A stretch of 64,000 bases of DNA from Dehalococcoidia bacterium (GCA_050011565.1 JBEKIW010000001.1:544001-608000), one strand, 5' to 3'. Positions 1 through 64,000 are shown, numbered from the stretch's first letter. Translations and numbers: made by a program. The notes: generated by a model not told the origin, from the letters alone.

Positions 1-2
1 TA

Positions 3-1055
3 CTTTTCGTATTAGGCATAATTCTTATTGTCTTGCTTCTAAGTGTTTTTTGGAGGGTCTTACTACCCTTTGTCTGTGGCCTGATACTGGCTTATCTTTT
101 ATATCCTCTCATTGCATGGCTTGAGCGGAAATTGCCCGGTCAAGGCAGGTGGTTATCAGCCAGACGAGCCTCTCTGATAACAGTTATCTTTATAGTAATT
201 TTGGTGCTCGTTGGCGTGTTGGCTTTCTATATCTTTACGGGTGTGGTTAGTTCCTTTTCAGTTTTGCTGAAAAATGCGCCACAGTATTTTTCTGAAGGTT
301 TGAAGACTGTACAGGGTTGGCTTCATGGTCTTCAACAATTGCTTCCGCCTGAAACACAGCAGCAGATGGGAGGTATTGCTCAAAACGCAGGTACGGCATT
401 GGGTAATGCTATGCAAGGCGCCTTCGCCAATGGCCTATCCGTTGTTTCGAGCACATTTGGAGTAATCTTGGGTTTTATTGCCTTGCCCGTGTTCCTCTTC
501 TACATCTTAAAAGATTGGGAAAAACTAAGCAGCAGCTTTTATTCTGCTTTTTCTCCGCAGATTGCTGTACATGTCAGAGGTGTTGTTGCGGTCATAGATA
601 GGGTCTTGGGGCGATGGATTCGTGCCCAGCTGATGCTTTCCGCCGTCGTGACGGTCATGTGTTTTATCGGGTTGTTGGCTTTGGGGATAACATTGGCTCC
701 AGCGCTGGCTGCTCTACAGGGGCTGATGGAGTTCGTTCCCATACTCGGTCCGTGGATTGGTGGCGCTGTCGGTGTAATTGTCATACTGGCTATCGCGCCA
801 GAAAAAGCAATTTGGGCGGCCGTTGTCTATCTTGCCGTACAACTGTCAGAAAATTTATTTCTTGTCCCCAGGATTCATGGAGCCTATATGAGGATACATC
901 CGGCCATGATTTTAGTTTTACTTCCTTTGGGGGCTTATATTGCCGGTTTGTGGGGCATAATACTGGTTGTCCCGTTGACGGCAACGGCTATAGAACTCTA
1001 TAAATATGCGCGCCAGAACCTGATGGCGCAGGAGATACAGCAAGCCTCTGAATAG
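3..1055 (+). CDS. AI-2E family transporter (5' end runs off window)
   Basis: Hydrophobic multi-TM protein with AI-2E/PerM motifs (LAYLLYP, FVPILGPWIG, QLSENLFLVPRI, IHP). Frame is open upstream of the track start at 33 to the window edge. Confidence 0.85.
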   Translation, partial: LFVLGIILIVLLLSVFWRVLLPFVCGLILAYLLYPLIAWLERKLPGQGRWLSARRASLITVIFIVILVLVGVLAFYIFTGVVSSFSVLLKNAPQYFSEGLKTVQGWLHGLQQLLPPETQQQMGGIAQNAGTALGNAMQGAFANGLSVVSSTFGVILGFIALPVFLFYILKDWEKLSSSFYSAFSPQIAVHVRGVVAVIDRVLGRWIRAQLMLSAVVTVMCFIGLLALGITLAPALAALQGLMEFVPILGPWIGGAVGVIVILAIAPEKAIWAAVVYLAVQLSENLFLVPRIHGAYMRIHPAMILVLLPLGAYIAGLWGIILVVPLTATAIELYKYARQNLMAQEIQQASE

Positions 1056-1083
1056 ATTGCCTTTTCAGTTATTAGACAAGCAA

Positions 1084-3939
1084 CTACTTCGCTAAAGAGT
1101 ACTCTTCCCGTTGCTTTTCCAGCGCACTGCGTAGATATTGGCCGGTGAAGGATGTATCTATATGTGCTACCTCTTCGGGAGTGCCGGTAGCTATGATGTA
1201 ACCGCCTTCATCGCCGGCACCAGGCCCAAGGTCAATAATATAATCGGCGTTTTTCATTACATCTACGTGGTGTTCAATAATCACTACCGTGTTGCCGGCA
1301 TCCACCAGCCGCTGAAGCACCTGAAGCAGGCAGGCTATGTCGGGGAATGACAGGCCTGTAGTCGGTTCATCGAGGATGTAGAGGGTCTTGCCCGTGGAGC
1401 GGCGAGATAACTCAGTAGCAAGTTTTACCCGCTGGGCTTCGCCGCCGGAAAGAGTTGGGGCTGGCTGTCCCAGACGTATGTAGCTTAAACCGACATCACG
1501 CAATGTCTCGAGCTTGTTTCTTACTTTAGGTAAGTGTTCAAAGAAGGTTAAAGCTTCATCTACACTCATATCCAGAATGTCGGCTATATTCTTGCCTTTG
1601 AAATAAATCTCCAGAGCCTCGCGATTGTAACGCTTACCTTTGCATACCTCACAGGGCACTGTAACATCGGGAAGAAACTGCATCTCTATCTGAATATAGC
1701 CTTCGCCCTGACAGGCTTCGCATCGGCCGCCGCGGACGTTGAAGGAAAAACGCCCTGGACGGTAGCCGCGCATACGCGCTTCGGGCACTGTGGCTAACAG
1801 TTCACGAATAGGGGTAAAGGTGCCCGTATAGGTGGCCGGGTTACTGCGCGGAGTACGGCCGATAGGCGATTGGTCGATGTTGATGACCTTATCGATACGC
1901 TCAATGCCTATAATATCGTCACATTTTCCGGGCCTATCCTTGGCTCTGTAAAATATCTGAGCCAGTTTCTTGTAAAGCACCTCGTTGATAAGTGTGCTTT
2001 TGCCGCTGCCTGATACACCGCTGATGCAGACGAACTTGCCCAGAGGTATAGGAACATCAATACTTTTCAGATTGTTCTCGCGTGCACCCTTGATTATCAA
2101 TTCTTTGCCTGAACCGGGGCGGCGACTTTGCGGCAAAGGGATTTGTTTAGCCCTGCTGAGGTATTGGCCGGTTATTGATTCCGGGCACTGCATGATATCT
2201 GTCAGGGTTCCAGCGGCCACGATCTGCCCACCGTGCGCTCCGGCCCCGGGCCCCATATCAATAATATAGTCAGCCGCTCGCATCATGGCTTCATCATGCT
2301 CAACTATGAGAACCGTATTGCCCAGGTCACGCAGTCGCTTCATTGTTCCAACGAGGCGATGAATGTCAGCCGGATGCAGACCAATTGTAGGCTCATCGCA
2401 AATGTAGAGGACTCCCATAAGACCGCTGCCGATCTGAGTAGCCAGGCGGATTCTCTGGGCTTCACCGCCGCTCAGGGTTGCGGAAGGGCGGCCCAGGGTC
2501 AGGTAGCCAAGGCCGATGTCTATAAGAAAGCCCAGGCGGGTGCCTATCTCTTTTAGTATCTGTTGTGCGATCTTTAGCTCGTGTTGTGTTAAACGGGGCT
2601 TGGCTGGGTCAGTAAGCAGATGTATCCATCGTAATGCTTCCGAAGCGGACAGTTCGGTAACGTCGATTATATTCAGGTCGTCTACGGTAATAGCCAGAGA
2701 TTCGGGCTTAAGACGCTTTCCATGACAAACTGGGCAGGGAGAAGAAGCCATATATCGTTCAATGTCAGCGCGGGTATTGCTGGATTCGGTGTCGCGATAA
2801 ATTCGTTCGAGGTAAGGGATGGCACCTTCGTATCCGGTAAAGTATTCTCTGACCCGACCGTAGCGGTTTCGGTATTTGACGAGTTCTCCATCCTCGCCGT
2901 ACAGGACGAGGCTGAGATGCTCTTTGCTTAGCTTATTTACAGGAGTGCTAAGTGAAAAACCGTAGCGGCCGGCTAAATCTTGAAGTTCTCCGACATGCCA
3001 GGCAAACCATCCCCAGGCATGGATGGCACCCTGGGCTAGACTTAGGTCCTTGTTGGGGATAAGTAAGTCAGGGTCTATTTCCAGCTTGATGCCAAGTCCA
3101 CTGCATGCCGGACAGGCTCCGTGCGGGCTATTGAAGCTGAAGGTCCGGGGGGCTATTTCACCCAGGCTCATGCCGCAAACGACGCAGGCGAAGTGCTCGG
3201 AAAACAGCAGTTCATCTCCATCTGTGATTGACACGAGAACGACGCCGGCCCCAAGCTTGAGCGCCGTTTCCACTGAGTCGGCGATGCGGCCTTTTTCAGC
3301 TTCGCCTATCTGGAGCCGGTCGATCACAGCTTCAATCGTGTGCTTTTTGTTCTTGTCCAGTTCGAACTCTTCGGAGAGGTCGCGGATACGTCTATCTACT
3401 CGAACCCGGACAAACCCTGACTTGCGCAGGTCGTTGAAAACGGACAGATATTCACCTTTCCGGTCTCTGATTAATGGGGCTAGAATCATTATTTTGCTGC
3501 CGGTTGGTATTTCCTGCACTGCGTCCACGATTTGTTGCACTGTCTGTCGACAGATTTCACGGCCGCATTTGGGGCAGTGAGGGTGCCCCACACGGGCGAA
3601 GAGAAGTCGCAAATAGTCATAAATCTCGGTCATCGTGCCCACGGTTGAGCGTGGATTGTGGGACGGTCCTTTCTGGTCGATTGAGATAGCCGGGCTTAGT
3701 CCTTCGATGTAATCGACATCTGGCTTTTCCATTCGGCCCAGGAACTGTCGCGCATAGGCAGAAAGCGATTCTACATAGCGGCGCTGCCCTTCAGCATATA
3801 TGGTATCGAAAGCTAAGGAACTCTTGCCCGAACCGGAAACGCCGGTGATGACCACCAGCTTATCACGAGGTATGGCTACGTCTATATTTTTAAGGTTATG
3901 CTCGCGGGCACCTTTTACGATTATTTTGTCTAAAGGCAT
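1084..3939 (-). CDS. uvrA: Excinuclease ABC subunit A
   Basis: Starts with [11 protein letters not shown]; two Walker A motifs ([18 protein letters not shown]), two LSGGEAQR signatures and zinc fingers; 951 aa. Confidence 0.99.
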
Positions 3940-3991
3940 AGTATGTCCTTGTGGTATAAATTGGCTATTAATTTTAGCACTACGAGCGGCT

Positions 3992-4116
3992 AAATCCTAA
4001 ATCCCAATTTCTAAGATATAAACAAACTTAAAATACTAATGATCAAAACTGTTTTTAAACTTGGAGAATTCGAATTTTGGTATTGTTTAGAATTTAGGGT
4101 TTAGTACTTGGGATTT
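3992..4116. repeat. Long imperfect AT-rich inverted repeat built from AAATCC(T/C)AA-like units
   Basis: aaatcctaaatcccaatttctaagatataaacaa (3992-4025) is an imperfect reverse complement of ttgtttagaatttagggtttagtacttgggattt (4083-4116). Confidence 0.6.
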
Positions 4117-4261
4117 CTCAATCTGGTTGCTTACGGAGGTTAAGAATGGCACTACCTCTTTGTTCTGCTGACCAGGAAGGCCGCAACAGGTACGACAATG
4201 AGCAATAAGGCAACGGTGATCCTTACGGGAGTCGATGTCTCGATCTACCCATGTAGGTTTT

Positions 4262-6418
4262 TCAGGATGCCGTTTCAGGGGGTAGCTTTTCGGGGGCAAC
4301 AACCTCTCTGGCAGCGATATCTACCTGCGGCATACCGTCGGTATAGTGAGGTGCGGGCGGTTCCAGTTCCTGCCCGGGAGCATAGATTTGCTCTTCATTC
4401 ACAGTATTCATCCGGCTATAAACTATTTCTACACTACCTTCGTGTGGTTCTTTATGACCACGTGGCAACCAGCAGCTCAAGATTTCCCACTCCTGGAATA
4501 TATCACGTGCCCACATTATGGCTATGCCAGGCATATCTTCGGCCGTCTTTTTGCCACCCGTTGGCAGTTTCGCAGTCCTGGTTTCTACCTGTCTCCAATT
4601 ACTGGCAACTACTCTCAGAGCCCTCTTCGAGGTGAAATTGCATGTCGTAGTTTCCTCTTCAGGTGGAGTTGCTGCTTCGGCTGCTGCCGGTGGTATTGAT
4701 TGCGGTGCCGACAATCTTTTATCTGCCCCAACCATTGGGGCTCCAGGCAGTTCCTTGGCGCCTGTTGTGACCTTTATCTCATCTTCGTATTTCTGGAGAA
4801 GCTCACCGAATTTCTCCATGAGCTGCTCTCTGGTCGTCGCCGGACCTAATTTGGGCTTATCTCCACCTATCATTACCACAGTGGTTTGAGGTGGTTGTAG
4901 GGGCTGTGGAGGTGGTGGTGGCGGCATATACGGATAATACGGTGGTGGCGGTGCCGCCGGTTTTGGCTGCAGACTGCGAAGCAGCAAGTACAGACCGTAG
5001 CCGCCCAGAATAAGCAAGACAATTGTTAGGGGTATCATAATGAACGGCAGGGTGTAATCAGGCTGCCAATCTATCGTTACTGTCTTGGGGCTATCCATCT
5101 GAGTAGTGCCGCTGGAATTGACGGCATTTAGCTTGCCACCGAATATACCGAGAATACCCTGTATTTTGACTTGCGGATTATTCATACTCCATTTTGCTTC
5201 GCTGCCCGCTTTGTACCAATCACTGCCCTCCGCTTCGCCATAAGGTGATGTCAAGGTCAGCCTGTAGTATGTGTCGTAGTAGGCTGTGCAGCTTCCGGCG
5301 GCATTGACTGTCAGGCTCAGATCTCTGCCCGAGACGGTTTCACCTGTAGGTAATTTCCAGTAGGCGAAACGGTATTGTATACCTGGGCTATTCGGGTCAT
5401 TAACCTGGTCCGGGGCACTGGTTCTGAGCGTGTAGTCTTCCTTATACCAACCGGAGCCAGATAGCTGGCCTACCTTTGAGGGCTCGGTTTTGAAGTCGAT
5501 AGAATATTCTGTGTTATAAGTGAAATTCGCATTAGGTGACGATTCATTTATGGTTATGGCATTTTCTTGGGCTTTGTATCTTATACCAACCTCTGTCGGG
5601 TCTTCCACAGTAGGGTCGACGCTAACAGAGCGGATGGCTCCCAGGTCAAGGCTGAGTGTGGTGGATTGGCCGCCATGCAGAGTAGCAATCGTACTTCCTG
5701 AAACGTATACTTTTGTCTGGCCAGCTTTGAGGCCGCTGCTGATGGTGATAGTAGCATCGTAGCCTCCCTTCTCGACGGTTATGCTGAAGCTCTGTTGACC
5801 GGATAGAGGTGTGGCTGAGCTGTCAGTGACCTGAACCATAAAGCTGTAGTTGCCGTTACTGCCTTTGTCAGGAATGCCTGATATATAGCCAGTGCCTGCA
5901 TTGAGAGTTAGTCCTGAAGGCAATGACCCACTGGAGATAGACCAGGTATATGGTGTTGTCCCACCGCTGACTGTAATGACGGCAGAATAGCTTTCACCCT
6001 CTTTTGCCGATAATAAACTGGTTGTAAGGAACCTTAACGGAGGTTGAGTAATAGTTATGAAGAAGCCCTGCGCGGATGAAGGGCCGGTTGTGTCAGTAAT
6101 CGTAACGATAAAGGTAAATGTCCCGGGTGAGGTGGGATTGCCTGAAATAACACCCGTGGCTGCATTGAGGGTGAGCAGGGGTGGCAGAGAGCCGCCTGTT
6201 ACTGCCCAGGTGTAGGCACCCACTGTTGACGCCGCGACTAAAGTCGCTGTATATGGTGTGCCGACCTGCCCATTTGGCAAAGAGCCGGGGAAGATGACTG
6301 GGATTGCCTGTACAGGGCTGGCAATAAGGAAAAATGCACTGAAGATGGCGAGCAGGCAAAGCACTGTCAAGTAAAGGCCACGGCCATTACCCTGGCTCCG
6401 TAAAATATGTTTCTTCAT
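4262..6418 (-). CDS. Single-pass membrane protein with two putative Ig (He_PIG) domains, beta-rich repeats, Pro-rich linker and cytoplasmic C-terminal domain
   Basis: Signal peptide ending PVQA; two repeats of LP.G..G..Y...YTW...GSLP.GLTLN..TG.ISG.P; TM helix PFIMIPLTIVLLILGGYGLYLLL followed by poly-Pro. Confidence 0.8.
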   Translation of the reverse strand: MKKHILRSQGNGRGLYLTVLCLLAIFSAFFLIASPVQAIPVIFPGSLPNGQVGTPYTATLVAASTVGAYTWAVTGGSLPPLLTLNAATGVISGNPTSPGTFTFIVTITDTTGPSSAQGFFITITQPPLRFLTTSLLSAKEGESYSAVITVSGGTTPYTWSISSGSLPSGLTLNAGTGYISGIPDKGSNGNYSFMVQVTDSSATPLSGQQSFSITVEKGGYDATITISSGLKAGQTKVYVSGSTIATLHGGQSTTLSLDLGAIRSVSVDPTVEDPTEVGIRYKAQENAITINESSPNANFTYNTEYSIDFKTEPSKVGQLSGSGWYKEDYTLRTSAPDQVNDPNSPGIQYRFAYWKLPTGETVSGRDLSLTVNAAGSCTAYYDTYYRLTLTSPYGEAEGSDWYKAGSEAKWSMNNPQVKIQGILGIFGGKLNAVNSSGTTQMDSPKTVTIDWQPDYTLPFIMIPLTIVLLILGGYGLYLLLRSLQPKPAAPPPPYYPYMPPPPPPQPLQPPQTTVVMIGGDKPKLGPATTREQLMEKFGELLQKYEDEIKVTTGAKELPGAPMVGADKRLSAPQSIPPAAAEAATPPEEETTTCNFTSKRALRVVASNWRQVETRTAKLPTGGKKTAEDMPGIAIMWARDIFQEWEILSCWLPRGHKEPHEGSVEIVYSRMNTVNEEQIYAPGQELEPPAPHYTDGMPQVDIAAREVVAPEKLPPETAS

Positions 6419-6575
6419 AAGTAGGTTTAATGTACCTTGTATCTATTATAGTAGTCAAGCCGATATTTGTCGATACCACATAGTCAACATTTGGGCAATC
6501 AGGATAAAAAAGCAGCTTATTTGGGGATATAACATTGACTAGATCTTGAGCGTGACCGTCGGTTGTGCCATGACA

Positions 6576-6584
6576 TGGTATAAT
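6576..6584 (+). promoter_or_regulatory. Extended -10 promoter element (TGgTATAAT)
   Basis: tggtataat about 55 bp upstream of the ATG at 6640. Confidence 0.5.
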
Positions 6585-6639
6585 TGTGGCTCCGGACGTG
6601 CCATAACTGATAACAAGTCCGGTGGGCAGGGCTAATACC

Positions 6640-7005
6640 ATGATATATGAGCATTATCGACAACCTCTGATTTCTAGAACTGCGTTTTTCCTGCGCACTC
6701 TTCTGCATGTCGGAATTGCAGTGGGAATTGTGGTCGCTTCACTGGCGCTCGGCATTATCGGCTATCATACGTTCGAGGGCTTATCATTGATTGATTCCAC
6801 AGTCAATGCGGCCATGATTCTCGGCGGCATGGGACCGGTCAATCAGCTATACACAAATGCCGGAAAACTGTTTGCTGCCTTTTACGCACTATTTTCCGGT
6901 ATAGTCTTTCTTATTGCCCTTGCCGTAATGCTTGCCCCGATAGTGCACCGATTACTTCATCGGTTTCATATTGAGTTTGATTCGCAGAGCTCAGCCGACA
7001 GTTGA
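6640..7005 (+). CDS. Small two-TM membrane protein, potassium-channel-like (Ion_trans_2-like) with degenerate filter
   Basis: TM1, GYHTFEGLSLIDS..NAAMILGGMGP pore-like segment, GKLFAAFYALFSG TM2. ATG at 6640 preferred over GTG at 6622. Confidence 0.65.
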   Translation: MIYEHYRQPLISRTAFFLRTLLHVGIAVGIVVASLALGIIGYHTFEGLSLIDSTVNAAMILGGMGPVNQLYTNAGKLFAAFYALFSGIVFLIALAVMLAPIVHRLLHRFHIEFDSQSSADS

Positions 7006-7023
7006 TGCGGTATTGAGGGCAAA

Positions 7024-7881
7024 ATGGGGGGAAATTGCCGGGCCGAAATACAACGTGGGACCTTCAGAAAAATCAATGGCTTGAATATCCATGTTTTAGC
7101 GGCTGGAAATGGGATGCCCGTGGTTCTAATTCATGGATTCATGGGGATGGCCTATGACTGGAGATTTAATATTCAAGAACTTGGAAAACATTTCTCGGTA
7201 TATGCATTGGATTTGCCTGGATTCGGCTACAGCGATAAGCCGTTGACTTTTGACTATACTTCAAATGGATATGCGGAGTTTATTGTCTCTTTCTTAAATG
7301 CACATCGTATTAACCGAGCTGTGCTGGTCGGCAATTCGATGGGCGGGCAAATCGCCTTAATGGCCTGTTTGAAATACCCTCATCGAGTCGCCGGGCTGGT
7401 ACTCGTCGATTCGGGTGGCTATCCTCAGAGCGTTGGATTTTTACCTTTCAAGCTATTGAAGACACCTGTAATCGGTGAGATTTCAATGGCACTCATTAAC
7501 CGGACTGTTATCAAGATTATGCTGAGGAAAGGTATATATTTTGACGGCTCCTTTGCTACCGATGAGGTGATTAACAACTACCACGGGGTTTACGGTACGG
7601 TCAATGCCAGAAGAATGCCGCCTATAATTATGCGTACAATAGTGAAAGATGAAGAGTACATAGCTTCAAATTTAAACAATATAAAATGTCCCACTCTGAT
7701 TATATGGGGCGCCGAGGATAGGGTTATTTCACCCCTTCGGGCGGAAATGTTTAACAAAGATATCAGGAATGCTTCAGTCTTGATGATGCCCCAGGCCGGG
7801 CACATGCCCCAGATAGAAAAATCAAAGGCAGTAAATAAGGCCGTAATTAAGTTTTTAATGCCACTATCAACCCGAGCGTAA
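7024..7881 (+). CDS. Alpha/beta fold hydrolase
   Basis: LIHGF oxyanion motif, DLPGFGYS, nucleophile elbow GNSMGG, WGAED acid, AGHMPQIE His. Confidence 0.92.
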   Translation: MGGNCRAEIQRGTFRKINGLNIHVLAAGNGMPVVLIHGFMGMAYDWRFNIQELGKHFSVYALDLPGFGYSDKPLTFDYTSNGYAEFIVSFLNAHRINRAVLVGNSMGGQIALMACLKYPHRVAGLVLVDSGGYPQSVGFLPFKLLKTPVIGEISMALINRTVIKIMLRKGIYFDGSFATDEVINNYHGVYGTVNARRMPPIIMRTIVKDEEYIASNLNNIKCPTLIIWGAEDRVISPLRAEMFNKDIRNASVLMMPQAGHMPQIEKSKAVNKAVIKFLMPLSTRA

Positions 7882-7920
7882 GAGAGCCCTGCGGCGGCCT
7901 CTATCTTTAACCGGGATGCG

Positions 7921-9675
7921 TCATTCGGTTTGTTGAGACCCCTTAACCGGGTTCCGTTTCAGGAAGTCCTGCACGGCCGCGTCCACTGTCGGGAAAACCT
8001 TGGCCCTGTCCAGATGCCCGGCAAGCCCGGAGCGCCGTGCTATTTCACGCACGGGCTGGTGTACTTCGGCCACCATGACTTCTATGCGGTTTCGTTCCAG
8101 TTCGACGGTCAATTTCTCCAGCATCTCAATGCTGGTGATATCCAGTTGGTCATTGGTCACCATGTCAACGATTACGGCCTTTGCCGGCGGGACGCTTGCG
8201 CTGATGAGTTCCTTTAGACGGCTGTGAAATAATGATGCGTTGGCAAAATACAGGGGTGAGTTGAACCTGAAGATGACCAATCCCGGTATCGATTTGTTCT
8301 CGGGATGCCTTCGAATATCAGTGTACGCCCCGGGTTCTCCCGGAACCTGGCCCAATATTGAGCCGTAAGGCCGGCTGGAGCGGTAGATGACAATGACGAG
8401 CGAGAATAGCACCGCTATGGCCAGCCCCGGCAGAACATCTATGATGAGCACGCCCAGAAGAGCTACCATGCCCAGCCAGAACTCAATGGGGTTTATACGA
8501 TAAAACCGCTGCATCTGGCGCCACTTCATCAAATGTGAAACCGCGTAGATAATTATGGCTGCCAGAACTGCCTCCGGCAACATAGTGAAGAGCGGCGTCA
8601 GGGCAACTACGGTAATTAGTCCCATGGCGGCGGCAACGAGGAGCGATACTGAGGATTTAGCGCCGGCGCTGTCGTTAACGGAGGACTGGGACAGGCTACC
8701 ACCTGCAGCCAGCCCGCCCAGCACGGCTGACCCAAGGTTGGCGACACCATAGGAGATGAGCTCTTGATTGGGATTGACCTCATAATCGTGTTTCGAGGCA
8801 AAAGCATTGGCGGCACCTAACCCTTCGGTATAAATAACCAGTGCTATACCTAAGGCGCTGGGTAGCAGCGCCCACCTGGGCAGTAATGTCCACAGGTAAT
8901 CGGGATGGATGTCAGGCAGCACAAACGACGGTAAGCCCGTGGGAATTTTGCCCACGACAGCAACACCGTGAGCAGATAGACTGAAAACGGCGCTAACCAT
9001 TATACCGAGGATGAGCACTGCTAATCCTGAAGGTATGCGGCGGGAAAGCCTGTGCAATACGAAGAGCAGAATTAGGGCAAGGCCACCGACGGCGAGCACC
9101 AACAGATTTGTTTCACCAAGATGATTGAACAAGTACGTAAGTTGCTCTAACGTGTTGCCGGACCCCGCGTGGATACCGAATAATTTGGGTAGCTGCTTGA
9201 CCACTATGAAGATGGCTAAACCGAAGATGAATCCCTCCATAACGGGACGGGAAATAAAATTCGTGATGAACCCCAGTTTGAGTATTCCCGCGAAAATAAA
9301 GATGGCACCTATTATCAGCACGAGGACTGCGACGAGAGCAAAGTAAGTGCTCTGGTCAGGTGGATTTAGGGCTGTCACGGTCGCGGCCAGCATCACTGCC
9401 GAAGCCGATGTGGCCACCACCACAAGCTGCCGGCTCGTGCCGAATATGGCATAGGCTACCAGTGCAGCCAGGACAGTGTACAGACCGGCCTGTGGCGGCA
9501 TGCCCGCCAGACCGGCATATGCCATACCTTCAGGGACTACCACTCCCCACAGTGTTATGCCCGCGATGACGTCCGCGCGCAGCCATTGCCGCCACTGATA
9601 ATGAGGAAGCCATTGCAATATAGGGATAAATGCCAGGCTAAAACGTGCTTTATGTGGTTGGGGTAAGGCGGTCAT
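7921..9675 (-). CDS. SulP family inorganic anion transporter with STAS domain
   Basis: ADVIAGIT..VPEGMAYAGLAGMPPQAGLY sulfate-transporter signature, NQEL motif, C-terminal STAS (FRFNSPLYFANA, D..T..LDITS). Confidence 0.95.
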   Translation of the reverse strand: MTALPQPHKARFSLAFIPILQWLPHYQWRQWLRADVIAGITLWGVVVPEGMAYAGLAGMPPQAGLYTVLAALVAYAIFGTSRQLVVVATSASAVMLAATVTALNPPDQSTYFALVAVLVLIIGAIFIFAGILKLGFITNFISRPVMEGFIFGLAIFIVVKQLPKLFGIHAGSGNTLEQLTYLFNHLGETNLLVLAVGGLALILLFVLHRLSRRIPSGLAVLILGIMVSAVFSLSAHGVAVVGKIPTGLPSFVLPDIHPDYLWTLLPRWALLPSALGIALVIYTEGLGAANAFASKHDYEVNPNQELISYGVANLGSAVLGGLAAGGSLSQSSVNDSAGAKSSVSLLVAAAMGLITVVALTPLFTMLPEAVLAAIIIYAVSHLMKWRQMQRFYRINPIEFWLGMVALLGVLIIDVLPGLAIAVLFSLVIVIYRSSRPYGSILGQVPGEPGAYTDIRRHPENKSIPGLVIFRFNSPLYFANASLFHSRLKELISASVPPAKAVIVDMVTNDQLDITSIEMLEKLTVELERNRIEVMVAEVHQPVREIARRSGLAGHLDRAKVFPTVDAAVQDFLKRNPVKGSQQTE

Positions 9676-9697
9676 ATTCCCTTTTCCTCCGCTACGA

Positions 9698-11425
9698 TTA
9701 CCTCAGGAAATAGTTCGGGAATTTTTGGTAGAGCATCTCGAAGTGGCCGAGAAATTGCACCAGGGCTTCTTTAGACCCATCAATCTGTATTTCCGAGCTT
9801 TTTAACGCCTCTGCTATCGGCGTAACTCCTGAAAGGAGCGGCCCCATAGATGCTCGTGTGCCCTTAACAGTGGCCACTGCGTTGCCCGGCAGGCCGGATC
9901 GTACCTCGGCCACGCCACGGCGAATCTCCAGTGTATACTGTTCATCAGTATCGGCATAACGGAAACCTACCGCTTCGGTCAGGTCTAATGTCTCCTCCGC
10001 CTTCAACCGCACCGGCATATTTTCCACCTGGTTCAGGGCTGGGAATAGGCTCAGCACGTCCGGCGATATGAGGAAGTCACCCAGCAACGAGTATATGGGG
10101 TCGAGGTCCAGCGAGCCCTCCAGTATCCTGGCTCCGGTCAGGTAAAACCCCCTCCAGGTTGCATTTATAGCAGCATAGCCGAGCACCCGATAAGCCGCTG
10201 CCTTGAGCTTACGGGCTTCCATATCGTTCTGGTCGATGCGAATCAAGTATGATGTCAGCTCTGCTGCAAACTGCGGGTCTCCACCGATGAATGCCCTATC
10301 TGCCTCTTCCAGTACCTTGTCCCTGCCGCCCATCAATGCCACCAGCCTTTTAGCATATTCAATTCGCGGCGTGGGGTCCAGGTAGCAGGGGTCACCGTCA
10401 AACCAGCCGATACTGCCGCACACTATCTGAGGCACGGAGTGTTTGACGGAGCCGTAGAACGGGCGCAGCCACGGACTGAAGTTCTCAAGGTGTGGTGGTA
10501 ATTTTACCAGTTTGGCGACTTCGTCCTTGGAGTAACCTTTGTTCGAAAAACGAAGCGTCTGGTCATGTGTAAACTGGATGGCGTCCCGGTAGTACATGAG
10601 CACCTGCTGTATATAGTCTCTGCCGGAAATAGGGGTGCCGTGCTGCAGCACCATGTGCTCTGCCTCGGCAGCGAATCCGCGCATGGCATCAATACTGCGG
10701 TACCAGTCGGTGGGGTTGCGGTAGACCGCACCACGCACCGTGTAGATATTGGGGTAGCAGTGGTCCTGGATGACCTCAGCCGATAACAGGGTCTTAGAAT
10801 CCGGTAGATATATGCAAATCTCGGAGTGGGCTTCGCTTGGCACGTAATGCATCTCCATCCTGATGCCGGCCAGTGTGACGTCAAGCTTGTCATGAAAGGT
10901 CTGTGTCGGTGGTATGAATACGTTCTTGCCAGGACCAAAGCTCGGTCCGATTCCAGCGTTCATATCCTTCATATCGTCGCCATCCAGCACCGCGTTGTAC
11001 ATCGATATGGCTCGGGCGCTCATGATGGGGCCGATGAAACCGCTCTCATGGATGTATTCAGGCATCAGCGTCTCATGACTGATGATAGGAACGGCACCGG
11101 AGGCTGCATCCTTCTGGCTGACGAAGGCACCCGTGCCCTGAACATGGTCGCTATGGTGGTGCGTATAGATAATGCTGGTGACCGGTTTTGATGTAATCTT
11201 CTGGAAGTCGGCTAGGACTTCTTGTCCCTGCCTCAGTTCCATACCGGTGTCGACGATGACTATACCGTCCTTCCCCTCGACCATTATAATGTTGGCCAGG
11301 TTATAACCCACCGCGCAATACACGTTGTCGCCGACCTTGTGTATTTTACGCTCGAAAAGTTTGGTGTGTTCTTTCAGTTCAGGGTTGATGCTGGCTGGTA
11401 CATTATGCTCGTGTGTAGTACTCAT
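9698..11425 (-). CDS. Alkyl/aryl sulfatase, SdsA1/BDS1 family (MBL fold, dimerisation domain, SCP2-like C-terminus)
   Basis: IIYTHHHSDHVQG metal motif, PNIYTVRG, FYGSVKHS, GWFDGDP, NATWRGFYLTGA, C-terminal LEIRRGV. No signal peptide. Confidence 0.9.
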   Translation of the reverse strand: MSTTHEHNVPASINPELKEHTKLFERKIHKVGDNVYCAVGYNLANIIMVEGKDGIVIVDTGMELRQGQEVLADFQKITSKPVTSIIYTHHHSDHVQGTGAFVSQKDAASGAVPIISHETLMPEYIHESGFIGPIMSARAISMYNAVLDGDDMKDMNAGIGPSFGPGKNVFIPPTQTFHDKLDVTLAGIRMEMHYVPSEAHSEICIYLPDSKTLLSAEVIQDHCYPNIYTVRGAVYRNPTDWYRSIDAMRGFAAEAEHMVLQHGTPISGRDYIQQVLMYYRDAIQFTHDQTLRFSNKGYSKDEVAKLVKLPPHLENFSPWLRPFYGSVKHSVPQIVCGSIGWFDGDPCYLDPTPRIEYAKRLVALMGGRDKVLEEADRAFIGGDPQFAAELTSYLIRIDQNDMEARKLKAAAYRVLGYAAINATWRGFYLTGARILEGSLDLDPIYSLLGDFLISPDVLSLFPALNQVENMPVRLKAEETLDLTEAVGFRYADTDEQYTLEIRRGVAEVRSGLPGNAVATVKGTRASMGPLLSGVTPIAEALKSSEIQIDGSKEALVQFLGHFEMLYQKFPNYFLR

Positions 11426-11705
11426 AGGAGCTCCTTTTTAAGGTAATATACTGTTGATTTCGTAGTTTAGTTTATGGTTTTGGGGTCTATAGCGGGATAC
11501 AGTATATCTTCTCCGCGGTTTCAAGACAATGATGGGCTTATAGCGGCCTGTTATCCAGAGCTACAATTGCACAATTCGATGGAATGTTACTCATGGCGAC
11601 CCCTGCTACAATCTCCAATAGCGATATCAGATACCCTGTTTAGGTCTGGATAAGTATATAATTAGGGCAAGATTGAAGTGAGTAGATTTCGAGCTGATCA
11701 GGGAG

Positions 11706-12260
11706 ATGATAACCATGTCACTCATGGATTTGATAAAACATAGGAAAAGCATCAGAGATTTTATTGACAGACCTGTTGAGCGCAATAAAATAATGTTATG
11801 TCTTGAGGCAGCAAGGTTGGCTCCCTCTGCATCTAATTCTCAGCCTTGGAAGTTCATCATCGTTGATGACCAGGACGTCAAGAAAAGACTGTGCGATAAT
11901 GCTTTCGGTCGCATGCAATTTTTTAATTCTTTTGCAAAGAAGGCACCGGTCATCGTCGTAATCGTATCTGAAAAAGACAAGTTCTTAACTAGAATAGGAG
12001 GGAGGTTACGTGGTACCGACTATCATCTCATAGATATTGGTATAGCCGGGGAGCATTTTGTGCTGCAGGCAGAAGAGCTAGGGCTTGGAACTTGTTGGAT
12101 AGGCTGGTTTGATGAAGAGGCTGTAAAATCGACACTAAATGTCCCAAAGGATAAGAAAATAGACGTGCTATTAGCATTAGGATATTACAGTGAGAATAGT
12201 ATGAGCATGGAACATAATAGAGAACCGCTGGAGGAGATTGTATCTTTTAATACCTACTGA
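11706..12260 (+). CDS. Nitroreductase family protein
   Basis: RKSIRDF, LAPSASNSQPWKF, DIGIA, AEELGLGTCWIG motifs. Confidence 0.93.
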   Translation: MITMSLMDLIKHRKSIRDFIDRPVERNKIMLCLEAARLAPSASNSQPWKFIIVDDQDVKKRLCDNAFGRMQFFNSFAKKAPVIVVIVSEKDKFLTRIGGRLRGTDYHLIDIGIAGEHFVLQAEELGLGTCWIGWFDEEAVKSTLNVPKDKKIDVLLALGYYSENSMSMEHNREPLEEIVSFNTY

Positions 12261-12326
12261 CTCTTAGAAAGAGGCGGTGAGGCTGCCAAGAGACCATGAC
12301 AGAAAGTGAGCAGTCAAGAAGAAAAG

Positions 12327-12962
12327 ATGAGTAAACATGTTAATAATCAAGCGGTAAAGTTGACAATCTACTCGGACTATGTTTGACCATGGTGCTATGT
12401 CGGCCAAGGTGTGGTCGAACGATTGAAGAAAGAATATAGCGTAGACGTTGAGTGGAGACCTTTTTTCCTTCATCCTGAATGGCCTTCTGAGGGAGTACGT
12501 CTGCCTCCACACGTCCGCGAAAGGTTTTCGACTATATATGAGCGGTTACAGAAAATAGCAGATGATAATAGCTATCCTCTGGTCAGACTAGATAACTTAC
12601 CCAATTCACGACGTGCGCTCGAAGCAAGTGAATACGCGCGTGCACATGGTAAGCACGAAAAATTCCACCGCGTTGTCTTCCAGAAATTGTATGGCGAGGG
12701 GCAGGACATTAGCAAGTGGGAGGTCTTGCATTCAGCGGCGCAAGAGGTTGGGTTGGACGGTGATGAAATGCAGTTCGAGACCGAAGCCGGCAATTACAGA
12801 GACGTACTAGACACCCAACTTGAAAAGGCCTATGCGCTTGGTATCACTGCTGTACCTACGTACATCATTAATGATAAATATCGAATTGAGGGTGCACAAC
12901 CATTTGAGGTGTTCGAACAAGTACTGACGAAATTGGCAGGAAAACGTAAGGAAAGTCCTTGA
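12327..12962 (+). CDS. DsbA/FrnE-family thiol-disulfide oxidoreductase, probable selenoprotein (UPWC; TGA at 12384-12386)
   Basis: ATG at 12327 (or GTG at 12306) reads MSKHVNNQAVKLTIYSDYV-TGA-PWCYVGQGVVERL, in frame with the track ORF at 12411. Family motif is SD..CPWCY.G; downstream WRPFFLHP, ITAVPTYIIN and GAQP are intact. Confidence 0.9.
12400..12418 (+). promoter_or_regulatory. Candidate bacterial SECIS hairpin
   Basis: TCGGCCA-aggtg-TGGTCGA forms a 7-bp stem (one G-U) with a G-containing loop, 13 nt after the in-frame TGA. Confidence 0.65.
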
Positions 12963-13004
12963 AAGAATATGACATTATACTATTTGGCTTTTGGTTTTGG
13001 TCTT

Positions 13005-15011
13005 TTATTCTTTCCTATATGCCATAAATAGTGATGCCAGCAGGCTTAACAGTATCATCAACCCCATGACCCACCAGGTCAGGTTAAAGCGCAGCAGCAT
13101 CTCAGGCGTAGCGTTAATCCGGCTAATCAGGTCTATGTACATTCTGGTAAGCGGCTCCAGCTGCTCCTTTGCCACCCTGTCCAGCGTATCCGCCTGGTCA
13201 AAAAGCCAGGTGGGTCCGCTGATATAGCTGATGATGGGAATGCCAGCCTGGTAATAATAATGCGCGTCGGTGGGCACACCCAGCAGCGACCCCGTAGGGA
13301 AAAGCAAAGTACGTGAGGCATGCGAAGTCGCCACTGAAGTTGCGAATAGGCTCACGGTTACCGGGTTTTCCGTCAGAAATACGCCCCGTGGCTGTACGCC
13401 GTTAGTCAATGGATAAGGCGCCGGCATATAGTCATTGGCGATATGCTCAATGGCGATATCAAACACGGCATTGGAGACGATATCTGCCCTGTGTTCCTCG
13501 ATGAAGGTATAGTTAGTGATACCGCCCACCATATGACTGCCAGTAAACATGAATATCATGGTGTATGGCCTTTGTGACAGCGGTACCTGTGAATAATATT
13601 TCGCCAATGCCAGCACCATGCCCACGCCGCTGCTGTCCTCCACACCGCTCCTCCAGGGTGAATCATGATGTGAATGGACGATGATTATCCTGGAACTCTG
13701 CCCGGGCAGTAGGGCATAGACGGTGGCGCTTTTCCCTCCCATCGGTGCAACTTTAGCCTGCAGCACCAGGTTGATCGTAACCCTGCCCTGTTGCAGTAGG
13801 GTTTTAATTTTCTCACCCTCAGTTGACTTCAGGTACATACTCGGTATGGGTCTCAAAATGCCGTCATAAGGAGCGTAATAGGTGAATTTGCCCATGTCGG
13901 GGTAATCATAGAGTATGCCTATGATGCCTGCCGGGTGGTGCGATTCAGCCGCTTTGTAAAAATCGACATACTTCATCATCCAGCCAATGGGATACGGTGT
14001 CGAGACCCCCTTTAGTGTATTTTCCGGCTCGTAAGCCATATAGCTGAAAGACTTCATCTGGTCCCACGCCAGAGGGGTTGCCGGTATATCAACCAGAATG
14101 ATTTTGCCAGTCACATCCTGCCATTTTGGTTGCGATATATCGCCCAGGTAAACCGCGTCAGCAGTGACCCCGCCGGCTGGTGTAGGACCGCTGTAAGGAA
14201 CATAGAAAGTTTCTGGCTGCCAGGCTTCGTTCGTGCCCGGCTGAACCGTAATGCTCCAGCTTTCTGGCTCCCAGTAGTCGAATGAGCTTTCTTCCACACG
14301 CACGTCCTGATAGCCGAAATCGCGCAGCTTGGCTTCCAGGTAGGCTATAGCCTTATGGTCTGCTTCCGACCCCGTTCGCCTTTCTCCCAGGTTATATATA
14401 TCGCTGATGAAGCCGAAGGTCTGGTCGCGGGTAGGTACGCTGCTCTCCGCAGGTGGCTTAATAGCAGGGTTGGCTAGAAAGGCCATTAACGCCGGCATTA
14501 TTACCAGCGAAATGATCACCAGCAACGAGAGCATGCCCCAAGCCAGCCCGGGTTTGGGTTTGGGGCTGGCTGCCAGCCGGCCGGTGTTATAGAAAACGAT
14601 GCCGCCGATCAGAAAGACCAACCCTGCGATAAGGAACAGGACTGGCTTGCCCGCCAGTATTACTGGCAGTGACAGCACCAGCAGCAGTAGGTTCGAGCCT
14701 CCCACTGTGTATAAGATATATTGCAGCAGGAACCAGATGGATACGTTCATCCACATAAGTCCCATAGCCCGCAGCCACTTCTTTTCCCTGCTGTTGTACC
14801 ACAGCGCGCCCAGAAAGATTATCAGCGGTGGGAACAGTGAGTACCATGCCATAACTATAGCCAGAGGCAGGCTAGACTTATCCAGCAAGATGGCAAACAG
14901 CAAAGGCAGCGCTGAAAAAATCAGGGACAGCATCAGAGATATAACCAGTTGCACCGCCAGGGACCGCCACGAACTATAACCAACCGTACCTGAAGTAGTC
15001 TTCTTGGCCAT
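13005..15011 (-). CDS. Membrane-anchored PA-domain / M28-like peptidase homologue
   Basis: About 5 N-terminal TMs; GERRTGS, PA-like region, HSHHDS..GVEDSSGVG M28 metal motifs; C-terminal TM. Confidence 0.75.
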   Translation of the reverse strand: MAKKTTSGTVGYSSWRSLAVQLVISLMLSLIFSALPLLFAILLDKSSLPLAIVMAWYSLFPPLIIFLGALWYNSREKKWLRAMGLMWMNVSIWFLLQYILYTVGGSNLLLLVLSLPVILAGKPVLFLIAGLVFLIGGIVFYNTGRLAASPKPKPGLAWGMLSLLVIISLVIMPALMAFLANPAIKPPAESSVPTRDQTFGFISDIYNLGERRTGSEADHKAIAYLEAKLRDFGYQDVRVEESSFDYWEPESWSITVQPGTNEAWQPETFYVPYSGPTPAGGVTADAVYLGDISQPKWQDVTGKIILVDIPATPLAWDQMKSFSYMAYEPENTLKGVSTPYPIGWMMKYVDFYKAAESHHPAGIIGILYDYPDMGKFTYYAPYDGILRPIPSMYLKSTEGEKIKTLLQQGRVTINLVLQAKVAPMGGKSATVYALLPGQSSRIIIVHSHHDSPWRSGVEDSSGVGMVLALAKYYSQVPLSQRPYTMIFMFTGSHMVGGITNYTFIEEHRADIVSNAVFDIAIEHIANDYMPAPYPLTNGVQPRGVFLTENPVTVSLFATSVATSHASRTLLFPTGSLLGVPTDAHYYYQAGIPIISYISGPTWLFDQADTLDRVAKEQLEPLTRMYIDLISRINATPEMLLRFNLTWWVMGLMILLSLLASLFMAYRKE

Positions 15012-15062
15012 GGCCTTCTCCCTCCTTCCTTTACCTGGACGTATTATAACATCAGCCCACCT

Positions 15063-15088
15063 ATTTTACCCTCTGCAGAGGATAAAAT
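15063..15088. promoter_or_regulatory. 26-bp near-perfect palindrome over the predicted -35 of the M28-like gene (candidate operator)
   Basis: attttaccctctgcagaggataaaat (one mismatch); minus-strand TATAAT at 15043-15048. Confidence 0.4.
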
Positions 15089-15236
15089 GGCTGTCGACTA
15101 AGAATGTCAAGCTTTGCCGGATTGCACTTTATGACGTTTTGTTACTTTTTATTCTGATAATAATGTAAATTTACTCGACAGCCTGTGGCACTATATCAGT
15201 CTGCGGGCCGACAATGTAACAGCCAAGTAGGGACCA

Positions 15237-15776
15237 TTATTGTCCTTTTACTTGGACCGGCAGGCAGGCGACCATGAGGTAGACCTCGGTGGCGTGACCG
15301 GAGAGAAGCTGGTTGGCTTTGCCCAACAGGTCGCGGTAGATACGTCCCAGCTTGTTTTCCGGCACCAGGCCCATGCCGACTTCGTTGGAGACAATGACGA
15401 AGCTGGCATCCAGCCTATCCATGGCGTCGATAAGCTTGTTTATTTCAGCCTTAACTCTTTTTTCCGCTTCCGGATAATCCGGTTCACCATGGAGCAGGTT
15501 GGAGATTAGCAACGTAATGCAGTCAATGACTATTACCTCGGCATCGCCGATTTGTTTCTCTATTTCCTTCCCGATGCCGGTCGGTATCTCCAGAGTTCGC
15601 CAGTTTTTGGGACGGTCTTTTTTGTGCTCGGCAATCCTGGCCTGCATCTCTTCATCCAGCCCCTCGCCGGTGGCCACAAAGAGGACCTTGCTGCCTAGTT
15701 CTCCCGCCAGCTGCTGGGCATAATGGCTCTTACCGCTTCGAGCGCCGCCGAGTAAGAGGATGATTTGTTTAGCCAA
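15237..15776 (-). CDS. cobU: Bifunctional adenosylcobinamide kinase / adenosylcobinamide-phosphate guanylyltransferase
   Basis: GGARSGKS P-loop, EMQARIAEH, DCITL, VSNEVGMGLVP, YRDLLG.ANQ. Confidence 0.97.
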   Translation of the reverse strand: MAKQIILLLGGARSGKSHYAQQLAGELGSKVLFVATGEGLDEEMQARIAEHKKDRPKNWRTLEIPTGIGKEIEKQIGDAEVIVIDCITLLISNLLHGEPDYPEAEKRVKAEINKLIDAMDRLDASFVIVSNEVGMGLVPENKLGRIYRDLLGKANQLLSGHATEVYLMVACLPVQVKGQ

Positions 15777-16428
15777 GACTGTACTCCGTGATGTCTAAAG
15801 TCCAGTGGTCGTCCCTGGAAATAACGACTGTCCTGCCGATTTTTACGGGCTTTTTAAAGGACGGCCCGTCATAAACAAATGTGTGAAATTCTCCGGCTTC
15901 GCCGCAGACATCAACCCCAAGCTGGCCGAGTTCGGAAGCCAGTTTTTTATCCACCTGCCTGCCCAGCCATTCTTTGCCCAAGAACTTAGCTTTGACGCTG
16001 ACGATAATGGCTTTGAAGCCAGCCTCTATGAAGTCGGTTAAGAGCGTGGGGCTGTCTATTTCCCACAATGGTAACAATGCTTTGATACCTACTTCGCCAC
16101 AGACCCTGTCTATCCAATCCTTGTGTTCCTGCAAGTAGATATCGCCGGTGACCAGACCTGTTATGCCCTCCAGTTTGAGCTTTTCCAGCGCGTCTTTGAA
16201 TCCGGCTTCATAGGTCTCCCAGGTGACTTTTTGTTGCAGTATGGGCAGTCCCATAGCCTGCGCCTGTAAAGCCAACAGCTTGCTGTCGAGGCCGTGGGAC
16301 ATAGCCTTTGTGGAATCGGCATGGATGAAGTTGAGCAAATGGCTGACCTTCAATCCCTGAGAGATTGCTTTCCAGTAGGCGAGGCAGCTGTCTTTGCCGC
16401 CGCTCCATGAAGCTGCATATTCTGTCAT
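15769..16428 (-). CDS. Diphthine--ammonia ligase-like PP-loop ATPase (DUF71/COG2102)
   Basis: SWSGGKDS PP-loop, SHG, GDI, PLW, DVCGEAGEFHTFVYDGP motifs. Confidence 0.9.
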   Translation of the reverse strand: MTEYAASWSGGKDSCLAYWKAISQGLKVSHLLNFIHADSTKAMSHGLDSKLLALQAQAMGLPILQQKVTWETYEAGFKDALEKLKLEGITGLVTGDIYLQEHKDWIDRVCGEVGIKALLPLWEIDSPTLLTDFIEAGFKAIIVSVKAKFLGKEWLGRQVDKKLASELGQLGVDVCGEAGEFHTFVYDGPSFKKPVKIGRTVVISRDDHWTLDITEYSLG

Positions 16429-17159
16429 TGTAACCTCCCAATCAATATTATAAGCAGTAGTACCAGCACCTCAGAAAGCTCATTGATGGCGCCGTAGTTG
16501 TCTCCGGTCAGCCCGCCCAGACGGGAGCGGAAGTAGCCGGCGATGCCGAAGGCAATGAGCCATAGTACGGCCATAAGAACCAATCCCCACCATTTCAGCA
16601 AAACCACAGCTACAATTAAGGCTATGATTGTGGCTATGGTCAGCCTCTGCCAGGTGGCGCCAAGTTTGAAAGGCAGCCCCATGCCGGACCTTCGGGCATA
16701 GGGGAAGGTGAAAATGACGGAGACCATCGTCCAGCGGCTTAAGCTGGGCATAAGCAGCAAGGCCGGTAATATCGTCGACACTGAGAATAGAGATGCATAT
16801 TTGAGCAAAAGTAAGACAACGACGCCGACGATGCCGAAGGCGCCGACCTTAGTGTCCGACATAATATCCAGCCGTTCTTTTTTCGATTTACTGGCAAAAA
16901 CGCCGTCGCAAGTGTCGATGAAGCCGTCGAGGTGATGGGCTCCGGTCAGGATAACCAGGGCTATTATGAGCAGCGCTGTTACCACTGCAGGTGGCAGTAT
17001 CAAAGATAGGCCGTAATAAAGGCCGAGCAAGATAGCTCCAAGAATCAGGCCGACCAGCGGGAAATAAGGCAGTGATTGGCCTGAGGTCTCTGTGGTGACC
17101 TCATGGCGGAGGGGGGTAGGAAATATGGTTAAGAATTGAAGTGCTGCCCAGAAACCCAA
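16425..17159 (-). CDS. cobS: Adenosylcobinamide-GDP ribazoletransferase (cobalamin synthase)
   Basis: FLTIFP, TGAHHLDGFIDTCDG, IMSDTKVGAFG, GGLTGDNYGA. Confidence 0.96.
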   Translation of the reverse strand: MGFWAALQFLTIFPTPLRHEVTTETSGQSLPYFPLVGLILGAILLGLYYGLSLILPPAVVTALLIIALVILTGAHHLDGFIDTCDGVFASKSKKERLDIMSDTKVGAFGIVGVVVLLLLKYASLFSVSTILPALLLMPSLSRWTMVSVIFTFPYARRSGMGLPFKLGATWQRLTIATIIALIVAVVLLKWWGLVLMAVLWLIAFGIAGYFRSRLGGLTGDNYGAINELSEVLVLLLIILIGRLQ

Positions 17160-17161
17160 AT

Positions 17162-18244
17162 TTAAGCTCCTCCATGTGGTTCCATTGGTTTGGCTTCAGC
17201 AACGCCGGCCTGAGAGAAGGTGGCCATCTGGCTTAGCGTTCTGGCAGCGGCATCGGCCAGAAAGATACCGATAACAGCGCCGGTACCTTCACCCAGCCGC
17301 ATATTCAAATTTAGCAGCGGTCTCAGTCCCAGGAACTGGAGTAACAGCTCATGTCCTGCCTCCGCGGAGAGATGGGCGGCGATGAGGTAGTCTTTGGCCT
17401 GAGGCGACAGGCCGACCGCGATGAGAGCGGCCGCCCCGGAGATGAAGCCATCAATGACTACCGGTATTCTGTAGGCGGCACCGGCTAGCATGACTCCAAC
17501 CAGCCCGCCGATTTCAAAGCCACCAACTTTGGCCAGAACATCCAGCGGGTCTTTAGGGTTCGGTTTATTAATCGATAAGGCTCTCTCTATAACCTTGATT
17601 TTATGGGCAAGCTGCCTGTCGCCAACTCCGGTACCGCGGCCGGTGATTTTCTTGGGCTGTTTGCCGCTGATAGCGGCGAAGACGGCGCTGCTGGCGGTGG
17701 TATTGCCGATACCCATGTCTCCCGTGCCAATAATATCGACTCTTTTTGCCATCTCAGCCTCGACCGCCTGGATGCCGGCCTCTATGGTATCTATAGCTTG
17801 CTGGCGGGTCATTGCCGGTCCTTGTGTCATATTCTGGGTGCCGAAGTCAATCATTTTGCACAGTAATCCGGGCAATGGCTGGAAGCCACCTTTTACGCCC
17901 ATGTCTACAACTATAACCCGGGCGCCTATTTGACCGGCCAGGACGTTTATGGCGGCGCCGCCTTTGAGGAAGTTGATGACCATCTGCCGGGTAACTTCCT
18001 GTGGGTAGAGGCTGACCGTTTCAGCGGCGACGCCATGGTCGGCAGCCATGACAATTATGGATTTATGTTCCAGTTTAGGTGAGGCTGTACCTTTAATTCC
18101 GGCGAGCTGAATTGACAGCTCTTCCAACCTGCCTAGACTGCCGTGCGGCTTGGTCAGGCTGTTCTGGCGGCTTTGGGCAGCGGCCATGGCGGAGCTGTCC
18201 AACGGTTTTATCTCTTTTAATATCGTGTCCAGGGAAGTTGCCAT
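17162..18244 (-). CDS. cobT: Nicotinate-nucleotide--dimethylbenzimidazole phosphoribosyltransferase
   Basis: LTKPHGSLGRLE, AADHGV, GDMGIGNTT, GGFEIG, DGFIS, MRLGEGTGA. Confidence 0.97.
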   Translation of the reverse strand: MATSLDTILKEIKPLDSSAMAAAQSRQNSLTKPHGSLGRLEELSIQLAGIKGTASPKLEHKSIIVMAADHGVAAETVSLYPQEVTRQMVINFLKGGAAINVLAGQIGARVIVVDMGVKGGFQPLPGLLCKMIDFGTQNMTQGPAMTRQQAIDTIEAGIQAVEAEMAKRVDIIGTGDMGIGNTTASSAVFAAISGKQPKKITGRGTGVGDRQLAHKIKVIERALSINKPNPKDPLDVLAKVGGFEIGGLVGVMLAGAAYRIPVVIDGFISGAAALIAVGLSPQAKDYLIAAHLSAEAGHELLLQFLGLRPLLNLNMRLGEGTGAVIGIFLADAAARTLSQMATFSQAGVAEAKPMEPHGGA

Positions 18245-18263
18245 AGTTCCGTCTCCTTATCTG

Positions 18264-18788
18264 TTAGTACTCTATGCCGCGGCGGGCGCTTGTCCCCCCA
18301 GTAAATGGATGCTTAATCATGAGCATCTCGGTGACTAAATCAGCTCGCTGGGCAATCTCGGGAGGCGCGTTCCTGCCCGTCAGCACCAGTTCAACCGAAA
18401 CCGGCTTCGAGTCCAGCAATTCCAAAACCTGTTTAATGGTTATCAAGCCCTGGCTTATGGCGACGAAGATTTCATCGAGAACGACCAGGTCGTACTTTCC
18501 ACTGAGTATTTCCTGCTCGGCGTAAGCCAGTGTCTGAAGAGCTTCCTGGCTTAACTGTTCCTTGGATTTCTTAAAACTGTCGCCGATACTTATCTGGACT
18601 ATTTCAAAAGGGTTATGCTGCCTGACAAAAAAATGCTCGCCGCAAGGTTCGCCTTTTATGAACTGGATGAAGGCTACCTTCATGTCTTGTCCGACGGCTC
18701 GTATTGCCAGGCCTAAAGCCGCTGTGCTCTTACCTTTGCCATCGCCCGTGTAAACGTGGACCAGACCTTTGCCGTTCTTTTCAACCAT
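18264..18788 (-). CDS. cobO: Cob(I)yrinic acid a,c-diamide adenosyltransferase (CobO/BtuR/CobA)
   Basis: VYTGDGKGKSTAALG, QFIKG, VLDEI, LTGR, ADLVTEM..IKHPF. Confidence 0.96.
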   Translation of the reverse strand: MVEKNGKGLVHVYTGDGKGKSTAALGLAIRAVGQDMKVAFIQFIKGEPCGEHFFVRQHNPFEIVQISIGDSFKKSKEQLSQEALQTLAYAEQEILSGKYDLVVLDEIFVAISQGLITIKQVLELLDSKPVSVELVLTGRNAPPEIAQRADLVTEMLMIKHPFTGGTSARRGIEY

Positions 18789-20298
18789 GCTTCCTCCCGA
18801 GAGTAATTTCGTAGACCAGTGACATATCGAGGTTGTGTCTGATTATATCCGCTAGTTTATCATACATATCCTGCTTGTTTATCGAAGAAGCCGTAGTTGA
18901 CGGTAATCCGCGAAGCTGTCGCAGCCGGTTCAGCAGCCGGCGAGTGAACTCGGTATTGTGAAATAAGCCATGAATGTAAGTGCCGAATATGAGTCCGTTA
19001 GGGCTAACAGCACCGTCGAAATAATCTAATTTCCCTTGAGGCGTTTCCAGGACATGGAGTGCCGGCCGGCAATTACGGTTTCTGGTTTGACCCATATGAA
19101 TCTCGTAGCCGGTGATATCCATATCCTTCAGGCCTTTAAATAAGCCGTCGTCGGCAGCAATGCGGGCTTTAACCTGGGTGGTTGTTTTGTTGCTGTTAAA
19201 CACAGTGGTGATTTCTAGCAGGCCAAGACCGTCGATTCTATTATGTTTAGATTCGATTTTCTCAGGGTCGAGTATGCTGCTTCCCAGCATCTGATAGCCG
19301 CCGCAAATACCTATTATTGGAACGCCTGACTGCACTAGCTGGATAATAACCGGCACCAGGCCTTGTTGTTTCAAGTGTACTAAATCGGCGACGGTGCTCT
19401 TGGTGCCGGGCAGGATGAGCAGGTCTGGATTGCCTAACTCTGGGGGGCTGGACACATAACGGACGGTACAGCCCTGCTCTTCCAGTGGGTCGAAATCATC
19501 GTAGTTGGAGATATGGGGCAGCCGAATCACAGCTACGTCTAGAGTTCCGTTGGCTGACGTTGTTTGTCTTTCATCCAGATAAACCGAGTCCTCCTGGGCA
19601 ATAGTAATGCCCCGGAAGTAAGGAATGACTCCCAGGACAGGCTTGCCGGTTCGCTTCTCCAGTATGTCCAGGCCCGGCTTCAATAGCTTCAGGTCGCCTC
19701 GAAATTTGTTGATGACAAGCCCTTTGATACGAGCGCGCTCCAGTTTGGTCAGCAGTTCCAGTGTGCCGATTATAGAAGCGAAGACGCCGCCGCGGTCGAT
19801 GTCTCCGACAAGCAGGACGGGAGCTTTAGCCATTCTGGCAATTCTCATATTAACTATTTCCCTTTTTTTGAGGTTTATCTCTGCCGGGCTGCCCGCGCCT
19901 TCGATGACCACAATATCATAGGCAGCAAGCAAATGATTTAAAGAGTCCTCAATAATCTTTAGTAGTCTGGGAGTGTAGCTGTAATACTGGCTGGCCGTTA
20001 GATTTTTGGCTACCTTGCCTAAAACGATTACCTGGGACCTGGCATCGGCTTCGGGTTTGAGCAGGATAGGGTTCATATGTACTGAAGGCTCGATGCCGGC
20101 TGCTTCGGCCTGTACTGCCTGGGCCCGTCCGATTTCACCGCCTTCAGTGGTAACGAAGGAGTTTAATGCCATATTCTGTGCTTTAAACGGGGCGACTTTG
20201 AAGCCGTCCTGCCGGAAAATACGGCATAGTCCGGCCACGATTATGCTTTTACCTACGGATGAAGCTGTGCCCTGTATCATCAGGGTTTTAGCTGGCAT
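18781..20298 (-). CDS. cobQ: Cobyric acid synthase (CobQ/CbiP)
   Basis: QGTASSVGKS, PFKAQNMALNS, EGAGSPAEINL, DIDRGG, GICGGYQMLG, GYEIHMG, GTYIHG. Confidence 0.97.
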   Translation of the reverse strand: MPAKTLMIQGTASSVGKSIIVAGLCRIFRQDGFKVAPFKAQNMALNSFVTTEGGEIGRAQAVQAEAAGIEPSVHMNPILLKPEADARSQVIVLGKVAKNLTASQYYSYTPRLLKIIEDSLNHLLAAYDIVVIEGAGSPAEINLKKREIVNMRIARMAKAPVLLVGDIDRGGVFASIIGTLELLTKLERARIKGLVINKFRGDLKLLKPGLDILEKRTGKPVLGVIPYFRGITIAQEDSVYLDERQTTSANGTLDVAVIRLPHISNYDDFDPLEEQGCTVRYVSSPPELGNPDLLILPGTKSTVADLVHLKQQGLVPVIIQLVQSGVPIIGICGGYQMLGSSILDPEKIESKHNRIDGLGLLEITTVFNSNKTTTQVKARIAADDGLFKGLKDMDITGYEIHMGQTRNRNCRPALHVLETPQGKLDYFDGAVSPNGLIFGTYIHGLFHNTEFTRRLLNRLRQLRGLPSTTASSINKQDMYDKLADIIRHNLDMSLVYEITLGRKHG

Positions 20299-21385
20299 GG
20301 TTCAGTGCTCCCATATCTTTGATAGCTTCGATTAGCTTCTGACACTCCGACAAGGAGCGCGGAGCCAGACGTATGTATTCGGGCAAGCCGAACGACGTGC
20401 AATCACGCACCAGTAGACCTTTCTTTAATAAAGCTTGTCTGAAGGTTGCGGCATTGCCCACCCGGACAAGGAAGAAATTGGTTTGTGAAGGCAGCGGCGA
20501 TAGCCCAAGGCATTCCAGCTCTTTTATCAGGAAATTTTTGGCCTTTCGAATTTTGTTATAGCACCCCTTGAGATAACTGTCAGCATTCAGGGCAACGATG
20601 CCAGCTTTCTGGGCCACGCTATTGACATTCCAGGGCGGGCGGACACGTCTTAGTTGGGAGATAATTGATTCCTCAGCTATGGCGTAGCCCAGGCGCAGTC
20701 CTGCCAGCGCATAGTCCTTGGTCATCGACCGCAGGATTACTAAGTTGCCATGGTCTATTAAGTCCACGGATGCCCAGGCGTTTTCGGTGAAAGCGATGTA
20801 GGCTTCGTCAAGCACGATGAGGCTTTCCGGAGCACTTGACATAATCTGTGCAACTTCGCCTCTGGACATATATTGTCCCGTCGGGTTATTAGGATTGCAC
20901 AGAAAAACGGCTTTGGGTTTATGTTTTCGGAGCAATTTTGTGATTTCACATACATCGAGATGGAAATCCGGCTCTTTAAGAACGGGCTGTTTCATTATTT
21001 TAGCATCGGCGAGTTGACAAGCGGTTTGGTATTCGCTGTAGGTCGGCTGTGGGATAATGACTAAATCATTGGGTTCAAGGTAGGCGGCAGCAGTAAGCCT
21101 GATTAGCTCCGTGGAACCGTTGCCTACAATGAGCTTGCCCGGGGATATGTTTAGTTTTTCAGCTAGTGCCTGTCTTAGTTCGCTGGCTTCAGAGTCGGGA
21201 TAGTGTTCGACTGATGCGTTGACTAAGACTTCCTTTATGCCTGGCGGTGGCCCGAACGGATTAATGCTGACGCTGAAGTCGAGGACAACCTCCGGCAAAA
21301 TACCAAGTCTCTTCAACTCCTCGTAGTCAATGCCACCATGAATGCTGGGGGCAAGCCTATTTATAGCTGGTCTATGCTGCAACAA
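20288..21385 (-). CDS. cobD: Threonine-phosphate decarboxylase (PLP, HisC-like)
   Basis: HGG, DFSVSINP, CNPNNPTG, LDEAY, RSMTKDYALAGLRLGY, RDCTSF; located between cbiB and cobQ. Confidence 0.85.
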   Translation of the reverse strand: MLQHRPAINRLAPSIHGGIDYEELKRLGILPEVVLDFSVSINPFGPPPGIKEVLVNASVEHYPDSEASELRQALAEKLNISPGKLIVGNGSTELIRLTAAAYLEPNDLVIIPQPTYSEYQTACQLADAKIMKQPVLKEPDFHLDVCEITKLLRKHKPKAVFLCNPNNPTGQYMSRGEVAQIMSSAPESLIVLDEAYIAFTENAWASVDLIDHGNLVILRSMTKDYALAGLRLGYAIAEESIISQLRRVRPPWNVNSVAQKAGIVALNADSYLKGCYNKIRKAKNFLIKELECLGLSPLPSQTNFFLVRVGNAATFRQALLKKGLLVRDCTSFGLPEYIRLAPRSLSECQKLIEAIKDMGALNHAS

Positions 21386-22319
21386 AATATATTACCTCGG
21401 CTAACATCAATATTGAGCACCACATGATGGCAGTCACTACAATAATTTGCCGGGAGGCATCAATAGTATTCAGTGACAATGGAAGATGGTTGTCACCCAA
21501 CTTGTAATGACCGGCCTTTTCCAATTGTACGTCGAGCGCGCCGGCGACGGCACTCATTGTCCAGCCGGCGTTGGGGCTCTCTGTTTTATTGTGGTCGCGA
21601 ATCATAATATGCCAGGCCTGTGAGATATTCTTTCGACATATCAATGCCGCCAGAACTATCAGCAGTGCAGTAACCCGTGCCGGGATAAAATTGGCGACAT
21701 CGTCTAATCGGGCAGCGAATTTACCCACATATTCCCATCGTCCACGGTAGCCTATCATAGTATCATAGGTATTTATTACCCGGTAAGCTATGGCACCAGG
21801 CACGCCGAAGATAGAGAAGTAAAACAGAGGAGCTACAAAGCTGTCGCATATATTCTCGGCTGCCGACTCTACTGCAGCTGAAATCACCTGGCTCTGGCTG
21901 AGCTCAGTGGTGTCGCGGCTGACCAGAGACCTCAAACTCAGGCGCGCCTGTCCCAGGTTATCTTTAGACAGGAGTCTTTTAACCGAATCAACAGCTTGCC
22001 TGAGTCCTCGTAAGGAAAAACTGAATTTCAGCAGAAGACCCGAGATAATGACATAGACTATAAGGTTAAACTCACTGAGTTGAGCAAATAAAAAATAAAC
22101 AGCGGTCACAATTAGTCCGAGCGTAACTAAAACGATACCGGCGCCATAAGCCATCTGCCTGAATTTTCCCCTTTGTGGAGCCAGCTTCGTTTCCAATGAA
22201 ATTAGCTTCCCTAACCAGGCTACCGGATGCCAGGTGTTTGGTGGCTCACTTAAAATGAGGTCGAGCGTGAGGGCTATGAGCAGAATAACTATTTTTCCCA
22301 TCGTTTCTGCAATAATCAT
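21372..22319 (-). CDS. cbiB: Adenosylcobinamide-phosphate synthase
   Basis: EPP..HPVAWLG, LVSRDT, ESAAEN..DSFVAPLFY, YRVINTYDTMIGY, SPNAGW. Confidence 0.96.
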   Translation of the reverse strand: MIIAETMGKIVILLIALTLDLILSEPPNTWHPVAWLGKLISLETKLAPQRGKFRQMAYGAGIVLVTLGLIVTAVYFLFAQLSEFNLIVYVIISGLLLKFSFSLRGLRQAVDSVKRLLSKDNLGQARLSLRSLVSRDTTELSQSQVISAAVESAAENICDSFVAPLFYFSIFGVPGAIAYRVINTYDTMIGYRGRWEYVGKFAARLDDVANFIPARVTALLIVLAALICRKNISQAWHIMIRDHNKTESPNAGWTMSAVAGALDVQLEKAGHYKLGDNHLPLSLNTIDASRQIIVVTAIMWCSILMLAEVIYFVAA

Positions 22320-23104
22320 TTGTCTTTATCAGAGACGATAAGGGTAGCCGGCAATTTGTTAACCGGATGAGGATAGACATAGACTTCCGCCCCGTAAACG
22401 TCCTTGATAGTCTTAGCATTTATCACTGCCTGAGGAATGCCCTGGCAGTAGACCGTTCCGTTGCTGAGCACTACCAGCCGGTCGCAATATTGAGATGCCA
22501 GGTTTAAATCATGAAGCGTCACCACCACAATTAGTTTCTGTTTTCGGCACAATTGGCGCGCCAAATCTAAAGTTTCTATCTGGTAATTAATGTCCAGATT
22601 GGCGGTAGGTTCATCCATAAGCATTATTTTCGGCTCCTGGGCCAGGGCACGGGCGATAGTCAGGCGCTGTCTTTCACCTCCGGACAGCTCGCCAACTCTG
22701 CGTTCAGCAAAAGCAAGCGTCTGGGTAGCTTCCATGACAGCTTTTACGATAGCCAGGTCCTTTTTCCCTTCGTACCTTAGTAGGCCCAGATGAGGGGTAC
22801 GCCCCATAAGCACCACCTCGAGGGCGGTGAACGGTTCAGGTAAGGTCGGGTTTTGAGGCACGACAGCTACCAGTTGGGCTAGTTTCTGCCTGTTTATGCC
22901 AGATATGTCACTGCCGTCAAGGAAGATTTTTCCGCTGCCTGGCTGGATAAGTCGGGTTATGCCCCTTATCAAAGTCGATTTGCCGGAACCGTTGGGACCG
23001 ATGATGCCCAGCATCTCTCCAGGTCTGGCTTCGAAGCTGATGTTACGGAGCACAGTTTGTTTGCCGTAACCCAGGCTGACGTTATCAAGTCGTAAGTTGA
23101 ACAT
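22316..23104 (-). CDS. btuD: Corrinoid ABC transporter ATP-binding protein (BtuD-like)
   Basis: GPNGSGKST, MGRTPH, LSGGERQR, DEPTANLD, HDLNLA; context in B12 operon. Confidence 0.88.
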   Translation of the reverse strand: MFNLRLDNVSLGYGKQTVLRNISFEARPGEMLGIIGPNGSGKSTLIRGITRLIQPGSGKIFLDGSDISGINRQKLAQLVAVVPQNPTLPEPFTALEVVLMGRTPHLGLLRYEGKKDLAIVKAVMEATQTLAFAERRVGELSGGERQRLTIARALAQEPKIMLMDEPTANLDINYQIETLDLARQLCRKQKLIVVVTLHDLNLASQYCDRLVVLSNGTVYCQGIPQAVINAKTIKDVYGAEVYVYPHPVNKLPATLIVSDKDK

Positions 23105-24184
23105 TTAAAATATGGCTCTCTTCTTTTGTCGCAATAGATAAAGAAAGAAAGGGGCTCCCAGAAAGGCAGTGATAACACCAATGGGCACCTCGGTAGGCGC
23201 CAGCATGGTTCGGGCGGCAGTGTCGGCCAGAATCAAGAAAATGGCTCCGGCAAATGTAGCCAGTGGCAACAGGAAGCGGTGGTCAGGGCCCCATATAAGC
23301 CGCATGGCGTGGGGGATAATGATGCCGACAAAGCCGATAATACCGCAGAAGCAGACCGCAGCCGCGGTTATCAATGTTGCAGCTCCGAGCAAAATTAGCT
23401 TGACTTGTTCCACATTGATGCCCAGCTGCTGTGCCTGTTCTTCATCGAGTTGCATTACGTTCAGAGGCCGGGCATAGAGCCATATGATTACTGTACCAAC
23501 GAGAATGTAGGGCGTTACCATTGCCACCTGCCACCAGCTGGTTAGCGCAAATGAACCCAGGAGCCAGGAGATGATGCCGTGTAATCTGTCGCCTGAGGCA
23601 ATCATCAGGTATGAGGTAATCGCCGCCAGAAAAGCACCGATAGCTACACCAGCCAGGATTAACGTAGTCATGGGTAGAGTTTTTCCGACTTTGGCTATGG
23701 AGTAGACCATAACTGCTGCTGAAACGGCACCAACGAATGCCAGTAGGGGGATGCTGCCGATTTGCCATGATACCGGCAACATAAAACCGATGACAGCTCC
23801 TAAAGCTGCGCCTTGAGCCACTCCGATGAGATACGGGTCAGCCAGAGGGTTACGGAAAAGTCCCTGATATGTGGTTCCGGCCACAGCCAATGCAGCACCT
23901 ACCAGACCGGCCAGCAATAACCGTGGCAGGCGAATATCAAAAATGATAATTTCTGTGTTGCTTGTCCAGGTTGGTTCGATATGGATAAGAGGCAATTTAG
24001 ATAACAGGATATGAAATAACGTACCAAAGGGAATATCAGTGCTGCCTATACCCAAAGTAACCACAATCGTTATTCCCAAAAGCAGGGCCATCCCAACGAT
24101 GGCGTAAATTCGACTGCGCCACTGTATGGGGTAAACAGTAGTGGTCTCTGGTATGGCTGCGTCCTTTAGCGATTCCAGCGCCAT
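23105..24184 (-). CDS. btuC: Corrinoid ABC transporter permease (FecCD/BtuC family)
   Basis: IRLPR, QGLFRNPLADPY, EEQAQQLGINV, IGFVGIIIPH, EVPIGVITAFLGAPFF. Confidence 0.9.
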   Translation of the reverse strand: MALESLKDAAIPETTTVYPIQWRSRIYAIVGMALLLGITIVVTLGIGSTDIPFGTLFHILLSKLPLIHIEPTWTSNTEIIIFDIRLPRLLLAGLVGAALAVAGTTYQGLFRNPLADPYLIGVAQGAALGAVIGFMLPVSWQIGSIPLLAFVGAVSAAVMVYSIAKVGKTLPMTTLILAGVAIGAFLAAITSYLMIASGDRLHGIISWLLGSFALTSWWQVAMVTPYILVGTVIIWLYARPLNVMQLDEEQAQQLGINVEQVKLILLGAATLITAAAVCFCGIIGFVGIIIPHAMRLIWGPDHRFLLPLATFAGAIFLILADTAARTMLAPTEVPIGVITAFLGAPFFLYLLRQKKRAIF

Positions 24185-24185
24185 T

Positions 24186-24926
24186 CTAGACTATCCTTGT
24201 CACCGTATACCTGAGTTCCTCGTTTCCCGTAAGACACGAGACATTATTTAAATGCTTCTTAGCCATAATCACCGCGGTTTTCATTTCATTACTTGTCGGC
24301 CGCCGCCATGGATTATCACCTGCTGGAAAATAGGCATCAATCCGATAAGGGATATCCCTATCAACGTGACCAATGAACCTGGCGATTTTTTCAATTTCGT
24401 TGTGCTCAATGTATTCAGGGATAAAGATACTTTCAGCTCTAAGCTTGGCTCCGGATTTGTATAGAGAAATAAAATTAGCTAGAGCTTCTTTATTGGATTT
24501 ACCGGTGTACTCGCGGTGTAGATTGTCAGTGTAAGCCTTAATGCTGAAGACAATCTCATCAAAGTATTGTGCAGTCAATACTTTGAAGCCATTGGTTAGC
24601 AGTATATTGCGGGTAGCATATTCCTCGTGCAGGTTTTTGGCTAGCTCGGGCAGCTCCGGGTCGGTAGCTGGCTCCTGCCCCATAAAAAAAGCTTGTTGCA
24701 CCTTCAGTTTGCGTACAGTGTCTTGAACCTGGTCAATGCTGAGGAATGTTTTCGGCTCCAGTTTGGCCATCTTGTTTGGCTGAAAGATGGCCTCTTTTGT
24801 TTCTTCGAGATGGCAGTCGTAGATTTCCTTGCGGCACAGGCAGGCACGGCAGCTTAGGTTACAGCCCCAGAAGTGAAGGTAAACTGCCTTTGGCTCCGGC
24901 GAATAAGTGATATGATAGATATTCAT
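24186..24926 (-). CDS. Radical SAM protein (activating-enzyme-like, single domain)
   Basis: CxxxCxxC in GCNLSCRAC, GQEPA (GGEP-like), LLTNG, SIKAYT..LHREYTGKSN. Confidence 0.85.
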   Translation of the reverse strand: MNIYHITYSPEPKAVYLHFWGCNLSCRACLCRKEIYDCHLEETKEAIFQPNKMAKLEPKTFLSIDQVQDTVRKLKVQQAFFMGQEPATDPELPELAKNLHEEYATRNILLTNGFKVLTAQYFDEIVFSIKAYTDNLHREYTGKSNKEALANFISLYKSGAKLRAESIFIPEYIEHNEIEKIARFIGHVDRDIPYRIDAYFPAGDNPWRRPTSNEMKTAVIMAKKHLNNVSCLTGNEELRYTVTRIV

Positions 24927-25846
24927 TTGAATTTTTCGAATAGTTCCGGATGAATAAATTGTGCCATCTCTTCCAGTGCTTCTACCACGCGAGGACCGGG
25001 TCGATCTATCAGGTCACCATCTATTTTGTACACTCTGCTATTCAGCAGTGCCTGAGTATTTTTCAGCCTGGACTCAGATTTTATGTATTGCCAGGGCAAG
25101 TCCTCACCGGTGCCCATGCCAACAGAGACGATAATTACCTCTGGGTCTCTGTTAATGACTGTCTCGAGGTCGATTGTTTTGTCGCCGGTGATATCGGAGG
25201 CAATGTTTTGCCCGCCCGCCTGGCTGATTACATCGTTGCTTAGAGTCCCTGTGCCAGCGGTCCACAGCGGGTCATGCCAGGTGACGTAAAAAACCCTCGG
25301 TCTTTGGGCAGAAGACAATTTTTGTGTTTTGTCAGCTATTTCTTTAATACGTGCGCTCAGGTCTTTAACCAGTTCAGAAGCCACTTTGTCCTGCCCCGTA
25401 ATTTCCCCTACCAATTTGATGCTGTCCAGCACATCATTGAGGGAGCCCGGGGTTAAAGCGACAACTGTTATTCCAAGGTTTTCCAAGGCTGGGATAATGG
25501 TCTTATCGTGTATCCGGGTTGCCAGCACTAAGTCTGGCCTGAGTGAAACGACCTTTTCTATGTCCACAGTACTGAAACCACCAACTTTAGGTTTAGTCTT
25601 GGCTGCTTCAGGATAGTTACAGTACTCAGTGTCGCCTACTACTTTATCTCCCAACCCGAGAGCGAACAGGATTTCGGTATTGCTTGGTGCCAGAGATACG
25701 ATCCTTTGGGGTACTGTGTTGATCGTTACTTTTCTACCCAGACCGTCAACTATGTTGCCTGGGGGAGATTGTGGAATACAGCTGAGTAGAACAAGCGCGG
25801 TTAATGCTATGGCGATGTAAAAGCTATGGCGGATATATTTACTCAT
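24923..25846 (-). CDS. btuF: Cobalamin-binding lipoprotein of ABC transporter
   Basis: Lipobox LLSC, RIVSLAPSNTEILFALG, EKVVSLRPDLVL, RPGPR. ATG at 25846 has an AAGGAG RBS (track used TTG at 25861). Confidence 0.92.
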   Translation of the reverse strand: MSKYIRHSFYIAIALTALVLLSCIPQSPPGNIVDGLGRKVTINTVPQRIVSLAPSNTEILFALGLGDKVVGDTEYCNYPEAAKTKPKVGGFSTVDIEKVVSLRPDLVLATRIHDKTIIPALENLGITVVALTPGSLNDVLDSIKLVGEITGQDKVASELVKDLSARIKEIADKTQKLSSAQRPRVFYVTWHDPLWTAGTGTLSNDVISQAGGQNIASDITGDKTIDLETVINRDPEVIIVSVGMGTGEDLPWQYIKSESRLKNTQALLNSRVYKIDGDLIDRPGPRVVEALEEMAQFIHPELFEKFK

Positions 25847-25871
25847 TATCGTCTCCTTCAAATAGACAGTA

Positions 25872-25905
25872 AAATAAAATCCCCTTGCTTTGGAGCAAGG
25901 GGATT
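25872..25905 (-). terminator. Intrinsic terminator in the btuF leader (riboswitch expression platform)
   Basis: Minus strand: AATCCCCTTGCT-ccaa-AGCAAGGGGATT followed by TTATTTT. Confidence 0.85.
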
Positions 25906-25921
25906 AATTAAAAATAATAAA

Positions 25922-26066
25922 TCCCACCCCCTTACTCCGCGGAGGCAGCTATACTAGTAAGGCCGATGTTCTGACTTTCACAGCAGGCGGGACTGTGCCG
26001 GAATTTCACCGGTTTGCATACCAATTAAGCCCTGGGTCACCCTTGGGCACCCTACTAAAGCTATTC
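25922..26066 (-). ncRNA. Cobalamin riboswitch (compact form)
   Basis: Minus strand: GGGTGCC..GGCTTAAT..CCGGTGAAATTCCGGCACAGTCCCGCCTGCTGTGA-AAGTCAGAA..GGCC. The downstream hairpin loop GCGG can pair with the CCGC loop. Directly upstream of btuF. Confidence 0.9.
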
Positions 26067-26077
26067 AGTTAATAAAT

Positions 26078-26106
26078 AGAATAGCTGGAAACCGGGCTAA
26101 AGTCAA
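26078..26106 (-). promoter_or_regulatory. Sigma70-type promoter of the B12 operon
   Basis: Minus strand TTGACT-17 nt-TATTCT immediately 5' of the riboswitch. Confidence 0.6.
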
Positions 26107-26178
26107 TAGTCCGAAAGAATATACTGTTCAGAATAAAGAATAGAACAAAACCCCTATAAAAAGACAGTATTATTTCGC

Positions 26179-26207
26179 TTGCCTCGTTTGATTGTGCATG
26201 ATATAAT
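26179..26207 (+). promoter_or_regulatory. Sigma70-type promoter upstream of folD
   Basis: TTGCCT-17 nt-TATAAT with TGn extension. Confidence 0.65.
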
Positions 26208-26501
26208 CCGAGTTTGGCAGTAAGCTCGGAGTCCTAATTTAAATCGACCTTGGATAATTGCACTCCAAATCCCGAGCTTATTATTTTGGCTGGGGCAAAG
26301 TCTTTAAGTTCTGAATCAACCATTCTTGGTCATTGTGTAAAAAGACAATGGTATAGTACTGTCTAACGAGCGACCTGAAATCGGAAATAACCGGAATAAA
26401 TAAAAAGACTGGGGGTGAGAATAGCTAAAAATACCAAAGCAGTTCTGCATTTCATTTTGGCCGGAATCTAAACGGTTGAGCAACAGGGAGGAAAATAAGA
26501 T

Positions 26502-27389
26502 ATGACTGCAAAAATCATCAGTGGCACCGAAGTAGCTGCTGAAATTCGCCAGGAATTAAAAGGCAGAGTAAAAAAAATTGTAGATAAGGGGATTACTCCG
26601 GCACTGGCTGTGGTGCTGGTGGGAGAAGACCCGGCATCGGTATCTTATGTTACCGCCAAAGCGAAAGGCGCTGAGGAAATAGGCATGCATGAGGAGACCA
26701 TCCGGCTGCCGGCCGATACCCCGGAGAAAAAAGTTCTCGATACCGTAGAAAAGCTGAACAAAGACGAGAAATTCCATGGCATACTTGTTCAGTTGCCGCT
26801 ACCCAAACATATAGATACTGAAAAGGTAATTAGCTTCATCTCAGCCGAAAAAGACGTGGATGGCTTTCATCCAATCAACGTCGGTAAGGCGCTCAGGGGT
26901 GAGCCCTGCCCTCTGCCTTGTACCCCGCATGGAGTGCAAGAACTATTGATTAGAAGCGGCAACAGCCCTGAGGGCAAACATGTCGTCATTTGTGGGCGGA
27001 GCAATCTTGTGGGTAAACCTCTGGCGGCTATTTTGATGCAGAAGAAGAAAGGCGCTAATGCTACAGTCACTGTTTGCCATACAGGGACCAAAGATATTGG
27101 TTATTTTTCCAGGCAGGCTGATATAGTGGTGGCAGCTATGGGGGCGCCTAAGGCGATAACTGCTGACATGATCAGAGAAGGTGCAGTGGTTATCGATGTC
27201 GGCGTTAACCGCGTGGAAGATAAGACAAAAGAGAAAGGCTTCCGCCTGGTCGGTGATGTCGACTTTGATGCCATGAAGGAGAAGGCATCGGCCATAACTC
27301 CGGTCCCCGGCGGCGTCGGGCCTATGACAGTGACTATGCTGCTGCTGAACACTGTGGAAGCAGCTGAAAGAAAAGCGGGTATCAGCTAA
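26502..27389 (+). CDS. folD: Bifunctional methylene-THF dehydrogenase / methenyl-THF cyclohydrolase
   Basis: GILVQLPLP, EKDVDGFHP, PCTPHG, GRSNLVGKP, IDVGVNR, ITPVPGGVGPMT. Confidence 0.98.
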   Translation: MTAKIISGTEVAAEIRQELKGRVKKIVDKGITPALAVVLVGEDPASVSYVTAKAKGAEEIGMHEETIRLPADTPEKKVLDTVEKLNKDEKFHGILVQLPLPKHIDTEKVISFISAEKDVDGFHPINVGKALRGEPCPLPCTPHGVQELLIRSGNSPEGKHVVICGRSNLVGKPLAAILMQKKKGANATVTVCHTGTKDIGYFSRQADIVVAAMGAPKAITADMIREGAVVIDVGVNRVEDKTKEKGFRLVGDVDFDAMKEKASAITPVPGGVGPMTVTMLLLNTVEAAERKAGIS

Positions 27390-27472
27390 CAAAGTGAAAT
27401 CTCGGGAAATATTTATTTTCTCGATTTTCAGAGTAAAGTAACAATAAATAGAAAGGAAAAGGAGGTTGTTAT

Positions 27473-29233
27473 ATGCCCTATGATGCAGTAAAAATGAAAG
27501 ACTGGCAAATTTCAGATGCCGCCGAGAAGAACATGCCGACACCCGAAGAGTGGCGTGAAAAGCTGGGACTGCAGAAGGATGAGATTATCCCATTTGGCAG
27601 GTTATGCAGGCTTGATTTCATGAAAATCATTGAGCGGCTCAAGAAAAAGGCTGACGGCAAATACATTGAGGTAACCGCTATAACGCCGACACCACTAGGC
27701 GAAGGTAAAAGCACGACTTCAATGGGGCTTTTAGAGGGCCTGGGTAAACGGGGTAAGAATGTGGGCGGCTGTCTACGCCAGCCATCCGGCGGCCCCACTA
27801 TGAATATCAAGGGGACAGCTGCCGGTGGTGGCAATGCGCTTCTAATTCCCATGACCGAGTTTTCCATGGGGCTTACCGGCGACATCAATGACATCATGAA
27901 TTCCCATAACCTGGCTATGGTGGCGCTCACTGCCAGGATGCAGCATGAACGGAACTACGATGACGCCGAGCTGGCTAAACGCAACCTGCGGCGATTGGCT
28001 GTCGATCCAACCCGCGTAGAGATGGGCTGGATCATGGACTTCTGCGCTCAGAGCCTCAGGAACATTGTTATAGGTCTGGGCGGCCGCATGGACGGTTTTC
28101 TTATGCAGTCTAAGTTCGGTATTGCTGTGAGTTCCGAGCTTATGGCTATGTTGTCCATAGTCAAAGACCTGGCTGACCTGCGCCAGAGAATGGACAAAAT
28201 CACTGTTGCTTTCGATATGAAGGGTAAGCCGGTGACTACAGGTGACCTGGAGGTAGGTGGCGCCATGACTGCCTGGATGCGCAATACCATCAATCCCACG
28301 CTGATGTGTACCGCTGAATACCAGCCGTGCATGGTGCATGCCGGCCCCTTTGCCAATATAGCAGTAGGACAGTCATCCATTATTGCCGACCGCATCGGTC
28401 TGAAGATGTTTGACTACCACGTTACCGAGAGTGGTTTTGCCGCTGACATTGGCTTTGAGAAGTTTTGGAACGTCAAGTGCCGCTTAAGCGGGTTGATACC
28501 CCACGTATCAGTGCTCACCACTACTATCAGAGCTTTGAAGATGCACGGTGGAGGACCTAAGGTGGTAGCCGGACTGCCCTTACCCGATGCTTATACAAAA
28601 GAAGACCTTAAAACACTGGAAAAAGGTCTACCCAATATGATACATCACATTAACACCATCAGAACAGCCGGCATTAACCCGGTGGTCTGTATAAATGCCT
28701 TCCACACCGATACCAAGGATGAAATCGCCATGGTGCGCAAGGCAGCCGAGGCAGCCGGTGCCCGCTGTGCTGTTTCCACTCATTGGGCAAATGGCGGTGA
28801 TGGCGCCCTGGAGCTAGCTGATACGGTCATGGATGCCTGCAACCAGAAGAACGAGTTCAAATTCTTATACCCTCTGGAAATGAAGCTCCGCGAGCGGGTA
28901 GACAAAATTGCCAAGGTGGTCTATGGGGCTGACGGTGTATCATGGACGCCCGACGCTGAAGCCAAGGCCAAGATGCTTGAGAGCGACCCGCAATACGGCG
29001 ACTTTATGACCATGATGGTAAAGACACACTTGAGCCTGACGCACGACCCTGCTATAAAGGGCACTCCCAAAGGCTGGACATTACCTATACGCGACGTCTT
29101 AATCTATTCCGGCGCAAAGTTCCTTTGTCCCTGCGCCGGGACCATCAGCCTGATGCCGGGCACCAGTTCCGACCCTGCCTACAGAAGGGTGGATGTTGAT
29201 GTAAAGACCGGCAAGGTGATGGGTCTGTTTTAA
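27473..29233 (+). CDS. fhs: Formate--tetrahydrofolate ligase
   Basis: [51 protein letters not shown]. Confidence 0.98.
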
Positions 29234-29255
29234 AGAAAAACAAAGGGAATTCTTT

Positions 29256-29290
29256 AAGGCTGGGTGGCGCATTGCGCCACCCAGCCTTTT
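29256..29290 (+). terminator. Intrinsic terminator after fhs
   Basis: Perfect inverted repeat AAGGCTGGGTGGCGC-att-GCGCCACCCAGCCTT followed by TT. Confidence 0.85.
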
Positions 29291-29316
29291 CAGTTACAAT
29301 CAAATTCGGGGTTAAA

Positions 29317-30753
29317 TTGAACGACGAAGAATTGCTTCGGGAATTCGAGCCCATATTTTACCCTAAGTCTATTGCTGTAGTCGGCATTTCCCAAAATATA
29401 TTTAAGGTGGGCTCACTCTGGCTGAAAGCCGTTATGGATGCCGGCTTTAGAGGTGCTATTTATCCGATTCACCCTCGAGGCGGTGAGTTTCTAGGATTGA
29501 AAGTCTATACCAGTATTAAGGAAGTTCCGGAGATTGTGGACTATGTTATCGTCTCCATTCCCAGAGAAGCCGTACCTGAACTGCTGGATGATTGTGCTCA
29601 TAAAGTAAAAACTATTCATTTCTTCACTGCCGGCTTCGGTGAGGCAGGCGATGCCACGGGGAGACAGTTGGAGGAGGAATTGATAAGCAAAGCGCGACAC
29701 GGCGGCTTCCGTATTATCGGGCCTAATTGTATTGGCGTTTATTCTCCGGAAGTTCGAGTACCCTATGGGCCCAGCGGCAGGATAGGCGAAGTCGGCTCGG
29801 TAGGCTTCATTTCCCAGAGTGGGGGAATAGGGGAAAAGTTATTCGAGCTGGGACTTGCCAGGGGTATCAGATATAGCAAGGGCATCAGCTTCGGCAACGG
29901 TATTGACCTGGATAGCCCCGATTATATGGAGTATATGTCCGCAGACCCGAGAGTCTCCGTTATCGGCGCCTATCTCGAAGGAACGAAAAACGGTCACCGG
30001 CTATTTATCAAGATGAAGGACGCAGCCAGGTTGAAGCCACTAATTGTGTGGAAAGCCGGCAGGACTGGCATTGGTGCCGCAGCCGCCGCTTCACATACCG
30101 GCTCCCTGGCAAGTTCCGCGGCCATTTGGTCGGCAGCCCTGAGGCAATCCGGTGCTATCGAAGTCCAGGATGTCGAAGAGTTGACCGATACTTTGCTCAT
30201 TTTTCAACAGCTTGGGCAATTGGAAGTCAAAGGAAATGGCATTGCTGTCGTTGGCGGGCTTGCCGATGGTGGCGGCGGTATTTCTGTTTCAGCCAGCGAT
30301 GCCTGTGCCGAACTTGGACTTAATATTCCCCCGCTCTCCTCCGAGACGAGACGAAAGTTGACCAACCTTCTAGGCAGGGTAGGCAGTATCTTGCGCAATC
30401 CCGTAGACGTAAGTCAAAGTGGCAGCAATCGTTCCATGATAAAAGAGGCTGCGGGGCTGGTCCTTGCCGATTCCTCAATTGACCTTGTAATAGTGCAAAT
30501 AGATGCGGGTATACTGTTAAAATACTTGCCCTGGGAGCTGGTCGAATCCATATTTACTGTTTTTATCGAGCTGAGAAATGAGCAGGAAAAGCCGATAGTT
30601 ATCGTCTCTCCTCCCGGCGCTTTCGAGTCGCAACGCATCGAAATGGAGCAGCAACTAGCTCGAGCTTCAATACCCGTCTTTCCTACTATGAAACGGGCGG
30701 CTAAAGCTATCATAAACTTGAGTCGATACTCTCAATTCCGGAATATGGACTAG
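29317..30753 (+). CDS. CoA-binding protein, ADP-forming acyl-CoA synthetase alpha-subunit family
   Basis: PKSIAVVG, FTAGFGE, IIGPNCIG, SQSGG, SFGNGID, phospho-His motif SHTGSLA. The track start at 29272 lies inside the terminator, so TTG at 29317 is preferred. Confidence 0.85.
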   Translation: MNDEELLREFEPIFYPKSIAVVGISQNIFKVGSLWLKAVMDAGFRGAIYPIHPRGGEFLGLKVYTSIKEVPEIVDYVIVSIPREAVPELLDDCAHKVKTIHFFTAGFGEAGDATGRQLEEELISKARHGGFRIIGPNCIGVYSPEVRVPYGPSGRIGEVGSVGFISQSGGIGEKLFELGLARGIRYSKGISFGNGIDLDSPDYMEYMSADPRVSVIGAYLEGTKNGHRLFIKMKDAARLKPLIVWKAGRTGIGAAAAASHTGSLASSAAIWSAALRQSGAIEVQDVEELTDTLLIFQQLGQLEVKGNGIAVVGGLADGGGGISVSASDACAELGLNIPPLSSETRRKLTNLLGRVGSILRNPVDVSQSGSNRSMIKEAAGLVLADSSIDLVIVQIDAGILLKYLPWELVESIFTVFIELRNEQEKPIVIVSPPGAFESQRIEMEQQLARASIPVFPTMKRAAKAIINLSRYSQFRNMD

Positions 30754-30757
30754 CAAT

Positions 30758-30982
30758 ATGGAAGGACTGGGCAAGATTCTGCTTATTGTCGGCGGCATTA
30801 TAGTAATTCTAGGGCTGATATTGGTTTTCAGCAATCATATCCCCTTTCTAGGCAAGTTGCCCGGCGACATATTCGTAAAGAGAGACGGTTTTTCCTTTTA
30901 TTTCCCTATTGTCACCTTACTAATTTTGAGTATTCTAATAACCATAATAGTGAATGTTATTTTGCACTTCCTGAACAAATAA
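30758..30982 (+). CDS. DUF2905 family small membrane protein
   Basis: LGKLPGDI..FYFPIVT motif between two TMs; often found next to queA. Confidence 0.85.
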   Translation: MEGLGKILLIVGGIIVILGLILVFSNHIPFLGKLPGDIFVKRDGFSFYFPIVTLLILSILITIIVNVILHFLNK

Positions 30983-30994
30983 TAAGCTATTCTT

Positions 30995-32023
30995 ATGAAG
31001 ACGAGCGACTTCGACTATCACTTACCTCCTGAGTTAATTGCACAAATACCATTGGAACCACGAGACCAATCCCGCCTTATGGTTCTGCGTCGATGTGACG
31101 GTTCCATAGAACACCGGCGCTTTTATGAGATTATCGACTATCTTGAAAACGGTGACACTATGGTGTTTAACAATAGCCGTGTCATACCGGCCAGAATCAT
31201 GGGGCAAAAACACAATAGCCAAACAAAAGTAGAATTACTGCTATTGCGTCGCTTGGGCAACAACATCTGGGAAACGCTGGTCCGACCGGCCAGAAAGGTT
31301 ACGCCTGGCACCGAAATTAGGATAGCCGGTGCGCCTCATGCTGCTGATGAAGAAATGAACGCTGAGGTGTTGGAACAGGGCGAGGGCGGTATTAATATTA
31401 TCCGCTTTTCAGACGATAGCTTGCTTGAGAAATACGGCCAAATCCCTTTGCCGCCTTACATATCGACTCCACTGGCCGACGCGGAACGTTATCAAACAAT
31501 ATACGCTCAAACGAATGGCAGCGTAGCAGCGCCTACAGCCGGGCTGCATTTTACCTCGCGATTACTGAGTGAGTTAGAGAAGAAAGGCGTTCGACTGGCT
31601 TTTGTCACGCTTCACATCGGGCTTGATACCTTCCGGCCGGTGCGGGTTGAAGACCCCAGCCGGCATGTCATCCATAAGGAATACGGCGAATTAACCTCAG
31701 AAGTCACCGCTTTGGTTAATGAGACCAGGGAGCAGGGCAGAAAGGTAATAGCTGTGGGCACCAGCACTGTGAGATTGCTGGAAGCAGCTGCTAGGACCGG
31801 CACCATTCAGCCTTTTGCCGGCTGGGTGGACCTGTTAATCTTGCCCGGGTACAAATTTCGTGTCACAGATGTCATGGTCACCAACTTCCATTTACCCAGG
31901 TCAACGCTGTTGATGCTGGTCTCCGCCTTTGCCGGCAAGGATTTTGTTCTGCAATCCTACGAGCAAGCCAGGAGCCTTAATTACCGCTTCTACAGCTTCG
32001 GCGACGCCATGCTGATTCTTTAA
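30995..32023 (+). CDS. queA: S-adenosylmethionine:tRNA ribosyltransferase-isomerase
   Basis: FDYHLPPELIAQ, PLPPYI, YQT, AAPTAGLHF, TNFHLPRSTLLMLV, YRFYSFGDAM. Confidence 0.98.
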   Translation: MKTSDFDYHLPPELIAQIPLEPRDQSRLMVLRRCDGSIEHRRFYEIIDYLENGDTMVFNNSRVIPARIMGQKHNSQTKVELLLLRRLGNNIWETLVRPARKVTPGTEIRIAGAPHAADEEMNAEVLEQGEGGINIIRFSDDSLLEKYGQIPLPPYISTPLADAERYQTIYAQTNGSVAAPTAGLHFTSRLLSELEKKGVRLAFVTLHIGLDTFRPVRVEDPSRHVIHKEYGELTSEVTALVNETREQGRKVIAVGTSTVRLLEAAARTGTIQPFAGWVDLLILPGYKFRVTDVMVTNFHLPRSTLLMLVSAFAGKDFVLQSYEQARSLNYRFYSFGDAMLIL

Positions 32024-32084
32024 ACATCTTACGTAATAAGCTTTCAGCAAATTCTGGCTGAGAATAGCTTTTAACTGCCACGCT

Positions 32085-32113
32085 TTGCCAATTACCAGTC
32101 ATATCGATATAAT
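32085..32113 (+). promoter_or_regulatory. Sigma70-type promoter upstream of glmS / glycan locus
   Basis: TTGCCA-17 nt-TATAAT. Confidence 0.7.
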
Positions 32114-32172
32114 TTACGGTATCTGTGATGGTTATACAGAAAAATTAGCAGATAGCAATGTAACTGATTAAG

Positions 32173-33948
32173 ATGTGCGGTATTATTGGCTATTGTGGGA
32201 AGCAGTCGGCGGCTCCTATCGTTTTTGAAGGTTTACGGCGCGTGGAATACCGGGGCTATGACTCGGCAGGCATGGCTACCTTATCTAACGGGCGCCTGTT
32301 AGTTACTAAAGATATCGGTAAACTGGAAGAAATTGAGAAGAGACACAACCTGAGCTCGTTGCCCGGGAATACAGCTATCGGCCATACCCGCTGGGCTACT
32401 CATGGTGGCGTAACCCAAGTAAATGCACATCCGCATTGTGATTGCGCTGGAACTATAGCCGTCGTCCACAACGGAATAATTGAGAATTATCAGGAACTGC
32501 GCCAACACCTTACTAGCACCGGACACCGTTTTACGTCAGAGACCGATACCGAGGTCATACCCCACCTCATTGAGGATGAAATGAAAAAGGGGGCTTCTCT
32601 CGAGTCGGCAGTTCTGGCTGTGGCACCGAAACTCGAGGGCTCATACGCCTTTTTAGCTATATCGTCTCGCGACTCAGACAAAGTCGTGGCTACCAGAAAG
32701 GATTGTCCTCTTGCTCTTGGCGTAGGAGAAAGCGGCTACTTTGTGGCTAGCGATGCCCTGGCCTTCTCCGGATTGGCCAATCAGCTTATACCGTTGGCTG
32801 ATACTGAGGTAGCAGTACTAACAACAAAAGGAATTGAGTTATTCGATGCTGCGGGCAATAAAGTGGAGAAAGAAGCTCGACATATTGATTTACAGTGGTG
32901 TGATAGCGATAAACAGGGCTATCAGTTCTACATGCTCAAGGAGATTATGGAGCAGCCGCAGACTGTCGAGGCAGCTATCAATCAAGATAAAGAGTTGTTC
33001 ACCAAGGTTGCCATGGATATCCTCAGGGCGGGTCAAGTAATAGTCACCGCTTGCGGTACCTCCAGATACGCTGCTCTGGTTGGCAGATACCTATTTTCCA
33101 AAGTTGGCAGAAAGTTTTGTGATGTGGTTATGGCCTCCGAATTTCATTATTTTGCTGATTCCGTTGATAAGAATACTGTGGTCTTAGCTGTGTCACAGAG
33201 TGGTGAGACACTGGACGTCATAGAAGGTGTAAAAAGGGCTAGAGATGCCGGCGCCCAAATTATTTCTATCGTCAACAGACCGTATTCTCAGTTATCTGAG
33301 ATGAGCCACCAGGTTATCAACCTAAATTGTGGCCCGGAATTATGTGTGGCAGCTACCAAGTCTTTCATCAGCCAGCTGGTCGTATTCTATCTCCTGTCCT
33401 TTGCTATGACCAATTCCTTTGATAAAGCTGCCGCAAATCTTAGAAGCATCAGCAATAAAGTGACTAAGACTATTGAATGGAACAACGACAAACTTAGGGG
33501 ACTGAGCCAAGAGTTAAAGGCAAAGAGTGACTTTTACTACATAGCCAGGGGAATCAATTTCGCTATTGCCTCCGAAGGCGCTTTGAAAGTTAAAGAAATC
33601 TCCTATATTCATGCTGAGGGTATGCCGGCAGGCGAACTGAAACATGGCACTTTAGCCCTTATTGAGCCGGGGACGCCGGTAGCTGTAATTTGTCCCGATG
33701 ATTATACGTACCGTGAGACGTTGAGCAATGCCATGGAAGCTAAATCGCGTGGTGCCTATATTATCGCTGTATCCGACAAGAAAAACGAAATCTATGATTT
33801 CTGGGTCAAGATTCCTAAAGTCGATGAGCTTTTATACCCCATAATCACCGTAGTTCCACTCCAGCTCCTGGCGTACCATCTGGCGATCAGCCGCGGTTAT
33901 GACCCGGACAGGCCAAGGAACCTTGCAAAATCGGTGACGGTCAAATAA
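32173..33948 (+). CDS. glmS: Glutamine--fructose-6-phosphate transaminase (isomerizing)
   Basis: MCGIIG, EYRGYDSAG, GHTRWATHG, HNGIIEN, SQSGET, ELKHG, PRNLAKSVTV. Confidence 0.98.
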   Translation: MCGIIGYCGKQSAAPIVFEGLRRVEYRGYDSAGMATLSNGRLLVTKDIGKLEEIEKRHNLSSLPGNTAIGHTRWATHGGVTQVNAHPHCDCAGTIAVVHNGIIENYQELRQHLTSTGHRFTSETDTEVIPHLIEDEMKKGASLESAVLAVAPKLEGSYAFLAISSRDSDKVVATRKDCPLALGVGESGYFVASDALAFSGLANQLIPLADTEVAVLTTKGIELFDAAGNKVEKEARHIDLQWCDSDKQGYQFYMLKEIMEQPQTVEAAINQDKELFTKVAMDILRAGQVIVTACGTSRYAALVGRYLFSKVGRKFCDVVMASEFHYFADSVDKNTVVLAVSQSGETLDVIEGVKRARDAGAQIISIVNRPYSQLSEMSHQVINLNCGPELCVAATKSFISQLVVFYLLSFAMTNSFDKAAANLRSISNKVTKTIEWNNDKLRGLSQELKAKSDFYYIARGINFAIASEGALKVKEISYIHAEGMPAGELKHGTLALIEPGTPVAVICPDDYTYRETLSNAMEAKSRGAYIIAVSDKKNEIYDFWVKIPKVDELLYPIITVVPLQLLAYHLAISRGYDPDRPRNLAKSVTVK

Positions 33949-34126
33949 CATTGATGGGACTGAAGACTCAACCGGCCACATCGAGGAACATTATTGTCAT
34001 TTTCAGTCTCTACGAAGAACGATTTTTTGGCTACCTTGATATAGAAGTCGAAAATAGTAAATCGATTAATGGTCAAAACAACAGTACATTGATTGCGCGT
34101 TATTTTTTAGAGCGAAGGGAGGGAAA

Positions 34127-35008
34127 ATGAAAAAAGTTTTGATAACAGGTGGCGCTGGCTTTTTGGGTAGGCACCTGACAAAAGGTTTACTTGACAAATA
34201 CAGCGATATTGAGATTAAGGCAATTTCTCGGCATGAAAATGAAATTGTAGAGATGATCGTAGCCTGCAATAACGATAAGAGGCTGAAACCTATCATAGGC
34301 GATATACGAGAAGTAGATACAGCTAAGTATGCTCTCACTGATGTTGATACACTGATACACTTGGCAGCCATGAAGCACATTGATTTCTGTGAGATGTATC
34401 CTTCGGAGGCTATCTCCGTTAATATAATTGCTACAATGAATCTATTGAAGTTATTCACGGGAGACACTTGCATAGGAATGTCAACAGACAAAGCTGTTGA
34501 AGCCACAGGGTGCTATGGGGCTACCAAACTTCTTCTGGAGAAACTAATCTTGGAGCAAGCCCGGAAAAACCCAAATCGTAGATACATGGTGGTTAGAAGC
34601 GGTAATATCTTTGGCTCGAGCGGTAGCGTAATTCAAAGGTGGAAGCAACAGATAAAACAAAACAACAAAGTGACGGTTACAAATTTAGAAATGACAAGGT
34701 TCTATATCGATGTAAACACGTTAGTAGGTTTTATCATACGAATTATTGAGGAGGGTGAAAGCGGGAAAATATATATACCATTCCAAAAGACGGCCAGGCT
34801 GGGGGCTTTGGCCAAAGCCATGGTTGAGCTTTACGGAGATACAAAAACCAGAATAGAGGTCGTAGGATTAAGAGAAGGGGAAAAGATGCATGAGCGTTTG
34901 TTCTCCTTACCCAAAAAAGATATTCTCACAGACATAACGGCTGAATGCTCAGAGTTCGGAGAGAACTTAAGCATAGATGAGATTAAAGATTGGCTGAAAA
35001 GTTGTTAG
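34127..35008 (+). CDS. Polysaccharide biosynthesis SDR (UDP-HexNAc 4,6-dehydratase-like)
   Basis: TGGAGFLG, HLAAMKH, STDKAV, YGATK, RSGNIFGSSGSV, MTRF, GLREGEKMHE. Confidence 0.85.
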   Translation: MKKVLITGGAGFLGRHLTKGLLDKYSDIEIKAISRHENEIVEMIVACNNDKRLKPIIGDIREVDTAKYALTDVDTLIHLAAMKHIDFCEMYPSEAISVNIIATMNLLKLFTGDTCIGMSTDKAVEATGCYGATKLLLEKLILEQARKNPNRRYMVVRSGNIFGSSGSVIQRWKQQIKQNNKVTVTNLEMTRFYIDVNTLVGFIIRIIEEGESGKIYIPFQKTARLGALAKAMVELYGDTKTRIEVVGLREGEKMHERLFSLPKKDILTDITAECSEFGENLSIDEIKDWLKSC

Positions 35009-35018
35009 GGTTTTAGGA

Positions 35019-35792
35019 GTGGAGGTATTGAACGAGAAGGTGAGTGTAATTATACCTGCAAAGGACGAGGCAAATTGCATAGGCGAACTTATTGCCAGGA
35101 CCAAAATTAGCCTCGCTAAACACAAAGTTGAGATAATTGTTGTTGATGATGGCTCGAAGGATAACACCAAAGAAATCGCTTCGAGTAGTGGTGCCATAGC
35201 AATCTCACATGTTAAGACGCTGGGCAAAGGTGCCGCTATGAAAACTGGAGCCAGTGCTGCCAGTGGAGATATACTTGTATTTCTTGATGGCGATGGGGCT
35301 CATAATCCGGAAGATATACCGAACGTGATTACCCCTGTCCTTCAAAATAGGGCTGATTTGGTTATCGGTTCCAGAAATTTTCGCGGTTCCAGGACTCTTG
35401 GCTCCTATCTGCCGAGGCGAATTACTAATAAGCTAGCTTCCCTTGTCACCTCTATCATTATTTCTTTTTTATTGCCATTGACAACGTGGTTTAAATGTCC
35501 TATGAAATGGATTGGAATAGCAGATGCCGAATGTGGTTTCAAAGTAGTAAGCAGAGAAAAATGGCGTCAGTTTGATCTGGTTTCACAGGGATTTGAGATT
35601 GAGAGCGAGATAATATACGAAGCAGCTAAAAATAAGCTAACCATCCATAATGCCCCTATAAGCTGTAACTGGAATAGCAAGGTTTCCCGTCTTTCCATTG
35701 TGCGTGATGGCTTACAAACTCTTAGGCTTTTATTCAGCAAGCTTATTACTGACATGGGAGAAAGACAGGGCAACCAATCGAAGTCAAAATGA
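35019..35792 (+). CDS. Glycosyltransferase family 2, DPM1-like (polyprenol-phosphate glycosyltransferase type)
   Basis: IIPAKDE, VDDGSKD, GKGAA, DGDG.H, DLVIGSR, D.ECGFK, FEIESE. Confidence 0.88.
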   Translation: MEVLNEKVSVIIPAKDEANCIGELIARTKISLAKHKVEIIVVDDGSKDNTKEIASSSGAIAISHVKTLGKGAAMKTGASAASGDILVFLDGDGAHNPEDIPNVITPVLQNRADLVIGSRNFRGSRTLGSYLPRRITNKLASLVTSIIISFLLPLTTWFKCPMKWIGIADAECGFKVVSREKWRQFDLVSQGFEIESEIIYEAAKNKLTIHNAPISCNWNSKVSRLSIVRDGLQTLRLLFSKLITDMGERQGNQSKSK

Positions 35793-35986
35793 AGGTTCTG
35801 TTTGTTTTGGAGTATTACAGTCCACACATTGGCGGTGCCGAGGTTTTGTTCAAAAATCTCTGCGAAGGCTTGACCGGAAAAGTGCAAAGAACGGTTACAG
35901 AAAGCAAATACCGAGATGAATGCATTCAAGATATGGACAAGCTTGCGATGAGTGAGGGATTTATTAAGGAAAGGAGGCCGAAATGA
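35789..35986 (+). pseudogene. Truncated GT4 glycosyltransferase N-terminus fused to an unrelated tail
   Basis: MKVLFVLEYYSPHIGGAEVLFKNLCEGL is a typical GT4 start, but the ORF is only 65 aa. It overlaps both neighbours by ATGA. Confidence 0.65.
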
Positions 35987-37206
35987 GCTCTAGGAACAAA
36001 AATATACTCATCACTGGCATAAGCGGTTTTGTCGGCTCACACATGGCCAAACATCTTCTTAATGAAGGTGCTAATGTCTTTGGCTTGGACAGAAGGCGCG
36101 CCGACGGCAACATCCCGCAAAACATCGAACATTTAGGAATTGAGAAGGAAGTCAGTTTGCTGGAGGGCGATGTGCGGGATATTTCTAGTATCGCTTCTGC
36201 GTTGGACCTGAGCAAACCGGATATTGTCTTTCATCTTGCTGCGCAATCTTTCATTCCCAGGTCGTTTTCCTGTCCTGGTGAAACCATAGAAATAAACTGT
36301 CTAGGGACAGCTAATCTTCTTGAGGCAGTTAGGAATAAGGGATTAAACCCGGTCACAGTATTTGCCGGCAGTAGCGAGGAATACGGGCTGGTAATTTTTT
36401 CGCGGTCCCAGTATCGGCGAGTCAAGAAGAAATACGGCGCGATTTTCCCCGAGCCAACGGCTATCCCAGAGCTACCCATCACTGAAACTAACCCTCTGCG
36501 CCCAATGTCTCCCTATGCCGTTAGTAAAGTTTACGGGGATTATCTTATGAGAAACTATCACACATGTTTCGGTCTGAGTACTGTGGTTTCCAGGGGCTTT
36601 AACCACGAGGGGGCAGGCAGAGGCAAAATGTTTGTAACTTCGGCGATAACCGGTCAGGTGATGCAATTCAAGAGGGGTGAAATCGATAAGATAATCATAG
36701 GTAATGTCAATGCCTTCAGAGACTGGTCGCATGTCAGTGATATTCTGAGAGGCTATTGTCTGCTAGCTGAGCGGGGTAAGTATGGGGAGGTTTATAATCA
36801 GGGTTCTCAGCGGACAAATTCGGTCTTGAGCTACCTTCTGCTAAGCCTAGAATGTGCTGGTTATGCCATAGACAAGATAGAGACAACCAGCGGCAACAAG
36901 GTTGTAAAAAGACCAAACGAGCTGGATAATTCGGAAATGTTCGGTCTACGCTTTGAGAAAACCAAAGTGGATAAGCTGATTTTAGAAGGCAAGCTGGAAT
37001 ACGAACTTTCAGACATAGGAATTATTGCTACTACAGATAAAGGAAAAATAACTATAGAATTTGATAAAGAGAAATTCAGGCCAGCCGAAGTGCCTATGTT
37101 ATTAACAAAAACAGCAAAAATTGGAGAGCTAGGCTTTAAAATAAGCCATACTTTGAAGGACATAATAAGCGACCAGCTCAATTATTTTTTGGATCCGTCA
37201 CGTTAG
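35983..37206 (+). CDS. gmd: GDP-mannose 4,6-dehydratase family protein (long form with insertions)
   Basis: TGISGFVG, HLAAQS, AGSSEEYG, SPYAVSK, FNHEG, FVT, GN..AFRDW, RPAEV. Confidence 0.8.
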   Translation: MSSRNKNILITGISGFVGSHMAKHLLNEGANVFGLDRRRADGNIPQNIEHLGIEKEVSLLEGDVRDISSIASALDLSKPDIVFHLAAQSFIPRSFSCPGETIEINCLGTANLLEAVRNKGLNPVTVFAGSSEEYGLVIFSRSQYRRVKKKYGAIFPEPTAIPELPITETNPLRPMSPYAVSKVYGDYLMRNYHTCFGLSTVVSRGFNHEGAGRGKMFVTSAITGQVMQFKRGEIDKIIIGNVNAFRDWSHVSDILRGYCLLAERGKYGEVYNQGSQRTNSVLSYLLLSLECAGYAIDKIETTSGNKVVKRPNELDNSEMFGLRFEKTKVDKLILEGKLEYELSDIGIIATTDKGKITIEFDKEKFRPAEVPMLLTKTAKIGELGFKISHTLKDIISDQLNYFLDPSR

Positions 37207-37418
37207 AAAAATGGTTAATACTGTAATTGTGTGCGTGGCACAGGGTGTCACTGACCACTATACTGTACAACTAGCTAGCTCCCTAACAAAAAAGTGCTGC
37301 TTGGAGCATTGTTAAACACATATTCTTTATACTTTAGTAATTTAAGATATCACAATTTTAGTCATCCGAAGTTGATAAAATAGTGTAAATAGAATAATTG
37401 TAGGCAGCATAAACAAGC

Positions 37419-38387
37419 ATGCCAAAGAAAGTATCAGTTATCGTGGTCAACTTTAATGGAATGTCTCATATTGACACCTGCATTGCTTCGCTCTCAAACC
37501 AGACTTATCGGCATTTTGAAGTCATTTTTGTTGACAATAACTCTAGCGATGGAAGTTTGCAGTATGCCCAGAACAAGTCACCCCGGTTAAATTTCGTTCA
37601 AAATGACAAAAACCTTGGTTATGCCGGTGGCATCAATTCCGGCTTAGCTCATGCAACGGGAGACTACATTGCACCGCTTAACATAGACACTGAAGTTACC
37701 CCAAACTGGTTGGGCACAATGGTTAGTTTTTTGGACGCTAATCCACAGGTAGCTGCTGTAACGCCCAAAATACTGTTATTTAATGACCGTAGTAAGATCA
37801 ATGCCCTGGGTTTGAATATTCATGTGACCGGGCTTGGCTTCTGTAGACAGTTAGGTAATCCAGACGATGGTTCAATTAGTCCGGAGAAGGTATCAGGAGT
37901 CAGTGGCTGCTCTTATCTAATCAGACGTGAAATATTAGAGCGTATGGGTGGTGCCCCTGAGGAATGCTTCATGGGCAATGATGATGTAATCATTTCTTGG
38001 CTGGTGAATTTAATGGGCTATGACATATACTGTGTGCCGGAAGCAACGGTCTACCATAAATACACGTTGAAAGTGAGCCCCGAGAGGATTTACACCCTGG
38101 AGAAAAACCGCCAAGCCTTATTATTGTCTACGTTAAAACCTTTGACTTTTGCAGCTTGCTTTCCTATTTTTGCTGTAATAGAAATTTTGACGGTAGGTTA
38201 TTGCACATTAAAGGGTATGACATATCTTAAAGCTAAGTTCAGCGCCTTCAGTTCCATGTGGAAAGAAAGAGACGATATAAAACAGAAGCGCGTGAGATAC
38301 ATGCATTTGAGAAAAGTCTCCGATTTCGAGTTGTTGAGAAAACTAAAGTGGAATCTTGATTGGAAACAGATATTGCGGCTCTTTTAG
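37419..38387 (+). CDS. Glycosyltransferase family 2 (rhamnosyltransferase-like)
   Basis: VIVVNFNG, VDNNSSDGS, NLGYAGG.N, LNID. Confidence 0.9.
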   Translation: MPKKVSVIVVNFNGMSHIDTCIASLSNQTYRHFEVIFVDNNSSDGSLQYAQNKSPRLNFVQNDKNLGYAGGINSGLAHATGDYIAPLNIDTEVTPNWLGTMVSFLDANPQVAAVTPKILLFNDRSKINALGLNIHVTGLGFCRQLGNPDDGSISPEKVSGVSGCSYLIRREILERMGGAPEECFMGNDDVIISWLVNLMGYDIYCVPEATVYHKYTLKVSPERIYTLEKNRQALLLSTLKPLTFAACFPIFAVIEILTVGYCTLKGMTYLKAKFSAFSSMWKERDDIKQKRVRYMHLRKVSDFELLRKLKWNLDWKQILRLF

Positions 38388-38426
38388 CGAAATCTCACCA
38401 GACACCAAAAGTTAGGGTGGCAAAAC

Positions 38427-39479
38427 ATGCTTGCAGGGCAAGGCAAAATGGTTGCTAATGCTCCTTTTATAAGCATTGTCATAGTTAATTATAATGGCAA
38501 GCGTTTCCTAGGAGAATGCTTAGCTTCCTTAAAAAACTCAGATTATCCCCGGGACAGATTCGAGGCGATATTTGTTGATAATGCTTCTAAAGATGAGTCT
38601 GTAAAATATGTAAAGGAAACTTTCCCTTGGGTTCGTATACTGGCACTAGATAAGAATTATGGCTTCGCAGAAGGGAATAATAGGGGCGCGCAATTGGCAG
38701 ACGGAGACTTCATTTTTTTACTTAATAGTGACACAGTTGTGGAATCAACATGCATCTCTAAGCTGGTGAAGACGATGGAAACCGACCCTGCCATCGGATG
38801 TTCTGTACCTAAAATCTATTTCTATGATAGCCCGGAAGTTCTAGATAGTGCTGGCTCTACTTTTGACAATTTAGGATTTTGCTGGTCACTGAGCTTTAAA
38901 CAGGAAGATTCGAAGGAAGACAATGAAATAAAAGAGGTACCTATGGCTACCGCCTGCGCCTTGCTTTTTCGCAGGCCCATTTTGAGCCAAACTTATCTTT
39001 TCGACTCCTCTTTTTTCATGGCTTACGAAGAGCTAGATTTTAATTTGAGAGTGCGCGAGCTGGGATACAAAATTAAGCTGGTACCAACTGCCAGGATATA
39101 TCACAGATTCTCAGCCTCACAACAGACTTATTTCAGCACTCAACCTACTATCTTCAAGCAGTTCAACAGCAACAGGAATAGGGCTAAAATATTAACAAAA
39201 TACTACCCGGCCAAAATACTCCTAGCCAATGCCCCTATGATATGTTTAAGCTTTGTCTACTGGGATTTATTTATTCTTAAACACGGTGGCTTTCTGAAAT
39301 TCTTTCAGGCCATCGGGGCTCAGCTCAGCTTCGCAATGTCCGGCTTAATCGAACGCTGGCAACGAAAAGACCGGCACCCGGAAAGATGGATCAACTTTAT
39401 GAGGCATCATTCACTCCGCGAATTAGTTCGATTTGGTACGCAAATGAGCGAACTGTATGAGGGTAAATTAGAGTTATGA
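38427..39479 (+). CDS. Glycosyltransferase family 2 (rhamnosyltransferase-like)
   Basis: SIVIVNYNG, VDNAS.D, NYGFAEGNN, LLNSD, FFMAYEELD. Confidence 0.9.
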   Translation: MLAGQGKMVANAPFISIVIVNYNGKRFLGECLASLKNSDYPRDRFEAIFVDNASKDESVKYVKETFPWVRILALDKNYGFAEGNNRGAQLADGDFIFLLNSDTVVESTCISKLVKTMETDPAIGCSVPKIYFYDSPEVLDSAGSTFDNLGFCWSLSFKQEDSKEDNEIKEVPMATACALLFRRPILSQTYLFDSSFFMAYEELDFNLRVRELGYKIKLVPTARIYHRFSASQQTYFSTQPTIFKQFNSNRNRAKILTKYYPAKILLANAPMICLSFVYWDLFILKHGGFLKFFQAIGAQLSFAMSGLIERWQRKDRHPERWINFMRHHSLRELVRFGTQMSELYEGKLEL

Positions 39480-40627
39480 AAGTTTTAATGCTCAGCTTTA
39501 TTAGCGGAATATTAGTGGAGGATTATCTAAAGCCTCTGATTACCAGTTTGTTACAAAACGGCCAAGTTGCTGACATAACTCTGGTTGTCCCAGAATACAA
39601 TGACGCTCCATCTTTTATCGACGATCTGGGTATGAGCAATTGTGAGGTACGGAAATTTCGATTCTGGTCAGGTCTTTCCAAGGCTATGGCAGGTGCACTC
39701 AATCCTCACCTTTACCGTCGTTTAGTTAAGGACATAGAGGCGATAAACCCAGACATTGTCCACATTGTCTTTGAGCATCGGATACCTTTTCTCTTCGTCG
39801 CTGAACTCCATCAAAAATACCCCATAGTGAGCACAATTCACGAGCCCAGAGCAATAATACACACGGCACTAAGGTCTAGTTTACTCAATCTAATCCAAGA
39901 GACAAATTGTAAATTTATCATGAAATCATCGGACAAAATAATAGTACATGGACAAAACCATATGCAATATTTGTTGGCTAAAAGTATTCCAGACCATAAG
40001 ATTCGGATAATTCCACTTGGTGCCTTCTCGTCTTTCGCACCTTTACGAAATGACGAGGTGCAAACTCAACCAGAGAATATTTTATTCTTTGGCAGGATAA
40101 CTCCCTACAAAGGCATAGAATATTTGATAGAGTCAGGAAAGCTGATTAAGCAGCAGTTTCCTGAAATAACCATAACTATTGCTGGCGAGGGGGACTTTAA
40201 CAAATACAGAGGGCTTATCAAAGGGGATAGCCACTTTACAATCTGCAATAGGTTTATACCTGATAATGAGGTTGCCATGCTTTTTCAAAAAGCGGCTATC
40301 GTGGTTCTACCCTATACTGACGGCTCACAAAGTGGCATCATATCTATTGCCGGCAGTTTCAAAAAGCCGGTTGTTGTCACAAATGTTGGCAACTTCTCTG
40401 AAATGGTGGAAAATGGGAAGACTGGTTTCGTGGTTGCGCCAAGAGATGCCACGGGCCTAGCAAAAGCTATAATTAAGCTACTGAAAAATGATAAATTGAG
40501 ACAGGAAATGGGTGAAAACGCCTATAGTGCCATAAAAGAGAGATTCTCCTGGGATGATATTGCCCAAAAAACAGTTTGTGTCTATGAAGAGGCAATCAAG
40601 ATTTGGCGCACAGATAACTTCAGGTGA
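39476..40627 (+). CDS. Glycosyltransferase family 4
   Basis: LFFGRITPYKG, VLPY..SQSG, KPVVVTNVG..E.V.NG.TG, FSWD.IA. Confidence 0.92.
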   Translation: MKVLMLSFISGILVEDYLKPLITSLLQNGQVADITLVVPEYNDAPSFIDDLGMSNCEVRKFRFWSGLSKAMAGALNPHLYRRLVKDIEAINPDIVHIVFEHRIPFLFVAELHQKYPIVSTIHEPRAIIHTALRSSLLNLIQETNCKFIMKSSDKIIVHGQNHMQYLLAKSIPDHKIRIIPLGAFSSFAPLRNDEVQTQPENILFFGRITPYKGIEYLIESGKLIKQQFPEITITIAGEGDFNKYRGLIKGDSHFTICNRFIPDNEVAMLFQKAAIVVLPYTDGSQSGIISIAGSFKKPVVVTNVGNFSEMVENGKTGFVVAPRDATGLAKAIIKLLKNDKLRQEMGENAYSAIKERFSWDDIAQKTVCVYEEAIKIWRTDNFR

Positions 40628-40662
40628 AGTAGAGAATAGAGTTCAATAGAGGTGTCCACTGA

Positions 40663-43005
40663 GTGACTATGCCTAATGATTGGGGAATTAAGAAAAGCCT
40701 GATTTTGTCGCTGGCTATTTTGTTGGCTTGGCTCGGGCTTCTTGGGCTAGCTAGTGCTGGTTTCGATGTCCCATATCTAAGGCAGATCGTTGGCTTCATT
40801 TTTTTAACCTTTGTCCCCGGCATGCTCATACTCAGGATACTGCGAATTCACAACGTTGGCTTAATAGAGAGCCTGGTCTACTCAGTTGGCTTAAGCCTGG
40901 CCTTCATTATGTTCAGTGTGGCATCGATAAACTTCATCCTTCCGCTCATTGGCATTCTTCGGCCGATTTCACTGCTGCCGGTAACCGCCACTCTGGTAGT
41001 GCTGACGCTAATATTGATGACTCTCGCCTATGTGCGAGACAGAGGTTTCACACATCAAGGTGAGGCAAAGCCGAGAGAAAAAATATACTTGCCGGCAGTC
41101 CTCTTCCTTATCTTGCTCCTCCTGTTGACCGTTCTCAGCGTCGCCTTAATCGATGCCTATCAGAATAACATTTTGCTTCTCATTTGCTTAGTTGCCATAG
41201 CTGGAGTTGTTGGCCTGGCTGCCTTCGGCAAGTTCATCCAACCGAACATCTATCCGCTGGCCATATTCATCATAGGCCTCTGTCTTCTGTACCAGACAAG
41301 TCTGATGTCCCCTTACCTGATAGGCTCGGACATTTACACCGAGTACCACTACTACAAACTTGTGGCTAGCTCCGGCTTATGGGATGCTTCAATCCCCAGC
41401 ACCGTCAATTCATGCCTGAGCATCACCATGCTGGCGCCGGTCTATTCGCTATTCCTCAACATAGATGGTATATGGATTTTCAAAGTGGTTTATCCTCTTC
41501 TCTTTGCGTTGGTGCCCTTAATTCTGTTCCATACTTTCAGCCAGCAGATGAGTTCAAAGAAGGCGTTTCTCGCCACCTTCTTTTTCGTGGCGGTGCCCAC
41601 CTTCTCGCTGGAGATGATTTCCCTGTGCCGGCAGCAGATTGCCGAGCTTTTCCTGGCTCTGGTCATTCTGCTTCTGGTGGACAGAAAGCTTAGCTTGATG
41701 CCAAAATTGGCACTGGCACTCATCTTTGCCACCTCAATAGTCGTCTCCCACTATAGTGTAGGCTTTATTGGTTTCATCTATATGGGGCTTTTCCTGCCAT
41801 TTGTATTGCTGCTAAGAAATAACATCTTCAGGAAGGCATGGAGCTGGTTGACCAAAAAATTCGGCGGCTTGCCCAAGAGCTTAATGTCACCAAAAGCCCT
41901 GCCCTTAAAATTGCTGATAATATTAGTAGTCATATACTTCGTAGCTGGCTTTGCCTGGTACGGGACTATTGCCTCGGGAGTAAACCTTAATTTGCTAAGT
42001 AGCGTGTGGACTGGACAAACGGGTGTTATCACAACCGAGCTTGCTAAAATACCTACTCAAACTACTCAATCTGCTCAACCTCTTGCGTTCTTTGACTTCA
42101 GCAATCGTGATCCATTGATTCAGACTGCCTTAGGGCTTGATTTCCCACAGGCATCATTACAAGGAAAAGGCTTCCGGATATTCCAGTTTATAACCCAAAT
42201 TTTCCTGATTGCTGGATGTCTCAGGCTCATCTTCAGGCCTAAAGGCTTGAGATTTACCACTGAATACATTGCCCTAAGTGTGACCAGTGTCCTGCTAATA
42301 TCAGCCTGTATTTTCCTGCCCGGATTTGCCAAGGGGCTGAACACCACACGGTGGTATCACATCACCTTGATCACATTAGCACCTTTCTGCATCTTGGGTG
42401 GTGAGGCTATCTGGCTGGGTATAAATTCTCTATGGCATAGGTTAAGGCATGCGATACACAAAGCCGTGGCCGAAAAGGCTGAGGACAGCCAAGCTTTCCT
42501 TGGCTTCATGGCTCTGGGCATTTTGATACCCTACTTCTTGTTCACCTCCGGCTTCATCTACGAGGTCACTAGGCAAGAGGTTACTGACAGAGTTGACACC
42601 CCTTACTCCATCGCTCTCAGCAGCTACCGCCTGGACCTGGCTGGTGTCTACTACTGGCAGGATGATGCTGCTGCCAGCTGGCTGACACAACAAGCCAGCG
42701 ACAAGACCAAGGTTTACACTGACTACCACGCCTCTAAGCCTCTAGCGTTCCATGAGTTCCCGGGGCAAATAGTTGGTTTACCCTTGGATGCCAGCAAGCT
42801 TTCAGAAGACGGCTACTTCTATTTTAGCACCTGGAACATGGGCAAGGGTGAAATGACCTTTGTTGTTTACCAAATATCTGGGCAGCCTATAGCTGGGCTG
42901 AGGCAGAGTAAAAGCTTTGCTGATATTCCGGGACTGAACGAAGTTATGGGGGAGAAAAACAGAGTCTACAACAACGGCGGCGCTCAAATTTTGGCGCCAA
43001 GGTAA
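40663..43005 (+). CDS. DUF2206-type polytopic membrane protein (GT-C-like architecture)
   Basis: Many TM helices; GSDIYTEY, NSCLSITMLAP, FKVVYP, EMISLCRQQIAE, SHYS and C-terminal A.WL..YNNGG motifs recognised from DUF2206 proteins. Confidence 0.75.
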   Translation: MTMPNDWGIKKSLILSLAILLAWLGLLGLASAGFDVPYLRQIVGFIFLTFVPGMLILRILRIHNVGLIESLVYSVGLSLAFIMFSVASINFILPLIGILRPISLLPVTATLVVLTLILMTLAYVRDRGFTHQGEAKPREKIYLPAVLFLILLLLLTVLSVALIDAYQNNILLLICLVAIAGVVGLAAFGKFIQPNIYPLAIFIIGLCLLYQTSLMSPYLIGSDIYTEYHYYKLVASSGLWDASIPSTVNSCLSITMLAPVYSLFLNIDGIWIFKVVYPLLFALVPLILFHTFSQQMSSKKAFLATFFFVAVPTFSLEMISLCRQQIAELFLALVILLLVDRKLSLMPKLALALIFATSIVVSHYSVGFIGFIYMGLFLPFVLLLRNNIFRKAWSWLTKKFGGLPKSLMSPKALPLKLLIILVVIYFVAGFAWYGTIASGVNLNLLSSVWTGQTGVITTELAKIPTQTTQSAQPLAFFDFSNRDPLIQTALGLDFPQASLQGKGFRIFQFITQIFLIAGCLRLIFRPKGLRFTTEYIALSVTSVLLISACIFLPGFAKGLNTTRWYHITLITLAPFCILGGEAIWLGINSLWHRLRHAIHKAVAEKAEDSQAFLGFMALGILIPYFLFTSGFIYEVTRQEVTDRVDTPYSIALSSYRLDLAGVYYWQDDAAASWLTQQASDKTKVYTDYHASKPLAFHEFPGQIVGLPLDASKLSEDGYFYFSTWNMGKGEMTFVVYQISGQPIAGLRQSKSFADIPGLNEVMGEKNRVYNNGGAQILAPR

Positions 43006-43048
43006 CCATTGAAAGCTCATGACGCGGTAGGCGACAGTTGAGCATTCA

Positions 43049-44215
43049 TCAGGCTTTGGTGTGGATATGGCGGGAAGAATAAGTATCTTCGAGTATTTGA
43101 AGTGTTTGTTGCGCTGCCTTTTTCCAGGAAAAGAGCTTAGCCCTTTCCAATCCCTTCCTACGCATTTGCTCCCGGAGCTTACCGTCTGAAACAACTTTAT
43201 ATATTGCTTCAGCTATTTCATCAACGTTATACGGGTCTACAAGTATGCCAGCATCACCTACCACTTCGGGCAGTGAAGAGGCGTTTGAGGTTATCACCGG
43301 CGCACCACAGGCCATTGCCTCAAGTGGTGGTATCCCGAAGCCTTCGTGAAGAGAAGGAAAGACGAACACATCGGCACCGCTCATCAAAAGAGGCAATTCT
43401 TCTTGAGGCACATACCCAGTAAAAATTACCTCACCCTCTAATCCATTTCTTCTCACCGCCTGAAAAACCTTTTCATCGCCCCACGCCCGCTTGCCAGCTA
43501 TGACCAGCTTGTGAACGATTTTGCCATCTCTTTTTAGAGAAGCGAAGGCTTCAACAAGCCTGAGGATGTTCTTCTTCGGTTCCAATATGCCAACGTAGAT
43601 TATATAGCTACTAACTATGCCATATTTCCGCAATGCAGTTTCTACCTTATGTGGATCTGGTGAGGGTTTGAAAATATCGTCATCATATCCAGGATAGACA
43701 ACGGAAATCTTCTCAGGTTTTGCCCCGAGAAGGTTGATTAAATCTTTCTTAGTTGACTGAGAAATCGCGATAATTTTGTTGGCACGTCTAGCTGCATGCG
43801 AAACCTCTTTGCCAAACTTAAACCGGAAATCAGCCCTATGAGCACCTTTCAGAACCACAGGAGTAAGGTCATAAATTATAACAACCCGGGGATAAGGGTG
43901 GTATAGAGGCAGAGCGGGATGTGTTGACAGAAACAAATCTGGCTTGTCCAATGATAGTTGCGCGGAAAAGCCAGTATAGTACCAGAACGTCCAGGAGTAC
44001 CAGAATGGCAGAAAGCTGAGTAGGTCCGGTACCTCTTTAATCGTGAAATTGTCATTCTCAATGCTGAGTTTCCCAGTCTCAAGCCGCATACTATATACAG
44101 TATATCTGTTTCTGCTATCGACCTTGGCTAAAGATTCAAGCAGGTTGGTGGTATAAGTTGCCAGCCCCGCTCCCTGCCTATCTCCTAGCCATACAGCATC
44201 AATAGCAATATGCAT
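43049..44215 (-). CDS. Glycosyltransferase family 4 (MtfB-like)
   Basis: IAIDA, YVGILEPKKN, FVFPSLHEGFGIPPLEAMACG, SSLPEVVGDAG. ATG at 44215 has a GGGAG RBS. Confidence 0.93.
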   Translation of the reverse strand: MHIAIDAVWLGDRQGAGLATYTTNLLESLAKVDSRNRYTVYSMRLETGKLSIENDNFTIKEVPDLLSFLPFWYSWTFWYYTGFSAQLSLDKPDLFLSTHPALPLYHPYPRVVIIYDLTPVVLKGAHRADFRFKFGKEVSHAARRANKIIAISQSTKKDLINLLGAKPEKISVVYPGYDDDIFKPSPDPHKVETALRKYGIVSSYIIYVGILEPKKNILRLVEAFASLKRDGKIVHKLVIAGKRAWGDEKVFQAVRRNGLEGEVIFTGYVPQEELPLLMSGADVFVFPSLHEGFGIPPLEAMACGAPVITSNASSLPEVVGDAGILVDPYNVDEIAEAIYKVVSDGKLREQMRRKGLERAKLFSWKKAAQQTLQILEDTYSSRHIHTKA

Positions 44216-44234
44216 ATGCAATCTCCCACGGTCA

Positions 44235-45365
44235 CTATCGAGAAAAAGCCTCAAATAACCGCAGCATTTCTTTTGCCGCCTTGTGCCACGAGAATAACCT
44301 TGCTCTTTCCAATCCCTTTCGGCGCATTTGTTCGCGAAGGTTACTGTCCGATATCACACGGTACATTGCCTCTGCAATTTCTTGGATATTGTACGGGTCT
44401 ACCAATATACCAGCATCACCTACCGCCTCTGGAAGAGAGGAGGCATTAGAGGTTATCACCGGTGTGCCGCAGGCCATGGCTTCAAGCGGCGGTATCCCGA
44501 AGCCTTCATGGAGTGACGGGAAAACAAAAACATCTGCCCCATTCATCAGCAAAGGCAGTTCCTCATGCTGCACATAGCCTGCAAGGATGACCTCATCATG
44601 TATAGCAAACTTGTCAATTGCACGAGAAACAGCCTCATGACCGAATGATTTCTTGCCAACCATCACAAGTTTATGTGGAAGCCTTCGTTCCTTCTTCAAA
44701 AGAGCGAAGGCTTCGATGAGGCGAGGAATATTCTTGTTGGTCTGCAAAGTCCCGGCGTACAGTATATACTTATGAGGTATATTGAATTTTCGCATGGTTG
44801 ATTTCACCTTGTTTGGTTGCACTTCAGGTTTAAAGACACTGTCATCATATCCTGGATAAATGACATGTATCTTCTCAGGCTTAGCGCCGAGCCGATGGAT
44901 TAAATCATTCCGTGTTGATTGCGAAATGGCGACAATTGCATCAGCATTTTTGACTGTGTGTGAAATATACTTCTCGAATATAGCACGTGCGTACCACGGG
45001 TAAGTTCCCTCAACGATTAGTGGTATTATGTCATAAACTATGGCAATTGCTGGTGATGGGCAATAGAGAGGTAATGCAACATCCGTCGATAGGAATAAAT
45101 CCGGCTTACCTAGTGATAGCTGCACATCAAAGCCAATGCGGTGCCACAACCTCCAAATAAGCCTAAGAATTTTGGGGCGTGGTATCTTTTCAATTCGGAA
45201 CTTATTGCTTTCGATACCCAATTCTATCTTACTAAACTGCGTACCTTGAATAGTGTAATTGTTTGTTCTATCGATACTGGCTAGCAGTTTAAGTATGTTT
45301 AAAACATAAGTTTGTACACCTGTTGGCTTTTCACCAAGCGGCGATGCGTCAACGATAATATGCAT
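44235..45365 (-). CDS. Glycosyltransferase family 4 (MtfB-like), paralogue of neighbour
   Basis: Same FVFPSLHEGFGIPPLEAMACG..SSLPE.VGDAGILVDPY C-terminal motifs. Confidence 0.93.
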   Translation of the reverse strand: MHIIVDASPLGEKPTGVQTYVLNILKLLASIDRTNNYTIQGTQFSKIELGIESNKFRIEKIPRPKILRLIWRLWHRIGFDVQLSLGKPDLFLSTDVALPLYCPSPAIAIVYDIIPLIVEGTYPWYARAIFEKYISHTVKNADAIVAISQSTRNDLIHRLGAKPEKIHVIYPGYDDSVFKPEVQPNKVKSTMRKFNIPHKYILYAGTLQTNKNIPRLIEAFALLKKERRLPHKLVMVGKKSFGHEAVSRAIDKFAIHDEVILAGYVQHEELPLLMNGADVFVFPSLHEGFGIPPLEAMACGTPVITSNASSLPEAVGDAGILVDPYNIQEIAEAMYRVISDSNLREQMRRKGLERARLFSWHKAAKEMLRLFEAFSR

Positions 45366-45550
45366 GTAACTTCAGCTATGAAATACTAGTTTAGTATGGA
45401 ATTGCAGACCACTATGCGAATCCTGTAAAATGAACCCACCTACTGGAAGGCATTTTCTAGCAGTGCGATTATATCACATAAGCGCTACGCAGTTTACCGC
45501 TGTTGCTGGACATATTCATCACTTAATATGCGAGAATGCGAGATTGAGCG

Positions 45551-46543
45551 TTGCTAATTTCAATGATAAACGTTCTTAATAAATTATGGCTGGCATTTAA
45601 AAAACTGGTACGTGGCTTGACGAAAAACATACTTCAGAGAAATCCAGAAATTGAATATAAAGTATCCACCATCAGCGAACGCATAGATGATATGTTGTAT
45701 AAAATTAGTAGTAAGAATTATGAATATATGAATGGTTTTCCGTATCCAAGGAAGGTAAATTTGCTGCGATCCAAATTATGTACAGAGTCTGATTTCCATC
45801 AACGTTGGTTTAGGCATTGGCGCAAGTTGCTGGGTTATAAATCTACGCAGTTGCATAGAAAAATCTGGGAATATGCCACCATTGCACAAGCACTTTACGA
45901 AAGAAACATGCTTGAACCAGGGAAAAAGGGGCTTGGTTTTGGCGTGGGGACAGAACCTCTGCCTTCATTATTCGCATCACGCCATTGCCATGTCCTGGCC
46001 ACAGATATTGGGCCTGATACAGAGGGAGGAAAACTATGGGTGCAATCAAAGCAACACTTGTTTTGTACAGGTGACTTAATCAAAAACAACCTCTTCGACG
46101 CAGCTTCCTGTAGAAAATATGTATCATACCAGCAAGTTGATATGCGTAACATACCTGAAAGCCTTAGGGATTTCGATTTTACGTGGTCTAGTTGCGCATT
46201 TGAGCATCTCGGCTCTATCCAAAATGGTATTAATTTTATAGTAAATCAGATGAGTTGCCTTAAAGAAGGCGGTTGGGCAGTTCATACGACAGAATTCAAT
46301 TTGACATCTAATGAGCGAACGTTGGAAGGCAAAGACCTTGTATTTTTCAGGAGGAGTGATATTGAGCACCTGATAGAGTTGCTAAATCAAAAAGGGTATT
46401 TTGTGGAAGAATTAGATACCAGCGTTGGATTGACGAAAAGTGATTATTTTGTAGATGTACCTCCTTATAGCCACAGCCCGCATCTGAAATTAAGAATGGG
46501 TAATTATGTTATTACTTCTATTATTCTTATTATTCGTAAGTGA
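45551..46543 (+). CDS. Class I SAM-dependent methyltransferase-like protein
   Basis: HRKIWEY, GLGFGVGTEPL, VLATD, VDMRNIP, FDFTWSSCAFEHLG, LKEGG. Start may be ATG at 45563. Confidence 0.75.
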   Translation: MLISMINVLNKLWLAFKKLVRGLTKNILQRNPEIEYKVSTISERIDDMLYKISSKNYEYMNGFPYPRKVNLLRSKLCTESDFHQRWFRHWRKLLGYKSTQLHRKIWEYATIAQALYERNMLEPGKKGLGFGVGTEPLPSLFASRHCHVLATDIGPDTEGGKLWVQSKQHLFCTGDLIKNNLFDAASCRKYVSYQQVDMRNIPESLRDFDFTWSSCAFEHLGSIQNGINFIVNQMSCLKEGGWAVHTTEFNLTSNERTLEGKDLVFFRRSDIEHLIELLNQKGYFVEELDTSVGLTKSDYFVDVPPYSHSPHLKLRMGNYVITSIILIIRK

Positions 46544-46619
46544 ATTGTGTTCAAGTGGCAATTTCTAAGATTTAATTTGTAATGCTTAACAGAAAATACT
46601 CTGGGGGCAGTCGTTAACA

Positions 46620-47708
46620 ATGTCCACACTAACTATAAAGAGCGCCGTGTTTAATGCCCTCAGGCATCTGGTCAGGCCTCTTTTTGGTACAGGAATAAGC
46701 AGACTTCCTGTGATAAAGAATCTATATCGTAATTTTTTGCTCAGCTTTGTGAATACTCCGCTGACTGTAAATGGCTACAAAATGTTTTGGTATCCTGAGC
46801 ACGCTGAGAAAGATGACCGGATCATGGAGACGTTATTTGCGTTTCACAACTACGAACCATACACTACAAGTCTATTTAAGCGGTTTGTAAGCGAAGGCAT
46901 GACTGTGGTCGATGTTGGTGCAAATCATGGTTACTTCACGCTATTGGCCTCTAAGCTTGTTGGCGATAAGGGCAAGGTATTTGCCTTCGAGCCTGACCCC
47001 GAAAGCTATGCAACGCTGGTTAAGAATATTGAGTTGAACGGCTACAAAAATATAGCCCCTTTACAGAAGGCAGTATCAGATAGAAGAGGGAAAGCCACCT
47101 TGTTTCAATATGAAGGTTCGGGAGTCAATAGCTTGCTTGTCTCTTACCATCGTTCAATAGGAAGTCGTTCACATCAATCGGTAGTAGTTGATTGCATAAG
47201 CCTCGATGAGTTTTTCGAAGAGAAAAAGCGTGAAATTGATGTGATTAAAATAGACGTTGAGGGTGGCGAAGTATCGGTGTTGAAAAGCATGAAAAAGATA
47301 CTTGAAACCAGTAATGAATTAAAGATTTTTATTGAATTTAATCTCGATTTCCTTCTAGAGGCGGGGATTGCACCACAGGAATACTTTGACCAGCTAACCA
47401 GCAGCGACTATAAATATATATACCGCATAGACGAAACGGAAGGTAAAATTGAGACGACTGATTGTGAACAAGCGGTTGAGTTTTGTTACAAATTAAAGTC
47501 GCCGCGATGCACAAATCTCCTCTGTTCCAAATGTGCAATAAATGTCGACAACAATATACAGCTGACTATCCATAAAGTTTCGACCCAGCGTCAGAATCGA
47601 ATAACCCGTCCCTGGCTCCGCGGTAACAGGCAGCGAGCTGCTTCATCTTCCGACGATACATCAAACTGCCGGTCACAAACCAGAAGCTGTAGCCAAAAAA
47701 GTAGATGA
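46620..47708 (+). CDS. FkbM family methyltransferase
   Basis: YEP.T, VVDVGANHGYF, VFAFEP, IKIDVEGGE. The 3' end overlaps the convergent GT2 gene. Confidence 0.9.
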   Translation: MSTLTIKSAVFNALRHLVRPLFGTGISRLPVIKNLYRNFLLSFVNTPLTVNGYKMFWYPEHAEKDDRIMETLFAFHNYEPYTTSLFKRFVSEGMTVVDVGANHGYFTLLASKLVGDKGKVFAFEPDPESYATLVKNIELNGYKNIAPLQKAVSDRRGKATLFQYEGSGVNSLLVSYHRSIGSRSHQSVVVDCISLDEFFEEKKREIDVIKIDVEGGEVSVLKSMKKILETSNELKIFIEFNLDFLLEAGIAPQEYFDQLTSSDYKYIYRIDETEGKIETTDCEQAVEFCYKLKSPRCTNLLCSKCAINVDNNIQLTIHKVSTQRQNRITRPWLRGNRQRAASSSDDTSNCRSQTRSCSQKSR

Positions 47709-48498
47709 AAAAAATGATACATTGGCATCTTGTGGCATGCTTCTTAATAAGGCGTATTCGATTTCGCGTGCCATAATAATCCCTAAATCCGACATTTGTC
47801 TTATTCGCCGATTGCCCGACCTTGTGCCAGATCCTTGCCACAGGAGCATATATAACTCTGTATCCTGCTTTCTTCGCCCTGATACAATAGTCGACATCTT
47901 CCCAATAGCAGAAATAGGCCTCATCAAATAGTCCAACCTTCTGAACAACTTCATTTTTGACCAGCAGGCAAGCGGCGATACAGTCAACATCCTGCTGCTT
48001 CTCGTACTGACCATCGTCTATCTGTTTATCGCCAATAGAAAAACTCAGACCCTTAACCATAAGTACCTTGGAACCGGCGCTTTGGATGCGCTTAGGAAAA
48101 GCATAGTAGTAAACTTTCGGACCAGCTATTCCAATCGAAGCACCAGCCATGGCTGCCTCGACTAGATGGTCAAGAAAATCAGGGGCGACAGTAACATCAT
48201 TATTAAGCAACAGGAGGTAATCGGGCTGGGAATTATCCATGGTATATTTCATTCCGATGTTCATTCCACCGGCGAAGCCGTCATTCCTGTCGTTCTGAAT
48301 GAGATGTATATAATCGCCAAACGTTTCCTTTAGCACCTGGGCGTCATTCCCTTGAGAGCCATTGTCCACGACGATAACTTCATAATTGGGATAGGTAATC
48401 TTCTTCAGAGACTCAAGGCATTCTACAGTATCCTCAAGCCCGTTCCAGTTTAGGATTATGATGGAGACCCTGGGTTGTGCAAGTTTCACTTTTGCCAT
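47566..48498 (-). CDS. Glycosyltransferase family 2 (rhamnosyltransferase-like)
   Basis: SIIILNWNG, VVDNGS, GFAGG.N.G, LLNND, FDEAYFCYWEDVD. Confidence 0.92.
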   Translation of the reverse strand: MAKVKLAQPRVSIIILNWNGLEDTVECLESLKKITYPNYEVIVVDNGSQGNDAQVLKETFGDYIHLIQNDRNDGFAGGMNIGMKYTMDNSQPDYLLLLNNDVTVAPDFLDHLVEAAMAGASIGIAGPKVYYYAFPKRIQSAGSKVLMVKGLSFSIGDKQIDDGQYEKQQDVDCIAACLLVKNEVVQKVGLFDEAYFCYWEDVDYCIRAKKAGYRVIYAPVARIWHKVGQSANKTNVGFRDYYGTRNRIRLIKKHATRCQCIIFFIYFFGYSFWFVTGSLMYRRKMKQLAACYRGARDGLFDSDAGSKLYG

Positions 48499-49265
48499 TG
48501 TAGTAGCCCTATTCCACTCCAGCCCTGATTCCAGTCGCTAATAATCTCAGAATACTCATATTTAGGTTGCTTAATCTCATCCCAGAATCTACTTACTTCG
48601 CAGCCAGTTACCGCAGGCTTAATAACTATATCATGTAAGGCTATGATGCCCCCCCTTCTGACCAGGCGGCTAAACATCTCAAAATCTGTTTTTACACCTT
48701 CGTATGAATGATCACCGTCAATAAAAACAAAATCGACTTCTTTGCCGCCCAAAATATTCTTAACCCTAGCCAATATTTCCCAGCTGTGAGAATCTCCCCT
48801 TATCAAATGCAACTTCTGTTTTGGTAACCTGAACGTTTTATATAAGGGAATTCTCCACCAAGAATATCCGCCACCGAACTTGCCATAAGGAAGGTCAATG
48901 CTGATTATTGTGGCATCTTTGGCGGCTACACGACAAAATAAGAATAAAGTTCCCCCATTAGCGGTCCCGATTTCAATGATAACTTTGGGTCTTGCCTTAC
49001 TCAAAACCCTTAGCAGCCCCACAACCTCATCTCGAACCTGCATAGGCCTAATTGCCCCAGCATAACTGTGGAAGACATCGTCCACCAACTCGCCCAGAAT
49101 ATTTGAGTTGAACTTTTTTATCTCTAGAAACGCATAAGGAACGCCGAGAAACTCTCGCCATACATAGGCCAGAGCTTTTCGAGAGAACTCGACTATACCC
49201 TCTGTCCTGAGAATTTCCAGCGCTCTCGTTACGAAATTGTTCTTTCTTCCCATAAGGGTGACCAC
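48486..49265 (-). CDS. Class I SAM-dependent methyltransferase (Methyltransf_24-like)
   Basis: IEIGTANGG, ISIDL, RGDS, FIDGDHSYEGV, GGIIALHD. Confidence 0.88.
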   Translation of the reverse strand: MVTLMGRKNNFVTRALEILRTEGIVEFSRKALAYVWREFLGVPYAFLEIKKFNSNILGELVDDVFHSYAGAIRPMQVRDEVVGLLRVLSKARPKVIIEIGTANGGTLFLFCRVAAKDATIISIDLPYGKFGGGYSWWRIPLYKTFRLPKQKLHLIRGDSHSWEILARVKNILGGKEVDFVFIDGDHSYEGVKTDFEMFSRLVRRGGIIALHDIVIKPAVTGCEVSRFWDEIKQPKYEYSEIISDWNQGWSGIGLLQWQK

Positions 49266-49303
49266 TATCTCCTGACAATGTCTTGCTTATCTTTCAGATC
49301 CGC

Positions 49304-49347
49304 TAACACCTGAGCATCATCCCCTTGGAGCCATTGTCCACTACGAT
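49304..49347 (-). pseudogene. Frameshifted remnant of a GT2 gene (IVVDNGS.GDDAQVL)
   Basis: 39 of 45 nt match 48331-48375 of the nearby GT2, with a 1-nt deletion and mostly synonymous changes. Confidence 0.7.
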
Positions 49348-49396
49348 TGACCCTCACAATATATTAAGTTTTGCGTTATAAACAATTACCTTAGTT

Positions 49397-50251
49397 CTAT
49401 ACCCTTACGGCTATGATAATGTCTTGATAACTTAGGTAATCCTTCCTCCCACACCATGAACCATACTGTATTGAATTTACAATTTTTAGCCCAAATTTTT
49501 CATATAACTTATGGATATATTCTTCCGTATAAGCAACAGCATTTTCAGAAGTAGTTTTGCTTATTGTGCGATAATTCCCAAAACCGTACTTGAAATCCAA
49601 GGTGCTCAATTTTGCGTCAATAAGGGCCAATGACTGTGCGTTTAATAAGAAGTAAGTAATTAAGCATCTCTGCCCTTTTTTGAGAACACGGCTCACTTCA
49701 GAGAGATAGTTTTCCATGTCTTGGGGAAGCATATGAGTAAATACGGACTTGAGGAATACGAAGTCAAAGGATTCATCTTGATAGGGGAATCTGTATTCAG
49801 ATGCTTTAAATTTCCCCTTTGGGTTGTAGCCTTTGTTGAATATATCGGCTAACTGAAAGTGAAAATTTTGGTATTTAGAAGAAATGTTCGCTACGCACCA
49901 TTTAATCAATGCAGGAACTATGTCAAACCCTTCATATGTAGCACCTTTGTTCAAGTATTTTGTTAGTGGAGCAGCCATTTGACCACAGCCACAGCCAACA
50001 TCCAATACATCTTCGTTTGGTTTCAGACCGCATCTGTCTTTGAAGTACCTGAAAAACTCTTCGCCCACGGCTGCGTAAGAAGCGGCATCACTAAAAGGAC
50101 CCACGAGAGTTCTAATATAATATGGAGGTGTCAATGTATCCGTTAAAGATGGCACCCCATGTATCTCATATCCTAAGCTATTTACAATCTTTTGAACGAA
50201 ATATTTTGCTTTTTCAGTTATATTCATAGCCTTGCCTTCTACCAAATGCAC
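49397..50251 (-). CDS. Class I SAM-dependent methyltransferase (type 11)
   Basis: VLDVGCGCG, GFDI, FDFVFL.SVFTH, RVLK.G. Confidence 0.9.
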   Translation of the reverse strand: MHLVEGKAMNITEKAKYFVQKIVNSLGYEIHGVPSLTDTLTPPYYIRTLVGPFSDAASYAAVGEEFFRYFKDRCGLKPNEDVLDVGCGCGQMAAPLTKYLNKGATYEGFDIVPALIKWCVANISSKYQNFHFQLADIFNKGYNPKGKFKASEYRFPYQDESFDFVFLKSVFTHMLPQDMENYLSEVSRVLKKGQRCLITYFLLNAQSLALIDAKLSTLDFKYGFGNYRTISKTTSENAVAYTEEYIHKLYEKFGLKIVNSIQYGSWCGRKDYLSYQDIIIAVRV

Positions 50252-50283
50252 TTCTTTCTCCTATGCACCATATTCTTCAGAAT

Positions 50284-50997
50284 TCATTTATTTCCCCTCA
50301 GTACGAAAACAACAGCCTTGGAAAAATTACACTTCCATTTTCTAACCAGCTTCGAGTTAGATAAGTAGGTATTTATGCCCTGCACTAAATAAAATGCTGC
50401 GGCGCAAAAGACATTATTCTTAGCCGCGAAACCATCTATGTCAATGATTTCAAAGCCATTATTCCCTATTAGCTTAAGCCACTTTTTGTAGCTCCACAAG
50501 CGTTCATCACCGTAAAGGCCCTGTTTTTCTACATTTTTGGTAGGGATACCGAAAATTACCATATCTGCAACTCTGGTATGCTCTTTTAATGCCCTGACAA
50601 TATCATCTTCATCGTAATGTTCCAGCACGCCGTAATGATAAATGATAGCAATGCTCCTAGCCTTAAACGGTAGGTCAAATAGGGTTCCTCTGATAAATTC
50701 AACAGCTCCGCCCAGCGATTCGTTATTTTGTTTACCACCGTCTATCACCTGAAAATCTATATCAAGAGCAATGACTTTATATCCAGAATTCAGGCTACTC
50801 AAGAAAATCGAGGTGAATCCGGTTCCAAACCCGGTCTCCAGGAGCGTATCACCTATCCTGGCATATTTCCTTATCATGGCTATGTATGGATAGTACCCCA
50901 AGGTTTCTTCCACAAAATAGGACAGCAAACCACCGGCTCGTTCCCTTCGTTCGGCAAAGGTGGACATCCATTTAGATGTAACGTGCAGTTTAGTCAT
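50284..50997 (-). CDS. Class I SAM-dependent methyltransferase (type 11)
   Basis: LLETGFGTG, ALDID, DLPF, GVLEH. ATG at 50997 preferred to avoid overlap. Confidence 0.82.
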   Translation of the reverse strand: MTKLHVTSKWMSTFAERRERAGGLLSYFVEETLGYYPYIAMIRKYARIGDTLLETGFGTGFTSIFLSSLNSGYKVIALDIDFQVIDGGKQNNESLGGAVEFIRGTLFDLPFKARSIAIIYHYGVLEHYDEDDIVRALKEHTRVADMVIFGIPTKNVEKQGLYGDERLWSYKKWLKLIGNNGFEIIDIDGFAAKNNVFCAAAFYLVQGINTYLSNSKLVRKWKCNFSKAVVFVLRGNK

Positions 50998-51004
50998 TTC
51001 ATGA

Positions 51005-51793
51005 TTAGCGCTTTTCAGCAATAAATAACCGACCGCCACCTTTCTTTATCTTCTTTTGCGATTCTGGAAAGTCACTACTCTCGCCAGACAACTTTCTGTA
51101 CAGAAGTGACAGTATTGCCTTTCTCCGCAACAGCAAGCCCCACAAAGATGCTGTATAGGGTACACGTGTACGATAACCGATATCTAAACAGTCCCACAGT
51201 TTCATAAAACCCAGCGGTGCATAGAGCAACGTTTGGGCCACATTGAATCCTGAGTTATCTAATAGATTTTCCCAGGTCTCCAGGGTAAATAGGTTGATGT
51301 GTGATAAATGCCTATTCCTCATGTTTGCGTACCACTTGCTATGAAATAGTAACATGTCGTTGAAGAATTCGGAAGGTACAGTCATGATGAATTTGCCTTT
51401 CTTGTCCAATACTCTATTGACCTCGGCAATACATTTTTCTGGATTGTTAATGTGCTCCAGCGTGCAGTTACAGAAAACCGTTTTAAAACTATTGTTGGGA
51501 AACGGCAGGTCTCTAGCATCAGCAGCAAGCAAAATATCGTATACATTTAAATTCCTAGCAGCTTTTAGTAGTTCGGCATTCGAGTCCACGCCAGCTTTAA
51601 TTTTTTGGAAAAGAGCATAACTGAATTGCCCGTTGCCACAGCCCAAATCCAATAGCGGTGCCTCCATTTGTGGCACCGCCAAAGAGATCTCCTTGAACTC
51701 AAGAAATCGCCACAGAGCTTCAGAAATAGCAAGGTTTGCTGATAATTTTAGAAAGGCATCTTTCTCTGCGTCTTCTCGTTGATTGATGAACAT
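51005..51793 (-). CDS. Class I SAM-dependent methyltransferase (type 11)
   Basis: LLDLGCGNG, DARDLPF, TLEHI, EVNRVL..G. Confidence 0.88.
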   Translation of the reverse strand: MFINQREDAEKDAFLKLSANLAISEALWRFLEFKEISLAVPQMEAPLLDLGCGNGQFSYALFQKIKAGVDSNAELLKAARNLNVYDILLAADARDLPFPNNSFKTVFCNCTLEHINNPEKCIAEVNRVLDKKGKFIMTVPSEFFNDMLLFHSKWYANMRNRHLSHINLFTLETWENLLDNSGFNVAQTLLYAPLGFMKLWDCLDIGYRTRVPYTASLWGLLLRRKAILSLLYRKLSGESSDFPESQKKIKKGGGRLFIAEKR

Positions 51794-51864
51794 CCTCTAT
51801 CACCTTTTCGCTTATATAAAAGTTGAAACTTGAAATTTGCAAATAATGCTTTTTGTTCACTTGT

Positions 51865-53004
51865 TCATTGATTTTGACTGAGGGCTTTTTGGAAAACCTT
51901 TTCCATGTTCTTGGCATATGAGTACCAGGACAAGTTGTTTTTAACGTAATTCAGCGCGTTTTCACCCATTTTCATAGCTAGTGTTGGATTATCAATCAGC
52001 CTCTCGATTTCTGTCGCGATTACTTCCGGTGTCGCATTATCCATAACAATACCATTTATATTGTTTTCTATTATTTCAGAAACCCCAGCTTTCCTAGAGA
52101 CAATGACTGGTTTACCAGCTGCCATAGCTTCGGTTACAACGAGGCCCCATGTTTGTTCGGCAGGGAAGACACAAACATTACATGCCTTATAGATATTGGC
52201 AAGCTCCTCATCGCTAATATCACTAAGAAACAGGACTCTTCCCAGCACCCCTAACTCAGATGCAAGTTCTTTATATGGTTTAACCAATCCAGGTCCTACC
52301 AATACAAGCTTAACCTTTTCCGGCAAATATGTTAATGCTTTGATGGACATATCTGGATGTTTATAATAAATAAATGAACCCACCTGGAGGACGAGAAAAT
52401 TATTCCCTAAGCCATATTTTAGCCTGAATTTTTCTCCGCATCCACTTTGGAAAAATTCAACGTCAACGCCTTCCCTTATTAGCGTAGACGGTCTACCATA
52501 AGCATTCTTTACTAAACCTGCATCAATACGAGACATCACAACTATCTCATCGATACACTTAACAGCGACTTTGTCAAATATTTCAAAGAGTGGCCAGTGG
52601 ACGATAAACTTGCCCTTTCGTTGTTCAGGCTGGAAAAACCAGAAAGGCGGCTCATTGCACATCCAGACTACAGGCACTTTTAACCGCTTTTTGGCGTAAA
52701 AAGCTGCCCATTCGGTGGGAAAATTGTGGTTGTTTATTATGTCAAACCTGTCAGGTATCGCCCTTCCAATATTTAACATACAATTCAAGATATTGTAATA
52801 GCCTATCCTCCTGAATTGCGGGTATGGAATGACATTTAAAATAACATTTTTTAACATTTCAGGATAGCATTTATCTTTGTCTATTTCATTAACAAAAATC
52901 TCTATATGGTGGCCGAACTTTTGCAGTTCTATGGCCAGTCTCAGTATCAGTCTTTCCCCACCTGCAGACACAGTTAGGGGTGTATGAATCATGGCAATTC
53001 TCAT
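51865..53004 (-). CDS. Glycosyltransferase family 4
   Basis: GGER, VFPAEQTWGLVVTEAMAAGKPVI, E.I....NG, LSW. Confidence 0.92.
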   Translation of the reverse strand: MRIAMIHTPLTVSAGGERLILRLAIELQKFGHHIEIFVNEIDKDKCYPEMLKNVILNVIPYPQFRRIGYYNILNCMLNIGRAIPDRFDIINNHNFPTEWAAFYAKKRLKVPVVWMCNEPPFWFFQPEQRKGKFIVHWPLFEIFDKVAVKCIDEIVVMSRIDAGLVKNAYGRPSTLIREGVDVEFFQSGCGEKFRLKYGLGNNFLVLQVGSFIYYKHPDMSIKALTYLPEKVKLVLVGPGLVKPYKELASELGVLGRVLFLSDISDEELANIYKACNVCVFPAEQTWGLVVTEAMAAGKPVIVSRKAGVSEIIENNINGIVMDNATPEVIATEIERLIDNPTLAMKMGENALNYVKNNLSWYSYAKNMEKVFQKALSQNQ

Positions 53005-53029
53005 TCTATTTAGCCTCCAGCGCTCATAT

Positions 53030-54493
53030 CTATGTTGCGATACTTTCTCTTGTAAACAGGTTTTTTAGAATCGCCACATCCTGCTTATCTAATCCCCTTA
53101 CTATATAAAGCACCAAGAAATATATTAGCGCGGATATTAAAACTATCAAAAATAAATTGATACCGCTGGCAAATCGGATGAAAACAAGCATTGCCAGGCA
53201 GGATACTAACGCTTTCGCTATATTTTTTAAGGAGTTTAGACGTAGCTTATAATCAGTATTTGCCAAGGTGAATACCAGCATTAGGAGTGCTGCCAAGTTT
53301 GAGAGAACTGCTGCGATACTCGCTCCAACATAGCTGTACGCCGGTATAAGGATAATGTTCAAAATGACGTTTACAATGACTGTAATTATCATTATCTTGG
53401 CAACTGTAGTTTGCCTATCGATGGAATACAGCAAAAAGTCAAAAGCGCTGTTCGTATAAATTAAAACAGTGTTCCAGGCTAGAATTTGCAGGGCAATCGC
53501 CGATGCCTCATATTCGATGCCAAAGACCTGCAGTACAATCCTGCTGGCCAACATTGTAATACCTACTCCGATGGGGATGCTCAATATGAGCATGTATTTC
53601 AGGCTACGTTCATATACAAGTTTCAAAGATTCCAGAGAGGATTTATATAACTTGGACATGACAGGGAAAACGGCTGCAAAGAAAGAGGCGGGAATAAAAA
53701 CCAGTGCCAATACTACTTTATATGCAGCATTATACCAACCTACAGCTTCATTTCCTTTAACGACAGAAAGAATCACAGAGTCAATACCAAGGTAACCGCC
53801 GACCAGAAAGGCTATAAGCCCAAACGGCAGTGCCTGTCTTATCGTCTGCAACCAGAAACTCCTATCGAACTCAAGATGTCCAGCACCTCCTTTGATTAAG
53901 GCAGAGAATTTAATTCTCATGACAGCCAAGCAATATATAAGGACTATTATACTGGCCAGTAAATACAAAGAAGCGAAATCCACCACGTTAAAATTGCATT
54001 TTATTGATATGAACACTCCTCCAAGAATCACTGCAACGCTCAGCAATTGTCCTACACTCTGATATTCCATTTTTTCAAACGCTTGAAAAATGGAAAAATA
54101 AACCGAGGCAAAGGCGGCTGATATCACTGATAAACCCACCAGATAGACGACCATAACTGTATCGCGGGGATATCCCATGAGATTTATAGCAAGTGCAATA
54201 AGGACAAAGGTTACGATAGCCAGAAGTATTTTTAGCAGGCTTATATTGGCTAGGTATTTTGATGCCAGGGATTTCTCCTTGGCAATTTCCCTTACGGAAA
54301 GCTGCTGGAGGCCGATATCGCCAAAAACAGCGAATATTCCGGTAAAAGCCAAGGCAAAGGATAAAACCCCGAAACCCGCAGGGCCAAGACTTCGTAGAAT
54401 GTATATGGTACAGAAAAGGCCAACTATAAAGCTTAAAACTTGACCTATGAGCAGAACTATGGTGTTTTTGGCAATTGTTTTAACAGTGCTCAA
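53030..54493 (-). CDS. Oligosaccharide flippase (Wzx/MOP family)
   Basis: IAKNT, R.LGP..FG, D.GL....REIA, QAFEKM, D.VIL....G...VGWYNAAY; about 14 TMs. Confidence 0.92.
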   Translation of the reverse strand: MSTVKTIAKNTIVLLIGQVLSFIVGLFCTIYILRSLGPAGFGVLSFALAFTGIFAVFGDIGLQQLSVREIAKEKSLASKYLANISLLKILLAIVTFVLIALAINLMGYPRDTVMVVYLVGLSVISAAFASVYFSIFQAFEKMEYQSVGQLLSVAVILGGVFISIKCNFNVVDFASLYLLASIIVLIYCLAVMRIKFSALIKGGAGHLEFDRSFWLQTIRQALPFGLIAFLVGGYLGIDSVILSVVKGNEAVGWYNAAYKVVLALVFIPASFFAAVFPVMSKLYKSSLESLKLVYERSLKYMLILSIPIGVGITMLASRIVLQVFGIEYEASAIALQILAWNTVLIYTNSAFDFLLYSIDRQTTVAKIMIITVIVNVILNIILIPAYSYVGASIAAVLSNLAALLMLVFTLANTDYKLRLNSLKNIAKALVSCLAMLVFIRFASGINLFLIVLISALIYFLVLYIVRGLDKQDVAILKNLFTRESIAT

Positions 54494-54498
54494 ATGGC

Positions 54499-54996
54499 TT
54501 AGCCTTGCTTTAGTGCCCAGTCATAGGGAATGTCATTATCAAACGGGTCGATGCGGAATTCGTCTGGTTTTTGTGCGTTATAAGGCTCGGTGACAGTATT
54601 TACCACATAGACGGGTTTGGAGCCATATGCCTTGAATCCATGTATAACCAGGCGCGGAATGTGTATAAGCACGGGATTGTCTTCACCGGCGAAAAATTCG
54701 TTGACCAACCCTCTGGTTGGAGAACCCTGCCTGTCATCGTAGAGAACCACTTTGGCCATGCCTTTGATAACTACAAAGTTATCATCTTGTTTCTTATGAT
54801 AATGCCAGGCTTTAACCACCCCGGGGTAACAGGTGGTTACATATACCTGGCCGAAATTCTGAAGCATCGAGTCGTCACTTCGAAGCATCTCCATTAATTT
54901 TCCTCGCTCATCAGGTATCCATTTAAGTTGTTTAATTTGAACACCCTGGATGAGCTGCTTCGCCGGGACTTTATATTTTTTGCCTTTCAACTGCAT
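54499..54996 (-). CDS. rfbC: dTDP-4-dehydrorhamnose 3,5-epimerase family protein
   Basis: DERG.LME, PGVVKAWHYH, HGFK cupin motifs. ATG at 54996 has a GGGAGAGG RBS. Confidence 0.85.
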   Translation of the reverse strand: MQLKGKKYKVPAKQLIQGVQIKQLKWIPDERGKLMEMLRSDDSMLQNFGQVYVTTCYPGVVKAWHYHKKQDDNFVVIKGMAKVVLYDDRQGSPTRGLVNEFFAGEDNPVLIHIPRLVIHGFKAYGSKPVYVVNTVTEPYNAQKPDEFRIDPFDNDIPYDWALKQG

Positions 54997-55014
54997 TATA
55001 AACCTCTCCCGCAT

Positions 55015-55043
55015 ATCATATAGTCTTTAAGCGCTTTCTGCAA
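55015..55043 (-). promoter_or_regulatory. Sigma70-type promoter of rfbC-flippase operon
   Basis: Minus strand TTGCAG-17 nt-TATGAT. Confidence 0.55.
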
Positions 55044-55084
55044 ACTTCTCGTACTCGTCCAGTACATTGGTGAAACCACTCGTT

Positions 55085-55425
55085 TTGTCATTTTGGGGGA
55101 GCAGTCGTTTTTTGCATCGCAAGGCTTGGCTCCGTGGCGGTCTCATTCTATTTCCTGTCATCCTGAGAGAGCCCTTCGCCTTTGTCATCCTGAGGGAGCG
55201 AAGCGACCGAAGGATCTAGCTCAGGATGAACTCCGCGACCGAAGAATCTCGCGGGGCTTAGGGCAAACTCCGCATGGCAATCCCTGTGGTGGGGAAGGTG
55301 TGAGATTCTGCCCCTTCCCCTTCGCCTCCGGCTCAGGGTCAGGGTCAGGATGACAGGAAGTGAAAGACTCGGAGCGGCATATAGCGAAGGGCTCGCAATG
55401 ACATAAAAAAGGGCTCGCAATGATG
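55085..55425. repeat. Nested REP/REPIN-like palindromic repeat cluster (TGTCATCCTGAG / CTCGCAATGAC units)
   Basis: Perfect 15-bp inverted repeat ttcctgtcatcctga (55152-55166) / tcaggatgacaggaa (55345-55359); internal tgtcatcctgagggagcgaagcgaccgaaggatct; gagcccttcgc / gcgaagggctc pair; two copies of gggctcgcaatga. Confidence 0.8.
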
Positions 55426-55466
55426 TAAGAGAATGGCTCCCGTCTATCTTGGCGAGCTTAAACTCA

Positions 55467-58115
55467 TCATGGCACCTGATTTACAGTGAAGCTTATGGTC
55501 GTTGACCAGTTACTCCATCCGCCAATATTACCCGCTCTTGCCCGCCAGTAATATATCGTACCAAATGAGAGGCCAGTTACTTCCTGTGATGTATTGTTGC
55601 CCACATCGGCATCGAATACGGTTGTGGTAAAAGAAGAGCTGGTGCCAACCTGCAACTGGTATTTTGTGGCACCATTTGGCGCTCCCCATTTAAGGATGAT
55701 AGCTGCCCCAGGAGATATAGGGTCGGGTGGGTTTGGAGGTGTATGAGGCGTAGTGGTACCCCAGCCCGCGATGAAGTAAGTGTAGCCTGTTTGGGTGTTC
55801 CAGCCTGAGCCCGCGGAACCCGGCCAGGTCCATGAGGCGTAGGTAGAAGGTTGCCAGCGGACGGTTGCTGATGGATCATTGGAGTGGTAGTAGATGTTGG
55901 CGGAATCGCTGACCACTGCCAGCCAGTAGTATGTACCTGAGGTAACGGGAGTAGATGTGATGGGTATTGTATTCCACCCCGTGGTAACAGGGGTGCTGTC
56001 TACGACGGCAAGGCGGGAGTTGGGCTGGCCGGAATTATCGTCGTAGATGGCGACCTTAACGTTGCCGCCGGCGCTGACCTTGACTCTAAATTCGGTGATG
56101 GAACCTGTAGAAGCGGCGAGGAAACGCTGCAGTATGACGGTGCCGCTGGCACCACCTCCGTTACCGCCGGTGGAGGCGGTATCGGTGGCTACGCCGATGA
56201 GTATCTGAGTTTGAACCGGAGTGGTGAATTGAGCGCTGGTACCCGCCCAGGCGGGACCGGCGGAATTGCTGGCATAGCATCTATAGAAGTAGGGGGCGTT
56301 GGGGATAAGGTTGGATACATCGGTGTAGAAAGTGCCTAAGGCTTTAGTTCCCAGGTCAACGTGGTTGGCCCAGCTACCTGTGGTAGTGCCGCCATCGGTG
56401 GTGCCATAGTAGACGGTAACGGCAGGGTTCTCGTTGCCGGTTGAGGTAACCTCGCCATTCAGTCTGGCTGAGGTTGAGGTGATGTTGGTGGCGCCGATGG
56501 AGTTGGTGATGGTCGGTGATGTTGGAGGTGTGATGGCGCTCCGACCGGCAACGAAGTAAGTATAGCCCGTTTGAATATTCCAGCCTACGCCAGCGGAACT
56601 TGGCCAGGTCCATGAGGCGTAGGTAGAAGGTTTCCAGCGGACGGTTGCTGATGGATCATTGGAGTGGTAGTAGATGTTGGCGGAATCGCTGACCAGCGCC
56701 AGCCAGTAGTAGGTACCAGAAGTGACAGCGATGGAGGGGGTGATGGGTATGGTATTCCACCCCACGGTAGTAACAGGGGTGCTGCTGTCTACGGCGGCAA
56801 GGCGGGAGTTAGGCTGGCCTGAGCTGTCGTCGTAGATAGCGACCTTAACGTTGCCGCTGGCGCTGACCTTGACTCTAAATTCAGCTATAGAACCGGTGGA
56901 AGTGGCGAGGAAACGCTGCAGTATGACGGTGCCACTGACACCTCCACCACTACCTCCGGTGGAGGTGGTGCCTGAGGCTACGCCAATAAGTTGTTGTGGG
57001 TCGCTTGAAGAAGATGTCCCATAAATGGACTGGATGCCGGCTATATCATCGGCGGTAAGAGCGCGCTTTGTGGTACCCGAGCCGCTGTAGCCGTACATTA
57101 CCTTGGCGGCGTCAGCGGGGCCATAATACAAATCGTCTAAACACAGCCAGTGTCCAAATTCGTGCAGACCCACGGACTGCACATCATAGTATCCGCCCGG
57201 GCACGTCGGCAACGTGCTCCAGTTATAGTAGTCATTAAACTCTACGTCATTTTCGAGGAGGGTGCTGCCGCTGTACCATATGTGTGTGACTGCCAGGATA
57301 CCTGTGTCTAGCGTATTAACCCACATAATCTCGTTAACACCATCATAGCCGTAAGCAGTGGCTGTAGTGGTGCCGGCATAGCTGAATGAGAAGTTGGCAC
57401 CGGCAGTGGACCACGTCGACGCTGCGTTTTGCACCGCTGCTCCTTCACCGGTGCTGTCCGAAGTATTTTCGTTTATACGGTATCCAACAGGAATCTTGTT
57501 AGAAGGCCAACTGTAACCGGCATATAAGTAAGGCATGGTAACGACAGAGGGGGAGATATCCAATTCCGTGGCTGGCAGGGCTTGTCCCTTGAGAACGCTA
57601 TTTATCCGTCCCTTGAACTCGGCTACAGGTAAATTGTTAGCTTTGTCTCCCTTGATGGGAAACTTGCCTCGAAAGCCCTGGTAGACCTCAAATTGCTGCG
57701 CGGGAAATTTGTCTGGCAGGGACATCGCTTTAGACGGCTGGGCATTGTTGAGCTTCTTCAGGAATACCACCGCCTTTTCACCTTGGTCAAAGCTAGGCAT
57801 TTCCGACACAAACTCTCCTATGCCTTCAACCTCTCCACCGGGTACGGTGATGGTAACTTTGTCCGGACCAGCCTCGCCCTTAATCCTATCCTCTACGGAG
57901 AAGGCCACCGAGGTGTAAATCTGTGTGTGCGCATCATTCCAGTAGCTGTTGCGGTCAGTAACCGTACCAACTAAAACGGAGTCGGCACCGTTGGTCAGGT
58001 CCTTAAGATTTATCTTGCCCGAATCAGCCTGTGCTGCGCTGGTGAATGCCAGCGGTAGTAGCGAGCTTACTATTATGAATAATATAGCAACACTTAGCCA
58101 ACGAAATCTCTTCAT
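55467..58115 (-). CDS. Secreted modular matrixin-like (metzincin) metalloprotease with repeated beta-rich modules and FN3-like domains
   Basis: Signal peptide ending AQA; HEFGHWLCLDD zinc motif and VMYG Met-turn; two ~145-aa LIGVA..VILQRF..EFRVK..YYWLA modules; C-terminal YYWRARAGN..GWS.WS. Confidence 0.8.
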   Translation of the reverse strand: MKRFRWLSVAILFIIVSSLLPLAFTSAAQADSGKINLKDLTNGADSVLVGTVTDRNSYWNDAHTQIYTSVAFSVEDRIKGEAGPDKVTITVPGGEVEGIGEFVSEMPSFDQGEKAVVFLKKLNNAQPSKAMSLPDKFPAQQFEVYQGFRGKFPIKGDKANNLPVAEFKGRINSVLKGQALPATELDISPSVVTMPYLYAGYSWPSNKIPVGYRINENTSDSTGEGAAVQNAASTWSTAGANFSFSYAGTTTATAYGYDGVNEIMWVNTLDTGILAVTHIWYSGSTLLENDVEFNDYYNWSTLPTCPGGYYDVQSVGLHEFGHWLCLDDLYYGPADAAKVMYGYSGSGTTKRALTADDIAGIQSIYGTSSSSDPQQLIGVASGTTSTGGSGGGVSGTVILQRFLATSTGSIAEFRVKVSASGNVKVAIYDDSSGQPNSRLAAVDSSTPVTTVGWNTIPITPSIAVTSGTYYWLALVSDSANIYYHSNDPSATVRWKPSTYASWTWPSSAGVGWNIQTGYTYFVAGRSAITPPTSPTITNSIGATNITSTSARLNGEVTSTGNENPAVTVYYGTTDGGTTTGSWANHVDLGTKALGTFYTDVSNLIPNAPYFYRCYASNSAGPAWAGTSAQFTTPVQTQILIGVATDTASTGGNGGGASGTVILQRFLAASTGSITEFRVKVSAGGNVKVAIYDDNSGQPNSRLAVVDSTPVTTGWNTIPITSTPVTSGTYYWLAVVSDSANIYYHSNDPSATVRWQPSTYASWTWPGSAGSGWNTQTGYTYFIAGWGTTTPHTPPNPPDPISPGAAIILKWGAPNGATKYQLQVGTSSSFTTTVFDADVGNNTSQEVTGLSFGTIYYWRARAGNIGGWSNWSTTISFTVNQVP
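55822..56695. repeat. Intragenic direct repeat (55822-55915 and 56602-56695; 94 bp, one mismatch)
   Basis: Direct comparison of the two copies; offset 780 bp. Confidence 0.85.
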
Positions 58116-58285
58116 GTCATATCTCCTTAGTCGTTATGATATATAATTATATAGCAGTAAAATGGGAATTACCTCTCGGATACATGGTACTTTAGTACTT
58201 GAAGGGGTTTTAATACAGTGATTGCAGTTTTTTCGGGCGGTACTCAGGAGACAAAGGATAACCACCAGACCAAGTGTAAGATTTT

Positions 58286-59155
58286 TCATCCCGAATGGCC
58301 TTTACGTGTCATGTAGTCCTTGAGCGCTTCCTGCCAACTCCTCATGTCAGCCATACCTAATAGCCTGAGTTGATAGTTATCCAGGGCTGAATTGTTGGGT
58401 CGCCTGGCTTTTTGAGGATATTCAGCCGACGTGATGGGTGTTATAGGAGTCTTCAGGCGTGCCAGCTTTAATACTTCTACGGCAAACTGATACCAGGAGC
58501 AGGTACCACTATTGGTTATATGGAAAATCCCGTAGTACTCGGTGGCTATAAGCTGAACTATCTTACTGGCTAAATCCGGTGTATAAGTGGGGGAAAAGAC
58601 CTGGTCATTTACCACCCTCAGCTCATCACGCTCTTTAGCCAGCTTGATTATAGTCTCAATGAAATTACCACCCTTACCCATGGCGCCAGCTATGCCGAAA
58701 AGTGATGAAGTCCTGACTATAAAATATCTGGTACAAAGATGCTGGACAAGGTTTTCACCAGCGAGCTTGGATTTACCATAAAGATTTAAGGGGATTGGTA
58801 CGTCAAATTCAGTATAGGGAGACCTCTTAGGCTCAGGCTCACCACCGAAGACATAGTCTGTGCTGATATGGACGAGTTTGGCTTCTAATTCCTGCGCTAC
58901 AACGGCTATATTTCTGGCTCCAAGGGCGTTTACCATAAAGGCTTTATCTTGCTCGGCCTCACAATCGTCAACACGGACAAAAGCAGCCGTGTTTACTATC
59001 GCATCTGGCTTATATTTATGCAAAGCTTTTCTAACAGAGTCCATGCTGGTAATTTCGATATCATTCTGAGTGAGTGGTACAACCTCAAAGTCATTCAGAG
59101 CCTGACATAAATCTGTGCCTAGCTGCCCATCGGCACCGGTAATCACGACTTTCAT
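58286..59155 (-). CDS. rfbD: dTDP-4-dehydrorhamnose reductase
   Basis: TGADGQLG, VDDCE, HISTDYVF, YGKSKLAGE, VVNDQ..SPT, ARRP. Confidence 0.96.
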   Translation of the reverse strand: MKVVITGADGQLGTDLCQALNDFEVVPLTQNDIEITSMDSVRKALHKYKPDAIVNTAAFVRVDDCEAEQDKAFMVNALGARNIAVVAQELEAKLVHISTDYVFGGEPEPKRSPYTEFDVPIPLNLYGKSKLAGENLVQHLCTRYFIVRTSSLFGIAGAMGKGGNFIETIIKLAKERDELRVVNDQVFSPTYTPDLASKIVQLIATEYYGIFHITNSGTCSWYQFAVEVLKLARLKTPITPITSAEYPQKARRPNNSALDNYQLRLLGMADMRSWQEALKDYMTRKGHSG

Positions 59156-60156
59156 CTATGGAGATACATCCTCTCATAGTATTTGGCATACTCACCGCTT
59201 TTGATCTGGCGCCACCAGGGTTCATGGCTCATATACCAGTTGACCGTATGCTTTAATGCTTCTTCGAAGGCATGTGAGGGACTCCATCCGAGCTCACGAG
59301 TTATCTTGGAGATGTCCAAGGCGTAGCGACGGTCATGGCCGGGACGGTCCTTAACAAAGGTGATCAGCTCTCCAGGTTTACCCATTACGTTCAGTAGACT
59401 GTGGATTAGTTCCAGGTTTGTTTTCTCTTGATTGGCAGCTATATTATATATCTGGCCGGGCTCGCCTTTCAGAATGACCGATTCCAAAGCTCGGCAGTGG
59501 TCCTCAACGTAAATCCAGTCACGGACGTTCAGACCATCGCCATAGATAGGAATTGATTTGTCTTCTAAAACATTGGTGATGGCCAGGGGGATTAGCTTTT
59601 CGGGAAACTGATACGGCCCAAAATTATTGGAGCAGCGGGTGATAATTACTGGAACCCCATAAGTATGGTAATAGGCAAGACATAGAAGGTCAGCGGCTGC
59701 TTTGCTGGCTGAATACGGACTTCTGGGGGATAGAGGTGATTCCTCTGTAAAGCTGCCGCTTTCTATAGAGCCGTAAACCTCGTCTGTCGATACCTGGATA
59801 AATTTTTTTATGCCATACTGCTTGCTACCTTCAAGCAATACCTGTGTTCCCTTGATGTTGGTCTCGATAAACGGCCGGGCGTCCATGATACTGCGGTCAA
59901 CATGAGATTCGGCAGCAAAGTTAACTACGATTTCGAATTTATTTCCGAGGAGTTCGTTGACTAGTTTTCTGTCAGCGATGTCGCCTTTGATAAAATGATA
60001 GCCAGGCTGGTTTTCAACAGCACTCAGATTTTCTAGGTTGCCAGCATAAGTAAGCTTATCCAGAGTTGTTACTTGCCAATCCGGATGTTGTTGAAGAATA
60101 CAATAGATGAAATTGCTGCCGATAAAGCCGGCACCACCGGTTACAAGCAGTCTCAT
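59152..60156 (-). CDS. rfbB: dTDP-glucose 4,6-dehydratase
   Basis: LVTGGAGFIGSNF, DKLTYAGN, AAESHVDRS, STDEVYGS, SPYSASK, DRPGHDRRY. ATG at 60156 preferred. Confidence 0.97.
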   Translation of the reverse strand: MRLLVTGGAGFIGSNFIYCILQQHPDWQVTTLDKLTYAGNLENLSAVENQPGYHFIKGDIADRKLVNELLGNKFEIVVNFAAESHVDRSIMDARPFIETNIKGTQVLLEGSKQYGIKKFIQVSTDEVYGSIESGSFTEESPLSPRSPYSASKAAADLLCLAYYHTYGVPVIITRCSNNFGPYQFPEKLIPLAITNVLEDKSIPIYGDGLNVRDWIYVEDHCRALESVILKGEPGQIYNIAANQEKTNLELIHSLLNVMGKPGELITFVKDRPGHDRRYALDISKITRELGWSPSHAFEEALKHTVNWYMSHEPWWRQIKSGEYAKYYERMYLHR

Positions 60157-60169
60157 CTCCCAGTCCTTA

Positions 60170-61237
60170 TCATAGCTCGAATTTGGTGTTATCTCCAGCA
60201 AACAATTTTATAGTCCGGAACTGGCCCTCTGATTTGCTAACCTCAACCTCTCTACCTAGCAGGCTGTCTCCAAGCCGCTCAATGCGGCAAATATGACAAT
60301 CTTCTAGAATCACCGAATGCTCTATGGATGAGTCTTCGACCTTTGTCCCGGCACCTATACTGGTGAACGGCCCAATCAAGGAGTTCCTGATATAACATTT
60401 TTCAGCAATAGCTACGGGGCCGCGTATAATACTATTTTCCACCTTGGTTCCTTCTCTAATCTCGACTCTGCCGACCACCTGACTTTTAGAGTCGACCTCT
60501 CCCTCTATGCTGCGCTGAATCAAATCATCAAGCACCACCCGATTGGCTTCAAGCAGGTCGTCTTTTTTCCCTGTGTCAAGCCACCAACCTTTGAGGATAT
60601 GGCTGCGAACATCTTTACCAATATCGAATAGTTTCTGAATAGCATCGGTTATTTCAAGCTCGCCTCGCGAGGAAGGCTTTATCTGGTCTATTACCAGATG
60701 TATCTCAGGGGTAAAGAGGTAAACCCCCACCAGGGCCAGGTTGCTTTTTGGCTCTTTGGGTTTCTCGACCAGACGGACTATCTTCCCTGACTTGTCGAGC
60801 TCGGCAACACCGAAAAGACGGGGGTCTGCAACTTCTTTCAACAGGACAAGGGCATCAGGTTTGTATTTAAGGAACTCATCGACAAAATTCTTAACACCGC
60901 CGTGAATCAAGTTATCTCCCAGGAACATTAGGAACGGAGAATCACCGAGGAAATTCTTAGCCGTTTTAACTGCATGTGCCAGACCCAGAGGCTCATTCTG
61001 CAAAATATAGGTGATTTGGGCATTCCACCGGGAGCTATCTCTTATAGCTTGTTTAATATATTGGCCAGTTTCCGGGGAGATAATAATACCGATGTCGGTG
61101 ATACCGGCTTCCGTGATCTGGTCAAGGACGTAAAACAAAATGGGCTTATTGGCTACAGGAAGAAGCTGTTTAGCCGTCGTATTGGTTAAGGGTTTCAGTC
61201 TGGTGCCTTTACCACCGGATAACACCAATGCTTTCAT
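60170..61237 (-). CDS. rfbA: Glucose-1-phosphate thymidylyltransferase (long form)
   Basis: [39 protein letters not shown]; C-terminal LbH. Confidence 0.95.
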
Positions 61238-61349
61238 AGGATTTTTACCAAAACCATAAACTGTGAATTAATTCTACATGAAGATATATGATCAGTCTAC
61301 TTTTCTAAACGTCCCGTTTTTAGAAAACTACCATAGCCGCACTCCCCGG

Positions 61350-64000
61350 TTACGGTGTAACGCTTCCGGTGGAAGACCAGCCACTCCACCCTCCAGTATT
61401 ACCAGCCTTTACTCGCCAGTAATAGGTTGTGCCGATGGTAAGTTTCACATCCTGCGAAGTAGTGCTTACCTCGGCATCAAACATGCTGGTCCCGGTGAAA
61501 TCAGACGCGGTATTCACCTGCAGGCGGTACTTCGTCGCCCCGCTGGAGGCATTCCACTCAAAAGTGACAGAGGTCTTCGGAGTTACAATAGCCGGAGGGG
61601 CCGGCGGTGCAGGTAATGTGATGGCAGCCCAGCCAGCGATAAAATAGGTATAACCTGTTTGGGTATTCCAGCCTGAGCCTGCCGGGTCCGGGAATGTCCA
61701 GGAGGAGTAGGTTGAAGGTTTCCAGCGGACGGTTGCGGATGGGTCGCTAGAGTAGTAAATGTTGGCGGAATCGCCCACCACCGCCAGCCAGTAATATGTG
61801 CCGGAATTGACGGATGTAGAAGTGATTGGTATAGAAGTCCAGGCTCCCGCCGAAACCGGTGTGGAGGTGTTAACGGCGTTGCGCAGGGCACCTGGGCTGC
61901 CTGCGCTATCGTCATAGATGGCGACCTTTACGTTGCCGCTGGCGCTGGCCTTAACCCTAAATTCGGTGATGGGACCTGTGGCGCTGGCGGGGAAACGCTG
62001 CAGTATGACGGCGCCACTGCCGCCGCCACCACCTCCGGTAGAGGCGGCATCGGCGGCTACGCCGATGAGCTGCCCTGCTCCTCCAGCCGCAGTGTTAAAG
62101 GTTGCGCTGCTATCTGGCCAGTCGCTTCCGCCTGAATTGGAGGCGAAGCACCGGTAATAATATGTAGTGCCACGATTCAAGTCGGTTATTCCTGTGGAGA
62201 AAGATGCGCTTTGTGTACCCAGGTTAACACTGTGGTCCCAGCTAACCGCGTTTGTTGCGCCGTCATTGTCGCCCCAGTAGACAATAACAGTTGGATTCTC
62301 ACCACCGGTATCGGTTATGGCTCCATTTAACCTGGCTGAGGTTGCGGTAATACTGCCGGCGCCGGTGGAGTTGGTAACCGTTGGTGCACCAAGAGCCGGG
62401 GTAGCCGGGGTCATGAAGCTATCACTGCTACCTACCCAGTTGCTTCCGCCTGAATTGGAGGCGAAGCACTGATAATAATATGTAGTTGAAGGAGTCAATC
62501 CAGTTATAGGTGTGGAGAAAGTTCCGGCGACTTGGGTACCCAGGTTGACGCTATGGTCCCAACTGGTGTAGGTTGTGTGGCCATCGCTGGCACCCCAGTA
62601 GACAATAACGGTTGGATTCTCACCGCCGGTAGCAGTTATGGCTCCATTTAACGTGGCTGAGACTGGGGTAAGATTGCTTTCGCCGGTGGAATTGGTAACC
62701 GTTGGTGCGCTGGGAATAACAGTAGACCAGCCGGCGATAAAGTAGGTATAACCTGTTTGGGCACTCCAGCCTGAGCCCGCCGGGTCGGGGTATGTCCAGG
62801 AGGAGTAGGTAGCGGATTTATAGCGGACGGTTGCGGATGGGTCGCTGGAGTAGTAAATGTTGGCGGAATCGCTGACCACCGCCAGCCAGTAATAGTTACC
62901 GGAGGTGACGGAGGTAGAGTTGATTGGTATAGAAGTCCAGGCTCCCGCCGAAACCGGTGTGGAGGTGTTAACGGCGTTGCGCAGGGCACCTGGGCTGCCT
63001 GCGCTATCGTCATAGATGGCGACCTTTACGTTGCCGCTGGCGCTGGCCTTAACCCTAAATTCGGTGATGGGACCTGTGGCGCTGGCGGGGAAACGCTGCA
63101 GTATGACGGCGCCACTGCCGCCGCCACCACCTCCGGTAGAGGCGGCATCGGCGGCTACGCCGATTAGCTTCTGACCCGCACCGGCTGGATTGCTTATGAT
63201 GAGGGAGAAGTCTTTGTTACCCGATTGCAGGCCGGATACTACACGGACATTGAAATTGAAGGTGCGGGCCTCTGTTGGTATGCCCGTGATTGTACCACTG
63301 GTAGAATCGAGATTAAGATCAGCTGGCCAGTCGCCAGTATGTGACCACGCATTGCCTCCAGAGCCGCCGGTAGCCTGAAGTGTCACCGGTCCGTAGGGCA
63401 TATTTTTAGTCCCACCGGGAAGAGGCGCGGTATTGGTAATAACAATAGTGCCACTGGAGACAATAAGCGTGAAATTCTGGTAAGTCGCCTGGGTGCCGTC
63501 GTTGGCCTGAAGGGCAAAATTGAACCCGCTCATATTGACCACTGTCGGCGTTCCGGTTAAATTGCTGCCAACAATATGGAGTCCGCCAGGCAATGACCCC
63601 GAATACAGCGACCAGGTATATGAGCCGGTGCCGCCGCTGGCGGATAGAGGTCCAGGATAATAGACGCCGGTAGTGCCGTCGGGCAAGGTTGTAGTAGTAA
63701 TCCCAATTTGGCCCCCCACCGGCGGAGTCCCGGTATATGCTGAAACCAGCCAGGGCTGGAAATTAATGAAGGTCGAAGTCGAAACACTATCGCCAAAGCT
63801 CAGGCCATCATAACTTGGTCCCGAGGCATGCCCCCAGTAGTTGAACTTGGCATTAAGTGTGCCCGTACCAGTATTGGAGACACCATAGCTGGTATTCCCT
63901 GCAATGTTATTATTGCTCACTGTCAGAGTAGTAGCATCAACTCCGGTTGCAACATCAATACCAATACTGTTACTGGAAACATTGTTACCTGTCAATGTAG
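61350..64000 (-). CDS. Large modular surface protein, C-terminal part (end of beta-helix, two He_PIG Ig domains, two repeat modules, FN3-like domains); 5' end outside window
   Basis: NNI.GN...NAKFNYWG...GP beta-helix end; LP.G..G..Y..L.ASGG.G...W Ig repeats; same modules as 55467-58115; frame open at window edge. Confidence 0.8.
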   Translation of the reverse strand, partial: TLTGNNVSSNSIGIDVATGVDATTLTVSNNNIAGNTSYGVSNTGTGTLNAKFNYWGHASGPSYDGLSFGDSVSTSTFINFQPWLVSAYTGTPPVGGQIGITTTTLPDGTTGVYYPGPLSASGGTGSYTWSLYSGSLPGGLHIVGSNLTGTPTVVNMSGFNFALQANDGTQATYQNFTLIVSSGTIVITNTAPLPGGTKNMPYGPVTLQATGGSGGNAWSHTGDWPADLNLDSTSGTITGIPTEARTFNFNVRVVSGLQSGNKDFSLIISNPAGAGQKLIGVAADAASTGGGGGGSGAVILQRFPASATGPITEFRVKASASGNVKVAIYDDSAGSPGALRNAVNTSTPVSAGAWTSIPINSTSVTSGNYYWLAVVSDSANIYYSSDPSATVRYKSATYSSWTYPDPAGSGWSAQTGYTYFIAGWSTVIPSAPTVTNSTGESNLTPVSATLNGAITATGGENPTVIVYWGASDGHTTYTSWDHSVNLGTQVAGTFSTPITGLTPSTTYYYQCFASNSGGSNWVGSSDSFMTPATPALGAPTVTNSTGAGSITATSARLNGAITDTGGENPTVIVYWGDNDGATNAVSWDHSVNLGTQSASFSTGITDLNRGTTYYYRCFASNSGGSDWPDSSATFNTAAGGAGQLIGVAADAASTGGGGGGSGAVILQRFPASATGPITEFRVKASASGNVKVAIYDDSAGSPGALRNAVNTSTPVSAGAWTSIPITSTSVNSGTYYWLAVVGDSANIYYSSDPSATVRWKPSTYSSWTFPDPAGSGWNTQTGYTYFIAGWAAITLPAPPAPPAIVTPKTSVTFEWNASSGATKYRLQVNTASDFTGTSMFDAEVSTTSQDVKLTIGTTYYWRVKAGNTGGWSGWSSTGSVTP
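61823..63164. repeat. Intragenic direct repeat, 244 bp identical (61823-62066 and 62921-63164)
   Basis: Base-by-base reading found no difference; offset 1098 bp (366 codons). Confidence 0.9.

Follow-up and report, generated by a model that had tools for sequence, protein, structure and literature searches.

We report that genes for a small radical SAM protein recur at one insertion point, between btuF and btuC of the corrinoid importer, in bacteria and archaea at 35-83% identity, and that a protein family dedicated to corrinoid handling is the best explanation of this arrangement. The member under study, P0001, is encoded in a window of 64,000 nt (the whole stretch of DNA analysed here), within a 12-gene salvage operon that reads, on the minus strand, BtuF, radical SAM protein, BtuC, BtuD, CbiB, CobD-type protein, CobQ, CobO, CobT, CobS, PF01902 protein, CobU. 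Textbook corrinoid salvage (BtuFCD, an adenosyltransferase, CbiZ/CbiB and CobU/T/S/C) includes, to our knowledge, no radical step, and we class the operon as B12 salvage of the standard kind plus an additional radical enzyme whose presence is unexplained. Its features, in order of transcription, are:

25944..26069, minus strand: cobalamin riboswitch aptamer RF00174 (36.7 bits, gathering score 31.5; E 1.1e-05; match over the full model, 1-189)
25878..25905, minus strand: terminator-like hairpin with U-rich tail, TTATTTTACT (12 pairs, 6 of them G-C, loop of 4; consensus scan only)
24923..25861, minus strand: btuF, predicted corrinoid-binding lipoprotein of the ABC importer (Peripla_BP_2, 136.8 bits)
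24186..24926, minus strand: P0001, 246-aa single-cluster radical SAM protein, ATG start (Radical_SAM, 45.4 bits)
23105..24184, minus strand: btuC, FecCD-type permease (FecCD, 324.5 bits)
22316..23104, minus strand: btuD, ABC ATPase (ABC_tran, 122.2 bits)
21372..22319, minus strand: cbiB, adenosylcobinamide-phosphate synthase (CobD_Cbib, 298.8 bits)
20288..21385, minus strand: cobD-type aminotransferase-fold protein (Aminotran_1_2, 222.6 bits)
18781..20298, minus strand: cobQ/cbiP, cobyric acid synthase (GATase_3, 192 bits, and CbiA, 82.3 bits)
18264..18788, minus strand: cobO, ATP:corrinoid adenosyltransferase (CobA_CobO_BtuR, 198.8 bits)
17162..18244, minus strand: cobT, lower-base phosphoribosyltransferase (DBI_PRT, 458.2 bits)
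16425..17159, minus strand: cobS, cobalamin-5'-phosphate synthase (CobS, 186.6 bits)
15769..16428, minus strand: PF01902 PP-loop ATP pyrophosphatase, Dph6-like (Diphthami_syn_2, 197.5 bits)
15237..15776, minus strand: cobU, cobinamide kinase/guanylyltransferase (CobU, 193.4 bits)

The strand of the radical SAM gene was absent from the original prediction. Besides this gene, the PF01902 PP-loop gene is a second non-canonical member of the operon; its product scores 156.9 bits with the Dph6_archaeal model, below the cut-off of 197.3. BtuF scores 115 bits with model PRK03379, below the cut-off of 234, and its N-terminus has a hydrophobic segment and the residues LLSC, which we read as a lipobox-like lipoprotein signal. 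The gene at 20288..21385 is presumably cobD, for a threonine-phosphate decarboxylase, a name given from its operon position and context.

The cobalamin riboswitch is the sole Rfam element across the whole window. The hairpin (25905-25878) sits between the aptamer and the btuF start, as expected of an attenuator governing the genes behind it, and is probably the expression platform of the riboswitch. With aptamer and hairpin both 5' of btuF, the radical SAM gene is the second gene behind the riboswitch, as had been claimed. The gene junctions also agree with the original prediction of a 246-aa CxxxCxxC protein that overlaps the btuF stop at ATGA and ends one nucleotide before btuC. ATGA is the reverse complement of 24923-24926, where the radical SAM ATG (24926-24924) overlaps the btuF stop TGA (24925-24923), and a single spacer base, 24185, separates the radical SAM stop TAG (24188-24186) from the btuC ATG (24184-24182). 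The start codon is backed by an N-terminus, MN[IV]YHITY, that is conserved among homologues. To judge from these junctions, the gene is probably transcribed together with btuF and btuC under the B12 riboswitch, with translational coupling.

The linkage to corrinoid import extends across the relatives of P0001. At E<=0.001, 5.8 billion proteins yielded 407 homologues, of which the 120 best are nearly all 245-247 aa long, and a set of 1.84 billion proteins yielded 260 representatives (50% clustering). Genome neighbourhoods were surveyed at 80, 10 and 40 loci as a sample of these roughly 400 homologues. The importer layout was present in 7 of 10 loci from species genomes. Pfam annotation of the neighbours placed BtuF directly upstream in five of these loci (L001, L003, L004, L008 and L009, the last a Methanocellales MAG with 49% identity), and L005 has the order BtuF-CbiZ-rSAM-BtuC. 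The layout of L006, which has frame-shifted genes, was assigned from coordinates and the riboswitch only. In L002 the homologue lies between Usp and DUF4340 genes; L007 starts at a contig end, and the L010 match spans 45 residues only.

In metagenomes we scanned the best 80 of 111 relatives and dropped the window's own sequence (L063), leaving 79 loci whose neighbours were annotated by tblastn with reference proteins from Pfam-annotated genes. In this sample, biased to the close clade because the search patterns were that clade's N-terminus (12 closer sequences), 75 loci have 300 nt or more of upstream sequence, and in 67 of them btuF lies upstream on the same strand; 57 have 300 nt or more of downstream sequence, and in 50 of them btuC lies downstream. 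Across all 79, BtuF directly precedes the gene in 58. The loci that miss this layout are all given here: L140 repeats the Usp/TruA surroundings of L002; L135 has DsbD and AhpC genes upstream, as does L054, where btuFCD comes after the radical SAM gene; an IS110 transposase gene follows the gene in L127; short unknown ORFs lie upstream in L097, L129 and L137; and in L086 and L119 the upstream gene, at the end of the contig, is a TP_methylase. In the archaeal phylum of L009 the gene occurred in 11 of 301 sampled genomes, with btuF upstream in 9/11 and btuC downstream in 5/11 within 1.5-kb flanks, and with unrelated neighbours in L167 and L169. A cobalamin riboswitch precedes the operon in seven bacterial cases (the window, L001, L003, L006, L008, L041 and L042); in L004, Rfam gave none over threshold.

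These counts bear out the expected linkage with btu/cob genes and B12 riboswitches, and are the opposite of a family whose members lie mostly by glycyl-radical enzymes or show no B12 enrichment. No glycyl radical enzyme was seen beside homologues whose neighbours were scanned with Pfam, or beside the others in tblastn searches with B12 reference genes only. The proposal of a step in the processing of imported corrinoids is supported by this linkage, which favours no particular chemistry.

P0001 belongs by Pfam to Radical_SAM (PF04055; 45.4 bits against a cut-off of 29.5), and this generic model is the only one to exceed its cut-off, with specific families far below theirs. The CxxxCxxC motif is formed by C22, C26 and C29 in FWGCNLSCRAC. 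In an alignment of 39 members these three cysteines are invariant along with N112, K130, P170 and L226, while G83, E85, T111, G113 and A131 are nearly invariant (G83 and E85 at least 90% conserved). As judged from this alignment, the SAM-binding features are intact (CxxxCxxC, G83/E85, T111-N112-G113, K130-A131); the TNG and K motifs are ones we take to be SAM contacts in PFL activase. The extra Cys/His residues noticed earlier after the cluster motif (CLCRKEIYDCHL) fared unevenly: C31 and C38 vary, leaving C22, C26 and C29 as the only invariant cysteines among the 39 members, and H39 (with L40) is at least 90% conserved, but only within the importer-embedded bacterial clade. The loop that carries them is absent from the archaeal form L009. 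Since the extra cysteines are not conserved across the 39 members, an auxiliary cluster is not indicated, and we rule it out.

An AlphaFold (AF2) model built from 39 relatives is confident (pLDDT 95.9, pTM 0.92). Its nearest solved folds are those of PFL activase (PDB 3c8f, 3cb8 and 8fo0; TM 0.68-0.75, 12-14% identity, Foldseek E 2e-14 to 1e-12), whose partial barrel it resembles and relative to which P0001 has a loop of about 35 extra residues after the cluster motif; NifB, viperin, MoaA and QueE come next. There were 169 PDB structure matches at E<=0.001, radical SAM enzymes throughout among the matches listed, consistent with a partial TIM barrel. A PDB sequence search gave one match, at E 0.46, and the ESM Atlas gave generic radical SAM clusters only. 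The best NCBIfam matches are glycyl-radical activases, covering residues 112-215 only and with scores far below cut-off (YjjW/TIGR04041, 40.2 against 250.2; TIGR02494, 25.9 against 174.35; TIGR02493, 15.9 against 231.75); NrdG (TIGR02495, TIGR02491; 15.0 against 131.15) and QueE (TIGR03963; 15.0 against 260.1) also fall short. Pfam found no B12-binding domain (PF02310) in P0001, and the sole NCBIfam match to a class B radical SAM enzyme is TIGR04190, at E 0.087. Neither Pfam (E<=0.01) nor NCBIfam (E<=0.1) gave a match to a ThiC-type family (BzaA/B/F). The earlier statement that the protein resembles neither ThiC-like BzaA/B/F nor BzaD/E therefore stands. A search among proteins of 432-2000 aa, weak evidence on this point, found no fused or longer forms.

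From these features P0001 is, as far as its sequence can tell, a minimal radical SAM enzyme with a single [4Fe-4S] cluster; nothing in it hints at a further cluster or at a domain for B12 binding. It is predicted to be cytoplasmic because no signal-peptide-like N-terminus is visible. We define a family by length (about 246 aa), by the N-terminal pattern MN[IV]YHITY...FWGCN, by TNG, SIKA, RIDAY and PWR motifs, and by placement between btuF and btuC. On this definition the importer-embedded, corrinoid-linked radical SAM proteins are classed as a distinct, unnamed family, and P0001 has all of its marks.

Some neighbours recur beside the radical SAM gene. A TP_methylase gene lies directly before it, or between btuF and it, in 12 of the 79 metagenome loci and in archaeal L164. 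The gene adjoins CbiZ in L005, L090 and L106. Genes for PF01902 proteins share its operon in the window and in L009, L106, L125, L136, L141, L046, L051 and L057, lying just before it in L125 and L136. The PF01902 protein is far commoner than the radical SAM protein, occurring in 113 of 401 genomes of the class sample (a tally that includes the unpublished G244), and is present in 14 of the 17 radical SAM carriers there. A trio like that of diphthamide synthesis (radical enzyme, Dph5-fold methylase and Dph6-like ligase) was considered and ruled out, the neighbouring methylases being CbiE-like (TIGR02467, 69-100 bits) and not diphthine synthase-like (Dph5).

In family f49, represented by two genera whose genomes are small, mostly complete and well supplied with reductive dehalogenase genes, and which we take to be organohalide-respiring Dehalococcoidia, the gene is present in multiple copies: up to six scored places per genome (six being the scoring maximum), with arrays of four to six copies in L046 and L050. 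Annotation of 150 neighbours with Pfam and NCBIfam showed all seven paralogue contexts to be B12-related. Paralogues lie directly upstream (0-9 nt) of NrdJ genes (TIGR02504, 566-660 bits) in L043, L050, L051, L057, L058 and L060; immediately before one to three genes for B12-binding radical SAM enzymes, close to rdhA, in L045, L047, L049, L052 and L053; with CbiZ/CbiB/CobO and a CN-hydrolase in L048, L056 and L059; interspersed with genes for CbiE-like methylases and PF01902 PP-loop proteins in L046, L050, L051 and L057; and upstream of btuFCD-cbiZ-cbiB in L054. A quick maximum-likelihood tree of 48 chosen rows (SH-aLRT support only; the root resting on three distant members as outgroup) has the importer-embedded forms, both bacterial and archaeal, branching at the base of a clade with SH-aLRT 96. 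The f49 paralogues form context-specific clades (SH-aLRT 100), each with one type of B12 neighbour across two genera, and by this phylogeny they are therefore old, stable specialisations.

Of the 401 genomes in the class sample 17 carry the gene, and none of the 10 other genomes of the window's own family (f1) does. In a second f1 sample, orthologous btuC (60-82% identity) was present in 9 of 12 genomes, and no radical SAM gene occurred within 1.5 kb of btuC in any of these nine orthologous loci, five of which have btuF directly before btuC. Because nine f1 genomes keep the orthologous btuC without it, the gene is, on this comparison, accessory and dispensable for the operon. The window's genome (99.2% complete) has one copy of the gene, one btuFCD set, an NrdJ gene on another contig and two CobO genes, one of them in the operon. 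Queries of this genome found no CbiZ, reductive dehalogenase or CbiE-like gene, and its two PF00590 matches are 509-aa and 274-aa frames elsewhere. Its only glycyl radical enzyme (C1:468844-471285, about 97 kb away) has its own adjacent activase (TIGR02494, 320 bits against a cut-off of 174), and PF13597 (NRDD) was not found; for these reasons, a role as glycyl-radical activase is in practice excluded.

The reading best supported by the shared insertion point, the riboswitch and paralogue contexts that are B12-related throughout is that the substrate is a corrinoid imported by BtuFCD, and we consider this probable. Under riboswitch control in company with btuF and btuC, the enzyme would be made only when corrinoid is short, in step with the importer. 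It would take the corrinoid delivered into the cytoplasm by BtuCD and use a SAM-derived 5'-deoxyadenosyl radical on it before CobO, CobQ, CbiB and CobU/S/T complete the cofactor. The dispensability of the gene in f1 counts against a corrinoid role of this kind, as do the homologues outside B12 loci (L002 and L140, by Usp and TruA genes, and archaeal L167 and L169).

Our favoured reading, offered tentatively, places the chemistry at the upper axial position of cobalt. In one form, cob(II)amide would capture the 5'-deoxyadenosyl radical, giving a Co-C bond without ATP or Co(I); in the other, a foreign alkyl ligand would be removed by radical chemistry. Either form would hand a single kind of intermediate on to the enzymes that follow, several of which work on adenosylated substrates. 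Among the neighbours of family members, CbiZ, CbiB and CobQ act on such substrates, and NrdJ depends on adenosylcobalamin. In its place at import the enzyme would parallel CblC/MMACHC and BtuM, which process ligands there; paralogues encoded beside client enzymes have their counterparts in PduO, EutT and MMAB; and the minimal architecture, with no auxiliary cluster and no invariant extra Cys among the 39 members, is also consistent with axial chemistry. An extended version, in which the whole family is a radical route to or from the Co-C bond, with the importer form processing entering corrinoids and the paralogues of organohalide-respiring Dehalococcoidia each serving a particular client (NrdJ, the remodelling enzymes CbiZ/CbiB, or radical SAM enzymes that bind B12), is conceivable but unlikely. 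Against axial chemistry, a conventional CobO is encoded in the same operon, so radical adenosylation would be redundant here, and a second CobO copy lies elsewhere in the genome. In a first check five of five archaeal carriers lacked both PF02572 and PF01923, but the full archaeal sample shows no anti-correlation with these adenosyltransferases, since the absence of both in 7 of 11 carriers is shared by 155 of 290 non-carriers (B12 use and completeness being uncontrolled). Axial chemistry also leaves unexplained the links to CbiE-like methylases (12/79 loci) and to B12-binding radical SAM enzymes.

The methylases would fit better with a tailoring or repair of the corrin periphery, a rather doubtful reading in which the enzyme takes a hydrogen atom from a foreign or damaged corrinoid, at a carbon of the ring or of a side chain, and works, where they are present, with a CbiE-like C-methyltransferase and PP-loop/AsnB-like amidoligases towards a host-acceptable corrinoid. 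The CbiE-like TP_methylases of the 12 metagenome loci and L164, the PF01902 genes in the operons of the window and eight other loci, and the tandem arrays of three to six paralogues with CbiE-like genes (L046, L050, L051, L057), which look like a multi-step pathway, all point this way. The window and most loci have no methylase, however, with BtuF directly upstream in 58/79; a CbiE-like gene is absent from the window's genome, the alignment shows no conserved Cys or Tyr that would point to a hydrogen donor, and we are aware of no damaged or variant natural corrinoid for which C-H activation is required. A role in lower-ligand or nucleotide-loop supply or exchange, in which a benzimidazole-type base is made or altered or the loop is cleaved alongside CbiZ, seems highly improbable: cobT, cobS and cobU share the operon and CbiZ adjoins the gene in L005, L090, L106 and one f49 clade, but the protein is similar neither to ThiC-like BzaA/B/F nor to BzaD/E and lacks a B12-binding domain, and importer genes, not cobT, are the most constant neighbours.

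Two further explanations move the substrate away from the corrinoid. That the enzyme is a protein-directed activase or cofactor-loading factor, with BtuCD as partner and, for the paralogues, NrdJ, B12-binding radical SAM enzymes or reductive dehalogenases, is very unlikely, even though its closest solved fold and weak sequence matches are glycyl-radical activases, which act on proteins, its gene is embedded between transporter genes, and paralogues lie 0-9 nt upstream of NrdJ in six loci. Activase models all score far below their cut-offs, the NrdJ gene of the window's genome is unlinked on another contig, and we know of no need of class II RNR or BtuCD for a radical activase. Least probable is a passenger gene with a non-B12 role, such as a general SAM or Fe-S function, riding in the operon. 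Its accessory status (absent from 10/10 f1 genomes of the class sample and 9/9 orthologous f1 operons) and the few homologues in non-B12 contexts (L002, L140, L167, L169) would suit a passenger, but the insertion point shared by bacteria and archaea, the overlap or abutment with both transporter genes and the B12-related setting of all seven paralogue contexts speak against it.

A family held at one fixed point of importer operons in bacteria and archaea, together with client-tied clades, speaks for one or more reactions still missing from the picture of how anaerobes handle cobamides. In f49, obligate B12 scavengers relevant to bioremediation, the gene has multiplied into clades each tied to a different B12 enzyme. 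The question is directly testable, as the protein is small, confidently modelled and has cheap candidate substrates, and the answer would change genome-based prediction of cobamide sharing, remodelling and auxotrophy; if the cobalt-carbon chemistry were true, it would be a new way to make or break a Co-C bond. New in this study are the form found in bacteria under riboswitch control, the finding that it is accessory, and the expansion into paralogues. We found no published description of the small radical SAM family, including in excerpts of PMC2764846, PMC5574268, PMC12961961, PMC4635342, PMC12931638 and PMC9600662; Johnson et al. 2009 (corrinoid-responsive genes of strain 195) and Kube 2005 and Kruse 2016 (rdhF-I names) fall outside this scope and could bear on the paralogues.

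Among known systems, the presumed maturation genes rdhF-I of Dehalococcoides reductive dehalogenase clusters are close in setting, since f49 paralogues lie in such clusters. In the excerpts of the reports concerned, RdhF is called CbiZ-like and rdhI a "corrinoid-modifying protein", and the small radical SAM family is neither named nor characterised (PMC2764846, PMC5574268, PMC12961961). PFL activase and the other glycyl-radical activases share with P0001 a minimal core of about 245 aa and an N-terminal CxxxCxxC, and PFL activase is its best structural match; yet identity is only 12-14%, P0001 has the extra loop of about 35 residues, and no glycyl radical enzyme adjoins it in the loci examined.

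Functional analogies lie closer to B12 itself. CblC/MMACHC and BtuM process the upper ligand of cobalamin at uptake, an activity likewise tied to the transport step; the analogy is functional only, with no relation in sequence or fold, and these proteins use flavin/glutathione or a Cys ligand rather than a radical SAM cluster. The adenosyltransferases CobA/CobO, PduO and EutT exist as several context-specific copies beside client enzymes and are the first to act on salvaged corrinoids. They resemble the radical SAM paralogues in these client-adjacent copies and would make the same product under the favoured axial-ligand reading, but their folds are unrelated, they use ATP and Co(I), and CobO is already present in the operon of P0001. 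ChuW/HutW, HemN-like radical SAM enzymes of about 450 aa in anaerobic haem-uptake operons, open the ring to free iron. Here too a radical SAM enzyme is encoded with a PF01497/FecCD/ABC tetrapyrrole importer in anaerobes, but P0001 has no HemN-type match, and its operon rebuilds the cofactor rather than degrading it.

Besides the radical SAM gene, a second uncharacterised gene of the salvage operon lies between cobS and cobU:

Window 15769-16428, minus strand: PF01902 PP-loop ATP pyrophosphatase.

Its product resembles Dph6, with a score of 156.9 bits that falls short of the Dph6 cut-off of 197.3. Relatives occur within B12 loci of a Methanocellales MAG (L009), of metagenomes (L106, L125, L136 and L141) and of family f49, presumed organohalide-respiring Dehalococcoidia (L046, L051 and L057), and in 113 of the 401 genomes sampled from the class, a tally that counts the unpublished genome G244. 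We suggest that the protein may be viewed as a candidate corrinoid side-chain amidoligase. A 326-aa asparagine-synthase-like PP-loop protein is encoded in a species genome (L005:3914-4894) and two metagenome loci (L106:7688-8665 and L138:9703-10671), with btuD or cobD on one side of its gene and cobT on the other; its match to the AsnB model is confined to the C-terminal, synthetase part, and its role may be the same as that of the PF01902 protein. At three family f49 loci (L048, L056 and L059), cobO is followed by a CN-hydrolase gene whose product has the NAD synthase glutaminase domain as its top match, and which could act as the ammonia-supplying partner to a PP-loop ligase.

A CbiE-like tetrapyrrole methylase gene separates btuF from the radical SAM gene in metagenome loci L084, L085, L086, L103, L105, L107, L118, L119, L124, L131, L134 and L142 (as two tandem genes in L124), and in one archaeal locus:

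L164:828-1400: CbiE-like tetrapyrrole methylase, in the same interval.

The organisms carrying this insertion otherwise look like salvagers. On a MAG contig (L006:5066-7739; 76% identity), the frames of btuF and the radical SAM gene are split, owing to either assembly frame shifts or decay; riboswitch and layout are unchanged. The importer ATPase BtuD measures 418-428 aa in L009:7721-9007, L042:4520-5776 and the BtuD matches of L133 and L141, and its C-terminal extension of approximately 160 aa had no Pfam match.

Upstream of the operon, and divergent from its riboswitch, lie the following genes:

Window 26502-30753, plus strand: FolD, formate-tetrahydrofolate ligase and an ADP-forming CoA ligase-type gene.

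In another species genome (L003), MTHFR genes stand upstream of the B12 operon; one-carbon genes therefore adjoin it in both.

A second conserved radical SAM context, away from B12 genes, was observed at L002:4816-6744 and L140:360-2982, in the order TruA, a tandem-Usp gene on the opposite strand, and a radical SAM gene with 61% identity to that of the window. The window's genome has a single glycyl radical enzyme/activase pair, outside the window, and this activase matches TIGR02494 at 320 bits:

G000:C1:467786-471285: glycyl radical enzyme (813 aa) with its own activase (343 aa).

Family f49 genomes carry multiple radical SAM paralogues. Tandem arrays of three to six adjoin rdhA/rdhB in L046, L050, L051 and L057, together with CbiE-like, PP-loop, CbiZ-like, NrdJ, CobO and CbiB genes, a gene for a cysteine desulfurase of NifS type, and a small ORF that encodes 84-97 aa. 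One paralogue clade (L045, L047, L049, L052 and L053) is invariably found upstream of radical SAM genes of the B12-binding type, which number one to three per locus and lie near reductive dehalogenase genes. The products of these B12-binding radical SAM genes, roughly 490-505 aa long, find their top matches, all weak and below cut-off, in BchE (147-167 bits) and BzaD (94-102 bits).
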